DNA from: an uncultured Spirochaetota bacterium
GTDB lineage: Bacteria > Spirochaetota > Brevinematia > Brevinematales > JAOACQ01
Reading direction: 5' to 3'
NCBI GenBank assembly: GCA_963783575.1
Contig: CAWAOD010000009.1
Span: forward strand, 320,001 to 384,000
Length of the DNA stretch: 64,000 bases
In this document: positions 1 to 64,000 of the stretch, piece after piece
Position numbering within the stretch: the first letter of the stretch is position 1
How the letters are laid out: each line of letters begins with the position of its first letter
Translations under genes and position numbers: made by a program
The notes under the pieces: model-generated
The model's input: the letters and a program-made list of their open reading frames with translations, nothing else
Databases searched by the model: none
Told to the model about the DNA's origin: nothing

Positions 1-154
1 CAACCGGGGCATCGCCAAGCTGTCCGACCATTATGTTATCGATCAGGCTGAACGATGCCGCCATTAGATTCTGGAGAACGACAGGCACGGCGATCTTAAA
101 AAAAGACCGGTAAAATTCCCTTTCCTTTTCAAAATAAAGCGTTATTTTTCTCAC
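1..154 (-). CDS. MATE family efflux transporter (5' part only; runs off window)
   Basis: Hand translation from GTG at 154: MRKITLYFEKEREFYRSFFKIAVPVVLQNLMAASFSLIDNIMVGQLGDAPV, a typical MATE N-terminus (D-x-x-MVGQLG). Not in the ORF track. Confidence 0.8.
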   Translation of the reverse strand, partial: MRKITLYFEKEREFYRSFFKIAVPVVLQNLMAASFSLIDNIMVGQLGDAPV

Positions 155-206
155 AATATAATCCTGATAAACGGTTATTGTGGCATGGATTTCATATTAT
201 GTCTAT

Positions 207-396
207 GCGACATCGTGTCGCTGTCGAACTGGCGTTCGACCACCTTTATAATAAAAATGAAGCTCTCATGGAACATCCTGTTCCCATGGTTACTTGGGCC
301 GCTTTGACGTCGTATCGCTGCCGAACTGGCGTTCGGCGGCCTGTTTGACTTATGGATGGTTCTCATGGGACTTCCATGCCCCCAAGGTCAATTGGG
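207..396. repeat. Two tandem copies (~97-bp period) of a composite REP-like three-hairpin unit
   Basis: cgaactggcgttcg at 225 and 322. Each is preceded by an atcgt/gtcgt-loop hairpin and followed ~25 nt later by tcatgg(a/g)ac-loop-g(t/c)(t/c)ccc. Confidence 0.75.
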
Positions 397-431
397 ATCG
401 ACAAACTATTTATCAAAATCTTTTGACTTTA

Positions 432-1280
432 TTAGGGATGATTTATCAGTTCGGATAAAATATCTTCACTCAGTAGGTCATCATTGTCAATTATTTCATT
501 GAATGAGCCGGATTTCTTTATTTCATCAAGGATTTGCAGAATAGTTTTCATTGTTGAAGAAATCAGAATTGAAGGAAGGCTGACATGCTCAACGCCAAAT
601 TCGATGCAGAAATTTATATCAAATTCATTGATATTGTAAGGCATTCCCGCCGCAATGCTTAAAGGACCTTTAATTTCCTTTTTCAGTAATTTTATTTCGT
701 CCTTAGTTATGACATTAGTCACAAAACAAATATCTACGCCGAGTTCAAGATATTTGTTTCCCCTATCAACCGCAATTTTCATTGCTTCATTTCGGTTTTC
801 AAGACTCTTTAAAGCGTCTGTCCTGGCATTTAAAATAAAATCCGGGATGTTCAATTCTTTTTTAATTTTATTAACTTCGTTAATCTTACGAGCCATCATA
901 TTAAACGGTACGATTTTACCGGAAAAATCATGATTCCGAAGGTTTTGATCTTCGATGTTAATCCCAGCGATCCCTGTATTGATAAATTTAATAATATTAT
1001 TATGAAAAACTTCTTCTTCCCCATAACCATCTTCACTGTCAGCCATAACTGGAATTTTAACAGAATTCACAATTTCCTTGGTTATGGAAATGTTTTCATC
1101 AATAGTCAACACATCTTCAGTCCTGTATTTCCTGGCTACCGAATAGCTATAGCCGGAGCATTGAACAGCTTTAAACCCCGCATATTCGATGAGCCTTGCT
1201 GAGATGCCGTTATAAGCATCGGGCATAATCAAAGTTTCTCCGCAAGTCAATAATTTTTTAAGTTCCCGGTATTTATCCAT
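432..1280 (-). CDS. Isocitrate lyase/PEP mutase family protein
   Basis: Motifs PDAYNGISAR, ADSEDGYG, GINIEDQ, NARTD. Confidence 0.85.
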   Translation of the reverse strand: MDKYRELKKLLTCGETLIMPDAYNGISARLIEYAGFKAVQCSGYSYSVARKYRTEDVLTIDENISITKEIVNSVKIPVMADSEDGYGEEEVFHNNIIKFINTGIAGINIEDQNLRNHDFSGKIVPFNMMARKINEVNKIKKELNIPDFILNARTDALKSLENRNEAMKIAVDRGNKYLELGVDICFVTNVITKDEIKLLKKEIKGPLSIAAGMPYNINEFDINFCIEFGVEHVSLPSILISSTMKTILQILDEIKKSGSFNEIIDNDDLLSEDILSELINHP

Positions 1281-1325
1281 AAATTACTCCACATAAACCT
1301 TTCAATCACAGAATATTGAAATTGC

Positions 1326-1856
1326 TCAGTCAGACATTTCCGCCAATCTGTTAACAGTATTCCAGTTTCTGGTTGTTGCCGAAACATTCAGCTTTTTCTC
1401 GATAAAGCCGTTTGACAGATTTGTTTTTGCAACACCATTGTGATAATAAATATAAATTTCCTTACCTGAAATAAAGTATTCCTCAAAATCATCCTTTACT
1501 TCGTCCAATTCTTTTATCGGAGGATCAGCATGAATTCCTGAAAGAAACATAACGTGGAGATGGTTAAAATATTCTTCTGAAAATGGGTTTTTTTTAATAA
1601 TCTTTTTCAGCTCACCTTTTGTTCTGATCATAACTTTCACATCAAAACCGAAAGTATTTCTTACAGCAGTTTCGATTTTTTGCTCCAACTCATCCGGTTT
1701 TAAATTCACAGTATTAAATACAACATTGCCGCTCTGAATATAAGTTTTAACATTTATTAATCCCAATGATTCATACAAATCGGATAAATCGTCCATTTTT
1801 ATCTTCTTATTCCCTCCGACATTTATGCCGCGAAGAAAAGAGATATAGGTTTCCAT
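1326..1856 (-). CDS. DUF1697 family protein
   Basis: FLRGINVGG, TYIQSGNVVF and TTRNWNT motifs; ATG at 1856 preferred. Confidence 0.85.
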   Translation of the reverse strand: METYISFLRGINVGGNKKIKMDDLSDLYESLGLINVKTYIQSGNVVFNTVNLKPDELEQKIETAVRNTFGFDVKVMIRTKGELKKIIKKNPFSEEYFNHLHVMFLSGIHADPPIKELDEVKDDFEEYFISGKEIYIYYHNGVAKTNLSNGFIEKKLNVSATTRNWNTVNRLAEMSD

Positions 1857-1883
1857 AATTCTCTCACCCACCCCTAGCCTCCA

Positions 1884-1980
1884 GCGGCACGATGCCGCAG
1901 GGAACGCGGAAGTTCCATGATAGTTTGCCTATCAATCCCAAACTGCCGAACTTACGTTCGGCATCGCAAAGATTGCGCAT
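1884..1980. repeat. Third (inverted) copy of the composite REP-like unit
   Basis: Minus strand: atgcgcaatctttgcgat-gccgaacgtaagttcggc-24 nt-tcatggaacttccgcgttccc-gcggcatcgtgccgc. Confidence 0.7.
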
Positions 1981-1981
1981 G

Positions 1982-2737
1982 TCAAACTTTCATCCTGTTG
2001 AAAGACCATGTTCCGAAAAGGATCAATGCTAAGTCAAATCCTATTATAATCATCAAATTTACTGAGAAAGGCATTGATGAATTTCCTAAGATGCAGTTTC
2101 TTAAGGCATCGACCGCATAGGATGCAGGGTCTATCCGTGTTAAAACCTTGAGCCATACAGGAAGTTTATCCAGCGGATACAATGCTCCGGAAAGGAGGAA
2201 TAAAGGATAAACAATAAAGCTTGAAATAATTCCATATCCCTCCGGGCTTTCCATAAATGACCCGATAATCAGGCCAAGGCTTACAAGACCTGTTGCCAGC
2301 AGAAAAAGAACGAGTATTGTCAATAGCACACTTACGGGTGTGAACGGAATGCCGAGAAATATTCCTATGATGAGAAGTATTGTTGCCTGGAGCATTGAAT
2401 CTGTCATGCATCCGGCAACTTTTCCTATGAATATAACAGTTCTGGAAAGAGGAGCTATAAGAACTTCTTTTAAAAAGTCGATCTTTTTATCCCAGACAAT
2501 ATAGGCACCGTTAAATAAAGAGCTGAAAATAACCATCATACCAAGGAAACCGGGAAAGATGAAATGCTGGTAATTGCCGGCGGTTTGAGCAATGGAACTC
2601 ATTCCACCACCGAATATGAAATACCAGAAAAGAGGCATGACTACTGAAGAAACCACCCTGGTTTTCTCCCTGGTAAAAACCTTAAATTCCCTGTACCAGA
2701 TCGCAAAAATGCCTTTTAAATTTTTTTTCAGGTTCAT
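1982..2737 (-). CDS. ABC-2 type exporter permease
   Basis: Six hydrophobic segments; LSGALYP and YAVDALR motifs; overlaps the ATPase gene. Confidence 0.9.
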   Translation of the reverse strand: MNLKKNLKGIFAIWYREFKVFTREKTRVVSSVVMPLFWYFIFGGGMSSIAQTAGNYQHFIFPGFLGMMVIFSSLFNGAYIVWDKKIDFLKEVLIAPLSRTVIFIGKVAGCMTDSMLQATILLIIGIFLGIPFTPVSVLLTILVLFLLATGLVSLGLIIGSFMESPEGYGIISSFIVYPLFLLSGALYPLDKLPVWLKVLTRIDPASYAVDALRNCILGNSSMPFSVNLMIIIGFDLALILFGTWSFNRMKV

Positions 2738-3717
2738 TTATTCTGCCTCGCTTTATTAAATGCCCTCACAAACTCCATGGAACTTCCTTCCTCTTCCCTG
2801 ATCTCTTTCCCGGTAAAATGGATAAAAACATCATTTAAATCAGGCGAATGCGCTTCCACAGATTTCACTTTACCGGCTACGCGCAGTAACTCCTGGAGGT
2901 TTTCGCTCGTGTTATCAACGGAAAGCTGAATAAAACCGTTACACTCCTCAACGTTTTTGATAAACTTCAATTTACGAAGCTCCGTCAGGTTGAGATTTTC
3001 ACCCTTAAGAACGACTATATCCCCGCCAAGCCCACTTTTTAAATTCTCCGGGGAATCAAGGGCAATTATTTTTCCATGATCGATAATCGCAACCCTGTTG
3101 CAGAGTTTTTCCGCCTCTTCCATATAATGAGTTGTTAAAATAATTGTCATTCCGGTATTTTTCGCAAGCGAAATAATATAATCCCAGATATGTTCCCTGG
3201 TCTGCGGGTCAAGCCCGATAGTGGGCTCGTCCAGGAAAAATATTTCGGGTTTATGAAGAAGCCCGCGCGCAATTTCCATTCTTCTCCTCATCCCGCCTGA
3301 ATATGTCTTTACAAGATCTTTCTTTCTTTTTTGAAGGTCAACAAGGTTAAGCACTTCATTGATTTTTTTATCAATTTCTTTTATGGGTAGGTTGTAAAGA
3401 TAAGCATGAAGCTTTAGATTTTCATATGCTGTAAGTATATCATCGGAACTCGGATCCTGGAACACCATTCCGATCGATGCCCTGACATCCGCCGGATTTG
3501 AAAGCACATCAAACCCATTGATAACGGCCGTACCGGAAGTAGGTTTCAATAATGTAGAAAGCATCATCAATGTAGTGGTTTTACCGGCGCCGTTAGGGCC
3601 CAGTAAGCCGAAGATTTCCCCTTTTTTTATAGTCAGGTTTATATTATCGACAGCAATAAGATCATTATATTTTTTTGTCAGATTGACAATCTTTATACTA
3701 TCCATCAACATCTCCAA
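2734..3717 (-). CDS. ABC exporter ATP-binding protein (DrrA-like)
   Basis: Walker A GPNGAGKTT, signature YSGGM, Walker B FFLDEPT, H-loop TTHY. Confidence 0.92.
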   Translation of the reverse strand: MEMLMDSIKIVNLTKKYNDLIAVDNINLTIKKGEIFGLLGPNGAGKTTTLMMLSTLLKPTSGTAVINGFDVLSNPADVRASIGMVFQDPSSDDILTAYENLKLHAYLYNLPIKEIDKKINEVLNLVDLQKRKKDLVKTYSGGMRRRMEIARGLLHKPEIFFLDEPTIGLDPQTREHIWDYIISLAKNTGMTIILTTHYMEEAEKLCNRVAIIDHGKIIALDSPENLKSGLGGDIVVLKGENLNLTELRKLKFIKNVEECNGFIQLSVDNTSENLQELLRVAGKVKSVEAHSPDLNDVFIHFTGKEIREEEGSSMEFVRAFNKARQNK

Positions 3718-3898
3718 TATTTTTTATTGAATTCAATTCTTAATCCATTATTAATTCTATTTAATTCCATCAATAATCTTTAATTATAACACTGCTTTTA
3801 AATCCAGGCAAATGTATGGTAAAATTTGATTTATTAAATATATTATGATAAATTTAATAAGATTTTATTTTACTTTCAAAAAAAGATAGGAGAAAAAG

Positions 3899-4615
3899 AT
3901 GAATAATCTTAAAATTAAATTATTTATGTTAATTTCAATTGTTTTCCTGGCAGTTATTTCCATATCATCCCCAGCCGGAGCATCAAAACTTATCCTGAAT
4001 GTTAAAACCGGGACGGAATACTCACATCAGCTTAAATTTGGACTGCTTAAATTTGATATTATTCCTCAAATGGCTTTCTGGGTTGAGGACGAGAATGGGA
4101 AATTTATAACAAATATTTACATAACAGAAAAAAGCGCAAAATCAAAATGGGGCATACCTGGAGTCAACCGGCCTGCAGCCCTCCCCATCTGGTCGCATAA
4201 TCAGGGAATTTTGTATTCAACCAAACTCTACATGCCAGACCCCAAACATCCTTTACCTGATGCGGTTACCGGTGCAACTCCAAAAATTTCGTTCACCAGA
4301 GAATGGGTGGTACCTTTAGATTTGGCTTCCGGAAAATATAAAATCAATGCCGAAATAAACAGCTCTTATGATTATAACGAAACATATAAAAAAGGTTTAC
4401 CGGCGGACAGCTCAAATTATAATGATGTAAACGGACAGCCGTCGGTTTTATATCAGGGTGAAATTATTCTTGATAAAAATGATATGAAAATTAACCTGAT
4501 TCCTGTCGGACATGGAAACCCGCTGGGAAAAAACGGTGAAATTACCGCCGATATGACTGGAATTACAACGGCTTTGAAAATTATTGATTCTGTAGATGTT
4601 GAATTTGTTCCTTGA
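3899..4615 (+). CDS. Exported protein, DUF2271-like
   Basis: Signal peptide; PQMAFWVED, LPIWSH and DAVTGATP motifs. Confidence 0.65.
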   Translation: MNNLKIKLFMLISIVFLAVISISSPAGASKLILNVKTGTEYSHQLKFGLLKFDIIPQMAFWVEDENGKFITNIYITEKSAKSKWGIPGVNRPAALPIWSHNQGILYSTKLYMPDPKHPLPDAVTGATPKISFTREWVVPLDLASGKYKINAEINSSYDYNETYKKGLPADSSNYNDVNGQPSVLYQGEIILDKNDMKINLIPVGHGNPLGKNGEITADMTGITTALKIIDSVDVEFVP

Positions 4616-4621
4616 TCAAGT

Positions 4622-5050
4622 TTATTTAACTGACGGCAGTCCTTCGCTTAACCAGGAATCAAAGCCTTTCGACAGATTGTAAACTTTTTTAAAACCTAAT
4701 TCTTTAAAAGTTTCTAGTGCTTCGCCTGACCTTCTCCCGCTCCTGCAGTAAATCAGGTAAGTATCATTGCGGTTAAGTTCCGATATTTTTGCCTTAAAAT
4801 CAGGATTATTATAATTGATATTGACTGAGTTTTCTATATGGCCTTCGGAATACTCATCGGGAGTTCTCACGTCTATAATTTTTAATCCGCCTTTCTCCTT
4901 ATCGGATTTTATCAGCAAATCCGCTTCATCCGCAGGAACCGATTGATAAGGTTTTAAAACCGGAGAAATGCTATTTTTACTAAAATTTCCGGCACAACCG
5001 GGCAAGTTTATTATTATTGCTAAAATAATAATAAAAAATAACCTTAGCAT
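4622..5050 (-). CDS. Rhodanese-like domain (lipo)protein
   Basis: IIDVRTPDEY, GHIENS, YCRSGRRS; lipobox-like LPGC. Confidence 0.88.
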   Translation of the reverse strand: MLRLFFIIILAIIINLPGCAGNFSKNSISPVLKPYQSVPADEADLLIKSDKEKGGLKIIDVRTPDEYSEGHIENSVNINYNNPDFKAKISELNRNDTYLIYCRSGRRSGEALETFKELGFKKVYNLSKGFDSWLSEGLPSVK

Positions 5051-5184
5051 GATTTTATACCACTCTGAAAATCATAAATTTTGAATGAGCTCAACGCTGA
5101 TTTTATAATCAAGAAACGAATGATTTAGATTTTACAAATAGTTCATTTCAATATTAAACATTGAAATTAAAACTGAACACTTTA

Positions 5185-5796
5185 TCAATTCATTTTCTTA
5201 TCTTTATCAGTTGGTTTAGAACCCGGCAGATAAAGCAGATCAACAATGGAATGTGTGCCTTTCAATGCATCATTCATTACTGCCAAATCATTTAAAGCAG
5301 GATCAAGTTTTTTAATGGCTGCAATATCCGCATCGGCATTATCTGCAACTGATTTAATGCCCCAGTGAATATATGTTTTGTCGTAATCGGCCGTTGTAGA
5401 AAATGAACCAAGATAAGTAATCTGATTCGGCTGAATGGTGAAGGTAGAATGCAGCAATTGATTGTCAATAACAGCCCTGCCCCAGAGATCCCTGTATTCC
5501 ATCATACTTATTTTATAGGTACCGGGCTTTAAAAAATATAGAAAGTACCCATTTTGTTCACGCATATCAATGTAAAATTCCTTTTGATCTTTGCCTTCAA
5601 TTCCGGTAATAAGGACAACATTAGCATTCATAAAATAAGTATTATCTGTAAAAGTATATGTCCCATATAAAAACCCGCCATCCTTTCCTACAAACGATTG
5701 TGCATCTGAAGGTTTCAAATTTTGCATTGTATATACACCGCATCCCGTTATTAACCCTGTTAAAATTATCAGCGCAACAAAAACCCTTAGCTTCAT
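5185..5796 (-). CDS. Putative lipoprotein
   Basis: Signal peptide ending LITGC; RBS ggagg upstream. Confidence 0.7.
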   Translation of the reverse strand: MKLRVFVALIILTGLITGCGVYTMQNLKPSDAQSFVGKDGGFLYGTYTFTDNTYFMNANVVLITGIEGKDQKEFYIDMREQNGYFLYFLKPGTYKISMMEYRDLWGRAVIDNQLLHSTFTIQPNQITYLGSFSTTADYDKTYIHWGIKSVADNADADIAAIKKLDPALNDLAVMNDALKGTHSIVDLLYLPGSKPTDKDKKMN

Positions 5797-5997
5797 AAAA
5801 GACCTCCTTTCATATATAAGTCTTTCATATATAAGTCTATTTTATTAAAAATAAATGCAGGAATTATAAAATTTAGCTAAATAATATTTAAAAAAACAAA
5901 TCAATAATTTACCAGAAAAGAAACATTGGAATTAAATATAATTAATTCCCTGATTAATATCAAATAAATCAACCGGGAAAAATTTAATTTAGTCTCT

Positions 5998-6672
5998 CTA
6001 AAATCTTTTCACAATTCCCATAAAGTTCCTTATCATATCAGGATCCTTAACACCTCTTTCTTTTTCTACACCGCTCGAAACATCTATTCCATAAGGCTGT
6101 ATAGATTTCAGTATGTCCATGACATTTGAAGCGTTAATGCCCCCGGATAAAATAACTTTTTTAGCTATAAATTCCTTTAATATCGGATTTGATAAATTAC
6201 TAATTGATACTTTTGTTCCCGTTCCGCCGAATTGTTCCGGATCAAATCTGTCTATCAGATAAGCGTTCACAATTCTTCCACCTTCATGATCGGAAAGGAT
6301 AATATTACTGACCGTTTCTTCATTGAGAATTTGAGTTCGGACTGCAAGTACAACCGGCAAGCCGGTTCTTTCTTTTAATTTAGTAACAAAATCAATATCA
6401 TAAAAAAAAGGTTCTCCATGGAGCTGTATCGTATCAATACCTGTTTTTTTTACAATTTCAAGGATCTCATCTATATCTTTGTCAACAAAAACACCAACCC
6501 TGTTAATGAACGGCGGAAGATTAGATATTATTTCGCCTGCTTTTTCAGGTTTAATGAACCGCGGGCTTTTATCATAAAAAACAAAACCGACAGCATCGGC
6601 TCCGTTTTCAATAACCGAATCAGCAATCTCCGGGGTTTTTATACCGCATATTTTCACTCTGACACTAATCAT
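5998..6672 (-). CDS. trpF: Phosphoribosylanthranilate isomerase
   Basis: VKICGI, QLHGE, GGTG, SGGI, GIDVSSGVE. Confidence 0.93.
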   Translation of the reverse strand: MISVRVKICGIKTPEIADSVIENGADAVGFVFYDKSPRFIKPEKAGEIISNLPPFINRVGVFVDKDIDEILEIVKKTGIDTIQLHGEPFFYDIDFVTKLKERTGLPVVLAVRTQILNEETVSNIILSDHEGGRIVNAYLIDRFDPEQFGGTGTKVSISNLSNPILKEFIAKKVILSGGINASNVMDILKSIQPYGIDVSSGVEKERGVKDPDMIRNFMGIVKRF

Positions 6673-6839
6673 GACTTAACACTCCATAATCTATATTATT
6701 TTAAAGTATAGCATTCTATTATGCAATCAATCACTTAAGTATTGAACAGCTCAAATATTTGATTGAAGAAGGATCGCTTTTTATAATCATTATATTGGCA
6801 CTTCCGGTTTATTAAATAATTGGCCTTAAATAAACAACA

Positions 6840-6918
6840 GCAGCAAGCTGCGAGTATTAAACCGGGTCAAGCAGCCTGCCTACGCCGGGGGTCTCCGGCA
6901 GGTAGACGGCAGACAGGT
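6840..6918. repeat. GC-rich REP-like palindromic cluster upstream of the PBP gene
   Basis: gcagc-aa-gctgc, and cctgcctac...ggcagacagg enclosing gccggg-ggtc-tccggc, in an AT-rich intergenic region. Confidence 0.5.
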
Positions 6919-6949
6919 CACGCTTGCAATCGGTTCCAGAGGATAAATT

Positions 6950-8545
6950 ATGAAACAGGAAAGGCTGGGAATACTTATTTTTTTATTCATTCTATTTTTT
7001 ATCCTTCTTGAAGTCAGAATAGTCGCAATATCTTTATTCCCTGACCCAAGGCTGAAAAATATCGACGCAAAACAGGCAAAAAGGGGCACAATTTATGACA
7101 GGAATAAAAAAGAACTCGCAGTTTCTACTGCATTTTATTCATTTTATGCTCGTCCTGTCTTGTTAAATATTGATTCAAAAAACAATGTTTACGATTATCT
7201 AAGGCAGAACAGCACAATTTCAACAAACGACCTGGCAAATATTTATCAGGAAAAGAATTTTGTCTGGATAAGGAGAAAAGCCGGTTTACAGGAAATTACT
7301 CCTGTAAAAGATTTTATCGATTATCAAAAAAAGAATAATTTGCTTACAAAAGATGAGCTGGGCATTGTCCCGGAACAGGGCAGATATTATTCCATAACTG
7401 CCGCAGCGAATTGTATAGGTGTAGTTGGTATCGATAATAACGGGCTTTCCGGTTTGGAACATTCTCTCGATTCTTACCTTGACAAAGGATGCGATGTTTA
7501 CACTTCATTAGATTCAGATCTCTTAACAATAGTTTACGAAGAATTAAAAAGAGGTATACAAATAAGCCAGGCCGAAACTGGAAGCGCTGCCATTTTGGAT
7601 GTTGAAAACAGGGAAATATTAGCGCTTGTTAATTACCCGGGCTTTGATCCTAATGATTATAAAACAATAACCCCGGATAATTTAAAATCCGGGTTTTCAT
7701 CGGTTATTTTTGAGCCGGGTTCCGTTATGAAGCAGTTCAGCGCTGCATTTGCCCTTGAAAAAGGATACGCTACACCGGATAAACCTGTTTTTCAATGCAC
7801 TGGTAATGCCGCTATAAAGGATCAGGAATTTAATTGTCCCGTCGCGCATGGAAGCGTTGATCTTACAAAAATAATACAAAAATCGTGCAATATAGGTATG
7901 ATACAATTGGCTGACCGTTTTAACAGGGAAGACTTTTACAATTTTTTGAGGGGTTTCGGATTCGGCGAGGCTATCGATCTTCCATTAAACGATATTGAAC
8001 CTGGAATTTTGAGACCTGTTTCAAAATGGTCTTTTATATCCAAGTATTGGATTTCAATAGGTCAGGAAATAGGAGTCACAACCGTGCAGTTGCTCACTGC
8101 TTCCAGCGTCATCGCCGGCAATGGTATTTATAAGACACCGCTATTGGTTAAAGCGATTTTGGACGATAAACAAAATAATATCTACAAGCCTGATTTAAAT
8201 GAAAGAACATTAATTTCTCCGGGTACTTCAATTTCCTTGTTAAAGATGATGGAAACTGTTGTAAGCGAAAATGGGACAGCTATTGCCGCTAAAATCGAGG
8301 GAATGCCTATAGCCGGGAAAACGGGAACAGGTCAGATCGCAAAGGAGGGCGGCGGCGGATATTATAAAGACCTTTTCAATTCGGTCTTTATCGGTTATGT
8401 CCCCGCTAATAAACCAAAATTTACTGTAGTGGTTGTAATTAATAAACCGAAAGGAGAAAAACATACCGGAGGCCAGATAGCTGCGCCTGTTTTTGCCGAT
8501 ATCATAAGAAGAATGCTTTCTTCGACATCATATTTTTCCAATTAA
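6950..8545 (+). CDS. Class B penicillin-binding protein (FtsI/PBP2 family)
   Basis: N-terminal anchor, RGTIYDRN, GLSGLE, EPGSVMK (SxxK), SCN (SxN), KTGT. Confidence 0.9.
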   Translation: MKQERLGILIFLFILFFILLEVRIVAISLFPDPRLKNIDAKQAKRGTIYDRNKKELAVSTAFYSFYARPVLLNIDSKNNVYDYLRQNSTISTNDLANIYQEKNFVWIRRKAGLQEITPVKDFIDYQKKNNLLTKDELGIVPEQGRYYSITAAANCIGVVGIDNNGLSGLEHSLDSYLDKGCDVYTSLDSDLLTIVYEELKRGIQISQAETGSAAILDVENREILALVNYPGFDPNDYKTITPDNLKSGFSSVIFEPGSVMKQFSAAFALEKGYATPDKPVFQCTGNAAIKDQEFNCPVAHGSVDLTKIIQKSCNIGMIQLADRFNREDFYNFLRGFGFGEAIDLPLNDIEPGILRPVSKWSFISKYWISIGQEIGVTTVQLLTASSVIAGNGIYKTPLLVKAILDDKQNNIYKPDLNERTLISPGTSISLLKMMETVVSENGTAIAAKIEGMPIAGKTGTGQIAKEGGGGYYKDLFNSVFIGYVPANKPKFTVVVVINKPKGEKHTGGQIAAPVFADIIRRMLSSTSYFSN

Positions 8546-8570
8546 AAAACATCCTGGAGTAATTAAAAAA

Positions 8571-10350
8571 ATGGATGAAGTAAGTATAGAAGGATTTATC
8601 AGTAACGATGGAAATCCCAATGCAAGAATATTGAGGAATGGGAAATCAATAACCCTTCATTCGATTTCTCCATATAAAGAAGCAGAAAAAATAGCATCTA
8701 AATTCAACCCATCGATTAAATGGCTTATGATTGCAGGATTCGGCCTTGGTTATATCGTAGAGTATATTTTAAAAAATACGGATTACTCAGTTATCGTCTT
8801 TGAACATTTTGATGAAATCCTTGAATTCGCAAAAAAAAACAGGGATATAAATTCTATTCTGACTAACAGGCGGATTCATTTTATAAAAAATTCACCTTCA
8901 AATCTGATCGATTTCCTTGTTGTAAACTCTATCAAGGAATTAAATTTTTATATTCATCGCCCATATTTTACGATTTTCCCGGAAATATACTCAACACTGG
9001 AAGGCATTTTAATTTCATATCTTTCAAAATCCCAGATAAACAAAGCGACTTTAAAAAGATTTCAAAAAGTATGGCTTAAGAATATCATAAAAAATTCATA
9101 TTTTTATTTTACCATTCCGGGAATAAAACAAATCCGGCATAATTATAAGGGAAAACCTGCAGTAATAGTTGGGGCCGGTCCTTCCCTTGAAAAAAACTTA
9201 AGCAAATTAAAAGATGCAGAGGACCGTGTTATAATAATATCAACCGATACAGCCTTGTCAATACTTCAAGAAAATAATATTCATGCAGATTTTGTTGTCA
9301 GTGTGGATCCTCAGGATAAGAACACTCTTTACCTTCTTTACTCAAAATTTAAAGACAGTACTTTAGTGATCGATTCGGCGGCTTCTTTTTTAAGCATATT
9401 GAAATATAATCCCGACAAAACAATTCTATTTGATACTCCTTTCCCGCTATACAACGATATGGCCGGTTTCTGGGGAGAGAAAGGCAGCCTTATTTCAGGT
9501 GGTTCAGTTTCTACAACGGCTTTTGACCTTGCAAGGTTTTTCGAATGTGACCCGATTATTTTTATTGGTCAGGATCTGGCTTTTACCCAAAAACAAACCC
9601 ATTCAAAGGGCAGCATTTTAGAGGATTTCCTTTATTTTAAAATTAACCGTTTTCAAACATTTGACAATTATAATACCAGAATGTTGAATTTTTCTGATAA
9701 GATTGAAGTTAATGCCTGGATTTCGGGAAAAGATCCGACAAAAAGCATGAAAGTATTTACGGATAGAAAATTCATCACATTTATTGAATGGTTTAAGAGG
9801 GAATTCCAATTTACAAAAGCCAGAGTAATTAATTCAACCGAAGGAGGCGCATTTCTTGAAGGGGCAGATCATCTTACTTTTGAAGAAGCGATTCAAAGGT
9901 ACCTGAAAGAACCATTGATAGGCAAGACCTATGAATTAATAAACAATGAAAATATTTCAATGAAATATAATAAAATTTTAAATTTTATAAAATTTACAGA
10001 CAATATTTTAACAGAGATCAACAGGTTAATACCATATGCACAAAAGGCATACTCGGCATCAAAAGAAGCTGCGATTTTTTATGAAAATCAGAATTCGAAA
10101 ATGAATAAGAACAATAATTATATGGACCGTTTTTTTAAAACAATGAATGAATTTGATCAAGAATTACTTGGTTCCATCCGAATAAAAAATCAGATTGCAC
10201 GTTTTATAGAATTAACCATGCAGGCTGATTGAAAGAATTCTGGATACTGACATCTGCCATGAAATATCATTAGAACTTCTAAAAAAATGGAAGGATTTTT
10301 ATTTTGAAGCTTATGAGGGTTTAATAAATATAAAAAGACTTTTAAATAAT
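8571..10350 (+). CDS. Motility-associated factor (Maf/DUF115) family protein; apparent frameshift at ~10227
   Basis: VGAGPSL, GGSVST, FIGQDLAF, NSTEGGA. The ORF stops at 10232, but a shifted frame 10228-10350 continues as IERILDTDICHEISLELLKKWKDFYFEAYEGLINIKRLLK. Confidence 0.8.
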
Positions 10351-10426
10351 AAAATACTGCTGAAAAAAGCATTATATGAAATAACTGATCATTCTAAATA
10401 ATCTTTAATTAGATATAAAAAACAAC

Positions 10427-10460
10427 GAAGGGGAAAGGTTAAACCTTACCCCTTCTTTTT
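10427..10460. terminator. Intrinsic terminator between convergent maf and flaA
   Basis: gaaggggaaaggtt-a-aaccttaccccttc followed by ttttt; A-rich tract on the other side. Confidence 0.75.
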
Positions 10461-10532
10461 ATATTTTGATTTCTCGCTGTATTTAAACAATACAAGCCGT
10501 ATTGTACTACTTTTTCAAAACCAGAATATTTA

Positions 10533-11525
10533 CTATTTTGGAGTAGTAGTACTCTGCTGACTTGTCTGCGCTTTCTGTTTGGATTCTTCCTGCTGCATTA
10601 AATAAATCTTTTCACCGATAGTTTTTATATCTTCCATCCTCTTTTGAAGTCTTTCCTTTGCAAGAATTGACCAAACGCCTTCATCATCGATATCAAGTTC
10701 TTCTCTAATAATAGCCCTGTCGAATTCCACTTCAATATCTTTGAAATAAATAACAAAATTACCGCCATTTTCAACTTCGGGCTTATATATAATATAAGAA
10801 TCAAAAGTAATATAAGGATAGCTTTTCGGATAGAGGGGAAGTCTCTGGAGAACTCTATCCTGTATGCTGTCGGTATATTCAGGATTGGACCATACCAGCT
10901 TTCTCCAACCATCATAATAAACTGATCCCATAAAGTAATCCTGGATTAAATCGTTTCTGTCTTTTAATCTTATAGCTACCTGCATCTGATAATTCAATCC
11001 ATAAACCCAGGAGGAAATTGATTTAATCTGGCCGACATTCATCAAAATTCCCATTACGAGGCTGTTTTCTTCACCGGAATCATTTACATTAACATCTTTA
11101 CCGTTATCGTAATAGGGAAAGAAATCAAAAGGCGGTCTAACCATAGCCCAGGATAAAAATCTTCCCTGGATAAAATGAATGCGTGAGCCCAATACATCAT
11201 TAAACCTTTTACTTTGTGCTTTTTTTGAGTATGATTTAACCTTGTTTTCCACCGTATTTGCTGATGAAGTAAGCATAATTCTCCACTTATCAAGCTGCCA
11301 GTCAGCTGCGGTGAACTCAACTTTCGGATAACCATACTGGGTTAAATCTTCACTTTCATTGGAAGCTATCGCATCCTGATGGATTTTTTTATCCTTCTCA
11401 ACAACTATACTCATATTCGGTTCAAAAGTAGGAAAATCAATCAGAGTCTTCTTTACAGCCGAGAAAGACACGGAACTAATTAATAACAGAGATCCGATCA
11501 ATGCCAACAATACTCCTTTCTTCAT
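10533..11525 (-). CDS. flaA: Periplasmic flagellar filament outer layer protein FlaA
   Basis: Signal peptide; TLIDF, NVGQIKSI, DGWRKLVWSNPEY, RLPLYP, DIDDEGVW motifs. Confidence 0.88.
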   Translation of the reverse strand: MKKGVLLALIGSLLLISSVSFSAVKKTLIDFPTFEPNMSIVVEKDKKIHQDAIASNESEDLTQYGYPKVEFTAADWQLDKWRIMLTSSANTVENKVKSYSKKAQSKRFNDVLGSRIHFIQGRFLSWAMVRPPFDFFPYYDNGKDVNVNDSGEENSLVMGILMNVGQIKSISSWVYGLNYQMQVAIRLKDRNDLIQDYFMGSVYYDGWRKLVWSNPEYTDSIQDRVLQRLPLYPKSYPYITFDSYIIYKPEVENGGNFVIYFKDIEVEFDRAIIREELDIDDEGVWSILAKERLQKRMEDIKTIGEKIYLMQQEESKQKAQTSQQSTTTPK

Positions 11526-11562
11526 ATATAAACTCCTTTAAAAAGATTTAAAACTGAGATTT

Positions 11563-11590
11563 ATTGTAAGTCACTTAATAAATTTGTCAA
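11563..11590 (-). promoter_or_regulatory. sigma70-type promoter of flaA
   Basis: Minus strand TTGACA-16 nt-TACAAT about 40 bp upstream of the ATG. Confidence 0.6.
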
Positions 11591-12046
11591 TATTTTTTTG
11601 AAATTATTCTAAAATAATTATTAATCCATCCGATAATTATAATAAGTAAAACTTTTGAATTGACAAAGGAATCCACATTATCATCGGAAAAGACGGATTG
11701 GAAGTTTAATATCCACTAAAAAATACTATTTTAATGGTCCCCTGCTTTGAAAAGTCATCCTGAAAACATCGAAAAATCTTCAATGTTTAAATTCTTCATC
11801 CAATTTGTATTGTAAGACTGTTTTACAAATTTGTCCAGTAAATCAATAAAATTATTTAATGTTTAAAGTTTGTTTTAAGTACATTAAAAGGATATTTTGC
11901 CGCAAAACCCCTGCAATGGGGCTTTATGCATCAGTCACGGCGTCCCTGCCGTGAAATGACTTTAACAATATGTTTTTATTTCACAGGAATATGACTGATA
12001 GAAAACCTTTACAGAAAACGTACCAAGCAACCCTGGGCGCAAGGAT

Positions 12047-13896
12047 GATTTTGCTGAAAAATAATGTAAAAAAACAACCGTCTTTTCCAAATTTTAAATA
12101 TTTTTTAATTTTTACCTAAGACACAGATCAATTTTGCCTTACGTCATTATTTACCTCTTTTTTCCCGGATTCTTTGAGCATTATACCCTCTATGTTACTC
12201 TATTAAGCCAATATTCCTTCAGATATTGGCAACTTTTGTTGTAATGACAATATTTTCTTAATATATCTTTTGAAGTTCACCGCTGCCCCTGTCATTAAAT
12301 ACTGGAATTGTCTGCCTTCTGTTCCTTTATATTTTATTTTCCTGAGTCCATGAAATCTTACCGATTCGCTGATTGTGCCTTCTACCTGCGCCCTTACACT
12401 CATTTCGCTTTTAAATTTAGCGGTTTTTTGTTCTTCCCTCCGTTTTCTCAAATGATCGTAATCCATCCCGACTCTTATTATGCGCATCTTTTCCCTTCCG
12501 GCTACACAATCTTTGAAGAAGGCGCAGGCCATACATTCATTCTTTGGAAATATTATACAATAAGCATTATCACCATTTTTTTTATGTCTTTCACTTCTAA
12601 CGCCCTTCGGACAGGTAGCTGTCAGGTTTTTCATATCAATCTTGAAATTTTCTAATTTAAAATTCTTTGGCTTTAATGAAGTGTCTTTCTGTACATAACC
12701 CATCAGATTTTCTCCACGTTCTTCGAATTCCCTTATTGCCGTTCCGCTTAAATAATTTGTATCTGCATATGTCTTATCAGGCTTCAAGCCCCTTTCATCA
12801 TTCATCTCTTTGAGCTTAGGAAGAATTTTATTATCATTCTCATTCGCAGGCTGTTGTATCATACCGACTATAAAATTGATTTCCCCTTTCTCCGCGGTTT
12901 CAACAACATGGCACTTTTCTCCTACCCAACTTGTTTTACCCTTTTTGCCCAGTTTCAATGTCGGATCGTCAGGCGTGAAAATCGTTTGCTTCGGGGTTAC
13001 TATTTCTTCCACTTCAATGAATTCTTTATTCCCCACTTCCTTTGTCCGGATGATCACATTCTCAGAAAAAATAGTTTCCATAATCTCTAATTGCCTCAAT
13101 TCTTTAAGGCTTTCTGCCGGATTATCCATAATGCCCCTCTTAATCCTGAAACCGTCTTCAACAATCTCTGCCTGCCTGTCTCCCCGTTTTTCTTTTGATA
13201 ATCCGAAGGAACTGAAATCTTTACTGTAACGTTCCTGTATATCATCCGGAATCATCTTGTTATAATATTCAGGGTCAATTTTTCCTATCTCTATAACAAC
13301 CCATTTTACTGCCCGAAACAGAAGATCAGTAGTGGATATTCTGTTTAAATGCTTTACAACATGAGTCGCATCAATCCTTTGCTTGGCATGGTCTCTAATG
13401 AAACCCTTTTTCTTGATTTGATTTAATAGAGTGTCAAATATGATGCACATTTTATCGTTTTCTATAAGTCTTTTCCTGAATACGCAAAGTGTGCTGGCTT
13501 CAAAGATATCCTTAGCGGCAACTTCAAGATGCAGGCCAATTTTCCAGTCAAGTCTTGTGTTAACGGCTTTTACCGTTTCATCGTCGGACAGTGATTCTTT
13601 CCATTGAAGTAATGTTACCATAGCAAGGAATGAAGGTGATCTGCAATTTCTTCCAACGTCTGAATAACAATCTTTAAAAGGCTCGTTATTAAATATTGGG
13701 AAAAGCTCTTTACTGAACACTTGCATTGGATCGGAAGGCTTCAGGAAATCTTTCATCACTATATGTGCCGAATAGAGACTTTCTTCTTTTTCTTTTGGTA
13801 AAGACATATAAGTCCTCATTTGTAAATTATTATTAATATTATAACACGTATCTATATAAATAGCGATGATTGCCCTCTACATTTTTCAGCAAAATC
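12047..13896 (-). mobile_element. IS1182-family insertion sequence (1850 bp)
   Basis: Perfect 16-bp terminal IRs gattttgctgaaaaat (12047-12062 / 13881-13896); 6-bp direct repeat aaggat (12041-46 / 13897-902). Confidence 0.9.
12203..13819 (-). CDS. IS1182-family DDE transposase
   Basis: DUF772-like N-terminus (STLCVFRKRL), RIDATH, YADTNY, Cys cluster (CPKG...CMAC...C), RAQVEGTISE. Confidence 0.9.
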   Translation of the reverse strand: MRTYMSLPKEKEESLYSAHIVMKDFLKPSDPMQVFSKELFPIFNNEPFKDCYSDVGRNCRSPSFLAMVTLLQWKESLSDDETVKAVNTRLDWKIGLHLEVAAKDIFEASTLCVFRKRLIENDKMCIIFDTLLNQIKKKGFIRDHAKQRIDATHVVKHLNRISTTDLLFRAVKWVVIEIGKIDPEYYNKMIPDDIQERYSKDFSSFGLSKEKRGDRQAEIVEDGFRIKRGIMDNPAESLKELRQLEIMETIFSENVIIRTKEVGNKEFIEVEEIVTPKQTIFTPDDPTLKLGKKGKTSWVGEKCHVVETAEKGEINFIVGMIQQPANENDNKILPKLKEMNDERGLKPDKTYADTNYLSGTAIREFEERGENLMGYVQKDTSLKPKNFKLENFKIDMKNLTATCPKGVRSERHKKNGDNAYCIIFPKNECMACAFFKDCVAGREKMRIIRVGMDYDHLRKRREEQKTAKFKSEMSVRAQVEGTISESVRFHGLRKIKYKGTEGRQFQYLMTGAAVNFKRYIKKILSLQQKLPISEGILA

Positions 13897-14009
13897 AAGG
13901 ATGCGCCTTGAGAGCTTTTCTTTAAACATTCAGGCAGCAGAACGGTTTGCCTGCCAATACGCCTTGGAAGTTCTGCTATAGGCACGATGCTGTACAGCAT
14001 AAATGCTGT

Positions 14010-16386
14010 CTACCATTTCATCCAGAAACCGACTATAGGCGTAAATCCAAGTAACTCTTTAACTTCTGTTTTTTTTGTGAAATCGAAATTATAATCATAT
14101 CGAATAACCGCCTGATAATTATATATATTATCCAATTGATAATAAAATCCGTAAGGAATACCATTAACTGTTTCATTGTTCCATTCAAGCTTAAAGCTTA
14201 GTTTATGCTTATCTGGGAGTTTCGTGGAATGAAAGGTCCCATAAATTGGCGTATACACGATATTTGTAACTCCTTGCTGATTGACTGCTGTATGCGGTTC
14301 GCCTCCAATAACCGGGGTATAATAATCCCCGGAAACAAGATTAAATTCCCCCGTTACAACAAACTTTTTATTAATCTCATATATAACTGTCAGATTAATT
14401 TTATAATCCATAGAATTTCCTTCATACCATTGCTTAACTGGTATGGTTCCATAAAAGTGATAATTAATAAGATCGGCATCGCTGAATCCATAGTGAGACC
14501 TTCCTGTGTCGAAGAATCCTCCGGTAAAGCTTGAATTTTCATTTATTCCTTCAGTACGGAAAATTTCTCTCTTAAATGAAGAAAAAGAGAGCCAGCCATA
14601 AAAAGGAAAATTGTCCGGCTGTTTTTTCAGCATTATATCAAAGCCATATACTCTTGCAAATGATATACCTGTATGGTAAAGATCGTCTTCTCCCTTCACC
14701 GGGACATTATCATAATATTTGCAATATACATCCGAATCCAGGGAATAACTCTCAAAAAACTTTATTCTGCCGCCTAAATCTGACATCCAGCATTCAGATA
14801 GGTCTATTTGTTTTATTTGATTGGAATATGAATAGAGTAAAAATGGATCGGTAAAAAACTCAGTCATCTTCCCAATGGAAGCTGAAAGAGTTAAGAAATT
14901 AAAATCATACTTTCCTGTGAGCCTAGGATCAACATTTGCTTTATTTAAAAAATCACAATAAGTTATCCTTCCCCCGGCAAGTATTGACATTGATTTTAAA
15001 GGCGACATTTCAGTTTCAGCGAACATTGAATAAATTCCAAGATTTGTTTTTGATTCAACAGAACCGGATACAATTTTAATAGTGCCTTCATCAATATTTG
15101 TGGTAGAACTGTTTTCAATGGAATTACTATAAAAAGCCCGCGGATAATAAAAAATGTCAAAACCTGTCCGACATCCCAATTTATCTGAGAAATTCATACT
15201 TAAAAGATTTTTATATGAAATAACATCAATTTTATTCACATCCACATAATTGATTGGTGTTTCTTTATCATCAATAGAAAAAGACCTCGAATAACTTGAC
15301 CATTGTATCCTCTGATCAAGGTTGAGAAAACCTGAAAATGAATGATCCCACCGAAAGCCCAATGAGTAATATCCGTCGGAAGTTTCTGAAAGGTAGGTAT
15401 TCGAATAAAAGATTGACATAGGTTCGTATGAGTAAAGCCAGATAAAGTCAAATTTGTTTTCCGGAACCTCATAGGATATTATGCCCTGAAAATCATAATA
15501 AGAAAAATTCGTATCCCCGGAAGGATGGAAATTCCCGGTATAAATACTGTTGATAAGCTGTATAAAATCATAATTCATTCTTCTCAACCCGGCCGACCAA
15601 TTCAGTTTACCGTCAAGAAGAGAACCGTTCAATGACAGTGAAGCATTGAGGGCACCAATATCCAACCTTCCATGAAAAGGCGGCATTGCTTCCGCCGGAT
15701 CAATATCAAGAACGGAAGATAAAGCCTGACCGTGTTGTAAAGGTAAAACTCCCTTATACAGGGTCATATCTCCAACCAGGTCACTCAAAAATATCGAATC
15801 GCCGAACATATTATGAAACGGCCTGACAACATAAAATCCATCAAAAAGAACAAGATTCTCCGAGTCGCCTCCCCCTCTTACGGAAAGTCTGTCACTAAGA
15901 CCGCTTGACATCAAATCACCCGATTCAACACCAGGTATCTTATCAAGGACCTGTGTCGGGTATCCTGAACAGGGTTGTCATTGCCCTCTGCCTATCCTTC
16001 TTTATAAATGTATATTTAGAGCCAACCGCTTTTTCTTTTTCTCCCACGACTTCATAAAATCCAAGATTATAAACTTTAGGTTTGAGATATATTCTGCAGG
16101 AAAAATTCTTATCAAGATTTACTTCAAGTTTTTCATCATAATATCCCGGCGCTTTTGCAATAATGGAATATTTTCCGCCGTCGATATCATCAAAAAGTAT
16201 AATGCCTTTATCATCGCTTTGTCCGCTGATAAATACGCTAGTATTTGATTGAACCGATACAAAAATACCCTCAAGAAGCTCATTATTTTCGATGTGATAT
16301 ATTGTGCATTTAATTCGAAATGCAAAATTAAAATCTGATAAAAGTATGAGTAAAAAACAAAATATTATTAGTTTTCCTATATTCAT
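14010..16386 (-). pseudogene. TonB-dependent receptor, split by a frameshift at ~15960
   Basis: 16386-15943 encodes signal peptide plus carboxypeptidase-regulatory-like domain. A shifted frame gives PTQVLDKIPGVESGD, joining the plug (LSVRGG...ENLVLFDG) and barrel ending FWMKW. Possibly a sequencing error. Confidence 0.75.
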
Positions 16387-16403
16387 ACAGTTATTTTATA
16401 GTA

Positions 16404-17279
16404 TTAATCTTTATTAAGAGTCTTATTCTCGCAAATCAATATCAAGCCTATCAAGACACCAAAAATACTGTTGGATAAAAATACTTCAATAAAATGCGCA
16501 AGCCTTACTAATGGAGGCATAACTGGATTTGGTAAAATGAGTTGGATTATTGGCACTATGGATATTAGCAGAACCAATATAATAATTTTTTCTGTCTTAT
16601 TCCCCTTTGTCATTTTTATCACTGGCAGTGAGATAAGAACCCAGAAAAAGCCCCTGATAATCTGGATCAAAATTAAAAACAACTGATTTGATGAAGACGC
16701 CCATGTAGAATAAAATGCTTTAACTTCAGGGAAAGACATTGGGAATAATCCGAATAAAAAGTATAATATGCAATAAAAGACTGACAATACGGGTATTTTC
16801 CAGGTTAGTGATTTTGAATCAATAATTTCTCCTTTATCGACTGATAAAGATAAATTTTTCATTTTTCCGGTCATTAAAACCGCTAATGGGACAAAAATAA
16901 TAGTTGAGAAGAGACCTCTTATGAATATTAACATAAGTTCATGGAAGGATATAAGAGGAAACGCCTTAATAAATATAAATGTCTCAATCTGAGTCATAAA
17001 AGTTTGAAATCCCCAGATTATAATTATCATTGAAATTATCAATTTCAAACCATGCCACCTGGATCGGTTTATTGCATATATCAAAATCGTAGAATTTATA
17101 AAAATGCAAAGAAACAGTAAATATCCTGTACTCCCGGATTCGGAAGCCGGAATAGCATTTGCAATTTCCTTTGAAACGGGAAAGATAAAAGAAGAAGCAA
17201 TGAAAACAACCGCATAAATAAGCATTAAAATTAAGTATTTCATTATTGCCAATATCCTGGATTTTATATTCATATTCAC
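16404..17279 (-). CDS. Multi-pass membrane protein of unknown function
   Basis: 291-aa ORF with about eight hydrophobic segments. Confidence 0.7.
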   Translation of the reverse strand: MNMNIKSRILAIMKYLILMLIYAVVFIASSFIFPVSKEIANAIPASESGSTGYLLFLCIFINSTILIYAINRSRWHGLKLIISMIIIIWGFQTFMTQIETFIFIKAFPLISFHELMLIFIRGLFSTIIFVPLAVLMTGKMKNLSLSVDKGEIIDSKSLTWKIPVLSVFYCILYFLFGLFPMSFPEVKAFYSTWASSSNQLFLILIQIIRGFFWVLISLPVIKMTKGNKTEKIIILVLLISIVPIIQLILPNPVMPPLVRLAHFIEVFLSNSIFGVLIGLILICENKTLNKD

Positions 17280-17385
17280 CTCTTTAATAAATATATAATA
17301 TTATTTCATTGATAATGTAATTATAATATAAATAATATTATATTTCAAGTGAATATAATATTATTTATTAGAAAAAGATTCCCGA

Positions 17386-18063
17386 TTATTTACAATACAA
17401 TTGAATTTTTTCTATGAGTTTTGAGAAAAATTCTTCAAGATTCGGTTCGCCGATTTTTTTATGAAAGGATTTTGTCATCCGGCCGATTACTTTATCCGGT
17501 TTGATCAACAATGATAAACCCAATATTCCCGTTACGAAACGTGTGTGGAATGCAATATTTATTATAACGGGCTTGCCGCTGAATTTTCCCTTATTCTTTA
17601 TACTGCCGGAAGTTTCTTCAATTACAGCAGAGAGCCAGCTGCTGTGTAGATAAGGATAACGATAGACATCAACAAAGAAAAATATTAAAAATATCCATCC
17701 GATTATCGTTAAAAATATGCCAATTACCGGATTCAGGACAAATGTTAATAAGAAAAGTATAATAGCTATACTAAAAGTCAGGGATTGGTAAATTGATTCC
17801 CTTCCTTTAATAATGTTGAGCCATTTAAGGCCGAGATACGGTAAAAGGACTATTAATGTTATAAGTATGAAATAAATCGGATTAACGGGAATTTTAATAA
17901 ACCATTTCAAATAACTCGCAATTATAATAGGCAGACCAATGGACAATCCATATAATATATCTTTAACCATACTCCGGAAACGGAATTTCCCGCGGCTGAA
18001 TATTAAATATATTATTAAAATCAAAACAATAAAGCATGAAATAAAAACAATCATGAATATCAT
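17386..18063 (-). CDS. Membrane protein of unknown function
   Basis: 225-aa ORF, hydrophobic N-terminal two-thirds, 2 bp downstream of the regulator gene. Confidence 0.65.
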   Translation of the reverse strand: MIFMIVFISCFIVLILIIYLIFSRGKFRFRSMVKDILYGLSIGLPIIIASYLKWFIKIPVNPIYFILITLIVLLPYLGLKWLNIIKGRESIYQSLTFSIAIILFLLTFVLNPVIGIFLTIIGWIFLIFFFVDVYRYPYLHSSWLSAVIEETSGSIKNKGKFSGKPVIINIAFHTRFVTGILGLSLLIKPDKVIGRMTKSFHKKIGEPNLEEFFSKLIEKIQLYCK

Positions 18064-18065
18064 TT

Positions 18066-18605
18066 TTAGACCTTTACCTCTTCTATAATATTCAATCCGA
18101 TCATATCCTGAACAAAGCGGATTGCATCCGTAACCGGCATGCCGGACCTCCGTGCAAGATTTTCAACGGTTTCACCTGCTGAATCAGGCGGAGGTAAAAG
18201 CCAGAGAAATTTCCCGTTTTTATCGTTAAGCCTGATTTTTTCACCTGTTTTACCGCCGATTAATATAACATTGACTATTTCTTTATCCACATCATAACTG
18301 AAGGAAACTTTCGGGTTACCTGTTTCCCTGATTTTTTTAACTCTTAAAAGGTAAAGTGTGAGCAATTCATCCAGATTGATTGACAGCTTTCCCCCGATAT
18401 ATGTATAGATTCTTGAAGGACGCCCTATGCCCTTTTTTTCCATACCGCTAACAAAATCATATTTCTCAAGCATATCAAGAATCCTCTGGATTGTAAAAAT
18501 ATGTATTCCCAGTTTCCCTGCCAGAAAAGAAGCGTTTGAACCGGGATTATTTTTGAGGTATTCCAGTACATCTAAAAAATATTCCGAAGATAAAATCTTT
18601 ATCAA
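18066..18605 (-). CDS. Winged helix-turn-helix transcriptional regulator
   Basis: ASFLAGKLGIHIFTIQRILDMLEKYDFV...GRPSRIY is an HTH plus wing pattern. Confidence 0.7.
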   Translation of the reverse strand: MIKILSSEYFLDVLEYLKNNPGSNASFLAGKLGIHIFTIQRILDMLEKYDFVSGMEKKGIGRPSRIYTYIGGKLSINLDELLTLYLLRVKKIRETGNPKVSFSYDVDKEIVNVILIGGKTGEKIRLNDKNGKFLWLLPPPDSAGETVENLARRSGMPVTDAIRFVQDMIGLNIIEEVKV

Positions 18606-18670
18606 ATCAAAAATACAATCCTCCGAATTTAACTTATTTCACTTAATGTGTAATTATAAATAATTTAGAA

Positions 18671-19495
18671 TTAACTTCCAAGTATTTTTTTATGATAATT
18701 AAACAGGTCGATCCATTTTTCCCGGGCGATTTCTTCCGGCCTTAACCCGGGATCAACCCCGATTTCATTAAGTTTACCGGAATCAAAGCCCAGATTTTTA
18801 AGGTTGTTTATAATAGTTTTTCTTCTCGATTGAAATGCCTTTCTAAGGAATGAATTTAATTCCTTCTGTGGGATGGGCTTTCTTCTTTTTATGATCTTTA
18901 TTACACTTGAATCGATGGATGGTGCAGGAAAGAAATTATTTCTTCCGATTTCAAAGAGGATATATATTTCAAGATAATATTGAGAAAGAATTGAAAAGAC
19001 TCCATATCCTTCTTTACCCGGTTCGGCTATCATTCTGTCCGCAAATTCTTTTTGAAGCATTACAATACCAGCTTGCAGTCTATCCGAATCAATGAATTTT
19101 CTAATTGCTTCTCCCGAAATCGAATAAGGCAGGTTGGAAACAAAAAACAATTCCTTTTCCGGTATTCCGGAAAAATCATATTTTAAGAAATCATTATTCA
19201 ATAAAATAAGATTATTATTTTGATACAGCCTGCCGAAAAGCCTGGAAATCCCATTATCGATCTCCAGGGAATACGTTTTACGTGTCCCGGCTAATAAAAT
19301 GGTAAGGCTGCCCAACCCGCTGCCCACTTCAAAAAAAGGCATATTGCCGTTTCCGGACAAACAAGCCGCTTCGGCTATTTTTTCAGCGGAGTTTCTATCG
19401 ATAAGGTAATTCTGCCCTCTATCCTTTGAAAGGTGAAGTTTCTCTCTGCTTAAAATATTTTTAATAAAAACAGGGGAATAAGGATTATATTCCAT
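18671..19495 (-). CDS. rsmA: 16S rRNA m6,2A1518/1519 dimethyltransferase
   Basis: GQNYLID, EVGSGLGSLT, SNLPYSIS, MLQKE, RRKTI. Confidence 0.93.
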   Translation of the reverse strand: MEYNPYSPVFIKNILSREKLHLSKDRGQNYLIDRNSAEKIAEAACLSGNGNMPFFEVGSGLGSLTILLAGTRKTYSLEIDNGISRLFGRLYQNNNLILLNNDFLKYDFSGIPEKELFFVSNLPYSISGEAIRKFIDSDRLQAGIVMLQKEFADRMIAEPGKEGYGVFSILSQYYLEIYILFEIGRNNFFPAPSIDSSVIKIIKRRKPIPQKELNSFLRKAFQSRRKTIINNLKNLGFDSGKLNEIGVDPGLRPEEIAREKWIDLFNYHKKILGS

Positions 19496-19530
19496 TCATG
19501 CTTCCAATTATAATAAAAGTTGTCATTACA

Positions 19531-20541
19531 TTATTCATCGATACCCAGCTTTTTTTTGATTTTCTGGACGGTCTTAATAAGTTCAGGCAGTTTTGCCAGG
19601 GAAAAATGTATCCGCTTCTGTTCCATAAAATCCCTGGCTGGCGAACCGAAAAGAATTTTGTTATCTTCAACGGGTTTACTATCCACACCTGATTGCGCCA
19701 AAACAACTACATTATTTCCAATCTTGGCATGATCTGCTATACCAACCTGCCCGGTCAGGATACAATTTTTACCAATTGTAGAACTGCCGGCAATCCCGGT
19801 CTGTGAAATGACGATTGTATTCTCGCCGATTTTAACATTATGCGCTATCTGTACAAGATTGTCTACCTTAACACCTTTGCTAATAACCGTTGCCCCGATC
19901 ATTGCGCGGTCAACTGTTACACAGGCTCCTATTTCCACATCATCCCCGATGATTATTTTTCCGATATGAGAAATTTTTATGTTTTCACCGTCTTTCTGGA
20001 TATAACTGAATCCGTCTCCGCCTATTACCGCATTATGATGTATAATTACGCGGTCCCCGATTTCCGTTTCATCATCAATCTTTACACCGGCTTTTATCAG
20101 GCACCCATTACCTATTTTCACATTTTTGCCTATGAAAACCTGCGAATATATTGTTGTCCCCTCACCGATCTCTGCATTGTCCATTATATTGGTAAAAGGC
20201 AATACTGAAACATTCTCTCCTATTTTTGCCGATTTTTCAATATAAACATTCGGGTAAACCTGATTTTTATATTTCTTATAAGGACTGAAAATTTCAAGGA
20301 CTTTTGAAAAGGCAATTTTGGGATTATCAACTGTAATGTACGGTTTTTCATTTACTTCCATACCTTTTAGCGTAATAATGGCTGCAACCTGAGAAAGTGC
20401 CAATAATTCAAGATTTTTCTTATTTTCGGCATAAGCTATAGTATTTTCATTTTGAGATTCAAGGTCGGACACACCGGTTATTTCCACATCGGGTCCATTA
20501 AACTCTCCGCCTATTTTTTCTGCAATTTTTGATAAATTCAT
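19531..20541 (-). CDS. lpxD: UDP-3-O-(3-hydroxyacyl)glucosamine N-acyltransferase
   Basis: Hexapeptide repeats; GGDGFSY, DVEIGA, DNLVQIAHNV. Confidence 0.92.
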   Translation of the reverse strand: MNLSKIAEKIGGEFNGPDVEITGVSDLESQNENTIAYAENKKNLELLALSQVAAIITLKGMEVNEKPYITVDNPKIAFSKVLEIFSPYKKYKNQVYPNVYIEKSAKIGENVSVLPFTNIMDNAEIGEGTTIYSQVFIGKNVKIGNGCLIKAGVKIDDETEIGDRVIIHHNAVIGGDGFSYIQKDGENIKISHIGKIIIGDDVEIGACVTVDRAMIGATVISKGVKVDNLVQIAHNVKIGENTIVISQTGIAGSSTIGKNCILTGQVGIADHAKIGNNVVVLAQSGVDSKPVEDNKILFGSPARDFMEQKRIHFSLAKLPELIKTVQKIKKKLGIDE

Positions 20542-20718
20542 TAGTTTTCTCCTAAAAATTATATAATAATATAACATCCTTTGGAGAAAATTTACAATTT
20601 AGTCATTGATTGCATACTAATTTTATAGCATATAAATCCATATAATTGGATTACTTGGCCAAATATAATTGCTATTTTCTTCAGAAATAATTATTATTTT
20701 TAACAAATTCATTTTATT

Positions 20719-21648
20719 ATGACAGAGGAGTATTTATTTTTGAGTAAAGTTATTCTTTATATACTATTAATTATCCTACCGCTACTTTGCTTTTCTGCTT
20801 CGGACGATTTATCAGGAATCATTAACCGGCTGGAACTATCTGCAAAGCGGATTTTTACAAATAGTTCCGGGGAAATCTTCATTAAGATAACTAATAATTT
20901 TGATTTGTCCATATATATGGTGGATGCAAAAGAACAGACTCGCAATCTTGCAAAAATTTACGCTATAAATTTTGAGGGTGGAAAAGCCGACCGCATGTTT
21001 TTTTTGAATGAAATGTTTGAAAGCCTCCGTACTTACCAGTATTTCCAGAGTTCTCATACAATTCAAAATAACGGTTATATAACTTCTTTTACTGAACTTA
21101 CAGATTGGGCAGTTACAAATGAAAAAGACAATTCATTTTTAATAACACTTTATTCAAAAATAAAATATGAGAATATTCAGGGCGGAATTGAACCGCATTT
21201 TTTTATTAATGCGGCAATGAATACAAGCACCAATATTCATAATAAAACAAGACTTTCTTATTCCGGCAATATTTTCCTGAACGGTGAAGAAATGGAATTG
21301 CATATTCAAACGGAAGACGATGGCTATATTTACATTTATAATATAGAAGAGAGCGGAATATGTGATATGATTTTTCCTAATAAATATGATGCCGATAATA
21401 TCATCCGGGCGGGTCTGATATTCATCCTTCCTACTGATATAGAAAGAAAAGCCGGATTGAAATATACTCTCGGAGTTTCGCCGAATTCAGATGAAACATT
21501 GGGAATAATTAGAATTGTTACTGTAAAAAAGCCTTTAATAAATGCAGATATAACTAATTTTGATGCTTTTGCCGGTATATTTGTTAAGATTAACCGGGAT
21601 GAGCTGGAGTTTTATGATATAGGATATAGAGTAATAAAAAATAATTGA
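20719..21648 (+). CDS. Exported protein with C-terminal DUF4384-like domain
   Basis: Signal-like N-terminus; DGYIYIYNI...MIFPNKY..DN pattern. Confidence 0.6.
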   Translation: MTEEYLFLSKVILYILLIILPLLCFSASDDLSGIINRLELSAKRIFTNSSGEIFIKITNNFDLSIYMVDAKEQTRNLAKIYAINFEGGKADRMFFLNEMFESLRTYQYFQSSHTIQNNGYITSFTELTDWAVTNEKDNSFLITLYSKIKYENIQGGIEPHFFINAAMNTSTNIHNKTRLSYSGNIFLNGEEMELHIQTEDDGYIYIYNIEESGICDMIFPNKYDADNIIRAGLIFILPTDIERKAGLKYTLGVSPNSDETLGIIRIVTVKKPLINADITNFDAFAGIFVKINRDELEFYDIGYRVIKNN

Positions 21649-21656
21649 GTGATGGA

Positions 21657-22220
21657 TTAATTAATAATTTTCATGATAAGCGTTTCCAAATCATCATAAG
21701 CTTTTTCTAAAATATTATTGATAATAATATAATCATATTTATCGGAGTAATTCATCTCCGAAACGGCATTTTCCATCCTTGTATGAATACTGCCGAGGCT
21801 TTCGGACTTCCTTTTTTTAATTCGTTTCTTCAGTTCATTAATTGATGGCGGAGAAATAAATATCAATGAACTTTCGGGGAAAATCCTTTTAATATTCATT
21901 CCTCCCTGGACATCTACGTCCAGCAGGCAGTTTTTACCCGAGTTTATAATTCTTTCAACTTCCGACTTTAATGTCCCATAAAGATTTTTATAAACAATCG
22001 CCCATTCAACCAACTCATTATTCTCAATTTTATTTTTAAATTCATCCTTACTAATAAAGAAATAATCCTTACCTTCTTTTTCGCCTGATCTTTGAGGTCT
22101 TGTTGTTGCTGATACCGAAAACGCAATCGATTCCTGGTACTTATCAAGGATTTTCCTGTATAATGTCGTTTTTCCAACTCCGGAGGGGCCTGATATAACG
22201 ATGATCTTGCCCTTCTTCAT
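21657..22220 (-). CDS. gmk: Guanylate kinase
   Basis: GPSGVGKTT, SATTRPQRSGE, YGT, LDVDVQG. Confidence 0.95.
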   Translation of the reverse strand: MKKGKIIVISGPSGVGKTTLYRKILDKYQESIAFSVSATTRPQRSGEKEGKDYFFISKDEFKNKIENNELVEWAIVYKNLYGTLKSEVERIINSGKNCLLDVDVQGGMNIKRIFPESSLIFISPPSINELKKRIKKRKSESLGSIHTRMENAVSEMNYSDKYDYIIINNILEKAYDDLETLIMKIIN

Positions 22221-22223
22221 ATA

Positions 22224-23111
22224 TTACTCCAGATTTCTTAATTGTTCCCTGATCTTCTCTATTTCGCCCTTAATCATAATTGTATTCTCAATGATAGTAT
22301 ACTCGCTCGATTTTGAAGCAATGGTATTTGTCTCCCTGTTCATTTCCTGGCTTATAAAATCCAATTTTTTACTGTCGCCTGTCATTATTCCATCAATAAT
22401 TTTTTTAAACTGGCTTAAATGACTTTTTAAGCGGACAATTTCCTCATTAATCGCAGTTCTTGAAGCTATCATTTCAAGCTCCAGAAGCAGCCGGTTATTT
22501 GCCAGCTGGTCTTCAAAAGATCCGGGCATTAATTCTAAAAGCCTTTCTTTTAAAGATTTTTTGTATTTCTCAAGACTTTCCGGATATATTTTTTCTATAA
22601 AAGCCGTGCTTTCTTTTATTATATTAAGTGACTTTTCTATATCTTCCCTTGTTTTTGCGCCTTCTGAAAGCATCATTTCCATAATTTTTTCAAGCAAAGA
22701 ATCAAGCGTTTTCATTATAGTTTCGAATAAATCTTCATATCCTCCGATTCTCTCAATCTGTAAAATATTATTAAATGAGATAAAATCTTTCATAGCCAGA
22801 TCGGAGACTATACCGATTTTTTGAGAAAGTGAAACAAGAGCGGTCTCATATTTTTCAGCAAGCTCGTAATTAACGATAATATTATAATTCTGAGCATCTT
22901 TTTCAACAATCTTAAGGTATAAATCGATTTTACCGCGTTTTAGTTTACTATTAATGGCATTTTTAATATCATTTTCCCATTCTTCAATCGACGCGTTGGA
23001 TTTCATTTTAAACTCAAAGTATCTAGAATTGACGCTTTTTATCTCCATTGAGACATCATACTTTTCAGTATTGATATACTCACTAGCAAATCCTGTCATG
23101 CTTCTGATCAT
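22224..23111 (-). CDS. yicC: YicC/YloC family endoribonuclease
   Basis: IRSMTGF, KSVNSRY, RGKID, EEIVRL, KLDFISQEMNRETNTIASK, EKIREQ. Confidence 0.92.
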   Translation of the reverse strand: MIRSMTGFASEYINTEKYDVSMEIKSVNSRYFEFKMKSNASIEEWENDIKNAINSKLKRGKIDLYLKIVEKDAQNYNIIVNYELAEKYETALVSLSQKIGIVSDLAMKDFISFNNILQIERIGGYEDLFETIMKTLDSLLEKIMEMMLSEGAKTREDIEKSLNIIKESTAFIEKIYPESLEKYKKSLKERLLELMPGSFEDQLANNRLLLELEMIASRTAINEEIVRLKSHLSQFKKIIDGIMTGDSKKLDFISQEMNRETNTIASKSSEYTIIENTIMIKGEIEKIREQLRNLE

Positions 23112-23862
23112 TTCTATCCCCTTCAATAGGATACTTACTATTTACTTTACTTTTTATTTCATTCAGAACTTTTTCCGCCGCTTTTTGTTCCGCATCTTTT
23201 TTTGTCCTGCCTGTTGCAGTTGCAGCATATTCATTATGAATACTTACCCTGACCTCAAAAATTTTATTATGATCGGGTCCCGATTCATTGATTACCTGAT
23301 AAACCGGGTATTCTTTAAACTTTGAAATCGACCATTTTTGAATCTGCGTTTTATAATCCCTGGTTCCTGTTTTAAGCCTTTTGCTAATTTCATCTTCCAT
23401 CAATTTTTTTACAAAAGCTAGCGCCCCTTTAAAACCCTTTTCAAGAAACAAAACTCCTATAATCGATTCTATTATATCCGCGGCGACCTTTTCTTTTGCT
23501 CTTGTATCGGAAAGGGTTTCCCCCTTGCCAAGATTGATATAAGCAAGTATATTGTATGATATCGCAATTTCCGAGAGTGTTTTTTCATCAACCAGGCTTG
23601 ATCTTAATGCCGATAAACCGCCCTCTGTTAGCTTTGGGTTATTTATAAAAAGGATAAACGCGACTGACGCATTCAATATTGAATCTCCAAGAAATTCCAG
23701 CCTCTCGTAAGTTTCATTGTATTCATTGGCTTTATCCAGGCATGACGAATGGGTTAGCGCCCTATCCAGCATATAATATTTTTTGATTTTTATATCCAGC
23801 TTCCGGCATAATATTTTAAGCTTTTTGATACGAATGGGTGAAATCTTCTCTTTATCCTTCAT
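23083..23862 (-). CDS. rnc: Ribonuclease III
   Basis: ALTHSS, ERLEFLGDS, dsRBD (DYKTQIQ...KKDAEQKAA); ATG at 23862 preferred. Confidence 0.95.
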   Translation of the reverse strand: MKDKEKISPIRIKKLKILCRKLDIKIKKYYMLDRALTHSSCLDKANEYNETYERLEFLGDSILNASVAFILFINNPKLTEGGLSALRSSLVDEKTLSEIAISYNILAYINLGKGETLSDTRAKEKVAADIIESIIGVLFLEKGFKGALAFVKKLMEDEISKRLKTGTRDYKTQIQKWSISKFKEYPVYQVINESGPDHNKIFEVRVSIHNEYAATATGRTKKDAEQKAAEKVLNEIKSKVNSKYPIEGDRNDQKHDRIC

Positions 23863-25105
23863 ATTTCTTGAAAACAAGGGTTGCATTATGACCACCAAAA
23901 CCAAAAGAATTGCTGAGGGCAAAAGTCAAATCACATTTAACCGGTTTATTCGGAGTATAATTAAGATCGCATTCCGGATCGGGATTATCCAGATTAATTG
24001 TTGGATGTACAATTCCGGATTGGATCATCTTAATGACAGCTATGGCTTCAATCGCCCCCGATGCTCCAAGTGAATGCCCGGTCATTGACTTTGTTGAATT
24101 AATATTTAATTTATAAGCGTAATCTCCGAAGACTGATTTTAAAGCCTTTGTCTCTGCAATATCACCGAGTTCCGTCGATGTGCCGTGAGTATTTACAAGC
24201 TGAATATCCTGGGGGCTTAAGCCGGCTTTTTTAAGTGAGTTCTTCATTGCTATAGCAGCGCCGCTTCCATCGCCGCATGGCGCTGTAATATGATGGGCAT
24301 CCCCACTTACACCGTAAGAAATAAGTTCGGCATGTATCTTCGCACCTCTTTTCTTAGCATGCTCCAATTCCTCAAGAACCAATATGCCGGAACCTTCGGC
24401 CATAACAAACCCATCCCTGCCTTTATCGAAAGGCCTTGAAGCCTTTGCCGGATTATCGTTATAATGAGTTGAGAGGGCAAGAGCCTGGGTAAAACCTGCA
24501 TATCCGATGTTTGTTATTGCAGCTTCTGAGCCACCTGTTATAACAATATCGGCATCCCCAAGCAGGATATGATTAAATGCCGCGCATATACTGTGAGAAG
24601 CCGAAGCGCATGCCGAAACTACTGAATAATTCGGCCCCCTGAAACCGTATTCGATCGAAACATATCCCGAAGCGATGTCGCTTATAAGCATGGGTATTAA
24701 GAGCGGTGACACTTTTTTATGACCTGAAGTGTAAAGTTTAACGGAATTATCATAGAAAGTCTGAATACCGCCGATCCCCGAACCGATAATCACACCGATT
24801 CTTTCTCTGTCAATATTTGAATTCAAAATCCTGCTATCATTAATCGCTTCTTTTGCCGCCGCAAAAGCAAACTGACAATAACGGTCCATTCTTTTAACCT
24901 GTTTTTTTCCCATATAATTTTCAGGATTAAAATCCTCATTGTTAACCTGACCTCCGATTAAAGAAGGAGAGTCTTTTAAATCAATATTTGTAACTTTTTT
25001 AATTCCGGATTTACCGTTCTTTAAACCTTCCCAAAATTCCTCGACATTCATTCCAACCGGATTTATCGTTCCCATTCCGGTCACAACAATCTTCCGTAAT
25101 TCCAT
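23852..25105 (-). CDS. fabF: Beta-ketoacyl-ACP synthase II
   Basis: VVTGMG, SACAS, HGTST, STKSMTGH, NSFGFGGHN. Confidence 0.95.
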   Translation of the reverse strand: MELRKIVVTGMGTINPVGMNVEEFWEGLKNGKSGIKKVTNIDLKDSPSLIGGQVNNEDFNPENYMGKKQVKRMDRYCQFAFAAAKEAINDSRILNSNIDRERIGVIIGSGIGGIQTFYDNSVKLYTSGHKKVSPLLIPMLISDIASGYVSIEYGFRGPNYSVVSACASASHSICAAFNHILLGDADIVITGGSEAAITNIGYAGFTQALALSTHYNDNPAKASRPFDKGRDGFVMAEGSGILVLEELEHAKKRGAKIHAELISYGVSGDAHHITAPCGDGSGAAIAMKNSLKKAGLSPQDIQLVNTHGTSTELGDIAETKALKSVFGDYAYKLNINSTKSMTGHSLGASGAIEAIAVIKMIQSGIVHPTINLDNPDPECDLNYTPNKPVKCDLTFALSNSFGFGGHNATLVFKKYEG

Positions 25106-25204
25106 CTCAATTCCTCCTGACTAGCATGTTGCTTGATCCTAATAAATTAATTCCACCCTAAAATTTTTACAATAAAAACTTTAATTCCATCTTGTTTGTT
25201 AATA

Positions 25205-25951
25205 CTAAGACATTACCATACCGCCATCAACCGTTATAACCTGCCCGGTAATATAATCGGCTTCTGCGGAAGAAAGAAATAATACCGCCTTCGCGATATC
25301 CTCAGGCTGTCCCATTTTTTTCAACGGGATTAATTTAAGCATCTCTTCTTTAACATTATCCGGAAGTTTATCAGTCATGGCAGTCTGGATGTATCCCGGC
25401 GCCACAGCGTTAACATTAACATTCCTTCCGGCAAGCTCCTTTGCTGCGGTTTTTGTCAGGGCTATTACACCGGCTTTACTTGCAGCATAATTCGCCTGTC
25501 CGGCATTACCCATCAATCCTATAACAGATGCAATATTAACAATTTTTCCGCTTCTCTGTTTCATCATTACCGGATAAACTGCTTTTATACCATTAAAAAC
25601 ACCCTTCATATTTATATTAATGACAATATCAAAATCTTCCGGTGTCATTTTCAGTATTAGTTTGTCCCTTGTTATCCCGGCATTATTAACCAGTATATCA
25701 ACGCTTCCAAATTCTTCCTTTGTTTTATTGATCATAGATTCGACTTCACTGTATTTTGATACGTCAATCTTTAAGGCGAAACTTTTTCTGCCCAGATTCC
25801 TTATCTCTAAAGCTGTTTCTTCGGCAGCTTCAAGCATAACGTCTACAATTGCAACATTAGCTCCTTCATTCGCAAGTTTCATTGCTATGGCTTTCCCAAT
25901 ACCCCTTGCCGAACCTGTAACAATCGCATTTTTATTATCAAGTTTTCCCAT
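25205..25951 (-). CDS. fabG: 3-oxoacyl-ACP reductase
   Basis: TGSARGIG, NNAGITRD, YAASK; fab cluster context. Confidence 0.95.
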   Translation of the reverse strand: MGKLDNKNAIVTGSARGIGKAIAMKLANEGANVAIVDVMLEAAEETALEIRNLGRKSFALKIDVSKYSEVESMINKTKEEFGSVDILVNNAGITRDKLILKMTPEDFDIVININMKGVFNGIKAVYPVMMKQRSGKIVNIASVIGLMGNAGQANYAASKAGVIALTKTAAKELAGRNVNVNAVAPGYIQTAMTDKLPDNVKEEMLKLIPLKKMGQPEDIAKAVLFLSSAEADYITGQVITVDGGMVMS

Positions 25952-26100
25952 TTATCATAACCTCCTAATTTTATCAGGTATTGTTAATATAACAGGGACA
26001 GTTCCATTTTATTTAAAAGCCGGTTTTAATTTGATTTTCGAACTGCCCATAGATTATCAATAATTTTCATTTAAAAATCAAGAAAGATGCTTGTAAAATA

Positions 26101-27084
26101 TTACCATTTTAATATGGTGGCTCCCCATGTCAAACCGGCTCCGAAGGCCACCATTGCAACTAAATCGCCTTTCTGCAATCTTCCTTCGGAATGGGCTTCA
26201 GCTATAGCAACCGGTATTGTTGCGGCGCTCATATTGCCATATTTGGCCAAATTCATAAAGACTTTATCTTGCGGAAATGAAAGTCTCTCGGCTACACTTT
26301 TGATAATACGTTCATTCGCCTGGTGAGGAATTAAAAGTTTTATATCTTCCACTTTAATATTCAATTCCCTGATTAATTCATCCATAACATCCGCCATAAA
26401 TCTAACTGCGACCTTAAACGTAGCATTCCCATTCATCCGAAGAAAATGTTGCCCACGGTCAATTGTTTCATGACTTGCAGGTTTATAGGATCCGCCGGCT
26501 TCTATATATAATAAATCCTTATAATTGCCATCACCGCGAAGACGGAATCCAAGAAAACCCGAATCATCGGAATCATTCCTGGTAACCACAACAGCGCCGG
26601 CACCGTCTCCGAAAAGAACACAGGTATTTCTGTCTTTCCAGTCCGCGACTCTGGAAAGGGTCTCAGAGGCAACAACAAGAACATTTTTATACATGCCGGA
26701 AACAATATAAGCATTTGCCATCGAAACACCGTAAATAAAACCTGAACATGCCGCCTCAATATCAACCGTACCGGCTTTTGGAATCTGCAGCTTATCCTGC
26801 AGAAGACAAGCTGAAGCCGGAAACAACATATCGGGAGTGGCCGTGCAAAAGATTACCATTTCTATTTCCTCTTTTGCAATTTTCGCCATATCAATAGCCT
26901 TCTGTGCTGCAATAACGCCCATTGTAAAAGATGTTTCCTCCGGAGCGGCTATATGCCTTTCTTTAATCCCTGTCCTTGTAGTTATCCATTCGTCATTTGT
27001 TTCAACCATTTTTTCCAGATCATGATTCGTTAATATTTTTTGCGGTATATACTTACCGACGCCTGAAATTTTAGCCTTAATCAA
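26101..27084 (-). CDS. fabH: Beta-ketoacyl-ACP synthase III
   Basis: AACSG, LFGDGAGA, PHQAN, YGNMSAA, GAGLTWG; TTG start with RBS ggaggg. Confidence 0.95.
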   Translation of the reverse strand: MIKAKISGVGKYIPQKILTNHDLEKMVETNDEWITTRTGIKERHIAAPEETSFTMGVIAAQKAIDMAKIAKEEIEMVIFCTATPDMLFPASACLLQDKLQIPKAGTVDIEAACSGFIYGVSMANAYIVSGMYKNVLVVASETLSRVADWKDRNTCVLFGDGAGAVVVTRNDSDDSGFLGFRLRGDGNYKDLLYIEAGGSYKPASHETIDRGQHFLRMNGNATFKVAVRFMADVMDELIRELNIKVEDIKLLIPHQANERIIKSVAERLSFPQDKVFMNLAKYGNMSAATIPVAIAEAHSEGRLQKGDLVAMVAFGAGLTWGATILKW

Positions 27085-27106
27085 TTTTGCCCTCCAAACT
27101 AATTTA

Positions 27107-28090
27107 TTACCATTTTAAAATACTTGCTCCCCAGGTAAACCCTCCGCCGATAGCCACAAAAGCAATTACCCCGCCATTTTTGATTTTACCGTCTTCAAAA
27201 GCCTCCGTTAATGCTATCGGAATTGTGGCTGCACTAGTATTTCCATATTTTGCAATATTTATAAAAATTCTTTCTTCGGGTAAATTTAATCTTTCCGCTA
27301 ATCCATTTATTATACGAATATTTGCCTGATGAGGTATAAGAAGATTAATATCACTTACTGTCAGATTCAGGTCATTTAATAATTCTTCCATAATATCGGA
27401 CATAGACCGAATGGCAATTTTAAACGTAGATTTCCCGTTCATTCTGAGAAAATGAAGCCCTTGCTCCACGGTTTCATGAGTTGCGGGCTTATATGAGCCT
27501 CCTGCGGTTAAATATAAAAAGTCTTTATAACTTCCATTCCCCCGCAATTTAAATCCAAGAAAACCTGATTCTGCCGAACCAGACCTCGATACAACCACTG
27601 CTCCGGCGCCATCCCCAAAAAGCACACAGGTATTTCTATCCTTCCAGTCAATAATTCTGGACATAGCTTCCGATCCGATAACAAGAATATTTTCATACAT
27701 GCCGGAAACAATATATGCATTGGCTAGAGACATCCCGTAAATAAATCCTGAACAAGCCGCTTCAATATCTACCGTTCCTGCATTATTAAGTCTAAGCTTT
27801 TCCTGGACAAGGCATGCCGATGCCGGGAAAAGATAATCCGGACTCATAGTAGAAAATATTATCATATCAATTGCATCTTTAGAAACTCCGGACATCCTGA
27901 TCGCCTCTTTAGCGGCTTCCATACCCATGGTCGATGATGTCTAATGAACACCGGCGATACGCCTTTCTTTGATCCCGGTCCTTGTCGTTATCCATTCATC
28001 ATTTGTTTCAACCATTTTTTCAAGGTCGAAATTCGTTAATATCTTTTCAGGGAGGTACTTACCCACCCCAGTAATTTTAGCCCTGAACAA
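27107..28090 (-). pseudogene. fabH: Second fabH paralog with an in-frame TAG at 27941-27943
   Basis: TTG at 28090 (RBS ggaggt) to 27107 is one 328-codon frame, the same length as the neighbouring fabH. It reads [14 protein letters not shown] versus ERHIAAPEETSFTMG; catalytic C/H/N motifs are intact. Confidence 0.85.
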
Positions 28091-28121
28091 AATGCACCTC
28101 CGGTACTCCTGAGTCGCTTGA

Positions 28122-28160
28122 TCGAAAGTCATTTAGTCAATTTGACTAAATGACTTTCGA
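28122..28160. promoter_or_regulatory. Perfect 19-bp inverted repeat upstream of the second fabH (candidate operator)
   Basis: tcgaaagtcatttagtcaa-t-ttgactaaatgactttcga. Confidence 0.55.
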
Positions 28161-28252
28161 CTAAAACACCAATTGATTAAAATTTTATACAATTAATAAT
28201 TCAGTATGTTGGAATAGTAAACTAATTCGAATTTTGAAGGGAAATTCTTCTG

Positions 28253-29293
28253 TTATTGCGATTCGGTAAGATGAAGCTCCTCGATTTTTCTATTTATTTT
28301 ACCTAATATATCGCTTCTGACAGCGTTAGCAGCATTTATTATTCCGCATTTAACAGCTTCCCTTCCGGACTTGCCATGACCTATAAAGATGTTGCCGTTT
28401 ACCCCAAGAAGCGGAGCTCCGCCATGTCCTTCCGGGTCCATTGTCTTTTTTAATGTCTTTATTGCCCCTTTATAAAAAACAAATGACAGAGTGGCAGAAA
28501 TACTTTTTTTAACCGCGCTTTTAAGTATTGTAGACACTGCTTTTCCTGCTCCTTCAGCAATTTTTAAACCAATATTACCTATATATCCATCGCAAACCAC
28601 AACATCGACATCATCGGAAAATAATTGATCGCCTTCAATATTACCAATAAAATTGATATCCATCTCCGATAGTCTTTTATAGGTAGCTTTTGCCGTTGAT
28701 GTGCCTTTATGAGATTCTTCACCGATATTTAAAAGCCCAATTCTTGGATTATTAATACCTAAAAGTTCCTGGATATAAATTTTACCCATAGCCGCAAACT
28801 TTATCAGATCATCGGATTCACACTCGGCGCTGGCCCCAACATCAAGTACAAGGTTCGCACTTCCAACAACATTTGGAATAAACGCTGCCAGTGCGGGCTT
28901 TTTGACGCCTTTAATGCGCCCCATTATTAGTGATGCCGCAACGACAATTGCACCGGTATTGCCCGGCGAAAAGAAACCGTCGATCTCTCCTGCTTTATGA
29001 GCCTGTAATCCCCTGACAATACTGGAATCTTTTTTCTGCTTGATCACGGTAAGCGGATCATCTTCCATTGTAATTATTTCCGAAGCTTCTAAAATGCTAA
29101 TCCTCTGAATAGACTTTTTCTTAATGATCAATCTTTTATTTTGCAATAAAGGACGGTAAATATCACCCTTCCCAATCATAATTACTTCAATGTCTGGAAC
29201 AGCTTCAACACCGTCTATACATCCATGGACCAACTCATCAATTGCAGATTCACCGCTAATCAGATCAACACCGATTCTAATAGTTTTTCCCAT
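28253..29293 (-). CDS. plsX: Phosphate acyltransferase
   Basis: KKDSS, GNTGA, DVGA, LLNIGEE.HKG, DVVVCDGY.GN, GGAPLLG, HGKS. Confidence 0.93.
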   Translation of the reverse strand: MGKTIRIGVDLISGESAIDELVHGCIDGVEAVPDIEVIMIGKGDIYRPLLQNKRLIIKKKSIQRISILEASEIITMEDDPLTVIKQKKDSSIVRGLQAHKAGEIDGFFSPGNTGAIVVAASLIMGRIKGVKKPALAAFIPNVVGSANLVLDVGASAECESDDLIKFAAMGKIYIQELLGINNPRIGLLNIGEESHKGTSTAKATYKRLSEMDINFIGNIEGDQLFSDDVDVVVCDGYIGNIGLKIAEGAGKAVSTILKSAVKKSISATLSFVFYKGAIKTLKKTMDPEGHGGAPLLGVNGNIFIGHGKSGREAVKCGIINAANAVRSDILGKINRKIEELHLTESQ

Positions 29294-29317
29294 AGATAGT
29301 TCCAACCACTAATCAAT

Positions 29318-29512
29318 TTATTCTTCTTTCACTACTTTTGTAATAATTTGTTTCTCTTTGTAAAAACCGCAGCTCATGCAGACCCTGTGAGGAAGCTTTT
29401 TAGCTCCACAATTTGGACAAACTGATAAAGCCGGGGCTTCCATATTATAATATCCGTTTGATTTTCTCATCCTGCTTTTGGTTTTCGCTGTTTTATGTTT
29501 CGGTACCGGCAT
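29318..29512 (-). CDS. rpmF: 50S ribosomal protein L32
   Basis: MPVPKHK...CPNCG..KLPHRVC.SCGFY. Confidence 0.95.
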   Translation of the reverse strand: MPVPKHKTAKTKSRMRKSNGYYNMEAPALSVCPNCGAKKLPHRVCMSCGFYKEKQIITKVVKEE

Positions 29513-29545
29513 TATTTACTCCTTAAATAAAATTAACGCTATTAT

Positions 29546-29574
29546 ATTTTATAAGGCAAAGAACCAATTGTCAA
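29546..29574 (-). promoter_or_regulatory. sigma70-type promoter of the rpmF-plsX-fab operon
   Basis: Minus strand TTGACA-17 nt-TAAAAT. Confidence 0.6.
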
Positions 29575-29650
29575 AATTTGGAAGAAAAGCGCTTTATTCA
29601 TTGTACAAAAAAAGGTATAAAAAAAGAAGATTGCTCCCGGAAAACTTTTT

Positions 29651-30380
29651 CTATTTATTTTCAAAATCAAACTCATCGCCATAAAGTTCTATTGTTTCAC
29701 TGTTGTCAAGAAGAACTCTCATAGTATAACGATGGGACATAGGATCGAGCAGAATACCCATGCCTTCCTTTATAATTTGCGACCCAATACCGTCCTGTTC
29801 CATTACATATCACTCTTTTTATTTCGTTCCCCGGCTCAAGGATATTTTCGATCATTTTTGAAACTAATTCTCCTTTTGTTCTTTTAATCAGCATTGTGTA
29901 TAATTCTACAATTATTGTAATTAAATTAATTATTGCAAAAACCAGGCACAAAATATATAAAATTGAATAAGTACCTTGAACAATTAAAACTATAAACAAA
30001 ATAAAAGCTATAAAATAAATCGATGCAGAAAGGGTTCTTGTTATAATTACCGTTAATGGCTTAATTATTTTCACGCCTGAAAGAACCGGAACTTTTTTCT
30101 CAAAAACAAGATGCACTGAATCTTTTTTACTATCAGAATTTTTCTTAATTATTAAATAATATATATTTATAAATGCTCTTATTAAGGAATAGAAGAAAAC
30201 GAATAATATGCAAATCCTATAAATATACCCCGGTAATTCTTTCCATTTAAATATATTCGGTATTGTAGAAAAAACTACAATAATGCAGTAAATAATGTCC
30301 AAAAAGAATAATTTTTCTATAAAACTTAATTTCAATAGAAATTCCTTTAGTATGATTTTAATGTCAATAATGTATAGCAA
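29651..30380 (-). CDS. AT-rich membrane protein of unknown function; probable frameshift near the 3' end (~29717)
   Basis: Four hydrophobic segments. The ORF stops at 29706, but a shifted frame continues VLLDNSETIELYGDEFDFENK* to 29651. Start uncertain. Confidence 0.55.
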
Positions 30381-30591
30381 AGTGATTAAAATATCAAATA
30401 AATCATTTCATTATAAAATAGCACTATTTTAATAACCACAATATTAATAAAAATCTATTATTAGACAAATTGCCCTTCAGTTATTATAATCAGATCCTAA
30501 TCTGAGTGATTATTGCAAAGTTAAAGCTTGAAGTGAGTTTGTCGAACTGTTAAAAGTACCACTTAATAAGGTGTATATTACGGGGATCTTT

Positions 30592-33390
30592 ATGAACTCT
30601 CTTTTAAGAATTCAAATAAAATATATTATTTTAATCATCCTTATGATAATTCAGTGGTTCCACGGTTATCTATATTCCGACAGTCCCTTCGGCGGTCTCT
30701 ATGATCCGGGAAGAAAAATGTCGATCATATCTACTAAATATTTTGACATAATATTCTCAAAAGAATCCGAAGGCACCGCTGTTTACCTTGCCGGCATATC
30801 GGACAGTATTTACGAACGTCTTAATGGATTGCTGGTATCGAAGCACAAAGAAAAAATAACGGTAGTTATCACTTCGGATGTGCAGACTGAGAACGGCTTA
30901 ACCACACTTCTGCCTTATACTGAAATTATCCTGCTGGATTATCATATCGATACTGCTTGGGCCAATGAAAAAGAATACTTTAAGGATGTTTTTACCCATG
31001 AACTGACTCATGCAATTTCGCTCAATATCAGAAGTGGCGAGTTTGAGAAACTTTCGGGGATTTTTGGCAATTATATGGCTCCAAACCTTACAATGCCCGA
31101 ATTTATGATCGAAGGTGTCGCTGTGAGTTTTGAGAGTCTCGAAGGAAACGGCCGGGTTAATGAGCCCGCGGTTCAGGAGCAGATTAAGCAGGACATCATT
31201 GAGAACCGCTTTAAAAACCTCTCCCAGGCAAGCGGTCCCTATGACCTTTACCCATTTGGTAATGTTTATTATTATTATGGAGGACTCTTTAATCATTACA
31301 TTCAGGATAAATACGGTATAACCAATTATAATGAACTCTGGATCCGGAACGGCGGAGATTTTCCATATACCTTCCCGGCAGTTTTTAAATATATATACGG
31401 CAGCTCGCTGTTTAGTGAATGGAATCTGTTCAGGGATTATCTCAGGCCTTTTTATTACATTTTTAATAATACAAACATTTTGTTTCCTGCGTCTTCGCAA
31501 GTTAAATTATCCATAAGAACTCCCGGGTTGTCAAAAAACAGGATATATTTCTGTGATGACTTTGACCATGATATAAAATATTTTGATCCGGATAATAAAA
31601 ATTACGGAGAGATACTCGATTTTCCCGGAGATGTATCAGTATCTGAAGACGGGAAATTCCTTCTGATTACAGCGAATACGGCCAGGGACGGAGTAATAAA
31701 AAATTTCACAAGAATATATGATATCGAAGAAAGAAAGTTTGTAGAAAATTCATACAAATATAAAATAGTTGGTTCTGTCGATATGAATCCGATAGGAGAC
31801 GCATGTTTTTTTGAAACCGGCGATGAAAATGAAAAATATATTGTTGCCATCAGAGCAAACGGACATAAGTCCGATCTGGTATTGATTAAAGCGGACGGAA
31901 GCAAGCCTGAAACACTTTTATACGGCAATGAATCAGTATCATACAGAACCCCGGTTCAATTGAACGGCAATGAAATCACATATATAATTTCAGACAATGG
32001 AAATAAAAAAATCGGCATATATAATATCAAAACTAAAGAAGCCTTCGTACTTGATATTCCATTTATTCATATTAATAGTGTTTCAGCCTGCGAAGGGAGA
32101 ATTCTATTTAATTATAACGACGATTATTCTTTTTATAAATTGGGAATAATTGACGGTACAAACATGCTTATCGAAACAAACAATATTTCCGGCGGTGTTT
32201 TCAACCCGATGCTGAAAGGAGAAAACATTTATTATACCGGAAAATTCTCGGAAAGCGATAAGCTGATGAAATATCCGGCCGGACTATATGACAAAGATCA
32301 GTCAAACGGTTATACCCTTATCATCACTAACTGTTCTGTAATAAAATGGGATACTTTGATGATTAGTTCCGGCAATTCAAACAATTCAGATTTTCAATTT
32401 GAGGAAAAGCCTTATAATAGCCTTCCCTATTTATTACCTCATTTCTGGATACCATATTTTACTTTGGGGAATCATCTTATTCCTAACAGTCTCGGCTTTT
32501 ATACTGTTCTAATCGATCCTTTGTTTCAGAATATGATTTCTCTTTATTCTACTTATAATTATTTTAAAATATTCCAGAACATCAACTTAAACTGGAATAA
32601 CACCGCCTTACCTTTAAATTTTAATATAGTTTTTTCTGATACTCTCCCGTATTATTATTCAACAGGCGATTATATCAGGCAAACAATGACATCGTTGGAC
32701 CTTAATAAAATATATTATTTTTTCCCGGACAGCCGTTATTTTAAGATTGGCGGCACTATTTCCTGTTATCAATGGTCACCTGACAATGGAAAATTTTCGG
32801 CATATTATTGGGACATGGATTATAATTCTACAATTTCAACATTTTATGCGGCTTTTTCAACATCGGTATCAAAATACCAATTTTATTACAATAAAGGATA
32901 TAATGTAACGGCATGGTTCGATTATAATATCAACATGGGTGTGTACAAAGAGGAAATAAATTTAAATGCATTTACATCAGTTATTCCTGTATCCTTTAGC
33001 TTTAACGCTGCTTACAGCCCATGGAAAATATTCAACCTTGGTTCGGATAATTTTTACTTCGGAAACAATCATTACTCATCTTACTATGAGTATCAGTATT
33101 CTGCAATGGCTTCCGCTTATTTTATAAAATCGGATTTAAATATGCTTCTTTTTGACTTGGAAATTCAACAGGGAGCCTGGTTAATACCGTTATATTTTAA
33201 CCGGATATATCTGACCGCCGGATATAGAAACGCTTATCTCAATCAAAATTATTTCCATTCGGTTTATTCAAGATTAAGCTTTGGATCATCAATATTATAC
33301 GGGGCTGTTTCACCCTCATTTTACATTGAAGGATATTACGCTATAACAATGAATGGATGGGGATTTGCATATAATTTTCAATTATTATAA
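30592..33390 (+). CDS. Large exported protein: HExxH metallopeptidase-like domain, propeller-like middle, probable C-terminal beta-barrel
   Basis: Signal peptide; FTHELTH...IEGVAVSFES; aromatic-rich alternating C-terminus. Confidence 0.65.
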   Translation: MNSLLRIQIKYIILIILMIIQWFHGYLYSDSPFGGLYDPGRKMSIISTKYFDIIFSKESEGTAVYLAGISDSIYERLNGLLVSKHKEKITVVITSDVQTENGLTTLLPYTEIILLDYHIDTAWANEKEYFKDVFTHELTHAISLNIRSGEFEKLSGIFGNYMAPNLTMPEFMIEGVAVSFESLEGNGRVNEPAVQEQIKQDIIENRFKNLSQASGPYDLYPFGNVYYYYGGLFNHYIQDKYGITNYNELWIRNGGDFPYTFPAVFKYIYGSSLFSEWNLFRDYLRPFYYIFNNTNILFPASSQVKLSIRTPGLSKNRIYFCDDFDHDIKYFDPDNKNYGEILDFPGDVSVSEDGKFLLITANTARDGVIKNFTRIYDIEERKFVENSYKYKIVGSVDMNPIGDACFFETGDENEKYIVAIRANGHKSDLVLIKADGSKPETLLYGNESVSYRTPVQLNGNEITYIISDNGNKKIGIYNIKTKEAFVLDIPFIHINSVSACEGRILFNYNDDYSFYKLGIIDGTNMLIETNNISGGVFNPMLKGENIYYTGKFSESDKLMKYPAGLYDKDQSNGYTLIITNCSVIKWDTLMISSGNSNNSDFQFEEKPYNSLPYLLPHFWIPYFTLGNHLIPNSLGFYTVLIDPLFQNMISLYSTYNYFKIFQNINLNWNNTALPLNFNIVFSDTLPYYYSTGDYIRQTMTSLDLNKIYYFFPDSRYFKIGGTISCYQWSPDNGKFSAYYWDMDYNSTISTFYAAFSTSVSKYQFYYNKGYNVTAWFDYNINMGVYKEEINLNAFTSVIPVSFSFNAAYSPWKIFNLGSDNFYFGNNHYSSYYEYQYSAMASAYFIKSDLNMLLFDLEIQQGAWLIPLYFNRIYLTAGYRNAYLNQNYFHSVYSRLSFGSSILYGAVSPSFYIEGYYAITMNGWGFAYNFQLL

Positions 33391-33482
33391 AACCCTATTT
33401 TTTATTGATTATTTATATAACTCTAACTATAATTTCATATTGAAGCGCGTGCTTTAATCAATATTTAACAACGAGGCATAAA

Positions 33483-34979
33483 ATGGAAATGACAAATCCC
33501 GAAAACAGTATTAAAAGCGTAATATTAAATAGTAACCCTATTGTTTTCAGATTTAATAACGGCAGCAAGAAAAATATGGAAATATTGATCAATGCCCTTG
33601 ATAAAATACTCAATGAAACCCGAAAATCTTTTATGAAAGCCCCGCTGGAATATATAGTCAGGGAATGTGTCTATAATGCCGATAAATCAAATTACAAAAG
33701 AATACATTTTACCCATATGAATCTTGATATAAAAAATTCGGACGATTATTATACAGGCATAAAATCTTTTGCCAATGATTACCGTGAAAAAATCGATGTC
33801 TATACCAAGGAATTGGAAAATTATAAGTACTACACGGAAGTGGAATATCTGATAAAGGACAATATTCTGTCCATTATTGTGAAAAATAATAATTTGCCTA
33901 TTTCACAGGAAATTGCCAAGGTACAGAAATTATTGGAAAAATCTAAGGCAATCAGGGATGTTGCCGAGGCTTACATGGCAGTCGGCGATTCATCCGAAGG
34001 CGCGGGACTCGGATTGATTACAATAATTTTGATGCTGAGAAGTCTTGGTCTTGACGAAAAATCGTTCCGTTTTTCAATTGACCGGCCAAGAAATGAAACG
34101 GTAACCAAAATAGATATACCTTTAAATTCTATTGCAGAAATGCATCTTGAGGAATTATCGGATATCATAGCTAAAGAAATAAAGTTCCTCCCGCAATTCC
34201 CTGAAAAGCTTACAGAACTGCAGAAAGTATTATCAAGTAAAGAAATTGATTTTTCAAAGGTTGCCGGGGTCATTCAAAGTGATATTCTTCTGACAGCGGA
34301 ACTTCTTAAGATCGTAAACTCCGCTCAATATATGCTTCCTCAAAAAGTCGGTAACATTATGAATGCTATTTCCCTGATTGGGATTAAAGGCCTTAAAAAT
34401 TTGATCTATTCATACGGCGTTCAGAATATTATGATCAAACATTACGGGCAGCTCGACGAACTCTGGACTCATTCGTACCTGTGCGCTTCTTATGCTTATA
34501 ATATTGCAAAAAAATACAAGATGAAAGACATTATGGATGACGCATATATCAGCGGAATACTCCATGATATTGGTAAAATCATCATCTATAACTCACATCC
34601 GGGACTCATAGGCAGAATCAACTCATTCAGTAAAGAAAAAGGAATTGAGGGAAATATAATTGAAAATATTTCTCTGGGAAGTAACCATGCTAAAATTGGA
34701 GCTATGATGGCGCAAAAATGGAATTTCCCCGATAATATCGTATCCGCAATCGGATTTCATCATCAGCCGCAACTTTCCAAAGATGAACACCGGATTATTA
34801 CATCTATTGCATATCTTGCAAATATGCTGACAAGGGCTCATAGGCAGGATTTTTCAATTATGGATATTGAAAAACCGGTACTTGAAATATTCGGCATTAA
34901 GAGTGAAATTGAACTGAAAGCCCTTATTGATGAATTGAATGACCTTTATAAGCTTCAATCAAGAAAGGATAAGGAATAA
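33483..34979 (+). CDS. HDOD domain signalling protein with N-terminal HATPase-like region
   Basis: NADKSN...GAGLGL; LLKIVNSA, WTHS, GILHDIGK, HAKIGA...WNFP, FHH. Confidence 0.85.
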   Translation: MEMTNPENSIKSVILNSNPIVFRFNNGSKKNMEILINALDKILNETRKSFMKAPLEYIVRECVYNADKSNYKRIHFTHMNLDIKNSDDYYTGIKSFANDYREKIDVYTKELENYKYYTEVEYLIKDNILSIIVKNNNLPISQEIAKVQKLLEKSKAIRDVAEAYMAVGDSSEGAGLGLITIILMLRSLGLDEKSFRFSIDRPRNETVTKIDIPLNSIAEMHLEELSDIIAKEIKFLPQFPEKLTELQKVLSSKEIDFSKVAGVIQSDILLTAELLKIVNSAQYMLPQKVGNIMNAISLIGIKGLKNLIYSYGVQNIMIKHYGQLDELWTHSYLCASYAYNIAKKYKMKDIMDDAYISGILHDIGKIIIYNSHPGLIGRINSFSKEKGIEGNIIENISLGSNHAKIGAMMAQKWNFPDNIVSAIGFHHQPQLSKDEHRIITSIAYLANMLTRAHRQDFSIMDIEKPVLEIFGIKSEIELKALIDELNDLYKLQSRKDKE

Positions 34980-35007
34980 AAGTTTTAATGAGGAACTTAC
35001 ATTAATT

Positions 35008-36126
35008 ATGTTGAATCTGCTTGATTTAACTTTCAATGAAATTAAAAGCCGTTTTATTGATGAAGGCTTGCCTTCTTTCCGTTCCGATCAGATAATCAAC
35101 TGGATATACAAAAAATTCACTTATAATTTCGAATCCATGTCTGACATTCCGGCAATATTAAGACCGGAATTATCATCCAGGTATAATATAATAAATTTAT
35201 CGCTTCTTGATAGTATTTCATCAAAGAACGGAGACACAATAAAATTCCTTTTTGAAACCGCGGATAAAAATCTTATTGAAGCGGTATTGATCCTCGCCGA
35301 TGATGACATTGATGAACCGGATAGCTCAAGAATGACTCTATGCGTTTCATCGCAGGCAGGCTGTCCTATCGGGTGCAGGTTTTGTGCCACAGGTTTTCTG
35401 GGATTTAAAAGGAATCTAACTGCGGGTGAGATAATTTCAGAAGTTCTTATCACGGAACAATTCATACAAAATATTGATAAAAATCAATTTAAGATTTCTG
35501 GAAGGAGTCATGACAAAATCACAAGGAAAATATCCAATATCGTTTTTATGGGTATGGGCGAACCTCTATTAAATTATGAGAATGTGTTAAAATCTATAGA
35601 AATCCTGAACTTTACCGGAGGTTACAACCTTGGCAACAGGCATTTTACAATATCTACGGCAGGCATCATTCCTGGTATTGAGCTATTAAAAAAAGAAGCT
35701 TTGCAGTTAAGGCTTGCTGTTTCGCTTCACTCGGCTTTTCAATCAAAAAGGGAAACGTTAATGCCGCTTGCCGTGACTTATAATTTAAAAAATCTTATTC
35801 TTTCGCTAAAGGATTATCAAACCGTAACTGAAAGAAGGATAACATTCGAATATGTCCTGATCGAGGGGGAGAATGACAGTGAAAAAGACGCGGCTGAATT
35901 AAAACATTTATTAAACGGGCTTGATTACAACCTAAATGTTATTGAATACAACCCGGTTGAAGAGATATCATTCCGGCCTCCTTCCGAATCAGGCATCAGG
36001 CAGTTCAAAAATTTCCTGAAGAAGTATAATATTCCATATGTATTCAGAAAAAGCAAAGGCCGAGGCATCAAGGCAGGCTGCGGACAGCTCGGCCTCTACT
36101 GGAAGAACAGGCATCAAGCTTCCTGA
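35008..36126 (+). CDS. rlmN: 23S rRNA m2A2503 methyltransferase
   Basis: CVSSQAGCPIGCRFCATG, FMGMGEP, SLHS, FEYVL, AGCGQL. Confidence 0.95.
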   Translation: MLNLLDLTFNEIKSRFIDEGLPSFRSDQIINWIYKKFTYNFESMSDIPAILRPELSSRYNIINLSLLDSISSKNGDTIKFLFETADKNLIEAVLILADDDIDEPDSSRMTLCVSSQAGCPIGCRFCATGFLGFKRNLTAGEIISEVLITEQFIQNIDKNQFKISGRSHDKITRKISNIVFMGMGEPLLNYENVLKSIEILNFTGGYNLGNRHFTISTAGIIPGIELLKKEALQLRLAVSLHSAFQSKRETLMPLAVTYNLKNLILSLKDYQTVTERRITFEYVLIEGENDSEKDAAELKHLLNGLDYNLNVIEYNPVEEISFRPPSESGIRQFKNFLKKYNIPYVFRKSKGRGIKAGCGQLGLYWKNRHQAS

Positions 36127-36452
36127 GAAGTCAGCATTTCAGAAAATTTAATTTGAGGAAGCAATTGATATTTTTCGGGAATTTTGTTTAAGACCTCATC
36201 ATAAACTTCCATAACAGATATGAAAGTTTCTTCTTTAAAAATAATAAAATAAAGAGTGTCTTCCTTACCCGGAAACACAAACAGGCTTTTACCAAAAGGG
36301 AAGAGTTCTCTTCTTATATTGGCTATCTTTTTAACAAAGTCTTTCATTTTCAAGATTTTCGGCTTAAGCCTCATATGAAATAATAAAGTAATTTTTATTC
36401 TTAAAAATATTTGAGTAAACTTGATTATTAAATTTTTCAAAAAGCTTTTCAC
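36114..36452 (-). CDS. Hypothetical protein
   Basis: 112-aa ORF with GTG start and RBS-like aaggg; no recognisable motif. Confidence 0.5.
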   Translation of the reverse strand: MKSFLKNLIIKFTQIFLRIKITLLFHMRLKPKILKMKDFVKKIANIRRELFPFGKSLFVFPGKEDTLYFIIFKEETFISVMEVYDEVLNKIPEKYQLLPQIKFSEMLTSQEA

Positions 36453-36599
36453 ATAATCAACCCTTCATATTTCTTTAATATAAATATTTTATTTTGTTCT
36501 TTTTGCTTTTGATTTGATATCGATTGATCCCAGATCCGGGTTAAAAACATAAGAACATCCCTTCACAAATCGAGCCGCGGATTGGTAAATTGACGCCGG

Positions 36600-36992
36600 C
36601 TATCTTTCCATGGTCACATTCTGAGAACCGCACAGGGGACAGTTTATATCAAAAAGATCATTTTCTTCATCTGTTTCTGAAATAAAATCAACCCATTTAT
36701 GCCCGCATTCTTCACAAATAAATCTTGCTTCCAGTTCTTCATCGATCTCATTCATATCATCGTCCAGAAAATCATCTTCCTGCTCATCTAACTCATCATC
36801 AAGGTCTTCCTCTTCAGCGTCAGCTTCATCAACATATAAATCATCTAAATCATCATAATCATCATCCAAATAAGAAGAATCCCCACCTTCCTCGTCTTTC
36901 GATATAAACTGGTCCACATAGTCGAAATCATCAAGATCGTCAAACTCCGCGTCATCAGATATCGAATTGCCGATCACATCCTTCATGTACAT
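36600..36992 (-). CDS. Highly acidic protein with C-terminal zinc ribbon
   Basis: About 85 residues dominated by D/E, then CEECG...CPLCGS; RBS aaggag. Confidence 0.8.
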   Translation of the reverse strand: MYMKDVIGNSISDDAEFDDLDDFDYVDQFISKDEEGGDSSYLDDDYDDLDDLYVDEADAEEEDLDDELDEQEDDFLDDDMNEIDEELEARFICEECGHKWVDFISETDEENDLFDINCPLCGSQNVTMER

Positions 36993-37126
36993 AAATTGCT
37001 CCTTATTTTTTCTACATTAATATTATTATCTTTATTTCAGATATGTCAAGAAAATTTAGATAATTTTTTTTGCAATTAAATTGAAGGCTCATTATAATAT
37101 ACATCCCTTACAAAAGGAATGGAGTT

Positions 37127-37465
37127 ATGTCGGATTGTCTTTTTTGTAAAATTGCAGCAAAAGAAATGAAGGCAGATATTGTCTACGAAAACGAAAAAGT
37201 TATTGCTTTTAATGACATTAATCCCCAAGCGCCTGTTCATATTGTTATTATTCCAAAAAAGCATATTGCTACATTAAATGATGTGGACGATTACTCCGTT
37301 TATACAGATATATTTAAAGCAGTTTCTATATTGACCAAAGAAAAAGGAATCCGTGAAAATGGATACAGGATTGTTGCCAACTGCAACCGTAACAGCGGCC
37401 AGACTATATTCCATATCCATTTTCATCTGCTTGGCGGAAGGGTTTTTCGCTGGCCTCCAGGCTAG
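37127..37465 (+). CDS. hinT: Histidine triad nucleotide-binding protein
   Basis: DCLFCKI, DINPQAPVH, GQTIFHIHFHLLGG. Confidence 0.9.
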   Translation: MSDCLFCKIAAKEMKADIVYENEKVIAFNDINPQAPVHIVIIPKKHIATLNDVDDYSVYTDIFKAVSILTKEKGIRENGYRIVANCNRNSGQTIFHIHFHLLGGRVFRWPPG

Positions 37466-37553
37466 CCGCTAGTCTCTGGCTGTTAGGCATAAAGACAAAT
37501 AATTTGAAAACAAAATGTTTTTTTACGATAATTATTATAAAGAGGTGATTTGA

Positions 37554-37766
37554 ATGCTTCTAATCGATTTGAGAGAGAATGAGTCAGTGGATTCGGCACT
37601 GAAAAGGTTTAAAAAGGAAGTGGAAAAGGATGGAATATTAACGGAAGAAAAAAAACACCGTTTTTATGAAAAGCCGTCCGAAGCAAGAAAGAAAAAGATA
37701 TCCACTGTTCAAAGAAAAATCGAGAAAAAGATACGCAAAATGCGGCTTATGAGCCGGTACATTTAA
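37554..37766 (+). CDS. rpsU: 30S ribosomal protein S21
   Basis: ESVDSALKRFKK...FYEKPS. Confidence 0.93.
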   Translation: MLLIDLRENESVDSALKRFKKEVEKDGILTEEKKHRFYEKPSEARKKKISTVQRKIEKKIRKMRLMSRYI

Positions 37767-37852
37767 TAAACGGCCTGCGCCCTGATTATTTAAATGCCAT
37801 AGTTAAGTTCTCCATGAAGAGGTTTTCAATACGGCGTTTAGAGGAGGGTAAA

Positions 37853-38302
37853 ATGGGAATGTTCGAAGATATTCAAAGGCAATATATAGAAGCCAGGAAA
37901 AAACAGGACAAGTTTCTTGTTAATGTTCTGAGCATGCTGGTTTCTGAATTGAAATATGAAAAAATCAATAAGCAGAAAGATCTTGACGATGATGAAGTGA
38001 CGGCTTTTATACAAAAATCTATAAAACAGAAAAAAGAGGCGCTGGCAGAGTTTGAAAAGGCGCAGAGAGCCGATCTTATAGAAAAAGAAAGCGGGGAGAT
38101 AAATTTTCTTTCAAAGCTTCTGCCTTCGATGCTTTCTGAAAATGAAATAAGGGATATTGTACTGAAAGTAAAAGTAGAGCTTGGGGCAAATTCGCCTTCG
38201 GACATGGGCAAAGTGATGAAAGAAGCAATGGTCAGATTGAAGGGAAGAGCTGAAGGCGGTATCGTCAAGGATATTGTAAACGATGTTTTAAAGAACGGAT
38301 GA
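37853..38302 (+). CDS. GatB/YqeY domain protein
   Basis: RADL.EKE..E, DMGKVM, GRAEG; follows rpsU; RBS gaggag before ATG 37853. Confidence 0.9.
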   Translation: MGMFEDIQRQYIEARKKQDKFLVNVLSMLVSELKYEKINKQKDLDDDEVTAFIQKSIKQKKEALAEFEKAQRADLIEKESGEINFLSKLLPSMLSENEIRDIVLKVKVELGANSPSDMGKVMKEAMVRLKGRAEGGIVKDIVNDVLKNG

Positions 38303-38408
38303 TTGAATCCAATAATAAAATAACTCGGCGAATTACCGGATATATCCGTTAATTCGCTTTTTTTTTTGATCATTAACAGTATATTTGAAAACCGCATAGG
38401 AGAATTTT

Positions 38409-39266
38409 ATGAGATTTGAATTTACAAAAATGCAAGCACTTGGCAATGACTATATATTTATTAACGGTTTTAAATATCCGGAAATATTAAAAACCGCATC
38501 GGAATTATCTGTAAGATTATCAGACCGTCATTTCGGTATCGGCGGGGATGGGATTATTTTTTTACTGCCTTCCCAAAAAGCCGATCTCGGAATGAGGATT
38601 TTCAACTCTGATGGAAGCGAAGCCGAAATGTGCGGCAATGGAATCCGCCAGCTTGCATTATATGCTATTAGCAATAGAATTATCTCAACATTAAATATGA
38701 AGATAGAGACCTCGGCAGGTATTAAATATATCGAAGAAATTAAAACCAATGACAATACTTTCGCCGTTCGGGTTAATATGGGGAAACCCGTCCTGGAACC
38801 AAAGAAAATACCCGTTATTGCAGAATTAAATACCGGCGGATTTGCAAAAATCGTTCTGGGGGTAATTGATAAAAAAATGGAATTTACAGTTGTATCTATG
38901 GGTAACCCGCATGCAGTAACATATGTTGATAATTTAAATTTATTTGATATTAAGAAATATGGTGAATTTATTGAAAATATGACTGCCGTATTTCCGCAGA
39001 AAACCAATGCCGAATTCATTGAAGTAATATCGGATAAAGAAATTAAAATGAGGGTATGGGAAAGAGGGAGCGGTGAAACGCTTGCCTGCGGGACAGGTGC
39101 TTGTGCAAGTGTTGTTTCATGTGTTCTAAACGGTTTGACAAAAAGAGATGTCCTTGTAAATCTACCTGGCGGCATTCTTAATGTAGAATGGTCTAATGAC
39201 GGCAATGTATACATGACCGGCGGAGCAGAAAAAGTTTTCGACGGAACTATCAATATTGCAACATAA
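38409..39266 (+). CDS. dapF: Diaminopimelate epimerase
   Basis: FTKMQALGND, NSDGSEAEMCGNG, MGNPH, WERGSGETLACGTG. Confidence 0.95.
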   Translation: MRFEFTKMQALGNDYIFINGFKYPEILKTASELSVRLSDRHFGIGGDGIIFLLPSQKADLGMRIFNSDGSEAEMCGNGIRQLALYAISNRIISTLNMKIETSAGIKYIEEIKTNDNTFAVRVNMGKPVLEPKKIPVIAELNTGGFAKIVLGVIDKKMEFTVVSMGNPHAVTYVDNLNLFDIKKYGEFIENMTAVFPQKTNAEFIEVISDKEIKMRVWERGSGETLACGTGACASVVSCVLNGLTKRDVLVNLPGGILNVEWSNDGNVYMTGGAEKVFDGTINIAT

Positions 39267-39267
39267 T

Positions 39268-39293
39268 AGCTTGCCCTGAGTGCATACGAAGGG
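39268..39293. repeat. Empty copy of the GCCCTGAG...CGAAGGG repeat targeted by the IS
   Basis: agcttgccctgagtgcatacgaaggg matches the reconstructed IS target sites at 39365-41095 and 48664-50395. Confidence 0.65.
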
Positions 39294-39381
39294 TTGCATC
39301 CATATATTAAACAATAAATTACAATATAATCAATATATTAATAATTGACTTATAATGCTCAAGAAGCCTGCCCTGAGCATG

Positions 39382-41072
39382 CAGACTGTGTGAAAACACA
39401 GTAAATATGCTATAATTATTAGAACAAAAATAATCGGAGTAAAAGATGAAGCATATTGAGGGAGAATCAAGGGATCAGATAGTTCTGTTCAATGAAACAC
39501 TGGAAGATCTGTTAGGAGAAGAAGATCCGGTAAGGTTTATAGATATTTTTGTTGATAAGCTAAATATGAAAGGAGTTGGTTTTAAAGTAAAAGAAGCATC
39601 AACCGGCAGAAGTTCATATAAATCCGAAATACTTTTAAAAATCTATATTTACGGATATTTGAATAAAATCAGGACAAGCAGGAAATTAGAGAGAGAGTGC
39701 CGAAGAAACACAGAGTTGATGTGGCTGACTGGACGACTAGCGCCGGATTTCAAGACGATTGCCGACTTCAGGAAAGATAATAAGAAGGGAATACAGTCGA
39801 TATTCAGAGAATTTTTGAAGATATGTCATAAAGCCGGGCTTTTATCATTTGACGTTGTTGGAATTGATGGAACCAAGATCAGTGCGCAAAACCACAATAA
39901 CAATGTTTATCATAGGAAAAACATAGAAGAAATCATACATAGAATAGATCAAAAGATCGAAGAATATTTGAATGAGATGGATAAGAACGATAAGGAAGAA
40001 AAGAATGAATTTGAATTTCTTTCCGGAAAGATAGCGGAACGTTTAAAGAAAATGAAAACAAAAAAGGATAAAGTTGAGGCTATTAAAAAGATTTTTGAGG
40101 GAAATCCTGAAATGGAGAAATATTATTCAAATGACCCGGAAAGCCGGTTTATGAATGATAAAGGGAAATCCGACATTGCATATAATCTGCAGATGGCAGT
40201 AGATGATGCGAATAAACTGATTGTGGTGATTGATGTGACGAATGAAAACAATGATATCAAACAGATGGCAGGAATGTGTGACCGAGTAGAAGAAATAAAG
40301 GACGAGCTTAAGGTAGAGACTGAAACGGTCAAAGTATCGGATGCCGGTTATTACAGCGAACCGCAGATACTGGAATGTATAGATAAGGGACATAACGTAT
40401 ATATGCCGAATCCGGATGACGGACATAAGGCAAGGATTCGAGGCAAAGAAGATAATAAAGGAGTACCTGCTGAAGAATACCAGGTTGATAAATTCAAATA
40501 TGATCCGGGACAAAATGTTTATTATTGTCCGGAGGGAAACCCATTAGTGAGAAATGGGAAAAAAGTAGAGAAGGTCAATGGAGGAAAAGAGATAGTCAGG
40601 TACAAGTGCGGCTTATGCAGCCAATGTGAAGTAAGAAATAAGTGTACTGAAAGCGTGGAAGGACGAAGTATCAAAGTACCAGTTAGAAAAGAAGAAATTG
40701 AGAACTTCAAGAGGAAAATTCGTTCTGAAGCCGGGAAAAAGATCATAGAGAAAAGGAAAGAGATATGTGAACATCCATTTGGATCGATAAAAAGGAATAT
40801 GGGTTACAGTTATTTTTTAATGAAGGGAAAGGATGGCGTTCTGACGGAATCCAGTTTGGCAGGATTCATTCATAATTTAATAAAAGTATTGAATATATTG
40901 GGAATAAAGAGACTTATGACTCTGGTTTGATGCTAATAAACCATCGTTTATCGTATTCGGATAGATTTTTGAAACTAAGATTTTTTTAGCTTGAAAAATA
41001 TATCAAAAAATGGAGTTTTTGTATAATTAATCGATTTTACTATAAAATTTTACTGAGTTTTCACACAGTCTG
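39382..41072 (+). mobile_element. IS1182-family insertion sequence, copy 1 (1691 bp)
   Basis: Terminal IRs cagactgtgtgaaaac / gttttcacacagtctg; flanked by atg/atg. Confidence 0.92.
39446..40930 (+). CDS. IS1182-family transposase
   Basis: YGYLNKIRTSRKLE, PDFKTIADFR, GIDGTK, SDAGY, CEHPFGSIK. Confidence 0.93.
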   Translation: MKHIEGESRDQIVLFNETLEDLLGEEDPVRFIDIFVDKLNMKGVGFKVKEASTGRSSYKSEILLKIYIYGYLNKIRTSRKLERECRRNTELMWLTGRLAPDFKTIADFRKDNKKGIQSIFREFLKICHKAGLLSFDVVGIDGTKISAQNHNNNVYHRKNIEEIIHRIDQKIEEYLNEMDKNDKEEKNEFEFLSGKIAERLKKMKTKKDKVEAIKKIFEGNPEMEKYYSNDPESRFMNDKGKSDIAYNLQMAVDDANKLIVVIDVTNENNDIKQMAGMCDRVEEIKDELKVETETVKVSDAGYYSEPQILECIDKGHNVYMPNPDDGHKARIRGKEDNKGVPAEEYQVDKFKYDPGQNVYYCPEGNPLVRNGKKVEKVNGGKEIVRYKCGLCSQCEVRNKCTESVEGRSIKVPVRKEEIENFKRKIRSEAGKKIIEKRKEICEHPFGSIKRNMGYSYFLMKGKDGVLTESSLAGFIHNLIKVLNILGIKRLMTLV

Positions 41073-41091
41073 ATGTGTAGGGGCACGCTTG

Positions 41092-42438
41092 CTAGACACG
41101 GATTTGGTGGACGGTTATTTCCCTGCCGCTTTTCAGGTTTACAATGTATGATTTATCGGGTTTGAACTTTGTTTTCAAATTATCCAGCGTTTTATCGCTT
41201 ACTAAAATCCTGCTTTTTGAGTTTTCAGCTTCGGTAGCAATTAATTCGGATTCTATAATGCCTTCTCCGAGGATTGCATATTCCTTAAGCTTTTTCCCCT
41301 TTGTATTGAGCATTCCAGCCATAACATTTCCGCTGTATATACCGATAAAAACATCTACCCTGACATTCTCGGCATCGGCCAATTTTTCAATATCCTCAAT
41401 TGTTCTTTGAGAGGCTTCAATTGCATTGTATTTATGATGCTCATAAAAAATTGGAGCTCCATAAACAACAACGGCTTTTTGATGTTGAAAAACCGGATAA
41501 GCCTCGTATTCATCGGCATATTCACCGATTATAACGGAGATTGAATTATAGATTTTAAAATAAACCTCGGGGGTAAGATCTGTATTTAAAATATGAAAAA
41601 TAACAGTAGATACTGTGGCATTTAATTCTTCAATTCCTGACGGCACCCCTTTCTTCGAAATTTCCGACCTCATATTTTGCGAAATATAATCGCTGAAAAG
41701 TGAAATGCTTTCTTTATCTTTCATGATCCTTTTATTCAGTTCAAGGAGTTCCGTCTGGATAAAACCGAATTCATTCGGATCGTCCGGATACGGCAAATCG
41801 TTTTGGATAAAAACAGACATGCTTTTAATGAGCGATCCAATTTTTCTTGCCTTCAAGGCTTTGTAAACAAATATCAGGAAAAGTATCACGACATTAATGC
41901 AGAAGATAAATGATAACATTAGAATATCCAGAAGCGATAAACCATGATGTATTATCGTTTTTACAAGTAAATAGGCGACAGGGGTACCGAAGCAGACAAG
42001 CATAAATAAAAAAATAGGCAATATACTTATATGCCTGATCATAATTTTCTTCTTTCTTAATAATAAAGAAAATATCAGACCATGTACAAAATAAAAAATT
42101 GTATGCAGGGGGGTGAATAAAGTAAAAATCAAAAATAATTTATAAATATCATTTTCCTGGTTAAATAAATAGTACCCGGAAATCAGAAGTATTACAAAAT
42201 CCATTATTATGGTAATTATTGTCGTATATTGGAAGAAAACCCCATTTTTTAACCGTTTTTTTATCCCAGTTAAACTCTGGAATAAAACAAACAGAAATTG
42301 GAATAATGATAAAAAACAGTAAAATAATAATATCAGGTTGTCAGTGCGAAGTTTAAAATATTGTATGGCTTGATAAGAAATATAAACCTCGGCGGATTTA
42401 TACACTAAAAAAATAATAATACTGAATAATCTTGACAT
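41092..42438 (-). CDS. Membrane protein with degenerate class III nucleotide cyclase-like domain
   Basis: About six TM helices, then VVYGAP, IGIYSGNVMAG, YAILGE, ILVS. The metal-binding Asp motifs are not recognisable. RBS ggag before ATG 42438. Confidence 0.7.
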   Translation of the reverse strand: MSRLFSIIIFLVYKSAEVYISYQAIQYFKLRTDNLILLFYCFLSLFQFLFVLFQSLTGIKKRLKNGVFFQYTTIITIIMDFVILLISGYYLFNQENDIYKLFLIFTLFTPLHTIFYFVHGLIFSLLLRKKKIMIRHISILPIFLFMLVCFGTPVAYLLVKTIIHHGLSLLDILMLSFIFCINVVILFLIFVYKALKARKIGSLIKSMSVFIQNDLPYPDDPNEFGFIQTELLELNKRIMKDKESISLFSDYISQNMRSEISKKGVPSGIEELNATVSTVIFHILNTDLTPEVYFKIYNSISVIIGEYADEYEAYPVFQHQKAVVVYGAPIFYEHHKYNAIEASQRTIEDIEKLADAENVRVDVFIGIYSGNVMAGMLNTKGKKLKEYAILGEGIIESELIATEAENSKSRILVSDKTLDNLKTKFKPDKSYIVNLKSGREITVHQIRV

Positions 42439-42673
42439 AAATTTCTCCTGATATGGAAGATAGCCTGAAATTTCGACTAATAACATTTTCGGATAAAAAC
42501 TGGAATAACTTAGATTTATCACTAATTTGGTCGAATAAACTCAATTTTATCCCAAAATTATAAATATATTTATATTTATAATACTTTTGGTCATAGCGGC
42601 AGCATAGGAAAAAATTGACATTTTCATATAAGATTATAAAATATTACATTGATTTTTCAGGAGGATTTGTTAT

Positions 42674-43147
42674 ATGAAAAGGATGATTTTTGTTGCTATA
42701 ATCTTATGTGCGTTATTTATTGGAGAAGCTTTTGCCAAAGAGATGAATTCATTATCAGGTATAGGATTATATGGTAATCTTGCAGGAAGCGGCTCCAGCG
42801 CTTTCGGGGGAGGCATTGGCGCCACATTAAAATTCGGAAATTTCCCGGTATTAGGCATTGAGTATAATTTTGGCCAAACTGCAAGGGTTGGTGTCAGTTG
42901 TGATTATTGGGTACTTAACAGCCACCTTACAGGAGCTTTAAATTATTATATAGGTATCGGTGGATATGCAGGTTTAGGCCTGGGTGCAAATGGCGGAATT
43001 GATGCCGGCGGCAGAATTCCGATAGGTATTCAGATGTATCCGCTTCAGAAACTGGAATTATTTGCTGAAATAGCTCCAACGGTACCTCTATTTCCCACTA
43101 TAGGTATCGGTTATTCAATACGCATTGGTCTACGGGTCAATTTTTAA
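42674..43147 (+). CDS. Small outer-membrane beta-barrel protein (spirochaete DUF3996-like)
   Basis: Signal peptide, Gly/aromatic strands, GRIPIG, LELFAEIAP, terminal F; TTGACA-16-TAAAAT at 42615-42642. Confidence 0.7.
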   Translation: MKRMIFVAIILCALFIGEAFAKEMNSLSGIGLYGNLAGSGSSAFGGGIGATLKFGNFPVLGIEYNFGQTARVGVSCDYWVLNSHLTGALNYYIGIGGYAGLGLGANGGIDAGGRIPIGIQMYPLQKLELFAEIAPTVPLFPTIGIGYSIRIGLRVNF

Positions 43148-43316
43148 AAGCCATTATAATCTTTTTACTAAAAGATTTCCTAACATCTGAAAAACAGAGA
43201 ATGTCAGCACCGCAAGCCTAATTTATAAATTACATCATAATTTAAATTGCATGCTTCAGCTCGTTTAATCGAATTCCGATGTAATCAAAGGCTGATCATT
43301 ATATTTGAGGACTATT

Positions 43317-44096
43317 ATGAAAAATGTTTTGACTTTTATTATATTTCTATTGATATTTTCAAATGTTTATACTGAAGGCAATGTATTTGTTTTGTGCTAT
43401 CATACATTTTTGGGTAAGAATTTTGATACCGATTTCCCGCCGGAAACATTCAGCAATCAGATTGAAAAATTAAAAAATATGGGTTACAGGTTTGTAAGCT
43501 TTAATGATATAGTTAATTCTAATGTAACCGGTGATACAAATATTTTAATAACGATAGATGACGGTAATCATTCGGTCGATGCGGTCTATAATAATTTACT
43601 GTTGTCTAATAATATCAAACCCATACTTTTTATATATCCGGCAATAATTAACAAAATGCATTATGCGCTTACATTCAATAAGTTAAAGGAATATATGAAG
43701 GATGGCGCCACAATAGGTGCTCACGGTTATTATCATCTTTATGTTACCGAAAAGCTTTTTAAGAAAAGCCGAAGTTCTTTTAATAGAGAAATATACAGAT
43801 CAAAATCAAAACTTGAAAAGGGACTGTCAAGAAATATTAATATTTACGCTTATCCTTACGGCTCATTTTCCGGCATAACTATCGAATATTTAAAAAAAGC
43901 GGGATTCCAGTATGCTTTTTCATTAAAACAGGGAATGCTTCATGTTCCCCTGGCTGAAAATGCAAACCCATATAATTTACCAAGGTATATAGTTGAAAAA
44001 AGCACCTGGAAGAATATTTATTCAACGCTGAAAAAAAATGTTGACATAAACAGCCGTATTGTTCATAAAAAGAGGAAAAGGTATGCGAATATCTAA
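43317..44096 (+). CDS. Polysaccharide deacetylase family protein
   Basis: LCYH, ITIDDG, GAHGYYH, AYPYG, LPR. Confidence 0.88.
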   Translation: MKNVLTFIIFLLIFSNVYTEGNVFVLCYHTFLGKNFDTDFPPETFSNQIEKLKNMGYRFVSFNDIVNSNVTGDTNILITIDDGNHSVDAVYNNLLLSNNIKPILFIYPAIINKMHYALTFNKLKEYMKDGATIGAHGYYHLYVTEKLFKKSRSSFNREIYRSKSKLEKGLSRNINIYAYPYGSFSGITIEYLKKAGFQYAFSLKQGMLHVPLAENANPYNLPRYIVEKSTWKNIYSTLKKNVDINSRIVHKKRKRYANI

Positions 44097-45865
44097 GATT
44101 GCAGTATCGCAGATAAATCTAACAGTCGGAAATATTGAGAATAATCTGAAAAAGATTAAAGATGAAATCGGCATGGCGTTAAAACAAAAAGCCGATATTA
44201 TAGCGTTTCCCGAATTGACAATAACCGGCTACCCTCCGGAAGACCTAGTATTCAAACCACAATTTCTGGATTCAAATCTTAAGGGACTTGAAGAAATCAT
44301 AGATTTTTCAAAGAGTAAGGATTTATTAATAATTACAGGATTTATAGACAGGCAAAACGATAATATTTATAATTCTGCCGGAATCATTTACAATGGTACT
44401 CTTGTAGATGTCTATCACAAAATTTACTTACCGAATTATGGGGTTTTTGATGAACAAAGGTATTTTTCATCAGGCAATGAAATTCCTGTTTATCTTTTTA
44501 AAGGCATCAAATTCGGAGTAAACATCTGTGAGGACATTTGGTATCCCGGAGGGCCTCTCCATTATCAGGCACTTGTCGGAAATGCCGAAGCCGCAATAAA
44601 TATAAGCGCTTCTCCATTTCATGCGGGCAAACAAGACTACCGTGAAAGGATGTATGCTACGCGCGCAGGTGACGAGTCAATCGTGCTGATAAACTGTAAC
44701 CTTGTAGGCGGCCAGGATGAGCTTCGTTTTTGATGGAAATTCCACGGTTTATGATTCCAGTGGAGAATTGGCCGCAAGACTTAAATCCTTTGAAGAAGAT
44801 TTTGTAGTAATGGATATAGATTTGGATGCGGTTTTCAGAAAGAGGCTCAAGGATATCAGGAGAAAACAGGAAAGGAAAACCGGACCGGTTTCACCGTTTA
44901 ATCTTAAATTTATTGAAATCGTTCAAAGCAAAATAATGGAAGCGCCGCCCGATAATTATAGATCTATGTGCAGGCCGCTTGGTTACCAGCCGGAAAAAAC
45001 CGTTTTGAAAAGCGAGATACAATCGGTTTATGAGGCGCTGGTTCTTGGAACAAAAGATTATGTTGATAAAAACGGTTTCCGCAATGTGGTTGTTGCAATA
45101 AGCGGTGGCATCGATTCGGCGCTTGTTTCAACAATAGCGGTAGATGCACTGGGGAATGAACGGGTAAAAGGAATTTATCTCCCTTCGCAGTTTTCTGCCG
45201 GTATCAGCGGAATAGATGCCAAAGAACTTGCCGGCAATTTAGGGATAGAGCTTATTGAAATACCTATTTCCGGGATCTTTGAAAAGCTAAGGGATGAGCT
45301 CGCTCCGGTATTTAAAGATCTCCCTTTCGGTATTGCCGAAGAAAACCTGCAGTCAAGAATACGCGGCAATATTGTGATGGCCTTATCGAATAAATTCGGG
45401 TGGCTTGTTCTTACAACCGGAAACAAAAGCGAAATGAGCACTGGATACGCGACACTTTACGGAGATATGGCGGGCGGTTTTGCCGTCATAAAAGACGTCC
45501 TGAAAACAACGGTTTACGACCTTGCCGGTTATAGGAATTCGATTAAGAAAGTGATACCTGACAGGATAATAACAAGGCCTCCTTCGGCTGAACTCAGGCC
45601 GGATCAGAAGGATTCCGACAGCCTGCCGGAATATTCTGTTCTGGACATAATCATTCACGGATATGTCGAAGAGGATAAGACCGTTCTGGAAATCATAGAA
45701 GAAATAGGCGACAGTGCGCTTGTTAAAAAAGTAATCCGCATGATCGATTTAAGTGAATATAAAAGAAGACAGGCTCCTCCCGGAATTAAAATTACTCCGC
45801 GGGCTTTCGGCAGGGACAGAAGAATGCCGATTACAAATGGTTATAAAACTTTTGAGGCCCGGTAA
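44083..45865 (+). pseudogene. nadE: Glutamine-dependent NAD+ synthetase, split by +1 base at ~44723-44725
   Basis: Nitrilase domain (FPEL, ICEDIW) plus synthetase (SGGIDS, NLQSR, TGNKSE, PPSAEL). gag ctt c gtt ttt gat would read GQDELVFDG without one base. Probably a sequence error. Confidence 0.9.
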
Positions 45866-45867
45866 TC

Positions 45868-46887
45868 ATGCTTATACTGGGAATCGAGACTTCCTGCGAC
45901 GAAACCTCCGCCGCTCTTGTGGAAGACGGAAAAAATATCATTTCAAACATAGTGTACTCACAGATAGAAATTCATAAAAAATTTAACGGCGTTGTTCCGG
46001 AAATAGCTTCACGCAATCACATCATTAAAATCCTGGACGTAATCGATGAAGCGGTGAAGAATGTTCCTTCCGGTAAAATTGACGCGGTTGCCGTCACAAA
46101 TGGCCCCGGACTTATCGGAAGCCTGCTGGTCGGTCTGACAACGGCAAAAGGAATTTCTTATACAAAAAATATTCCGCTGATTCCAGTCAACCATATTGAA
46201 GCGCATATGTACGCGCCCCATCTTTTTCAAACAATAGAATTTCCATATATCGCCCTTGTCGTATCGGGAGGTCACACCCTTATTACAATTGTGAAATCAT
46301 TCGGTAAAATAAAAATAATCGGTTCAACAATAGATGACGCTATTGGGGAAGCCTTCGACAAAACAGCGAAATTACTCGGATTGGGATATCCCGGGGGACC
46401 GGTTATTGACCGCTTGGCAAAAGAAGGGGACACGGAAAGGATGCCGGAATTCCGTAATATGCCGGTTATTCTGCCGGATAAGGGAAATGACAGGTATAAT
46501 TTCAGTTACAGCGGGCTTAAAACAGCCATCGCATTCAGGTTAAAAAATATTTCTTTAAATGAGCAGAATATCAGGGATATATCGGCAAGTTTCCAGAAAA
46601 CGGCAGTGGAAATTCTTATTAGAAAAGCAAAAAACGCATTAAGTGATTTTAACCTTAATAGGCTTGTAATTTCTGGCGGAGTTGCTGCAAACAGCTTTCT
46701 TCGCACCGAATTTGAGGGACTAAAAAAAGAAGGAATTGAAATATTCACGGCTCCCGTTGAATATTGCGGTGATAATGCCGGAATGGTTGCCGGAAGGGGT
46801 TATCAGGATTTTTTTCTGGGTAAAACCGGGGATTTAAGGACGGAGGTTTTTTCACGCCAGCCTTTGATAATCAAGGGAAAAAGATAG
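45868..46887 (+). CDS. tsaD: t6A37 threonylcarbamoyltransferase subunit
   Basis: LGIETSCDET, GVVPEIASRNH, HIEAH, VSGGHT, GEAFDK, SGLKT, DNAGM. Confidence 0.95.
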   Translation: MLILGIETSCDETSAALVEDGKNIISNIVYSQIEIHKKFNGVVPEIASRNHIIKILDVIDEAVKNVPSGKIDAVAVTNGPGLIGSLLVGLTTAKGISYTKNIPLIPVNHIEAHMYAPHLFQTIEFPYIALVVSGGHTLITIVKSFGKIKIIGSTIDDAIGEAFDKTAKLLGLGYPGGPVIDRLAKEGDTERMPEFRNMPVILPDKGNDRYNFSYSGLKTAIAFRLKNISLNEQNIRDISASFQKTAVEILIRKAKNALSDFNLNRLVISGGVAANSFLRTEFEGLKKEGIEIFTAPVEYCGDNAGMVAGRGYQDFFLGKTGDLRTEVFSRQPLIIKGKR

Positions 46888-46896
46888 GAAAATATT

Positions 46897-47739
46897 ATGC
46901 GGAAAAATGGTATAAATCATACATGCCCGGTCTGCGGCGGCAATAAATCATCAATTATCTTTAAGAATGAACAATTCATCCTTTATTCCTGCCGGCGGTG
47001 CCGCTCAAATTTTCAGGACCGGCTTAAGGATATTGATAAGCCTTATGATGAAAAATATTTTTCCGATAACCATGTCCGGGCTTATGGAACAAGTTATATC
47101 GGGGATGAGGAAAATATACGCTCCATTTCAAGAAGACGCCTTGAAAATATTAAAAAGCTCTTGCCTTCCGGGAAAACTCTTCTGGATGTTGGTTCAGCAA
47201 TGGGAATATTCTGCTCCGAAGCAATAAAAGCAGGTCTGGAATCAAAGGGAGCGGAAATTTCGGAATACGCCAGGGAATATACCAGAAGCCGCTTTAATAT
47301 TGATTGCTACCCCGATTTTATGGATATCGAGGAAAAGTTCGACTGCGTTACTCTATGGTTTACGCTGGAACACATTGAAAATCCCGGATTATGGATTCAA
47401 AAATGCCATTCATTGCTGAATAACGGAGGCTTGATTTGCATCGCCATTCCGAACGGCAGGGGAGCTTTCGCTCTTTTTAATCCCGGAGATTATTTCAAAG
47501 CGCGTCCGGTTGAACATTATTTTGAACCTTCATTAAAGGGTTTGAAAATTCTGTTTAAAAAATCAGGCTTTAAAATCGAAAAATTTGAATATTTTGGCCT
47601 TCATCCGGAAAGAATAAAATTTCTGGGAAAGCCGCTTCCACAATTGAAAATACTTCAGAACCTTCAAAAAATATTACGTTCAGGAGACACTCTTGAGGTC
47701 TACGCCGAGAAAATTAATGCATTCTATAAGGATCATTGA
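46897..47739 (+). CDS. Class I SAM-dependent methyltransferase with N-terminal Zn motif
   Basis: CPVC...CRRC, LLDVGSAMG, TLEHI. Confidence 0.85.
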   Translation: MRKNGINHTCPVCGGNKSSIIFKNEQFILYSCRRCRSNFQDRLKDIDKPYDEKYFSDNHVRAYGTSYIGDEENIRSISRRRLENIKKLLPSGKTLLDVGSAMGIFCSEAIKAGLESKGAEISEYAREYTRSRFNIDCYPDFMDIEEKFDCVTLWFTLEHIENPGLWIQKCHSLLNNGGLICIAIPNGRGAFALFNPGDYFKARPVEHYFEPSLKGLKILFKKSGFKIEKFEYFGLHPERIKFLGKPLPQLKILQNLQKILRSGDTLEVYAEKINAFYKDH

Positions 47740-48667
47740 TATTTTCATTCCAAACAACATTTGGCTTGCCCCGATGGCCGGTTACACCGGTAAAGCCCTA
47801 AGAGAATTTGCAAAAATATTCGGGGCAGGATTAACTTTTACGGAAATGGTAAGCCTTGAAGGTTTGATAAGAGGAGATAAGAGAACCCTCAAATACATTG
47901 ATATCAATAACGATGAAAATACAGTTATACAGCTCTTCGGTAAAAACGAGCCTGAAAAGTTTTACAGGGCCGGAAAAATCCTTCAAGAAAGATCGGGAGC
48001 GAAACTGGTTGATATCAATTTCGGATGCCCGGTTAGGAAGGTAATCCGCAACGAAGCCGGATCATTCCTTCTCAAAACTCCCGGGGCCATGGCGGATATT
48101 GTAAAGGCCCTCAAAGATTCAGGCCTTTCGGTTTCTGCAAAAATACGCTCCGGCTTTGATTGTATCAATATTGAAGAGACAATACCGGCTTTAAATCTTG
48201 CCGGAGCAGACATGATCATCGTACACCCAAGGCTTGCCGTTCAATTTTATAACGGCGCCGCGGACTGGAATCTGATAAAGAAAGCCGGTGAATTAACTGA
48301 TAGAGTACTGATAGCAAGCGGTGATGTCAAGTCTCCGGAAGATGCAAAAATAATCTTGGAACTTACTCTTGCAGACGGGTTGATGATCGGCAGAAAAGCT
48401 GTCGGATCACCATATATTTTCAAACAAATAACAGAATATTTTGAAAATGGAACTTACAAAACTTACAGCTTTGGCGAAATCAAAGAAATAATGCTTGAAT
48501 TTGCCGGCCTGTATACAGGCATTGACGGAAAAAGAGGCATTGTCCCGATCCGTTCCGAATTGATACAGTATGTGAGGGATTATAAAAACTCACGTGAGAT
48601 CCGGCATAGGATTTCACTTATTCATACAATCGATGAATTGAAAGAAATTTTAAAAGACTGGCACTAA
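47717..48667 (+). CDS. dusB: tRNA-dihydrouridine synthase (DusB-like)
   Basis: LAPMAG, TEMV, DINFGCP, KIRSG, SGDV, MIGR. Confidence 0.88.
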   Translation: MHSIRIIDIFIPNNIWLAPMAGYTGKALREFAKIFGAGLTFTEMVSLEGLIRGDKRTLKYIDINNDENTVIQLFGKNEPEKFYRAGKILQERSGAKLVDINFGCPVRKVIRNEAGSFLLKTPGAMADIVKALKDSGLSVSAKIRSGFDCINIEETIPALNLAGADMIIVHPRLAVQFYNGAADWNLIKKAGELTDRVLIASGDVKSPEDAKIILELTLADGLMIGRKAVGSPYIFKQITEYFENGTYKTYSFGEIKEIMLEFAGLYTGIDGKRGIVPIRSELIQYVRDYKNSREIRHRISLIHTIDELKEILKDWH

Positions 48668-48687
48668 CAAGCGTGCCCCTTCGTCAA

Positions 48688-50378
48688 CAGACTGTGTGAA
48701 AACACAGTAAATATGCTATAATTATTAGAACAAAAATAATCGGAGTAAAAGATGAAGCATATTGAGGGAGAATCAAGGGATCAGATAGTTCTGTTCAATG
48801 AAACACTGGAAGATCTGTTAGGAGAAGAAGATCCGGTAAGGTTTATAGATATTTTTGTTGATAAGCTAAATATGAAAGGAGTTGGTTTTAAAGTAAAAGA
48901 AGCATCAACCGGCAGAAGTTCATATAAATCCGAAATACTTTTAAAAATCTATATTTACGGATATTTGAATAAAATCAGGACAAGCAGGAAATTAGAGAGA
49001 GAGTGCCGAAGAAACACAGAGTTGATGTGGCTGACTGGACGACTAGCGCCGGATTTCAAGACGATTGCCGACTTCAGGAAAGATAATAAGAAGGGAATAC
49101 AGTCGATATTCAGAGAATTTTTGAAGATATGTCATAAAGCCGGGCTTTTATCATTTGACGTTGTTGGAATTGATGGAACCAAGATCAGTGCGCAAAACCA
49201 CAATAACAATGTTTATCATAGGAAAAACATAGAAGAAATCATACATAGAATAGATCAAAAGATCGAAGAATATTTGAATGAGATGGATAAGAACGATAAG
49301 GAAGAAAAGAATGAATTTGAATTTCTTTCCGGAAAGATAGCGGAACGTTTAAAGAAAATGAAAACAAAAAAGGATAAAGTTGAGGCTATTAAAAAGATTT
49401 TTGAGGGAAATCCTGAAATGGAGAAATATTATTCAAATGACCCGGAAAGCCGGTTTATGAATGATAAAGGGAAATCCGACATTGCATATAATCTGCAGAT
49501 GGCAGTAGATGATGCGAATAAACTGATTGTGGTGATTGATGTGACGAATGAAAACAATGATATCAAACAGATGGCAGGAATGTGTGACCGAGTAGAAGAA
49601 ATAAAGGACGAGCTTAAGGTAGAGACTGAAACGGTCAAAGTATCGGATGCCGGTTATTACAGCGAACCGCAGATACTGGAATGTATAGATAAGGGACATA
49701 ACGTATATATGCCGAATCCGGATGACGGACATAAGGCAAGGATTCGAGGCAAAGAAGATAATAAAGGAGTACCTGCTGAAGAATACCAGGTTGATAAATT
49801 CAAATATGATCCGGGACAAAATGTTTATTATTGTCCGGAGGGAAACCCATTAGTGAGAAATGGGAAAAAAGTAGAGAAGGTCAATGGAGGAAAAGAGATA
49901 GTCAGGTACAAGTGCGGCTTATGCAGCCAATGTGAAGTAAGAAATAAGTGTACTGAAAGCGTGGAAGGACGAAGTATCAAAGTACCAGTTAGAAAAGAAG
50001 AAATTGAGAACTTCAAGAGGAAAATTCGTTCTGAAGCCGGGAAAAAGATCATAGAGAAAAGGAAAGAGATATGTGAACATCCATTTGGATCGATAAAAAG
50101 GAATATGGGTTACAGTTATTTTTTAATGAAGGGAAAGGATGGCGTTCTGACGGAATCCAGTTTGGCAGGATTCATTCATAATTTAATAAAAGTATTGAAT
50201 ATATTGGGAATAAAGAGACTTATGACTCTGGTTTGATGCTAATAAACCATCGTTTATCGTATTCGGATAGATTTTTTAAACTAAGATTTTTTTAGCTTGA
50301 AAAATATATCAAAAAATGGAGTCTTTGTATAATTAATCGATTTTACTATAAAATTTTACTGAGTTTTCACACAGTCTG
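48688..50378 (+). mobile_element. IS1182-family insertion sequence, copy 2 (1691 bp)
   Basis: Same IRs and identical protein as copy 1; two substitutions seen in the 3' non-coding part (40971/50277 and 41017/50323). Confidence 0.92.
48752..50236 (+). CDS. IS1182-family transposase
   Basis: Identical translation to 39446..40930. Confidence 0.93.
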   Translation: MKHIEGESRDQIVLFNETLEDLLGEEDPVRFIDIFVDKLNMKGVGFKVKEASTGRSSYKSEILLKIYIYGYLNKIRTSRKLERECRRNTELMWLTGRLAPDFKTIADFRKDNKKGIQSIFREFLKICHKAGLLSFDVVGIDGTKISAQNHNNNVYHRKNIEEIIHRIDQKIEEYLNEMDKNDKEEKNEFEFLSGKIAERLKKMKTKKDKVEAIKKIFEGNPEMEKYYSNDPESRFMNDKGKSDIAYNLQMAVDDANKLIVVIDVTNENNDIKQMAGMCDRVEEIKDELKVETETVKVSDAGYYSEPQILECIDKGHNVYMPNPDDGHKARIRGKEDNKGVPAEEYQVDKFKYDPGQNVYYCPEGNPLVRNGKKVEKVNGGKEIVRYKCGLCSQCEVRNKCTESVEGRSIKVPVRKEEIENFKRKIRSEAGKKIIEKRKEICEHPFGSIKRNMGYSYFLMKGKDGVLTESSLAGFIHNLIKVLNILGIKRLMTLV

Positions 50379-50383
50379 CAGGC

Positions 50384-52021
50384 TCAGGGCAGGCTATCAT
50401 GCTGCTTGATATAATCCTTATAATATAGAAGTTTCTCATCCTTGGGAAAGAACTTCAAGCCTTCATTTACAATTTCAAGGGCATGCCGGTAATTTTTGTT
50501 ATCAATTTCTTTGCCTGCTAACATATGATAAGCGACTTTCAGATTATCTCTTAAAGTGGAATTTTCCGGCTGATAAACCAGGGCAATTTTCAGATAGTAT
50601 ATTCCTTTTTCCAGTTCTTCGCTATTAAAATATTTATTTGCCGTATTTCCGGCAACATAAGCAATGTTATTCAGCAAAGTCCCGGACTTTGGAAAAGTTT
50701 TCAAGCCGTTTTTAATTATCTCAATACCTCTGTCAGGATTTCCGGATTCGTAAAATTTTATTCCGACATCCGAGTAGTAATTTTCCAGAATAATATCCAG
50801 GTTTGCATCTTTAAATAAACTATGCCAGTCGAGAATAAAATCCTCGTCATATGGGTAATTTTCCCAATCCGATATCAATTTTTCACCGAGTAAATTCATC
50901 CCGTTTATCATAAGATTCTTTATATTTTGGGAACCTGGTTTCTCTTTTAGAAATTTTTGCCCGGTTTGAAATGCGTTGGTAAAATCCCTGTCTTTATTGA
51001 TCATTTTATAAAGTATTCTTGTATAAAGATTGTCCTCGATATCTTCATTGCGGCCTACTATTTTTACGGCATTGTCATAAGCGTTAAAAGCATCCGCATA
51101 CCGGTTGGATTCTATAATTTGATTTAGGTATTTATCCAGACTATAAAAATAATTGCTTACAAACATTTCTTTGTTAGGCAGATTTGAGATTGCCTCGCCT
51201 GAAATATTTAAAGCCCTCTGGTAATCTCTTTTCACATCAGTTAAATAAATACCATATTGACTGTATGCTGCAACTGCATTTGTACTTACATAAATCCCGC
51301 CCTGGTAAACTGCCAGAGATTTTAACGCGCTCTGAAAGGCTGATTGTGTTTGCCCAAGCTGTGAAGCAAAATATGCGATATTGCCGTAAGTATAAGCAAT
51401 TATTCCCTTATTATCGACAACTTCGATCTGGCTGCTTTCATGGCTGTATGCAAATCCTGTAAGCCTTCTGAAAAAGTCCTGGGCTTCTTTATTTGTTCCT
51501 ATATCAAAGCCGTAAGGGCTTGTGTTTTCAACATCGATCTCGCGTCCGTTGAAAGTAAGCATGGAATAGATATGAGTCGGCAGCACTACAGCCCTGTATG
51601 GAATTTTGAAGTCCTCAAGAAGGCTTGAATATAATACTGTGGATGAAAGGCAGTTGTACCTTCCGGTCTTTAACAGGACATCAAGAGTTGTTGAAGATAC
51701 ATCATATCTGTTTAAAAGCCTGCGGTGCATTTCATTAAAAAGAGTCTTCGCAGTTTCAAACTGGTTGTCAAAATTGATCAAAGGCTTGACGCTTTCCTCA
51801 AAATTATTTATTTGAGTCAGGTAAAACTGCAAATTTTCGGGTTTTATGCCTGAAACCAGGAGCGATGCCGTTTTCAGGTCGAATTTTTCAGTATGAATTA
51901 AAAGCTGGTATTCCATAGAATTTGTGTCGAGTTCCAGAAATTTTGAAATAAAAGCATAGCTGTTTAAGAAAATGAATTGTATTATTAAAATTAAAACTAC
52001 CCTTTTCATATAAAATTTCAA
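50384..52021 (-). CDS. Exported transglutaminase-like/TPR protein
   Basis: Signal peptide; YNCLSST...PTHIY...DVENT (Cys-His-acid triad pattern); helical TPR-like C-terminus. Confidence 0.7.
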   Translation of the reverse strand: MKFYMKRVVLILIIQFIFLNSYAFISKFLELDTNSMEYQLLIHTEKFDLKTASLLVSGIKPENLQFYLTQINNFEESVKPLINFDNQFETAKTLFNEMHRRLLNRYDVSSTTLDVLLKTGRYNCLSSTVLYSSLLEDFKIPYRAVVLPTHIYSMLTFNGREIDVENTSPYGFDIGTNKEAQDFFRRLTGFAYSHESSQIEVVDNKGIIAYTYGNIAYFASQLGQTQSAFQSALKSLAVYQGGIYVSTNAVAAYSQYGIYLTDVKRDYQRALNISGEAISNLPNKEMFVSNYFYSLDKYLNQIIESNRYADAFNAYDNAVKIVGRNEDIEDNLYTRILYKMINKDRDFTNAFQTGQKFLKEKPGSQNIKNLMINGMNLLGEKLISDWENYPYDEDFILDWHSLFKDANLDIILENYYSDVGIKFYESGNPDRGIEIIKNGLKTFPKSGTLLNNIAYVAGNTANKYFNSEELEKGIYYLKIALVYQPENSTLRDNLKVAYHMLAGKEIDNKNYRHALEIVNEGLKFFPKDEKLLYYKDYIKQHDSLP

Positions 52022-52146
52022 AGTATGGGAAAATTTGATCCCCAGACTTTCTGCCTCCCTTTACTCCTGAAAAATTTGCATTTATTATAGATTAAATAAT
52101 ATTTTCAGGGAAGTCAATCGGCTAATTCCAAAGTTCATCCGGATGG

Positions 52147-52833
52147 CTATTCCATATTATTAAGAAGCCTTTCCATCAGTTCATTAATTATTTTATAATT
52201 TGAGTTTTGATTAATTATAAATTCCGGTTTCTGAATATATTTTCCGGCAGTAAGTTCATTTCCGCAATTTTTTATCAGCCGATTAACACTTGCCGGGATT
52301 GATTCAAGGTGAAACTGTAAACCCGCCGTATTTCCATTAAAAACGAATGCCTGGTTTTCACAAGCCTCGCTTTTGGCAACATGAACCGCCCCGGGTGGAA
52401 TTGAAAACATATCCCCATGCCAGAGAAAAGCTTTAAATTTCACGGGAAAACCGAAAAACGGATTTTCAATTGATTTCTGAGATATCATTTCAATATCAAA
52501 CCACCCGATCTCTTTTTCTTTATTCCTTGTTACCTTTCCCCCCAGGACATCGGAAATAAGCTGAGCGCCAAGGCATATTCCGAGAACTTTCTTATCCATC
52601 TTAACGGCTTTTTCAATGAATTTTTTTTCAAGGGTGAGAAAAGGATAAAGATTCTCTTCATAAACATTCATCGGGCCGCCAAGAATTATTATGAAATCCT
52701 GGTTATTGACATCCGGAAGTCCTTCACCCAGAAATAATTTAGTCTTTGATAAAGTATGCCCTTTTTTTTCAGTCCATTTCCCGATATATGCCTCATCTTC
52801 AAAATCAATATTTTGCAGAATATGAATATTCAT
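52147..52833 (-). CDS. Type 1 glutamine amidotransferase
   Basis: LGGPM, GICLGAQ, EIGW, WHGD, QFHLE. Confidence 0.9.
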   Translation of the reverse strand: MNIHILQNIDFEDEAYIGKWTEKKGHTLSKTKLFLGEGLPDVNNQDFIIILGGPMNVYEENLYPFLTLEKKFIEKAVKMDKKVLGICLGAQLISDVLGGKVTRNKEKEIGWFDIEMISQKSIENPFFGFPVKFKAFLWHGDMFSIPPGAVHVAKSEACENQAFVFNGNTAGLQFHLESIPASVNRLIKNCGNELTAGKYIQKPEFIINQNSNYKIINELMERLLNNME

Positions 52834-52945
52834 TTATTTCTCCCGAATTTTTATCAGTTTTGAAATTAATATTAAGGAATTATAGAAGATGAATATAATT
52901 TTGTCTAAATTTTGGGTTTAAGATTTGTTTCCAGAAATTAAAAGC

Positions 52946-53737
52946 TTATGCCACATTTGAAACTGTTTCTTTTGCTCTGGCAGATAATTTTGAAAGCCTT
53001 GCGATTTCAGATTCCATCATTAAATCGGTCATTTCTTTTTTGGAAAGAATATATAATTCTTCAAATCTCAGCGCTTCATTCAGTGAATTTTCATCGCCAA
53101 GTATGGTTTCGCATGGGAGAACAACCTTACGTGTTTCAATGCATTCGATATTTTCTATAATATCGGGACTATCGTTAAATTTTGCTATGCTTTTTGAGCT
53201 GATACTCCCGCCAACCGTGAATGAAAATCCGTAATCTGCGGATTTCCTTCCGGCATAGTAAACAAGGTTCATTACAAAATCACTGTCGGGTGTAACTTCT
53301 TCATCCATGTAAGACGCACTCAAATCCGTGCGCCCAAGCGTGATATTGTCTATATTTCCCTGGGCAAGAGCAAAAATATCGTCAACCTGGCTTATGGCGT
53401 TTCTGCTTTCAATGTTGATCGACAGCTTGATTTTATTCTCTTTATAAACCGCATGGTATGCTTCGAGAAATTTCTTAAGAGCAAATTTTGTTTCCACCAT
53501 TGGGGCAATCAACCCGTCAACACCAAGCTCGACAGAATCCTTGATATCCCTGAGGGCCTCGACACCGCCGATTTTCAGGTAAAGCTTAACATCCGCTTTG
53601 TTTGTAAGCCTCCGTAAACGGACAATATCGCTGTAGCTGGACCCTTCGGCCTCAAATTCGGATTTTATCGCGACAAGATTGTATTCATTTTTTAATAATA
53701 ATATCTGATCATAAAGCAGATTTTCTATTCCAAACAT
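52946..53737 (-). CDS. HpcH/HpaI aldolase / citrate lyase family protein
   Basis: KSEFEAEG, KIGGVEA, IAPMVET, NIES, GRTDL. Confidence 0.8.
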   Translation of the reverse strand: MFGIENLLYDQILLLKNEYNLVAIKSEFEAEGSSYSDIVRLRRLTNKADVKLYLKIGGVEALRDIKDSVELGVDGLIAPMVETKFALKKFLEAYHAVYKENKIKLSINIESRNAISQVDDIFALAQGNIDNITLGRTDLSASYMDEEVTPDSDFVMNLVYYAGRKSADYGFSFTVGGSISSKSIAKFNDSPDIIENIECIETRKVVLPCETILGDENSLNEALRFEELYILSKKEMTDLMMESEIARLSKLSARAKETVSNVA

Positions 53738-53860
53738 AAAATCCTCCGTCTTTATATTTTTCGATATAAATTAAAATTAAATTAATGAAACTGGAAATAT
53801 TTTTCAAAACTTACTTTTTAGCAAAGGGTGAAAACGATCCTGAGTTATTTCAGGGAAGCA

Positions 53861-54393
53861 CCGCTCGAGAGAGCGGATTGCTATCGGAAGCTCGCTGCGG
53901 CGAATCACACTCATGCCGATGCGGTAATGCCAAGGTAAGCAAACAAGAAAGCATCCCTGGCATTATGCAGTTTTGATTAGAACATGTCTGGGTAAGACAA
54001 AACTGCCCAGCTTTTGCAAAGAGACTGCAGAATTGTCTTTCTAAAGTTGGTTCTTATCAATTCTGCAAATTATCCGGTCTGCTATTCATTACACTAGCCC
54101 GGATAATACGGCCGCATCCTTGATTTTGCTGAAAAATGAATTAAAATTTGAAAACTATAACCAACCTTTTCTAATTGTATTTATAACTCATTGTTATAAA
54201 ATAGGATATGACACCAATAAAATACTGTTTATTAAACATTTTAAGATTTATGATGATTTTCAGTGAACACATCCGTGCGGCCTATCTCTATGAGTGTGTT
54301 TTGCCCCCGCTAGCCGGGATTTAAATAAACGATTCTTTATGATTATCAACAAGCTGAAATTATCTGTTCTTTCTGGTTCTTGACCGGCTGTTC
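53861..54393 (+). ncRNA. Candidate structured RNA/DNA element A (multibranch, interrupted by a MITE)
   Basis: ccgctc-GAGA-gagcgg; closing stem cacactcat (53906-14) / atgagtgtg (54290-98) encloses several hairpins; homologous to 61781-62041. Confidence 0.5.
54122..54270. mobile_element. 149-bp MITE related to the IS at 12047-13896
   Basis: Left end gattttgctgaaaaat is identical to that IS's IR; degenerate right end attttcagtgaacac; flanks atcctt/atccgt inside ggccgc...gcggcc. Confidence 0.7.
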
Positions 54394-54750
54394 AGGAAAG
54401 GATTGATGTTTAAATAAATATAAAACGATTTTTTATTGATTTAACTTATCAAATAAGTTCGCTTAATTACACCATGGAGCATAAGCGCAATTTCTGATTG
54501 AACTTATATTATACTTATAAGGAATCTTGGTACAAAATCATTGTTATTCGTAATTAACATTGTTTAAACAAGTTTGAGGATTTCAACCACGGAAGGTTGA
54601 GACCGAGGAATCAGAACAAGGACGTACTAATGACGAAGCGGTAAGTAAAAGACAGCTTTTACAAATAATCCTGAATAACAACATCTCAGTACTCAAAGAT
54701 TACTTCACATGAAAAATGGTGTTAATGCGAAGGGGCGATTTTTCTTTTCG

Positions 54751-54814
54751 ATTCCTTTTCTTTTGAACGATCAAAAGAAAAGGAATAAAGCCATATGCCG
54801 TGGTTCCGCGGCAT
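54751..54814. terminator. Two hairpins directly after the stop of the 54814..56802 gene
   Basis: Perfect 16-bp IR attccttttcttttga-acga-tcaaaagaaaaggaat, and atgccgtgg-tt-ccgcggcat. Confidence 0.6.
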
Positions 54815-56802
54815 TAAAGGTTCATTTTCACATAAATAAAAGAACTCAGTACATTTTTATAATATTCCTGCATATCAACAAATTTTATTAATACAATGTT
54901 TTGTTTCCGTGTAAGAATAATACCATTTGTACTTAGATCGGTTTCATTAATTGATATTTTGATATTATTGTTAAGTATAACATCATTTATTCTCAGGTCT
55001 TCATCCGTAAAATCTCCGGTTAATTCTATAACCATTCCATCCATTGATATTGATTTCAATTTACCGACAACCGTTTTATGTGTACTTGGTGAACGGATTG
55101 CTATCAGTATCCTATCGCTGGCGTCAGGCTCGACACGGATTGATTGCCTGCGTTCAATATTCATATTATCCTGGAACAGCATCTTGAATATGTTTTTTTC
55201 AAATATTTCCTGAACAAAAGGCTTTAAGATTATTCCTTTTATTCCTATTCTAATCATTTCTTCAAAAAAATCTTTCGATGAAGGCGGCGCCCAGAGTATA
55301 ACCTTAACAAATCTCAACTCCTCATTCTGCTTGATCCCCCTTATTATTTCAATAATATCAACTGTTAAAGGAGTGCAGGAGCATAAGAACACATTGTATT
55401 TTTTTGTCTTCAGCTTTCCTGCTATTTCCTTTTTTTCATGAATGCACAAGCATTTTATCCCATTATTTATAAATGTATAGATAATCGGTTTTTGTATCTG
55501 GCTGATTGGTTCATAGACCAAAATATTAATTTGATCTGTTATTTGCCTATCAAAGGCATCGGTTTTGTCAATATAATTTTTCAGCCAATTAAGGGCTGTA
55601 TTCTCGTCATTAAAAAGTCTTCTGGGAGGGCCGCCGGGCATTCTATGCAAGTCCATGAAGAAATTTGCCATAAACCTTGAAATCCCTGACTTTATTATAA
55701 TCGCAATTGCCGCAACCGAAATCTGGGCTTCTTCCGATTCATAATATTTTCTACTTTCAGGGGTCATATCTTTAACTTTCGAAGAATCAATTAGAACAGG
55801 CGATTTTCTACCTTTTACCATTTTATCGACAACCGTAATAATTTCCCTGGCGTCATCAGCCGTATGAATTTCGCTGACGGTAAGTATCCTGACAATCCCA
55901 TCATCTCCCATGAAGACATTTGACGAGTTTGTTTCTACCATTTCCAGTATTGAAATATTATTTCTACTTGCATATTGCTGTACTCCGGTGCTGCTTTCAA
56001 AAACATTTTTCAGCCAATGTAAGGCTTTACTCTCATCATTGAAAAGTCTTTTAGGGGGGCCGGACTGCTTGCTGAAATCTATAAAGAAATCGGACATCAT
56101 TTTTGAAATTTTTGAACCTAAAACAACAGCCATCGCTGAAATCGATTGAACAGCCTCATCCGCCTCATAATATTTTCTGCTCTCCGGGGTCATTTCAATT
56201 ACCCTTGAATTATCTATCAATAGAGGAAATTTAGCGTCTTTTGCAATACGATTAACCGCGTTAATGTTTTCTTTCGCATTATCTTCAGTTTGAATTATTG
56301 TCAAACATATTACCCGTATAATACCATCGTCTGCCAGTAATATTTTTGACGTTTTTGTATCTATAGATTCTATTATGGAAATATTATTTTGACTCAGGTA
56401 TTGCTGAAGGTCAAAATCTTTATTATAAAAATTTTTCAGCCATTCAATTGCTTTACTATCTTCATTGAAAAGTCTTTTAGGGGGGCCGGGATATTTAATT
56501 ATATTTTTCAGGAAATCTGTCATGTTGTTTGTCAATACATTGCCGAAAACAACTGCAACCGCAAAAACAGAATCGATCGCAAACATAGATTCATAATATT
56601 TTAAGTTTTTTGAATCGATTTCCCTGAACTGCATCATATCAAGTAAAAGAGGATATGAATTACCGGAGGCTATTTTCTTGATGGCGTTGCTGTTTTCTTT
56701 TACGCAGTCTTCAGATTGGAGTTCTTTAATACAGGTAAGCCTAATAATCCCATCATCGCCTAAATTAATCTTGGATGAGTTCGTTTCAAGCGCATTCATC
56801 AT
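54814..56802 (-). CDS. Signalling protein: three tandem SpoIIAA/STAS-like repeats, degenerate receiver, PilZ-like domain
   Basis: Three ~141-aa repeats (DDGI[IV]R...P[LV]L[LI]D...KYYE...GPP[KR]RLFN...WLKN); receiver-like region ending GIILKPF; ERRQSIR...SISMDG. Confidence 0.75.
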   Translation of the reverse strand: MMNALETNSSKINLGDDGIIRLTCIKELQSEDCVKENSNAIKKIASGNSYPLLLDMMQFREIDSKNLKYYESMFAIDSVFAVAVVFGNVLTNNMTDFLKNIIKYPGPPKRLFNEDSKAIEWLKNFYNKDFDLQQYLSQNNISIIESIDTKTSKILLADDGIIRVICLTIIQTEDNAKENINAVNRIAKDAKFPLLIDNSRVIEMTPESRKYYEADEAVQSISAMAVVLGSKISKMMSDFFIDFSKQSGPPKRLFNDESKALHWLKNVFESSTGVQQYASRNNISILEMVETNSSNVFMGDDGIVRILTVSEIHTADDAREIITVVDKMVKGRKSPVLIDSSKVKDMTPESRKYYESEEAQISVAAIAIIIKSGISRFMANFFMDLHRMPGGPPRRLFNDENTALNWLKNYIDKTDAFDRQITDQINILVYEPISQIQKPIIYTFINNGIKCLCIHEKKEIAGKLKTKKYNVFLCSCTPLTVDIIEIIRGIKQNEELRFVKVILWAPPSSKDFFEEMIRIGIKGIILKPFVQEIFEKNIFKMLFQDNMNIERRQSIRVEPDASDRILIAIRSPSTHKTVVGKLKSISMDGMVIELTGDFTDEDLRINDVILNNNIKISINETDLSTNGIILTRKQNIVLIKFVDMQEYYKNVLSSFIYVKMNL

Positions 56803-56940
56803 TCACATAATCTCCTTACCCAATAACAGATAAATCAGAATATGATATGATTAAATACCCCAATAAAACATTTTTCATCCATTCCAATTATAGCTTTCAG
56901 CAAATAAAAATGCAATATAAGTAGACAAAAATTTCAACAA

Positions 56941-58080
56941 TTATTTTACCCGTCCTGCAACCAGGTATTCCGTTGTTTCACCGGCTTTATAAACCCTTTT
57001 CGAATGATCGATGTCTGCCCGGAACCTTTGATATGGGAGCTTTACAAATTTATAACCTGAACAATAAGCCTCGAAAAGACTCTTAATAAAATCTTCCGAA
57101 ACAAGCCCCTCGTTATTATATGAAAGAATGACATATCTAGAATTTATTTTTGAAAATAATTCCAAATATGCCGATTCCGATTTGCTCCTGAGGCTGTAAT
57201 CCGAAATCAATTCTTTACTGTCTCTTAAACCCGTTATTCCCCTCGGAAAAAATCTATTAAGATCCCATTTCACGATTGTTTCAAGTATATGATAATTTCC
57301 CGAGTACTGGCGGTGATTGTAAGGCGGATCAATGTAGGTTAATAATATATTATCGTTTTTCAATTGTTCAAGAAGTTTTAAGGAATCAACGCAAAATACC
57401 TTGTGATTTCCAGGATTGGATTTACTTTTAACAGGTTTTATTGCAATCATTTCCATCGGTTTTTCAGCGGTTTTTTTAATTTTTTTCAGGAAGGCACCGT
57501 AAACCGAAGCTGTGTTGGCCGCCCTGTCCGCTGATTCCAGAAGACAGGCTATAAGCCAGGTTTTTTCATTGCCGGCGAGAAGGCCTTTCCGGTTCCATTC
57601 TTCGATTTTATCCCTGACAGCCTGAATTTTAAGCCCATTTTCGCCTGAAAAATATTTTCTTCCCTGACTTCCGCCGTCGCAGTAATAATCATAAAATTCA
57701 CCGCTTTTACCGCTTAAATTTCCAAGATATGTTAATACCTTGATAAAAGGCATATCTTCGATTAAATCATTACTGCAGCCGTAAGAATGGGTTTTTACCG
57801 GTAAAGGTTTTGTATCATATACTGATTTTTCCTCGTCGCTGTTAAGAAGTTTTTTAAATTCCGGGAAGCCATCGAATATAATATAAGATGCCGTAAGGCA
57901 GTATGAGTAATACTGCCAGTCATTTGCGTAAACAGCATATCCCAGGGACTTAAAAAGCTGCGATACAACGCCGGTTCCGGAGAACAGATCAAGGACTGTT
58001 CCGCCTTCCGGAATATTGTATTCTCTAATAATATTTTCTATGTGTTTTAACAAGCTGAATTTAGATCCGATATAATTCAT
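56941..58080 (-). CDS. N6-adenine DNA methyltransferase (M.NlaIII/M.HpyI-like), orphan
   Basis: MNYIGSK, DLFSGTGVVS, NTASVYGAFLK, YIDPPYNHRQY, LSYNNEG. Confidence 0.88.
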   Translation of the reverse strand: MNYIGSKFSLLKHIENIIREYNIPEGGTVLDLFSGTGVVSQLFKSLGYAVYANDWQYYSYCLTASYIIFDGFPEFKKLLNSDEEKSVYDTKPLPVKTHSYGCSNDLIEDMPFIKVLTYLGNLSGKSGEFYDYYCDGGSQGRKYFSGENGLKIQAVRDKIEEWNRKGLLAGNEKTWLIACLLESADRAANTASVYGAFLKKIKKTAEKPMEMIAIKPVKSKSNPGNHKVFCVDSLKLLEQLKNDNILLTYIDPPYNHRQYSGNYHILETIVKWDLNRFFPRGITGLRDSKELISDYSLRSKSESAYLELFSKINSRYVILSYNNEGLVSEDFIKSLFEAYCSGYKFVKLPYQRFRADIDHSKRVYKAGETTEYLVAGRVK

Positions 58081-58206
58081 GGTTTATTCTTCCTTAAACT
58101 TTTCAGGATTTTATTATAACCTATTATTGACGTTAATACATTAAATTTTTTTACTTTTTAAAATTTTCTAGTTATATTATATAAAAAATATATTTAAGGA
58201 AATTAT

Positions 58207-59903
58207 ATGAAAGTAACTGTACCGAAAGAAGAGATCGACAAGCTTATCAATGAATACGGATCAACGGAAAACGAGGCAGTTAAGGCGTTTCTGGACGCAC
58301 AACAGGCTTCCCAGGATGCTTTTCAGCAGGTGCTCAGCAAACAGCTTGGAGCCAAAAAGAACGGAAGCAACGGTAAAAGGGTAAATACCGTTTTTACCCC
58401 CCGGCAGATCAAGGAACACCTGGACCGATACGTTATAGGCCAGGAGGAGTACAAAAAGCGGCTTTCAATCGCGGCGGCATTCCATTTTGCAATACTGCAC
58501 TACCTTGACGAGAATCCCCAGGAAACAATGGTAAAACGCTTCCGCAAGAAAAACACAATCATAGCCGGCCCTTCCGGCAGCGGAAAAACATACAGCGTGG
58601 AAGTATTGGGGGATCTTCTTGAAGTCCCTACGCTTATTATAGACGCAACTGATTACACCGAAGCCGGGTATGTCGGTAAAAGCGCCGATGATATGATCCG
58701 TGAATTGATCGATATGGCCCCCGGGGCCACACATAATGAAAAAGGCGAATTCATTAATAAATACGGCGGAATTATTTTTATTGACGAAATCGACAAGAAA
58801 GCCAAAGACGGCCAGCTTGCCGGATATGATATTTCCCGCGAAGGATTCCAGAGAGCTGTATTGAAGCTGATAGAACGTAAGTTTGTTTCCATAGATAACC
58901 CGATGTCGCCGGCATCGCAGATTCAGGAAGTTATCAACGTCCAGCGCGGCGGCGGGACAAAAAAGCAGGAAAACATGATCAGCACGGAAAAGATTTTGTT
59001 CATTGTCGGCGGTTCTTTCCAGCGGGTGAACGACAGCCTTGAAGAGATAGTCAAGGACCGGATTAAGCATCAATCCGGCAGGGTCCGGGATGACGGAAGC
59101 TTTATGGTAACAGGATTCGGCCCGGATGAATCTGAAGGAAGAGCGAAGGCAATGCTGAATTTATACAAGGAAGCCGATGTCGACGATTATATCCGTTTCG
59201 GCCTTATACCCGAACTTGTGGGAAGAATTCCTATCAGAAGCTACGTGAACCTTCTTTCTAAAAACGATCTTATCCGAATTATGAGAGATACGGAGGATTC
59301 CATCATTCACCAGTATATCGCCGAATTCAAAGCCTTCGATATAGATATTCATTTTAACGATGAGGCTATTGAATTTGTCGCGGGGCTTTCGGAAAATAAA
59401 AAGACCGGCGCGAGGGCGCTTGTAAGCGTCTGGGAGAATATTTTCACGGATTTTCAGTATGAAATGCCAGGCTCTCATTTCAAGGAATTGACTATCAGTG
59501 AAGAATTATGCAGGGCCCTAAAGACGCCCTGTTAAATCTTCTTGAACTGTCTCCTTTTGTCGATTTTACCGACAGGTTCAACAAGGAATATAATATCGAG
59601 CTGGTTCTGGAACAGGAAGCCCAGGAATATGTGGAAAATTTTGCCCGACAGAACGGCATTCAGATATCCGACACTTTGAAACAACTTTTAAAAGGGGCAT
59701 CCTCTCTTAATTATATGAATATTACAGGAAAATACAATATTACCGTTGGTATGCTCAAGGACCCTATTTATTTCGATAAGCTGTTTACCGAATGGTACAA
59801 GCAGTCGAGATCAGACGGGCCGCTGCCGGACCTTCCGCAGACAGAACAACCTGAAAATAAGCAGAATGATTCAGGCAAGGCTGAAACCGGCGGAGTTGAA
59901 TAA
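58207..59903 (+). CDS. ClpX-like AAA+ ATPase lacking the N-terminal zinc finger; frameshift at ~59515
   Basis: YVIGQ, GPSGSGKT, DATDYTEAGYVG, FIDEIDK, FGLIPELVGR, TGARAL. The overlapping ORF 59508..59903 joins via one base missing in agggccct. Confidence 0.8.
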
Positions 59904-59921
59904 TTATTTCGGGAGCACGGA

Positions 59922-60758
59922 TTGTTATTATTCGTAATGACCGGAAACTCGGAAGCAAAGCCGTTAATTAAGAGCTGGCGTTTAAAAAAAGATCCTGCCG
60001 TCAGAAGAATGGAATATTATTCCGGAGATAACGCCCGCCTTATTATCAGCGGTAAAGGAATTGTCAGAACATCAGCCGCGGCTGCTTTTCTTCTCGGCAA
60101 AAATAACTACAGAGATACGGATATTTTAATCCATATAGGATTCTGTTTTGCCGTAAATACAGATTTCGCTCCAGGAACCCCTGTTATATGCAACAAAATT
60201 ATCAACGAATCATCGGGAAAATCATTTTACCCCGACATCATCTTTAAACATGAATTGAATGAATCATCAATTTCAAGCTATTCGTTTTTCAAAGGAATTG
60301 ATGCGGATGAAATAAAAGAAGCTGGGCTTTTCGATTCCGAAGCGGCCGGCTTTATTGAAAGCGCTCTTGCCTTCCTGCCTCCACATCGCGTTTTATGCAT
60401 TAAATTTATAATCCCGGCCGAAGAATACAATTCAAAGAGCGTCAACCGCCTGGGCAACAAATATATTTATTATAATCATCCTTTAATAGAAAAATTAATT
60501 CTTGCCGCTCAAACTTATTTTACAGAAAAACCAATTGCCATTCCCGATGATGAAATCGAATTTCTTGAACAAATATTTGTCAGACTGCGACTGACGGAGA
60601 CAATGAAGCATAGACTTATGGAACTTGCAGAGCATTACATATTTAAACATCAATGCGGGCTGGATGTATTAAAACCTTACCTGTTAATTGAACCGGAATC
60701 AAAACAAAAAAGAAATTCAATTTTCAATTCCATTGTAGACATACTTTCGGAAGGATGA
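59922..60758 (+). CDS. Nucleoside phosphorylase-like protein
   Basis: EAKPLI, ISGKG, HIGFC, FYPDI, DSEAAGF; upstream of the SPL-like gene. Confidence 0.65.
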   Translation: MLLFVMTGNSEAKPLIKSWRLKKDPAVRRMEYYSGDNARLIISGKGIVRTSAAAAFLLGKNNYRDTDILIHIGFCFAVNTDFAPGTPVICNKIINESSGKSFYPDIIFKHELNESSISSYSFFKGIDADEIKEAGLFDSEAAGFIESALAFLPPHRVLCIKFIIPAEEYNSKSVNRLGNKYIYYNHPLIEKLILAAQTYFTEKPIAIPDDEIEFLEQIFVRLRLTETMKHRLMELAEHYIFKHQCGLDVLKPYLLIEPESKQKRNSIFNSIVDILSEG

Positions 60759-60765
60759 TTTTAAT

Positions 60766-61749
60766 ATGTTTTCACACCTATATATTGAAAAAAAGGCTTT
60801 AGAATATCCAATGACCCGGAAAATTTTAAAAAGTTTTCCAAATTCCGTCAGAATAACAATTGATCATTACAAGGATTTTTTCTGCCGTCCGGATCAGGAT
60901 TATACCGCCCAGAAATCTTCTCAAAAGCTTATACTGGCCGTTAAGGAGGATAGGTTTCTTTACAGGGTGCCGGAAATCTGCATTGATAATGACCGGGAAA
61001 ATTTACAGAACAGCGAAATATATTACTCTTCAGCGGTAATAAACTGCATATATAACTGTGAATACTGTTTTTTACAGGGTATGTACCCATCCGCGAATAT
61101 TGTTGTTTTTGTCAATATTGATGATTTTTTCGGGGCTGCGGAAAATAAAATCAATGAATCGAAAGAAAATCATATTAAATTGAAAGTTTCTTATGACTCA
61201 GATATCATAGCATTGGAAAACATCGTACCATATGCTTACGAATGGATAAGATTCGCAAAAAGAAACCGGAGAGCAACGGTCGAAATCCGTACAAAAAGCG
61301 GAAATTTTAATTCGATATCGATGCTTGACCCCCCTGAAAATATTGATCTTGCCTGGACATTATCCCCGCAATCCGTTGCCGAAGAATTCGAAAATGGCGC
61401 TCCCTCGCTTGAATCAAGGATTTCATCCGTCCGGCAGGCCGTTGATAAAGGCTGGAAAGTCAGGCTTTGTTTTGACCCTGTGATAATGGTTAAAAACTGG
61501 AAAGATATTTATTCGGAATTTATTGATTATATTTTCACTCAATTGCCTTACGGTGAAATTCATGATATAAGCACAGGCGCATTCAGAATGCCGTTTGAAT
61601 ATTTCAAAAAGATAAAAAAAATCAGGCCTGATTCCGGTTTATATTACACTAAGCTGGAAAACCGTAGCGGAAATATCCGATATCCCGAAAAGTCAGAATT
61701 TGAGATGCTGGATCATATCGGCAATTGCATAAATAAATATAAAAGATGA
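60766..61749 (+). CDS. Spore photoproduct lyase-like radical SAM protein
   Basis: NCIYNCEYCFLQGMY, EIRTKS, AWTLSP, RLCFDP. Confidence 0.85.
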   Translation: MFSHLYIEKKALEYPMTRKILKSFPNSVRITIDHYKDFFCRPDQDYTAQKSSQKLILAVKEDRFLYRVPEICIDNDRENLQNSEIYYSSAVINCIYNCEYCFLQGMYPSANIVVFVNIDDFFGAAENKINESKENHIKLKVSYDSDIIALENIVPYAYEWIRFAKRNRRATVEIRTKSGNFNSISMLDPPENIDLAWTLSPQSVAEEFENGAPSLESRISSVRQAVDKGWKVRLCFDPVIMVKNWKDIYSEFIDYIFTQLPYGEIHDISTGAFRMPFEYFKKIKKIRPDSGLYYTKLENRSGNIRYPEKSEFEMLDHIGNCINKYKR

Positions 61750-61780
61750 TAAGGCTTACCGAACTGATGTTCGGCGGTTG

Positions 61781-62041
61781 ACTAGGGGGCCGCTCGAGAG
61801 GGCGGGTCATTAACGGGAAGAGCGCTGCGAAAGAAAGTAACTTTTGCAGCCCTTCGTAACTCACGTCCTGTTCGAACAGATCTACGGGCACGCGCGAGTC
61901 CTATCGCGCTCGCAAAAGTGACTTTCTTTCTCCGCTGTGCTTTCCCGTGAATCTAGTAAAGAAAGAACAGCCGGGAAATTAGTTTATGATTAATAATAAT
62001 CTGAAATTGACAGTTCTTTTTGGTTATTAGCCGGCTGTTCT
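61781..62041 (+). ncRNA. Candidate structured RNA/DNA element B
   Basis: ccgctc-GAGA-gggcgg; long stem 61813-61847 / 61912-61948 with two internal hairpins; 11-bp IR agaacagccgg/ccggctgttct (61964-62041). Confidence 0.5.
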
Positions 62042-62102
62042 GAATATTTACAAAAGTCCCCTGTTTGTGGAAGAGAGGTTATATCTGTTTACAAAATGAT
62101 TC

Positions 62103-62132
62103 TTGACAATCAATAAATTAAAATGCTATAAT
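62103..62132 (+). promoter_or_regulatory. Consensus sigma70 promoter facing the cassette (Pc-like)
   Basis: TTGACA-18 nt-TATAAT with extended -10 TG (tgctataat). Confidence 0.75.
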
Positions 62133-62234
62133 AAAAATATTTATGTCCGTTGACCGGCAGAATATTTTTTTATAATATTACTAAGTTTTTTAATAAGTTC
62201 GTATTTTACAAGTATTTTGAAGTAATATATGAAG

Positions 62235-62292
62235 TGCGCATATCACTCCGAAATTAGAGTAATATACGCAATGCGTATATATCGAGTTGTAC
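62235..62292 (+). other. attI-like recombination site
   Basis: Three TGCGYATAT boxes (62235 +, 62262 -, 62272 +), then 5 nt and GTTGTAC (62286). Spacing matches the attC right end gtgtacgc-ctgcc-GTT. Confidence 0.6.
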
Positions 62293-62331
62293 GAAAGAAA
62301 TGCCCAGTAAGTTTATTTTTTGGAGAGTGTT

Positions 62332-63735
62332 ATGAATAAAATAATTATTTTATTATTAGTAATATTGTTTAATATCTTTTTATCTAACAATTTATATTGT
62401 AATTGGTCTCCAGTTGATGGTTCGTCATTAAAACAACCAAGAACAATGCAGCTAATTAATAATAAGTCTATATTTATTGAAAATGAAACAATTTCAATAA
62501 AAATTGAAAAAGAAAGTGCTTTTGTTAGTGTATTATATAAATTAAAAAATACAATAAATAAACAGGATGTTAATGTCAGTTTCCCAGTTGAATATTTATT
62601 AGAACCATATTTTGATGAGTTTAATAATAGTAATAAGGTTGACTATTTCAACGCTTATGAAAAAAGTGCTGATAACTATCAAAAAATAGTTTGCAATGAA
62701 TTATCAATAACAAATAATTTTAATAAAGATAGAGATGAATATAATATAACTCGATGGTATAATGCAAAGCTCAATTTTGTAAAAAATGAACTTAAAGAAA
62801 TTAAAGTTGAATACAAGATGAGTCTCGGTTTTGGAGATGGTATATCAACAATAGATTATTTTGTTAGATATTCACCAAGGACTTTTAAATATTTATTAAC
62901 ACCTGCAAAAAATTGGGGAAATGGGTTAGCCAAACATATAGAAATTAATATGGATTTAAATGATTTAAAAACCAATAATTTAATACTAAATAATATAAAA
63001 TTTCCTGGAAGTAAAAATAAATTTGGAATTTTCCAGGGATTAATAAACATTATTTCCCCAAATAAAACATTAATTAACAATAAATATTATTATAGTTTTA
63101 AATCAGATAATTTCAATTTTAACAATGCAGAAAATATTGAATTGGAATTTGATGTGGGTTCAATTTATAATTCTCAAATAGCATTAAGTAATAGAATTTC
63201 TAATAATCAAATTATTTCAATGAAGTCTTCTTCTACTCTTATAGATAAAAAGTATAGTTATTCAGTTTCTAATTTAATTGATAATAATTTTTCTACTGCT
63301 TGGGTTGAAGGTTCTTCTGGCCAAGGAATCGGCGATTGGGTTGAGTTCACATTTGATAATCCGAAAATAGGTTATATTGGAATTATCAATGGCCTTTTTA
63401 TAAATGAAAAGCTATATTATGCCAACAGTAGAATAAAAAAATTAAATTATTATGTAGAATATAATACAAATTATAATGATCCAAATAACATAACTTTTCA
63501 ACAGCAATATTTAACATATCATACTAATAATTATGAATCTTATGACATTAACTTTGAAGATAAACCTTATTTTAATATTTCTAAGTCAAATTTTTATAGA
63601 GTATTAGAAAGAGTATATGAAAACCCAGATTCTCCATTTCCAATTAAAAAATTTAGATTAACAATAAAAGATGTTTATCCTGGAAAAAGTTATAAAGATA
63701 CCTGTATTTCAGAAATATATTTTTTAAGCAATTAA
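62332..63735 (+). CDS. Cassette-borne exported protein: DUF4424-like N-terminus plus NADase-type glycan-binding (discoidin-like) domain
   Basis: Signal peptide; TAWVEGSSGQGIGDWVEF, NSRIKKL, VYPGKSYKDTCISEI; visibly more AT-rich than neighbours; RBS ggag before ATG 62332. Confidence 0.75.
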   Translation: MNKIIILLLVILFNIFLSNNLYCNWSPVDGSSLKQPRTMQLINNKSIFIENETISIKIEKESAFVSVLYKLKNTINKQDVNVSFPVEYLLEPYFDEFNNSNKVDYFNAYEKSADNYQKIVCNELSITNNFNKDRDEYNITRWYNAKLNFVKNELKEIKVEYKMSLGFGDGISTIDYFVRYSPRTFKYLLTPAKNWGNGLAKHIEINMDLNDLKTNNLILNNIKFPGSKNKFGIFQGLINIISPNKTLINNKYYYSFKSDNFNFNNAENIELEFDVGSIYNSQIALSNRISNNQIISMKSSSTLIDKKYSYSVSNLIDNNFSTAWVEGSSGQGIGDWVEFTFDNPKIGYIGIINGLFINEKLYYANSRIKKLNYYVEYNTNYNDPNNITFQQQYLTYHTNNYESYDINFEDKPYFNISKSNFYRVLERVYENPDSPFPIKKFRLTIKDVYPGKSYKDTCISEIYFLSN

Positions 63736-63759
63736 GTAAAACAACTGGGCGTTTCCTTC

Positions 63760-63983
63760 GTACAACATGGCGTACACGTTCCGCTCCGTCCTCACTAGCG
63801 TTCCGGGCGGTGCTCAGGCTTCGCCACATTTCGCTTTGGCACGGATTTTTGCCTGAAATTTATTAAAGAGGGAATATGATGTTTAATAATGACTGTATTT
63901 ATAGAAAAACTTTACGGCAAAGTGGCAAAAACACGTGCCAACCCTGACGGGCCGCGAAACGTCGTGTACGCCTGCCGTTATAT
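63760..63983 (+). other. attC-like site (~224 bp)
   Basis: R'' gtacaac (63760-66), ggcgtacac (63769-77) / gtgtacgcc (63964-72), R' gttatat (63977-83); nested stems ttggcacg/cgtgccaa and tttttgcc/ggcaaaaa. Confidence 0.75.
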
Positions 63984-64000
63984 GCAATGCCTTAAATTTT

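Follow-up and report, generated by a model that had tools for sequence, protein, structure and literature searches.

Results

The window analysed here is a 64 000-nucleotide stretch of the genome (G000) of an uncultured spirochaete, and the element under study, A (53861–54393), reads on its minus strand. At its outer end lies a degenerate 3' tail of two hairpins (53814–53858), of a kind present on copies of both the A/B family and a sister family, T, and then the GC-rich terminal hairpin of the A/B family (53861–53876, helix 8), with loop GAGA on the plus and TCTC on the minus strand. There follow, by alignment to sibling A copies (53877–53924), the 3' strand of the outer helix and basal stem (53906–53914) and the remnant of a second hairpin domain (53915–53924); a 184-nt insert that occupies the place of the siblings' 35-nt GGA-loop hairpin segment (53925–54108); and the left stem arm of hairpin 1, GGCCGC, with a first target copy, ATCCTT (54110–54121). 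A 149-bp MITE without assigned strand (54122–54270), with the terminal repeats of an 1850-bp IS encoding a 538-aa IS1182-like transposase, separates these from the second target copy, ATCCGT (on the minus strand ACGGAT, an AYGGAY loop), and the right stem arm (54271–54282). The element closes with the 5' strand of the basal stem (54290–54307) and a 5' module (54312–54393), a GC-closed hairpin with an AT-rich loop that is missing about 31 nt at its junction relative to the siblings. Beyond an AT-rich spacer of 61 bp (54400–54460) stands a partner on the plus strand, arm T (54461–54812), with a basal stem, GGA-loop hairpins at 54586–54597 and 54616–54625, a long tail hairpin and a terminal hairpin that abuts a stop codon at 54814.

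A second, intact copy, arm B (61790–62040, minus strand), carries two GGA-loop hairpins. Abutting its inner end and pointing away from it, on the plus strand, is a module (62096–62288) made of a near-consensus promoter-like site (62103–62132) and an attI-like site, conserved up to a GTT (62286–62288) and variable beyond. The first cargo of arm B follows on the same strand (62320–63985): a low-GC, cassette-like gene of 471 aa and an attC-like repeat. This gene (62320–63735; GC 0.23) opens with a signal-peptide-like stretch and carries an NADase-translocation (F5/8 type C) domain at the C-terminal end.

The seven helices named for A in the original prediction, which was made from the sequence alone, are exact reverse complements wherever they were spelled out: CCGCTC at 53861 with GAGCGG at 53871, CACACTCAT at 53906 with ATGAGTGTG at 54290, TAATGCCA at 53925 with TGGCATTA at 53958, CTGGG at 53988 with CCCAG at 54006, GCAGAATTG at 54027 with CAATTCTGC at 54058, ATTATCCGG at 54069 with CCGGATAAT at 54099, and GGCCGC at 54110 with GCGGCC at 54277. 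The 57-nt block reported as common to A and B, which belongs to the 5' module, was recomputed at the same 46/57 identity. Folding of the plus strand goes beyond chance for both A (z −6.2) and B (z −5.6), as does that of the minus strand of A (z −5.0). With the MITE removed, z for A lies between −5.9 and −6.8 on either strand, near −5.9 when folded as RNA and from −6.5 to −6.8 when folded as DNA.

Much of what makes A look unusual was acquired. The MITE splits its GGA loop and left a 6-bp duplication (ATCCTT/ATCCGT); it had been placed at 54122–54276 and is indeed there, but the MITE proper ends at 54270 and positions 54271–54276 are the second target copy. The 'RTCCNN loop' described for A likewise exists as sequence, but there it is the target site of the MITE. 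Ends in common with an autonomous IS, no coding capacity and a target duplication identify 54122–54270 as an IS1182-derived MITE. The 1850-bp IS itself splits the A-type copies on contigs C13 and C16 in the same hairpin loop, and once it was removed by script their minus strands present a basal stem that bears two hairpins, each with ACGGAT or AAGGAT as its loop. The window copy retains the first hairpin; the second was lost with the 35-nt segment. The 184-nt replacement matches the expanded 5' module of another A/B copy (C5:171349–171512; E = 4e-13, insert positions 2–165; 77% over 90 nt by BLAST). Since the interior of A consists of a MITE and a piece of a sister element, its multibranch form is unique to the window copy. 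The 'expandable interior' that had been proposed is, in A, damage; the apparent novelty of the fold is explained by these two insertions, and A is a broken copy.

How A came to be split can be read from the insertion preferences of this IS and its MITE. Among 24 listed IS/MITE insertions in G000 (the window MITE included, and two of them nested repeats of one site), 19 have a target 6-mer whose core is GGA on one of the strands, as is the case for 6.6% of random 6-mers; nine lie within a stem of at least four pairs, and 12 fall within or at a recognised repeat, often in the loops of the repeats described here. The 149-bp insert (and it only) resembles the IS1182 family in its terminal repeats, 6-bp duplication and associated DDE transposase, whereas the transposase of the 1850-bp IS scores 216 with its best model, NF033551, under the cut-off of 270, and the targets here have a GGA core. 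The window also holds an intact 494-aa IS1182-family transposase gene (48752–50236) of an IS distinct from the MITE's parent, copies of which recur inside arms and pairs.

BLAST and profile searches retrieved many copies of the A/B family in the genome. Where two copies, A and B, had been envisaged, there are dozens: profile matches at E<1e-8, merged on one strand within 2.5 kb and with weaker matches dropped, give 55 arms of the A/B and T families. At least seven full copies belong to a B-type subtype of about 260 bp, and four to the A type (the window, C11:81810, C13:247981 and C16:108290). Their minus-strand order is a 5' hairpin module, a basal stem with two GGA-loop hairpins, a terminal hairpin and a tail. 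The predicted conserved frame with covarying stems was borne out: across nine B-type cores 88.9% of cells pair and 12 of the 52 pairs have changed on both sides, and none of 500 shuffles reached either value, a significance that is overstated because the structure was derived manually from folds of individual sequences among the same related copies. Slid controls paired at 37–45%, a comparison biased in favour of the structure for the same reason, and RNAalifold, run on an alignment that included partial rows, gave a wrong local fold. Eight of the nine cores have GGA in both loops, several of which read AGGAC and so are not strict AYGGAY. Element A can be regarded, with little doubt, as a real but degenerate and composite member of a spirochaete repeat family whose layout is related to that of TwoAYGGAY (RF01731).

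The BLAST comparison originally suggested succeeded within the genome, but B had no match in 40 relatives, and models were needed to find the family elsewhere. The B-core model finds the A-type copy on C11 at 61 bits, and homologues with different stem sequence in one of 150 other genomes of the phylum, in genome G001 and in spirochaete MAGs; the MAG homologues have the 5' module, core and terminal hairpin. A genome scan returned five loci, three real (from two spirochaete MAGs) and two by chance. Three motif scans of viral contigs found none, and a metagenome scan gave 19 loci with no full T arm, six of them having short, weak matches around the motif itself. G000 also contains a third module, about 115 bp long, with a single GGA-loop hairpin and some 90 profile matches (for example C16:220025–220140), which has fixed junctions with A/B and T arms and occurs inside attC-rich regions as well. 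Contigs C7 and C17 of the same assembly have a GC content of 0.52 and 0.49 against about 0.37 elsewhere, and may be foreign elements or contamination.

The original prediction missed both the partner element, which stands 61 bp right of A, and the arrangement of pairs around cargo. A and T form a divergent doublet, divergent meaning that the GGA strands point outward, and this orientation prevails: the 24 neighbour pairs whose members are no more than 12 kb apart comprise 19 divergent, two convergent and three tandem ones (strand permutation, p=1e-5). The 1.5-kb flanks differ in mean GC, with 0.332 for the 5' and 0.380 for the 3' flank, and the 5' value is the lower one in 43 of 54 arms (p=3e-6). 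The arms are polar, the tail facing host genes and the 5' end facing low-GC DNA. Pairing is weaker in the relatives: with the T model alone, G001 has three divergent, no convergent and two tandem pairs among 30 arms, and genome G011 two, none and two among 29, many arms being solo. Near the far ends of the solo islands of G011 there are many unrelated repeats, with no clear partner from a second arm family among the matches listed. A doublet in genome G005 (C85; L043:1200–2600) was not counted: it is a perfect inverted duplication that includes a flanking gene and an A/B-like element, and is likely an assembly artefact. Regulation in cis of the adjacent aldolase gene was rejected as a role for the window pair, as no A/T pair lies beside the aldolase matches of G001 or G011; the nearest feature in G001 is a weak tail match about 1.3 kb away.

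Most divergent pairs enclose low-GC DNA that is rich in defence genes, in a descriptive sense of the term. Of 117 enclosed or adjacent ORFs, 74 were compared with Pfam, and 38 selected proteins with PADLOC, where 17 matched at 1e-10. The cargo includes Dsr1, a UG5 reverse transcriptase, type I, II and IIG restriction–modification (RM) systems, HerA, PDC-M11, PDC-S14, GmrSD/NsnA, HEPN, ParE-Phd and many IS. In G011 a type I RM operon lies within one pair and a CRISPR-Cas locus within another; the latter (L174:1900–11620) is complete, with Cas3, a CT1975-type subunit, Cas1 and a repeat array between two divergent arms. The UG5 reverse transcriptase and nitrilase-like parts inside the pair at L071:2256–5347 are two adjacent ORFs, and are fused in the PADLOC model. 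Some doublets are empty or nearly so: 61 bp in the window, 577 bp on C13 and about 280–370 bp on L060, where the short divergent T/AB doublet resembles that of the window.

The promoter/attI-like module beside B has counterparts. Fifteen matches yield 14 such modules, nine of which lie within 141 bp of the inner end of an arm; these nine point into the cargo, four reaching the GTT in one match and the rest being partial. The attI-like end of B's module recurs beside an integrase gene at C5:458191, a gene that is in pieces and scores 88 bits against the integron cut-off of 265. At this locus (C5:457130–458255) the fragmented gene is co-oriented with its cassettes, and the site beside it is matched by orphan modules, including that at 62096–62288 in the window. 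Most cargo genes have no attC-like site. The pair of A has neither module nor cargo; B has one module and a cassette, and downstream, at a distance of about 10 kb, there is only a short 5' fragment of T.

These observations also bear on whether the arms are selfish solo repeats that land at the borders of DNA already foreign, with pairing and cargo as by-products of tolerated insertion and of terminator-like tails kept beside host gene ends. Other repeats, IS and MITEs are dense in the same intergenic regions, solo arms are numerous in G001 and G011, and the orientation of adjacent genes is mixed on both sides. Flanking direct repeats of 5–6 bp were absent from the outer ends of all four pairs that could be assessed for target duplication, the window pair among them, in three of which the true left end may lie further out; the other 15 of the 19 pairs were not assessable. 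Against such passive landing, the bias is one of strand polarity and goes beyond position (19 divergent versus two convergent), the empty or near-empty doublets have no island to border, and the docking modules are fused to inner ends in fixed orientation. We regard this explanation as rather unlikely.

The distribution of arms is patchy, which speaks for their mobility. The T model is positive in three of 43 genomes of the class. Of 15 arm-flanking genes in G001, 11 have a match in G000, some of them weak and possibly not orthologous, and an arm lies within 2.5 kb of only one of these 11 matches. In G011, with about 30 arms, the arm that was compared with four congeners matched none of them. 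T tails end sharply at the terminal hairpin. Among the loci compared we saw no pair duplicated together with its cargo and no clean empty site.

The search for a mobilising enzyme for the arms found none. It had been suggested that copies might neighbour a nuclease, and this holds in G000, where both Y1 genes lie inside divergent pairs, the one on C3 being the sole ORF of 80 aa or more between its arms, but there is no consistent linkage across genomes. The arms could on this basis be giant REP/REPIN-like substrates of the genome's RAYT-like Y1 HUH nucleases; a Y1 domain just inside one arm of G011 is in keeping with this, as are the Pseudomonas REP arrays beside TwoAYGGAY copies described in section 8 of a recent preprint (bioRxiv 10.64898/2026.09.22.753630). 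The Y1 genes of G000 nonetheless have short palindromes of their own and both are broken, G005 has five Y1 matches of which the two loci tested are armless, and G001, an assembly 57% complete, has about 30 arms and no Y1 match; mobile genes of every kind, moreover, gather in the pairs. A role for RAYT as the mobiliser is thus not supported, and we consider it very unlikely. Two near-identical RAYT-like Y1 genes with their own REP-like hairpins (L065:1959–2490 and L069:9427–11265) have each been damaged, one being frameshifted around an internal palindrome and the other interrupted by an IS. Searches of 12 family genomes for Y2/IS91 transposases gave no match, nor did the controls give a signal.

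An RNA function would place the family in a different light. The arms could be small RNAs, present in many copies, whose two GGA loops act as a sponge for CsrA, the pairs stemming from an insertion-tolerant, divergent promoter region common to two genes. G000 encodes CsrA, GGA is kept in the loops while the stems covary, and the tails of T may form a pseudoknot (AAAGCC with GGCTTT, by eye), none being evident in A/B. CsrA of the spirochaete Leptospira is reported to bind GGA hexaloops (PMC8668096), and a sponge function had been proposed for TwoAYGGAY (PMC4333381). Yet promoters in the A–T region are at chance level (six found versus 5.1 expected), T copies have unrelated 5' flanks, the two strands of A fold equally well and the count of wobble pairs gives the GGA strand no advantage (6 versus 11). 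Patchy presence within one genus and the many copies broken by IS in the loops themselves also argue against it. Compared with CsrA-binding sRNAs of the CsrB/Rsm type, as these are presented in the two papers just cited, the arms are alike in having GGA in hairpin loops and a host with CsrA, but carry just two sites per unit in dozens of dispersed, often broken copies. In our assessment a CsrA sponge is unlikely as the primary role.

The window has no Rfam match at the gathering cut-off. The original remark that A was not recognised as any known RNA class holds to the extent that the Rfam threshold is failed, but the minus strand does resemble TwoAYGGAY. RF01731 has three matches in the genome, all in the T family, at 37.2, 35.3 and 27.5 bits, and no copy of either family reaches its cut-off of 43 bits. 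Eight A/B loci have no match to RF01731 at E≤10, other Rfam matches being chance. The layout of A/B corresponds to the TwoAYGGAY anatomy as section 8 of the preprint defines it (bioRxiv 10.64898/2026.09.22.753630): sibling A and B copies have two sequential hairpins on one basal stem, reduced in the window copy to the first, MITE-split hairpin, and A-type copies have loops of AYGGAY type (ACGGAT/AAGGAT). The traits of the extended form, multiple copies and divergent doublets, are present as well (19 of 24 pairs within 12 kb and 4 of 4 within 2 kb), and T and A/B have tail and 5' modules in common, in chimeric copies. A is like TwoAYGGAY in layout and fails the membership score.

Discussion

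We have described a spirochaete repeat family whose arms stand in divergent pairs around foreign, defence-rich DNA. We read element A as the left arm, now damaged, of a back-to-back pair that encloses no cargo, and such pairs as non-autonomous DNA bookends at which foreign, defence-rich DNA docks; we give this a probability of about 0.5. Against it stand the search for a mobilising enzyme, which found none, the absence of target duplications in the assessable pairs, the weaker pairing in relatives, the fragmented state of the candidate integrase and the scarcity of attC-like sites among the cargo genes. The arms would spread as folded DNA, with the help of an enzyme supplied in trans. Two routes would bring cargo to their inner face: an integron-type integrase would use the orphan attI-like sites, and homologous arms would recombine with one another. 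The latter would also explain the swapping of modules, for example the 184-nt insert of A. The absence of a docking module is the likely reason why the pair of A is empty, although this argument draws on a single case. If transcripts left an island, they would contain the GGA loops and could be bound by CsrA, as a secondary effect.

Paired non-coding elements around passenger genes have precedents. TIME-COMP or integron mobilization units, as described in PMC13367494, are miniature elements in direct or inverted orientation that bracket 1–10 kb of passenger genes, but they derive from Tn3 and have terminal inverted repeats and 5–6-bp flanking duplications. The arms described here can belong to different families, have hairpin ends and show no duplication in the four assessable pairs. 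REPINs and REPtrons with their RAYTs (PMC6006769) also form inverted doublets of hairpin repeats and, like them, the pairs here may hold Y1 genes between their arms. Unlike the short REP hairpins of that account, however, the arms are multibranch structures of 250–350 bp, and the Y1 genes come with palindromes of their own and are not consistently linked to arms from one genome to the next.

To our knowledge, no function has been assigned to TwoAYGGAY since 2010. Its likeness to our families, as far as the available descriptions go (Weinberg 2010, PMC2864571; bioRxiv 10.64898/2026.09.22.753630), lies in two GGA-loop hairpins, a basal stem and a long extension, together with multiple copies, a patchy distribution, divergent doublets and a sister family, T, that scores up to 37.2 bits; A/B differ in having no RF01731 match at E≤10, and the host here is a spirochaete. 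Doublet gaps range from 61 bp to 11 kb and hold defence genes and attI-like docks, whereas the median gap given in the preprint is 249 bp. The words 'cargo' and 'integron' are absent from its main text, and the preprint leaves undecided whether TwoAYGGAY is a CsrA sponge or a mobile element. Our literature search retrieved no description of TwoAYGGAY pairs around defence cargo in the sources covered, figures S22–S29 of the preprint, which may bear on the point, lying outside its scope.

A wider proposal, which we put forward as possible but doubtful, is that elements of the TwoAYGGAY type form the polar ends of mobile units that build defence islands and belong to a class not yet recognised. 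Their arms would insert back to back, carry or recruit promoter–attI docks at their inner ends, and take up or swap anti-phage systems as large as entire RM and CRISPR-Cas loci, and A with its neighbour would be the minimal, empty form. The GGA loops would then be the recognition signal of a putative single-strand enzyme, instead of or besides being CsrA sites.

In summary, the arms of a spirochaete relative of TwoAYGGAY pair with strand polarity around defence genes and have integron-like docks attached to them, and there is also an empty pair. The pairing, the docks and the empty pair turn the question of whether TwoAYGGAY is a sponge or a mobile element into concrete tests, and the finding bears on how defence islands nucleate.

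Follow-up and report, generated by a model that had tools for sequence, protein, structure and literature searches.

A promoter-attI platform without an adjacent integrase heads a cassette array in a spirochaete genome and is probably a satellite dock of an insertion-less recombinase

Introduction

In the standard picture an integron has one attI and one promoter beside one integrase, and only the first cassettes are expressed. The stretch of DNA analyzed here, 64,000 nucleotides from the genome of an uncultured Spirochaetota bacterium (the window; G000:C9:320001-384000, from an assembly of 4.9 Mb in 18 contigs that is 89.9% complete), ends in a platform that departs from this picture. An earlier, sequence-only reading had proposed that it is the head of a cassette array that has kept its promoter and attI and is served by an integrase in trans or downstream. 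The locus raises the question of which recombinase loaded the array, and of how the platform came to stand without one.

Results

A complete cassette platform at the window edge

The platform opens with promoter unit P (62103-62157, + strand), composed of a consensus extended sigma-70 promoter and a conserved CCGTTGACCGG box (62147-62157). TTGACA at 62103, a spacer of 18 nt, TG, and TATAAT extending to 62132 match the consensus at 12 of 12 bases, bearing out the earlier claim of a perfect promoter. Such a match is not rare by itself (116 genome-wide); the 65-bp unit P is a repeat with 14 copies, and it would serve as the cassette promoter.

Downstream of P, attI (62188-62288, + strand) comprises three mutually similar boxes with 37-bp spacing, starting at 62198, 62235 and 62272, and the crossover G62286|T62287. 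The boxes rest on a motif scan and were not detected by a general repeat search. The sequence-only reading had placed the end of an attI-like site at 62286, which is the G of the crossover. The site is identical at 47 of 49 positions to an integrase-linked attI on contig C5 and at 96 of 100 to an orphan attI at C5:115.0 kb, and it can be aligned with the integrase-linked attI of 4 related genomes. The core site has direct-repeat boxes upstream of it, and the boxes are conserved across 14 aligned sites. IntI1 has been shown to insert cassettes at attG sites near resident promoters (10.1101/2022.09.11.507474), and cassettes could conceivably have been inserted here at attG sites behind a strong host promoter, the attI-like sequence being due to chance or having evolved later. 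This is hardly credible, as the near-identity to the enzyme-linked attI already contradicts it, the site carries repeated boxes, and the reversed genome used as a control gave no attI match at E<=1.

No intI is adjacent to attI at the window head, nor was any remnant of it detectable there. As had been stated for the window, no tyrosine recombinase (PF00589) was matched in it, and none was matched in its array; the nearest one on the contig is a Xer-like gene ~205 kb beyond the window. An SPL-family radical-SAM gene (60766-61749, + strand; PF20903, E 1.6e-22) belongs to the host flank, outside the platform. It had been suggested to examine whether the locus is fixed with the same flanks in relatives, and no platform follows the SPL-like gene in any of the relatives having that gene (4/4). 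Farther upstream, the window carries a D12-class adenine methyltransferase gene (56941-58080, PF02086). Rfam gave no match for 61500-64000 at E<=1, and pattern scans of metagenome and viral contigs gave no matches.

Cassette 1 (62287-63977, + strand, crossover to crossover) exists as a single copy in the genome. Its gene (62332-63735, + strand) encodes 467 aa with a hydrophobic N-terminus, which makes export likely, and a C-terminal discoidin-like glycan-binding domain; the protein matches PF25302 (E 3e-27) and NF047619 (E 9e-31). The GC content of the ORF is 0.23-0.24 compared to ~0.37 for the contig, in line with its earlier description as very AT-rich. Homologues of the protein number 26, at 24-36% identity; those at four loci of relatives showed no clear cassette ends, and PADLOC gave no match for the gene. 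The cassette ends are complementary at 10 of 10 positions, the first 10 bases (GTTGTACGAA) being the exact reverse complement of TTCGTACAAC (63757-63766), before the attC arm. Since the GTTGTACGAA core is the commonest cassette core of the genome (24 occurrences), the match shows cassette form and not a unique pairing.

The palindrome noted earlier after the stop codon is attC1 (63760-63983, + strand, 224 bp), which starts 25 bp past the stop and ends at the GTT at 63977. Its first stem has 10 bp, the spacer of the R' arm is 2 nt longer than that of the R'' arm, and its bottom strand folds with z = -4.9 (0 of 200 shuffles as good). The loop of attC1 holds a mini-ORF (63876-63947, + strand) of 23 codons with a ribosome-binding site, and its translation could open the attC hairpin and so allow read-through. 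ORFs of 20-23 codons ending 39-43 bp before the site end are found in 4 of the 15 attC sites examined.

Cassette 2 starts at 63978 (63978-64000 in the window, + strand), and the array continues to at least four cassettes, the search for further attC sites downstream having been rewarded beyond the window. Cassette 2 codes for 164 aa, cassette 3 for 445 aa with HNH and zinc-binding repeats, and cassette 4 carries a polyketide-cyclase-family gene and an EVE-domain gene; an attC precedes each of the three. Complementary ends were seen at 9 of 10 positions in cassette 3 and, by eye, at 7 of 10 in cassette 2 and 9 of 10 in cassette 4. Like a CALIN, the array has attC sites (attC1-3) between same-strand ORFs (four cassettes) and no integron integrase nearby. 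An IS1182-family element is located at the attC3 AAC, and cassette 4 is closed by an IS1182 end with IS21 inside. Genome-wide, the left-end motif of the IS adjoins AAC in 22 of 29 matches; ends of the IS1182 family lie immediately next to the AAC in the R'' box of attC, with AAC repeated on the far side (e.g. L001:4725-6480). The decayed tail of the array contains an arr-family gene (rifampin ADP-ribosyltransferase, PF12120, E 2e-49) and a gene for a beta-lactamase-fold serine hydrolase (L001:13106-15701, corresponding to C9 ~394.6-397.2 kb). The pair is flanked by two 207-bp direct repeats (94% identical), and no attC was seen around it.

A matching recombinase without the IntI-specific insertion

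The best TIGR02249 match in the genome, and its only cognate recombinase, is encoded by a gene at C5:457.1-458.2 kb, transcribed towards an attI ~55 bp past its stop; recombinase and attI together head a long cassette array. In tested integrons only the cognate integrase recognizes an attI (PMC2095811), and with the 47/49 identity this makes the C5 enzyme the likely partner of the window attI. The proposal of an integrase acting in trans is in so far supported by a matching recombinase elsewhere in the genome, but its service was probably past rather than present, since the gene contains two frame breaks (near C5:457.47 and 458.09 kb). These are probably real, given that ~37 kb of near-identical IS copies (self-hits excluded) showed 0 gap openings, albeit repeats may be polished to a common consensus. 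A look through sequencing runs turned up one DNA run (share 0.07), whose contigs do not extend over the breaks, and no RNA run.

An IntI bearing the I2 insertion had been expected, and in this respect the expectation failed. The best family of the C5 recombinase is NF040815, and its TIGR02249 score is 161.6 bits (as a fragment) against a cut-off of 265. It lacks ~41 residues, the IntI-specific insertion near patch III, which are present in VchIntIA and the canonical spirochaete IntIs, the motif gap being 62 aa compared to 102-103 in the latter. In a quick tree of 50 proteins the C5-type enzyme falls outside the canonical IntI clade (support 99). An extra N-terminal domain resembles HARP only weakly (Pfam 22.1 and 17.7 bits, below the cut-off of 25; XPB and SMARCAL1 HARP in Foldseek at E 0.08-0.1 only). 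Elsewhere, at C5:3-32 kb and C15:6.5-28 kb, tyrosine recombinase genes of ~450 and 350-370 aa occur in five tandem pairs, some of them identical, and constitute a multi-copy element.

The attC sites, located by arm profiles, depart from the canonical form as well. Canonical sites have extrahelical bases on the R''-L'' arm, contacted by the integrase (PMC5027507, PMC2095811), and the sites studied here do not show them. Of 18 attC sites in this genome, 16 combine an unbroken first stem of 7-11 bp with an R' arm longer by 2, and in relatives the offset of the R' arm is +2 to +4. By contrast, control arrays beside canonical IntIs, judged by eye, have spacers that are equal or differ by +1, with the extra base in 13/14 and 4/5 rows. 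At 153-253 bp the sites are also long, PMC5027507 giving a range of 57-141 bp. The missing insertion of the integrase coincides with the missing extra base of attC, and the two losses may be linked. With this arm geometry, the sites may fail the covariance model of IntegronFinder.

One could suppose that catalysis is due to a canonical IntI which the incomplete assembly lacks, with the insertion-less gene a bystander; canonical IntI does occur in 15 of 151 genomes of the phylum. This is very improbable in view of the insertion-less gene ending so close to attI, its position immediately ahead of a homologous attI in the genomes of four relatives, attC sites unlike those of canonical spirochaete arrays, and the absence of canonical IntI from all of the 41 nearest genomes.

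The wider enzyme family was subjected to a cassette-end test at 85 loci, 23 of which were untestable. Perfect ends were found at 6 of the 62 testable loci (0 in 100 shuffles) and 56 were negative, so that only part of the family is cassette-linked. The six loci with perfect first-cassette ends lie beyond the order, in Bacteroidota and Ignavibacteriota. A TTTAACAA-type repeat is, by eye, common to L021, L023, L026, L027 and L030 upstream of the integrase start, and in some of these an attI-like box is present upstream of the integrase gene too, possibly for self-regulation.

Docks across the genome

The attI model matched 14 distinct loci in the genome (9 seeds and 5 new ones), and 13 of these have no integrase. 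Unit P was detected 13 times with a profile made from six heads, and a rebuilt profile added a 14th copy (best E in the reversed-genome control 0.86). Five heads lie on the window's own 743-kb contig, hence the multi-dock pattern is not a binning artefact. When the ends of first cassettes were tested for complementarity at the attC arm, 7 of 12 sites were positive (three at 10/10, three at 9/10 and one at 8/10) and 5 failed. Sites resembling attI, with no unit P, were seen at C14:80.5 kb, C13:214.0 kb and C8:54.0 kb.

The heads are mosaics. In the window, an upstream part of 255 bp is shared with C13 (91%), and a downstream part of 189 bp with C5:115 kb (92%). A 2638-bp block with cassettes 2-3 of the window array recurs at 99.85% identity in the array headed by the C5 enzyme (C5:472317-474954). 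Identity begins 2 bp before the G|TT crossover, the attC arms upstream being different, and it ends inside an IS1182 copy, after which different attC sites follow in the two arrays. The left end points to site-specific recombination and the right end to participation of IS homology. It is the only such cassette block among 3 AT-rich duplications.

Relatives with intact enzymes

The attI model matched 10 of the 34 genomes of the order. One of them (G005) carries an orphan attI that has 64 identical bases in common with the enzyme-linked site of that genome, and another (G004) has three promoter-attI units and one enzyme. The second unit of the latter (L147:7900-8030, C10 74.4 kb) shares the strand of the enzyme-linked unit and follows 5.7 kb downstream. 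In G011 the same 585-bp first cassette (99.3%) stands behind an enzyme-linked and an orphan attI of different sequence, and identity stops at the attC crossover. Among the relatives' orphan attI sites that were tested, 5 of 7 had 9/10 first-cassette ends followed by an attC arm. The stretches fetched around the orphan sites contained no integrase except G004's own. A dock of this kind is present in G008 as well, whose matches included no cognate enzyme.

Three elements of G011 (L154, L155, L156), 99.7% identical to one another, each carry attI and an insertion-less integrase that is intact. They show a way for a genome to acquire additional integrons, the element being a mobile integron-like unit. 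The elements adjoin repressor-like and broken methylase-like genes, and the two copies that reach that far have different first cassettes.

Remnants of intI and the origin of the docks

Two heads, at C13:218.9 kb and C4:27.3 kb, retain the last ~30 codons of a decayed intI between promoter and attI (E 3e-7 and 3e-6; best reversed control 0.35), while the other 15 of the 17 heads searched, the window head among them, were negative. Across the deleted part the two remnant heads share 88% identity over 433 bp, and they occupy different loci and have different first cassettes. Read most simply, this means that a single deletion occurred and that the dock was copied once it lacked the enzyme, and at least these two docks would have arisen in this way, by intI loss and later copying. 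For the window head, descent from an intI-bearing integron is suggested by the shared promoter and attI. No unit P precedes the intI gene that survives on C5, and the ancestral place of P is one that we infer. The idea that unit P is itself a decayed intI end was rejected, as P and the remnant stand side by side in two heads. The integrase is unlikely to have driven the spread of attI, to judge by analogy with attI1, which was found not to integrate into genomes (10.1101/2022.09.11.507474).

An alternative is that the docks are inert relics, each array having been filled only beside its own intI and the sharing being due to ordinary recombination or gene conversion between repeats. The intI remnants, the mosaic heads and the end of the 2638-bp block in IS homology are all in line with this; the three G011 elements would provide a source of extra whole integrons, and intI loss is a known route to CALINs (PMC4889954). 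However, only 2 bp of identity precede the crossover at the left end of the shared block, the remnant heads share one deletion yet hold different first cassettes, and the G011 cassette lies behind two different attI sequences with identity ending at the attC crossover. We consider this alternative unlikely, albeit not negligible, and prefer loading in trans of docks that had already lost intI.

The sequence-only reading had also noted a structured non-coding element and an SPL-like gene where intI normally lies. Both are real, but the element (61790-62043; fold z = -7.3) is not specific to the locus, being a genome-specific dispersed repeat with 25 matches and none in 34 relatives. Repeat A (61790-61954, no strand assigned) is a long palindromic dispersed repeat, which we take to be REP/MITE-like; 10 near-full copies were aligned, with two-sided changes at 7 of 67 pairs (7 copies). 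Repeat B (61960-62043, no strand assigned) is a 10-bp stem closing an AT-rich loop and is usually joined to A; it has 21 copies. Repeat B was considered as an attC and rejected, since its stem starts at AAC without offset and no cassette start complements it. A second copy of B in the window, at 54312-54396, has no P unit behind it.

Repeat B is found <=200 bp upstream of 8 of 13 P units (0.012 expected by chance), so the A-B repeat travelled with many of the dock copies. It could even be a non-autonomous mobile element carrying promoter and attI, in which case the docks would have spread by transposition and not by intI deletion. The distance of B from P, 60-63 bp in five cases, would suit such an element, as would A, in whose long terminal inverted arms some changes are two-sided. 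On the other hand, 5 of the 13 P units lack B, and 13 of the 21 B copies are not upstream of those 13 units (one of these copies lies ~155 bp before the 14th P unit). No target duplication was evident in the aligned flanks. The two Y1 transposase matches are not adjacent to repeat A or B, leaving no transposase tied to A-B. Furthermore, relatives have orphan attI sites and no A-B repeat, so transposition can explain copying in this genome only. As an origin of the docks it is decidedly improbable.

Discussion

The reading that we favor, with a probability of roughly 70%, is that the window head is an intI-deleted satellite dock that was loaded in trans by a single insertion-less recombinase and is now probably frozen. 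Its ancestor would have been a complete same-orientation integron that lost its intI gene. Platforms deleted for intI would have been copied to new loci, often together with the A-B repeat. Cassettes would have been cut out at attC hairpins by the recombinase and placed at any attI copy, and with each attI read from its own promoter, several first positions could have been expressed at once. Once the recombinase broke, the arrays would have been frozen and eroded by insertions of IS1182, IS21 and IS630. It counts against this reading that the enzyme lacks the insertion that has been called essential for integron function (PMC8138268).

With many docks per enzyme, numerous cassettes of a cell could be in first position and expressed at the same time, a departure from the standard picture. 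The intI remnants provide a visible route from a complete integron to a CALIN. The matched loss of the insertion and of the extrahelical bases of attC allows the evolution of hairpin recombination to be tested directly with the intact enzymes of the relatives. Surveys that demand the IntI-specific domain would miss the insertion-less class.

The platform appears to work like an integron cassette array and falls, as far as tested, within the CALIN definition. With the CALINs of PMC4889954 it has in common at least two attC, the lack of an integrase nearby, and an integrase elsewhere in the genome. It differs from them in keeping a full attI and its own promoter, and in that about a dozen heads coexist in one genome. 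Loss of intI is one of four origins proposed for CALINs in the same study (Cury 2016), in which a search for attI was possible only for classes 1-3 and split-off cassettes were treated as cut off from Pc.

With the Treponema-type integron (PMC3607928) the system shares the same-orientation layout at C5, G|TT crossovers, promoterless AT-rich cassettes and some long attC sites. As in that type, intI is transcribed towards attI at C5 and in the relatives, though not at the window head. One attI per integron is stated for it, in contrast to the docks described here. Canonical spirochaete IntIs also have the insertion and form a separate clade, and the R'' arm of canonical spirochaete attC sites has an extra base that is lacking here. 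The window platform is not a canonical complete integron, having no adjacent intI, a matching enzyme with no insertion, and no extra base on the R'' arm.

Insertion-less members are known among the integron-like simple tyrosine recombinases, in a study that calls the insertion essential (Smyshlyaev et al. 2021, PMC8138268); compared to the subgroup as presented there, the members found here adjoin attI and cassette arrays. Cassettes at attG sites and SALINs (10.1101/2022.09.11.507474) lie away from intI and are expressed from a promoter close by, much as proposed here, but attG is unrelated to attI, whereas the window site is a near-identical attI. In their main texts, 10.1101/2022.02.06.479319, PMC8618304 and 10.1101/2025.06.18.660453 deal with CALINs and use in trans, not with docks that keep attI and promoter, and a search made mainly in open-access main texts found no literature on dispersed orphan attI platforms.

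It is nearly an even question, with the balance slightly against, whether the system is a sister kind of integron, in which one XerA-like insertion-less recombinase with an extra N-terminal domain acts on non-canonical attC hairpins and feeds many promoter-attI docks. Such a kind would be invisible to IntI-profile searches, would occur in both spirochaetes and Bacteroidota, and would reflect the state that preceded canonical IntI, before the insertion was gained.

Follow-up and report, generated by a model that had tools for sequence, protein, structure and literature searches.

Long, interrupted complementarity between the ends of gene cassettes in integron-like arrays of an uncultured Spirochaetota bacterium

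A gene cassette near the end of the window, the whole stretch of 64,000 nucleotides from an uncultured Spirochaetota bacterium that was analysed, raises the question why its two ends are complementary over 23 bp and not just over the 7-bp core box. The preliminary description had read this match as strong evidence for real excision and integration of a unit that had once existed as a circle, and as a possible clue to how cassettes are formed; the terminal inverted repeats of an unrelated transposon were named as the alternative. The locus presents the following features in the order of the sequence:

61786..62040, no strand assigned: dispersed hairpin-rich repeat (blastn of the 480 nt before attI gave 38 pieces; inverted pair 61824-61935)
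62103..62132, + strand: promoter-like site with perfect sigma70 hexamers (12/12) and an 18-nt spacer, the predicted cassette promoter
62233..62288, + strand: attI-like site without adjacent integrase, putative crossover G/TT at 62286-62287
62286..62308, + strand: start arm of cassette 1 (R' and extension), with the first stem 62286-62295, the conserved mismatch 62296 and the second stem 62297-62308
62332..63735, + strand: cassette gene, an ORF of 467 aa with 23 % GC versus 41 % in the upstream genes
63744..63766, + strand: end arm of cassette 1 (extension and R''), the complement of the start arm, with the conserved mismatch at 63756
63767..63976, + strand: inner attC-like part of 210 nt, delimited by inner pairing and fold, with a short spacer, an L''-like arm, a long variable loop, an L'-like arm (63960-63970) and a 6-nt spacer (63971-63976)
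63977..64000, + strand: start arm of cassette 2, continuing past the window end; its own end matches at 14/18 positions

Upstream of these features, a gene for a ClpX-like AAA ATPase (58207-59903) is split into two overlapping frames near 59510-59535, possibly by an assembly error, and 59922-61749 holds a gene without Pfam match followed by a spore-photoproduct-lyase-like radical SAM gene. The cassettes further downstream (L131:3824-5161, 7401-7820 and 7875-8306) encode an HNH protein with repeated zinc-ribbon motifs and, in a two-gene cassette, a polyketide-cyclase-like protein together with an EVE-domain protein.

Read against the reverse complement of 63744-63766, the sequence at 62286-62308 agrees at 21 of 23 positions, the exceptions being position 11 (A 62296 against C 63756) and position 16; in a looser alignment the inverted pair covers 33 nt at 82 %. 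This direct comparison confirmed the earlier figure. As a measure of chance, among 149,296 GTT-anchored 23-mers on both strands of the whole genome, just two had more than 18 matches to the start of cassette 1, namely that start (23) and the end arm of the same cassette (21). Within positions 12-22, 10 of 11 agree, compared to 3.15 of 11 in non-cognate cassette pairs (binomial P ~3e-5). The attC-like stem after the cassette gene was detected by inner pairing alone, without use of the outer arms, and tandem co-oriented cassettes in the array are parted by AAC...GTT imperfect inverted repeats. The next R' (63977) is unlike the R'' of cassette 1, as had been described, and the proposal of an integron-type array in which every cassette carries its own R' is supported. 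The next cassette had been predicted to end in the complement of its start; this end was located at 64544-64558, on the same contig just past the window, with 14 of 18 positions matching and position 11 again mismatched. A long stem is not special to cassette 1 but a common trait: 22 of the 25 well-parsed cassettes of the genome have stems of at least 15 nt.

A transposon or MITE with terminal inverted repeats was ruled out. Cassette 1 is single-copy in the genome, the second stems differ among cassettes, and target duplication and transposase are both absent: no direct repeat of 2-12 nt flanks cassette 1, and the Pfam search of its ORF returned no transposase, the single match being PF25302 (E 2.9e-27). 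The 467-aa protein is likely a secreted or surface protein with a C-terminal F5/8-type domain. For its N-terminal part a DUF4424-like identity is a lead only (DUF4424 clusters with a score of 0.91, the family on 15 % of the members); residues 25-280 had no homolog among 792 candidates. A search of 61700-64000 against Rfam revealed no known RNA family at E up to 1.

The attI-like site of the window is 94.7 % identical over 57 nt to a site that immediately follows a tyrosine recombinase gene on contig C5; this gene points into a long cassette array of its own. Ten attI-like sites are present in the genome, alike up to the GTT, different beyond it and followed by different cassettes. Nine are solo, with no recombinase next to them (on C4, C5, C9, C13 and C16, including 62233-62288), the tenth lies behind the frameshifted recombinase on C5. 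The same promoter-like motif was found 122-412 nt upstream of all nine solo sites, and the hairpin-rich repeat of 61786..62040 occurs upstream of several attI platforms as well as elsewhere in the genome. As judged from their sequences, the attI-like copies are probably sites where new cassettes insert at G/TT, and the array in the window may represent a satellite platform, consisting of promoter and attI, that would be served in trans. All parsed cassettes face away from attI. In a relative of the same family (G011), four intact recombinase copies (L027, L034, L035, L023) each have their own attI, unlike the solo platforms.

A block of cassettes 2 and 3 and the start of an insertion sequence (63975-66612; L131:2975-5612) recurs at C5:472317-474954 with 99.85 % identity, starting 2 nt ahead of GTT. 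Because the left breakpoint of this shared block lies at the crossover, the arrays appear to exchange cassettes at the expected junction. Mobility, claimed in the preliminary description on the strength of the arm match, thus finds its support in this block, whereas the arm match itself is not proof of excision and integration. Behind the insertion sequence the attC remainder differs between the two copies, a difference that points to recombination between insertion-sequence copies or to an assembly join. Elements of this type with a DUF772/DDE transposase, which we take to be IS1182, lie at cassette ends at L131:5225-6981 (window-equivalent 66225-67977) and in other arrays. Their left ends directly follow AAC in 19 of 20 matches, and in 9 of 10 matches the right end is followed by a duplicated 4-mer and the inner part of an attC. 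Similar arrangements occur in L027, L034 and the canonical array L098; a search by title found no literature on insertion sequences at cassette ends.

The recombinase on C5 (G000:C5:457099-458190, L001) is the only one of its type found in the genome. Its gene is frameshifted twice in the assembly; a Logan-contig protein from another assembly reads through the 3' break, and the 5' break persists as found. Compared to the canonical spirochaete IntI, this recombinase and its intact relative P0002, from an uncultured Spirochaetota bacterium, have a gap of 41 residues. The catalytic residues are invariant in 87 homologs. Whole-protein fold searches covered the recombinase core only, for which VchIntIA and the archaeal XerA were the nearest solved structures, and the model of the N-terminal part was searched with Foldseek only. 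The N-terminal 70 residues gave a profile match to the HARP domain of SMARCAL1 (PDB 4O66, E 3e-7). Pfam HARP (PF07443) was matched by 47 of the 87 homologs at E up to 0.05, with the N-terminal piece of this genome's own recombinase at E 0.0027, below the cut-off. HARP was also the top Foldseek match of the N-terminal model, though a weak one (E 0.026). We regard the N-terminal domain of the insertion-less recombinase as HARP-like, weakly so by fold; the title of PDB 4O66 names HARP a substrate recognition domain.

Relatives were collected by genome searches, a contig scan with one protein having yielded 6 loci. Among 54 recombinase loci, several of them redundant, 29 had a cassette-start pattern within 330 nt after the gene, and an attI-like junction follows the insertion-less gene after ~60-190 nt in many lineages. 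P0002 was matched at E <1e-45 in 104 of 301 genomes of Spirochaetota, a count that takes in some other recombinases, and at E <1e-55 in 11 of 51 genomes of one Bacteroidota order; a phylum-wide search around a Bacillota record matched that genome alone (1 of 149, two genomes unscored). The genome studied here also contains several tandem pairs of other tyrosine recombinase genes (C5:3150-32371 and C15:6582-27999), unrelated to the arrays as far as examined.

Cassettes beside insertion-less recombinases were compared with cassettes beside canonical IntI. The cassette ends were set by inner attC pairing, attI or an adjacent insertion sequence, not by the arm match being measured; each end was compared with its cognate start and with non-cognate starts, duplicates were removed, and an R-box match of at least 6/7 was required. 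After these steps, insertion-less recombinases were represented by 170 of 182 cassette pairs and canonical IntI by 86 of 112. The pairs dropped for an R box below 6/7 (12 of 182 and 26 of 112 overall, 5 of the 30 distinct pairs in this genome) most likely have missed sites between their ends; many relatives' contigs stop soon after the recombinase and contributed no cassettes. Stems of at least 15 nt, mismatches allowed, were present in 140 of 170 cassettes beside insertion-less recombinases and in none of the 86 beside canonical IntI. The medians for the insertion-less groups were 21 nt in this genome (n=25), 20 in other Spirochaetota (29), 18 in family f15 (75) and 15 in the order of the Bacteroidota record (41), those for the canonical groups 8, 9 and 8. 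Per array, the median was at least 14 in 13 of 14 insertion-less arrays and at most 12 in all 14 canonical ones; these 28 arrays are related to each other, so that stem counts are not independent samples. Co-location in the 28 arrays suggests that the stem type is tied to the insertion-less enzyme.

The additional length has a particular structure. Position 11 is paired in 2 of the 170 insertion-less cassettes, versus 18 of the 86 canonical ones, and is A/G in 151 of 170: 98 % of the starts have A here and 91 % of their partners read G, so that most cassettes would have a T.G wobble on the bottom strand. Beyond it, positions 12-15 match at 72-95 % in cognate pairs versus 19-56 % in non-cognate pairs. 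The uninterrupted run of the arms is only 9-10 nt and falls inside the 9-11 nt given in the available text of PMC2727003; the extra length therefore consists of a fixed mismatch and a second stem. The second stems are cassette-specific (24 distinct among 25 in this genome) and range from ~4 bp in Bacteroidota to ~11 bp. Since this length is variable, most of the second stem cannot be a strict requirement of the enzyme. At mismatches outside positions 10-11, bottom-strand wobbles were favoured clearly in this genome alone (11 versus 2), the ratios in the other groups being 2:3, 18:10 and 5:3.

Homologous cassettes showed how the arms change. Of 29 full-length homologous cassette pairs, 18 were in register, 10 of these from five members of one family; in the 11 left out, an indel shifts the register. 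The 18 pairs presented 24 compensatory and 8 other stem differences. Such changes would fit selection on pairing or templated correction, not an untouched scar of birth; because related cassettes change both arms together, the stem looks maintained. As a clue to cassette formation, the long stem therefore holds in a weaker reading than first proposed, the compensatory changes pointing to upkeep after formation. At L038 and L123 (G296), a cassette family of ~260 bp has members that are 73-93 % identical and carry compensatory arm changes.

The long complement could in principle be a by-product of cassette making or repair, with one end copied from the other, either by templated synthesis at birth or by hairpin-templated correction, while the enzyme needs the first 9-10 bp only. 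Copying would agree with second stems that are nearly all different, with close homologs that carry double changes and no single-sided intermediates, and with a stem length that differs by lineage; the origin of cassettes is unknown according to the portions consulted of PMC5371416 and PMC4889954. Still, we judge this explanation unlikely: pure copying would erase the mismatch at position 11, which stays in 168 of 170 cassettes, one homolog pair of 73 % overall identity keeps its start arms identical over 20 nt, and canonical cassettes are without the second stem. Copying and function are compatible, not exclusive.

It is very improbable that the cassettes are of the ordinary integron kind and depend for their movement on a canonical IntI that the assembly lacks, with the XerA-like gene on C5 as a bystander and the long match as the upper tail of the known extension of 9-11 nt. 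The GTT/AAC boundaries, the folded attC and the attI with promoter are all standard, and the extension to 9-11 nt is on record in the accessible part of PMC2727003. In four class 1 cassettes the runs measured 9-13 nt, and three of the four pair at position 11; these cassettes came from a CDS-anchored search that was credible for 4 of 16 genes, and were picked by best run and hence biased upward. On the class 1 plasmids, the repeat-family filter gave false sites from the shared backbone, and a walk from attI gave one credible cassette. The genome is incomplete (completeness 89.85 %), so that an unseen IntI copy is possible, but neither in this genome nor in 11 genomes from its family did any IntI pass the TIGR02249 cut-off. 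Furthermore, the attI-like junction lies ~60-190 nt behind the insertion-less gene in many lineages, and no canonical cassette of the 86 reached 15 nt.

When cassette 1 was folded as an in-silico circle, 21 of the 23 outer positions paired at P ≥0.8 on the top strand and 22 on the bottom strand, whereas in the array form none of them exceeded P 0.1. With DNA parameters, the predicted folding energy was -68.5 kcal/mol for the circle, including the full stem, and -51.5 kcal/mol for the array, including none of it. An extended attC stem in the circular form, as had been proposed, is thus predicted by the fold; the complement alone does not prove a past circle. The predicted bottom-strand pairing of the GTT/AAC box had a median of 0.97 in circles versus 0.19 in arrays (n=14), and 4 of the 14 array junctions were predicted to fold well (P 0.81-0.97). 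The modelled folds would bias the system to integration over excision, a bias that is not universal in view of these four junctions. On the inner side of the site, the L'-like arm starts 6 nt from GTT. Its position 8 is G in 16 of 18 sites of this genome, and the A-C/A-G pattern that comes next is also present in R''; the arm repeats the pattern of the outer arms, with G at arm positions 8 and 11. Several attI copies carry a matching CG 12 nt from GTT. The bulge of the attC-like site is on the L' side, and the inner attC part, which moves with the upstream cassette, has its second arm at a fixed spacing of 6-7 nt.

Least probable is that the ends pair with each other in the linear array while it is single-stranded, so that the gene forms a loop; the cassette would then be a small element, non-autonomous and bounded by terminal inverted repeats, and the attC-like stem would be secondary. 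Arms of 15-25 nt are able to pair over such a distance, and poor folding is frequent among array junctions, but a target duplication is absent, the inner attC part travels with the cassette at its fixed arm spacing, and all parsed cassettes point away from attI.

The sequence comparisons favour a different reading, which is probably correct: the 23-bp match would represent the cassette's own end arms, forming the outer half of a folded single-stranded site that would be complete only in the excised circle and would be recombined into attI by an insertion-less, integron-like tyrosine recombinase. The folded site would be a near-symmetric pair of ~11-bp binding arms around a short asymmetric spacer, and at the end of each arm an unpaired or wobbling position would come before further duplex. 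The crossover is placed at R', given that GTT opens the first cassette and that the inner part accompanies the upstream cassette. By the polarity with which tyrosine recombinases usually cleave, a crossover at R' corresponds to the bottom strand, which may be the strand cut here. Different cassettes supply the two arms in the array form, so that poor pairing of the R box is predicted there, and integration would have the advantage over excision. The HARP domain of SMARCAL1 binds forks or junctions of single- and double-stranded DNA; speculatively, the HARP-like domain might read the distal mismatch in place of the absent insertion.

We suggest only tentatively, and with less than even confidence, a second, widespread integron class in Spirochaetota and Bacteroidota. 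It would be characterised by a HARP-containing recombinase without the insertion, by near-symmetric folded sites with a mismatch ending each 11-bp arm, by a private outer stem acting as a one-way integration latch, and by one enzyme for many satellite platforms of promoter and attI. Such a class might represent an independent solution to the step from Xer-type recombination to integrons, or a surviving intermediate in it.

Among known systems, the sedentary chromosomal integrons of the Treponema type, with co-oriented intI, resemble these arrays in a recombinase transcribed towards attI, in one-gene cassettes bounded by GTT/AAC and in folded attC-like sites, as far as described in the consulted sections of PMC3607928. 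Their integrases carry the 41-residue insertion, whereas the system here lacks it and has a HARP-like domain. Canonical spirochaete cassettes pair over ~8-9 nt, in contrast to 15-25 nt with a fixed mismatch here, where the inner site measures 140-240 nt. Relative to the canonical attC (59-base element, VCR), the first 9-10 consecutive pairs obey the rule published in PMC2727003, in the part of it considered, and the bottom-strand crossover at R' would be shared. The sites here differ by the second, cassette-specific stem past the position-11 mismatch, by an R'' that often departs from RYYYAAC and by the bulge of the L arms, which commonly measures 2-3 nt and lies on the L' side, whereas the canonical site has one extra base, in L''. 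In cassette 1, the canonical anatomy (RYYYAAC, a single extrahelical base in L'', 57-141 nt) is replaced by an R'' with G at the second box position, a bulge on the L' side and an inner part of 210 nt. Sequence features thus point to an integron-like system that appears to lack two defining traits of integrons, the IntI insertion and the canonical attC anatomy.

CALIN, clusters of attC sites without integrase, are similar, by the available text of PMC4889954, in having no neighbouring integrase and in the exchange of cassettes between arrays. Unlike these, the array here retains both an intact attI and a promoter, a combination present at nine loci, and therefore resembles a satellite platform more than a piece of an array. 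The attP of the CTX phage, used by XerCD, shares with this system a folded single-stranded site and a tyrosine recombinase without an I2-like domain; in the excerpt of PMC4792948 considered, its stem mimics a plain duplex without extrahelical bases and is used by host enzymes, in contrast to the dedicated recombinase beside attI and the conserved unpaired features here. For the 'integron-like' subgroup of tyrosine recombinases (NCBIfam NF040815), the term 'attC' is absent from the main text of PMC8138268, and the passages of it consulted describe no arrays for insertion-less members. Archaeal IntIs do carry the extra domain, as stated in the accessible portion of bioRxiv 10.1101/2022.02.06.479319. 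Titles and abstract openings in the literature, with subscription papers mostly outside the search, described no split long cassette ends, no arrays of insertion-less integrases and no HARP-integrase fusion.

In the part of PMC8138268 consulted, the IntI insertion is called essential if integrons are to function. It also serves to detect integrons, so arrays of the insertion-less family would be logged as integrase-less clusters or missed. The split stem provides a simple sequence signature for these arrays. It also offers a direct test of how a recombinase lacking the insertion can use a folded single-strand site, a matter that touches the question of integrase evolution raised in the available text of PMC4792948. 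If the latch model is true, this family would possess a directional recombination system with a nearly free site sequence.
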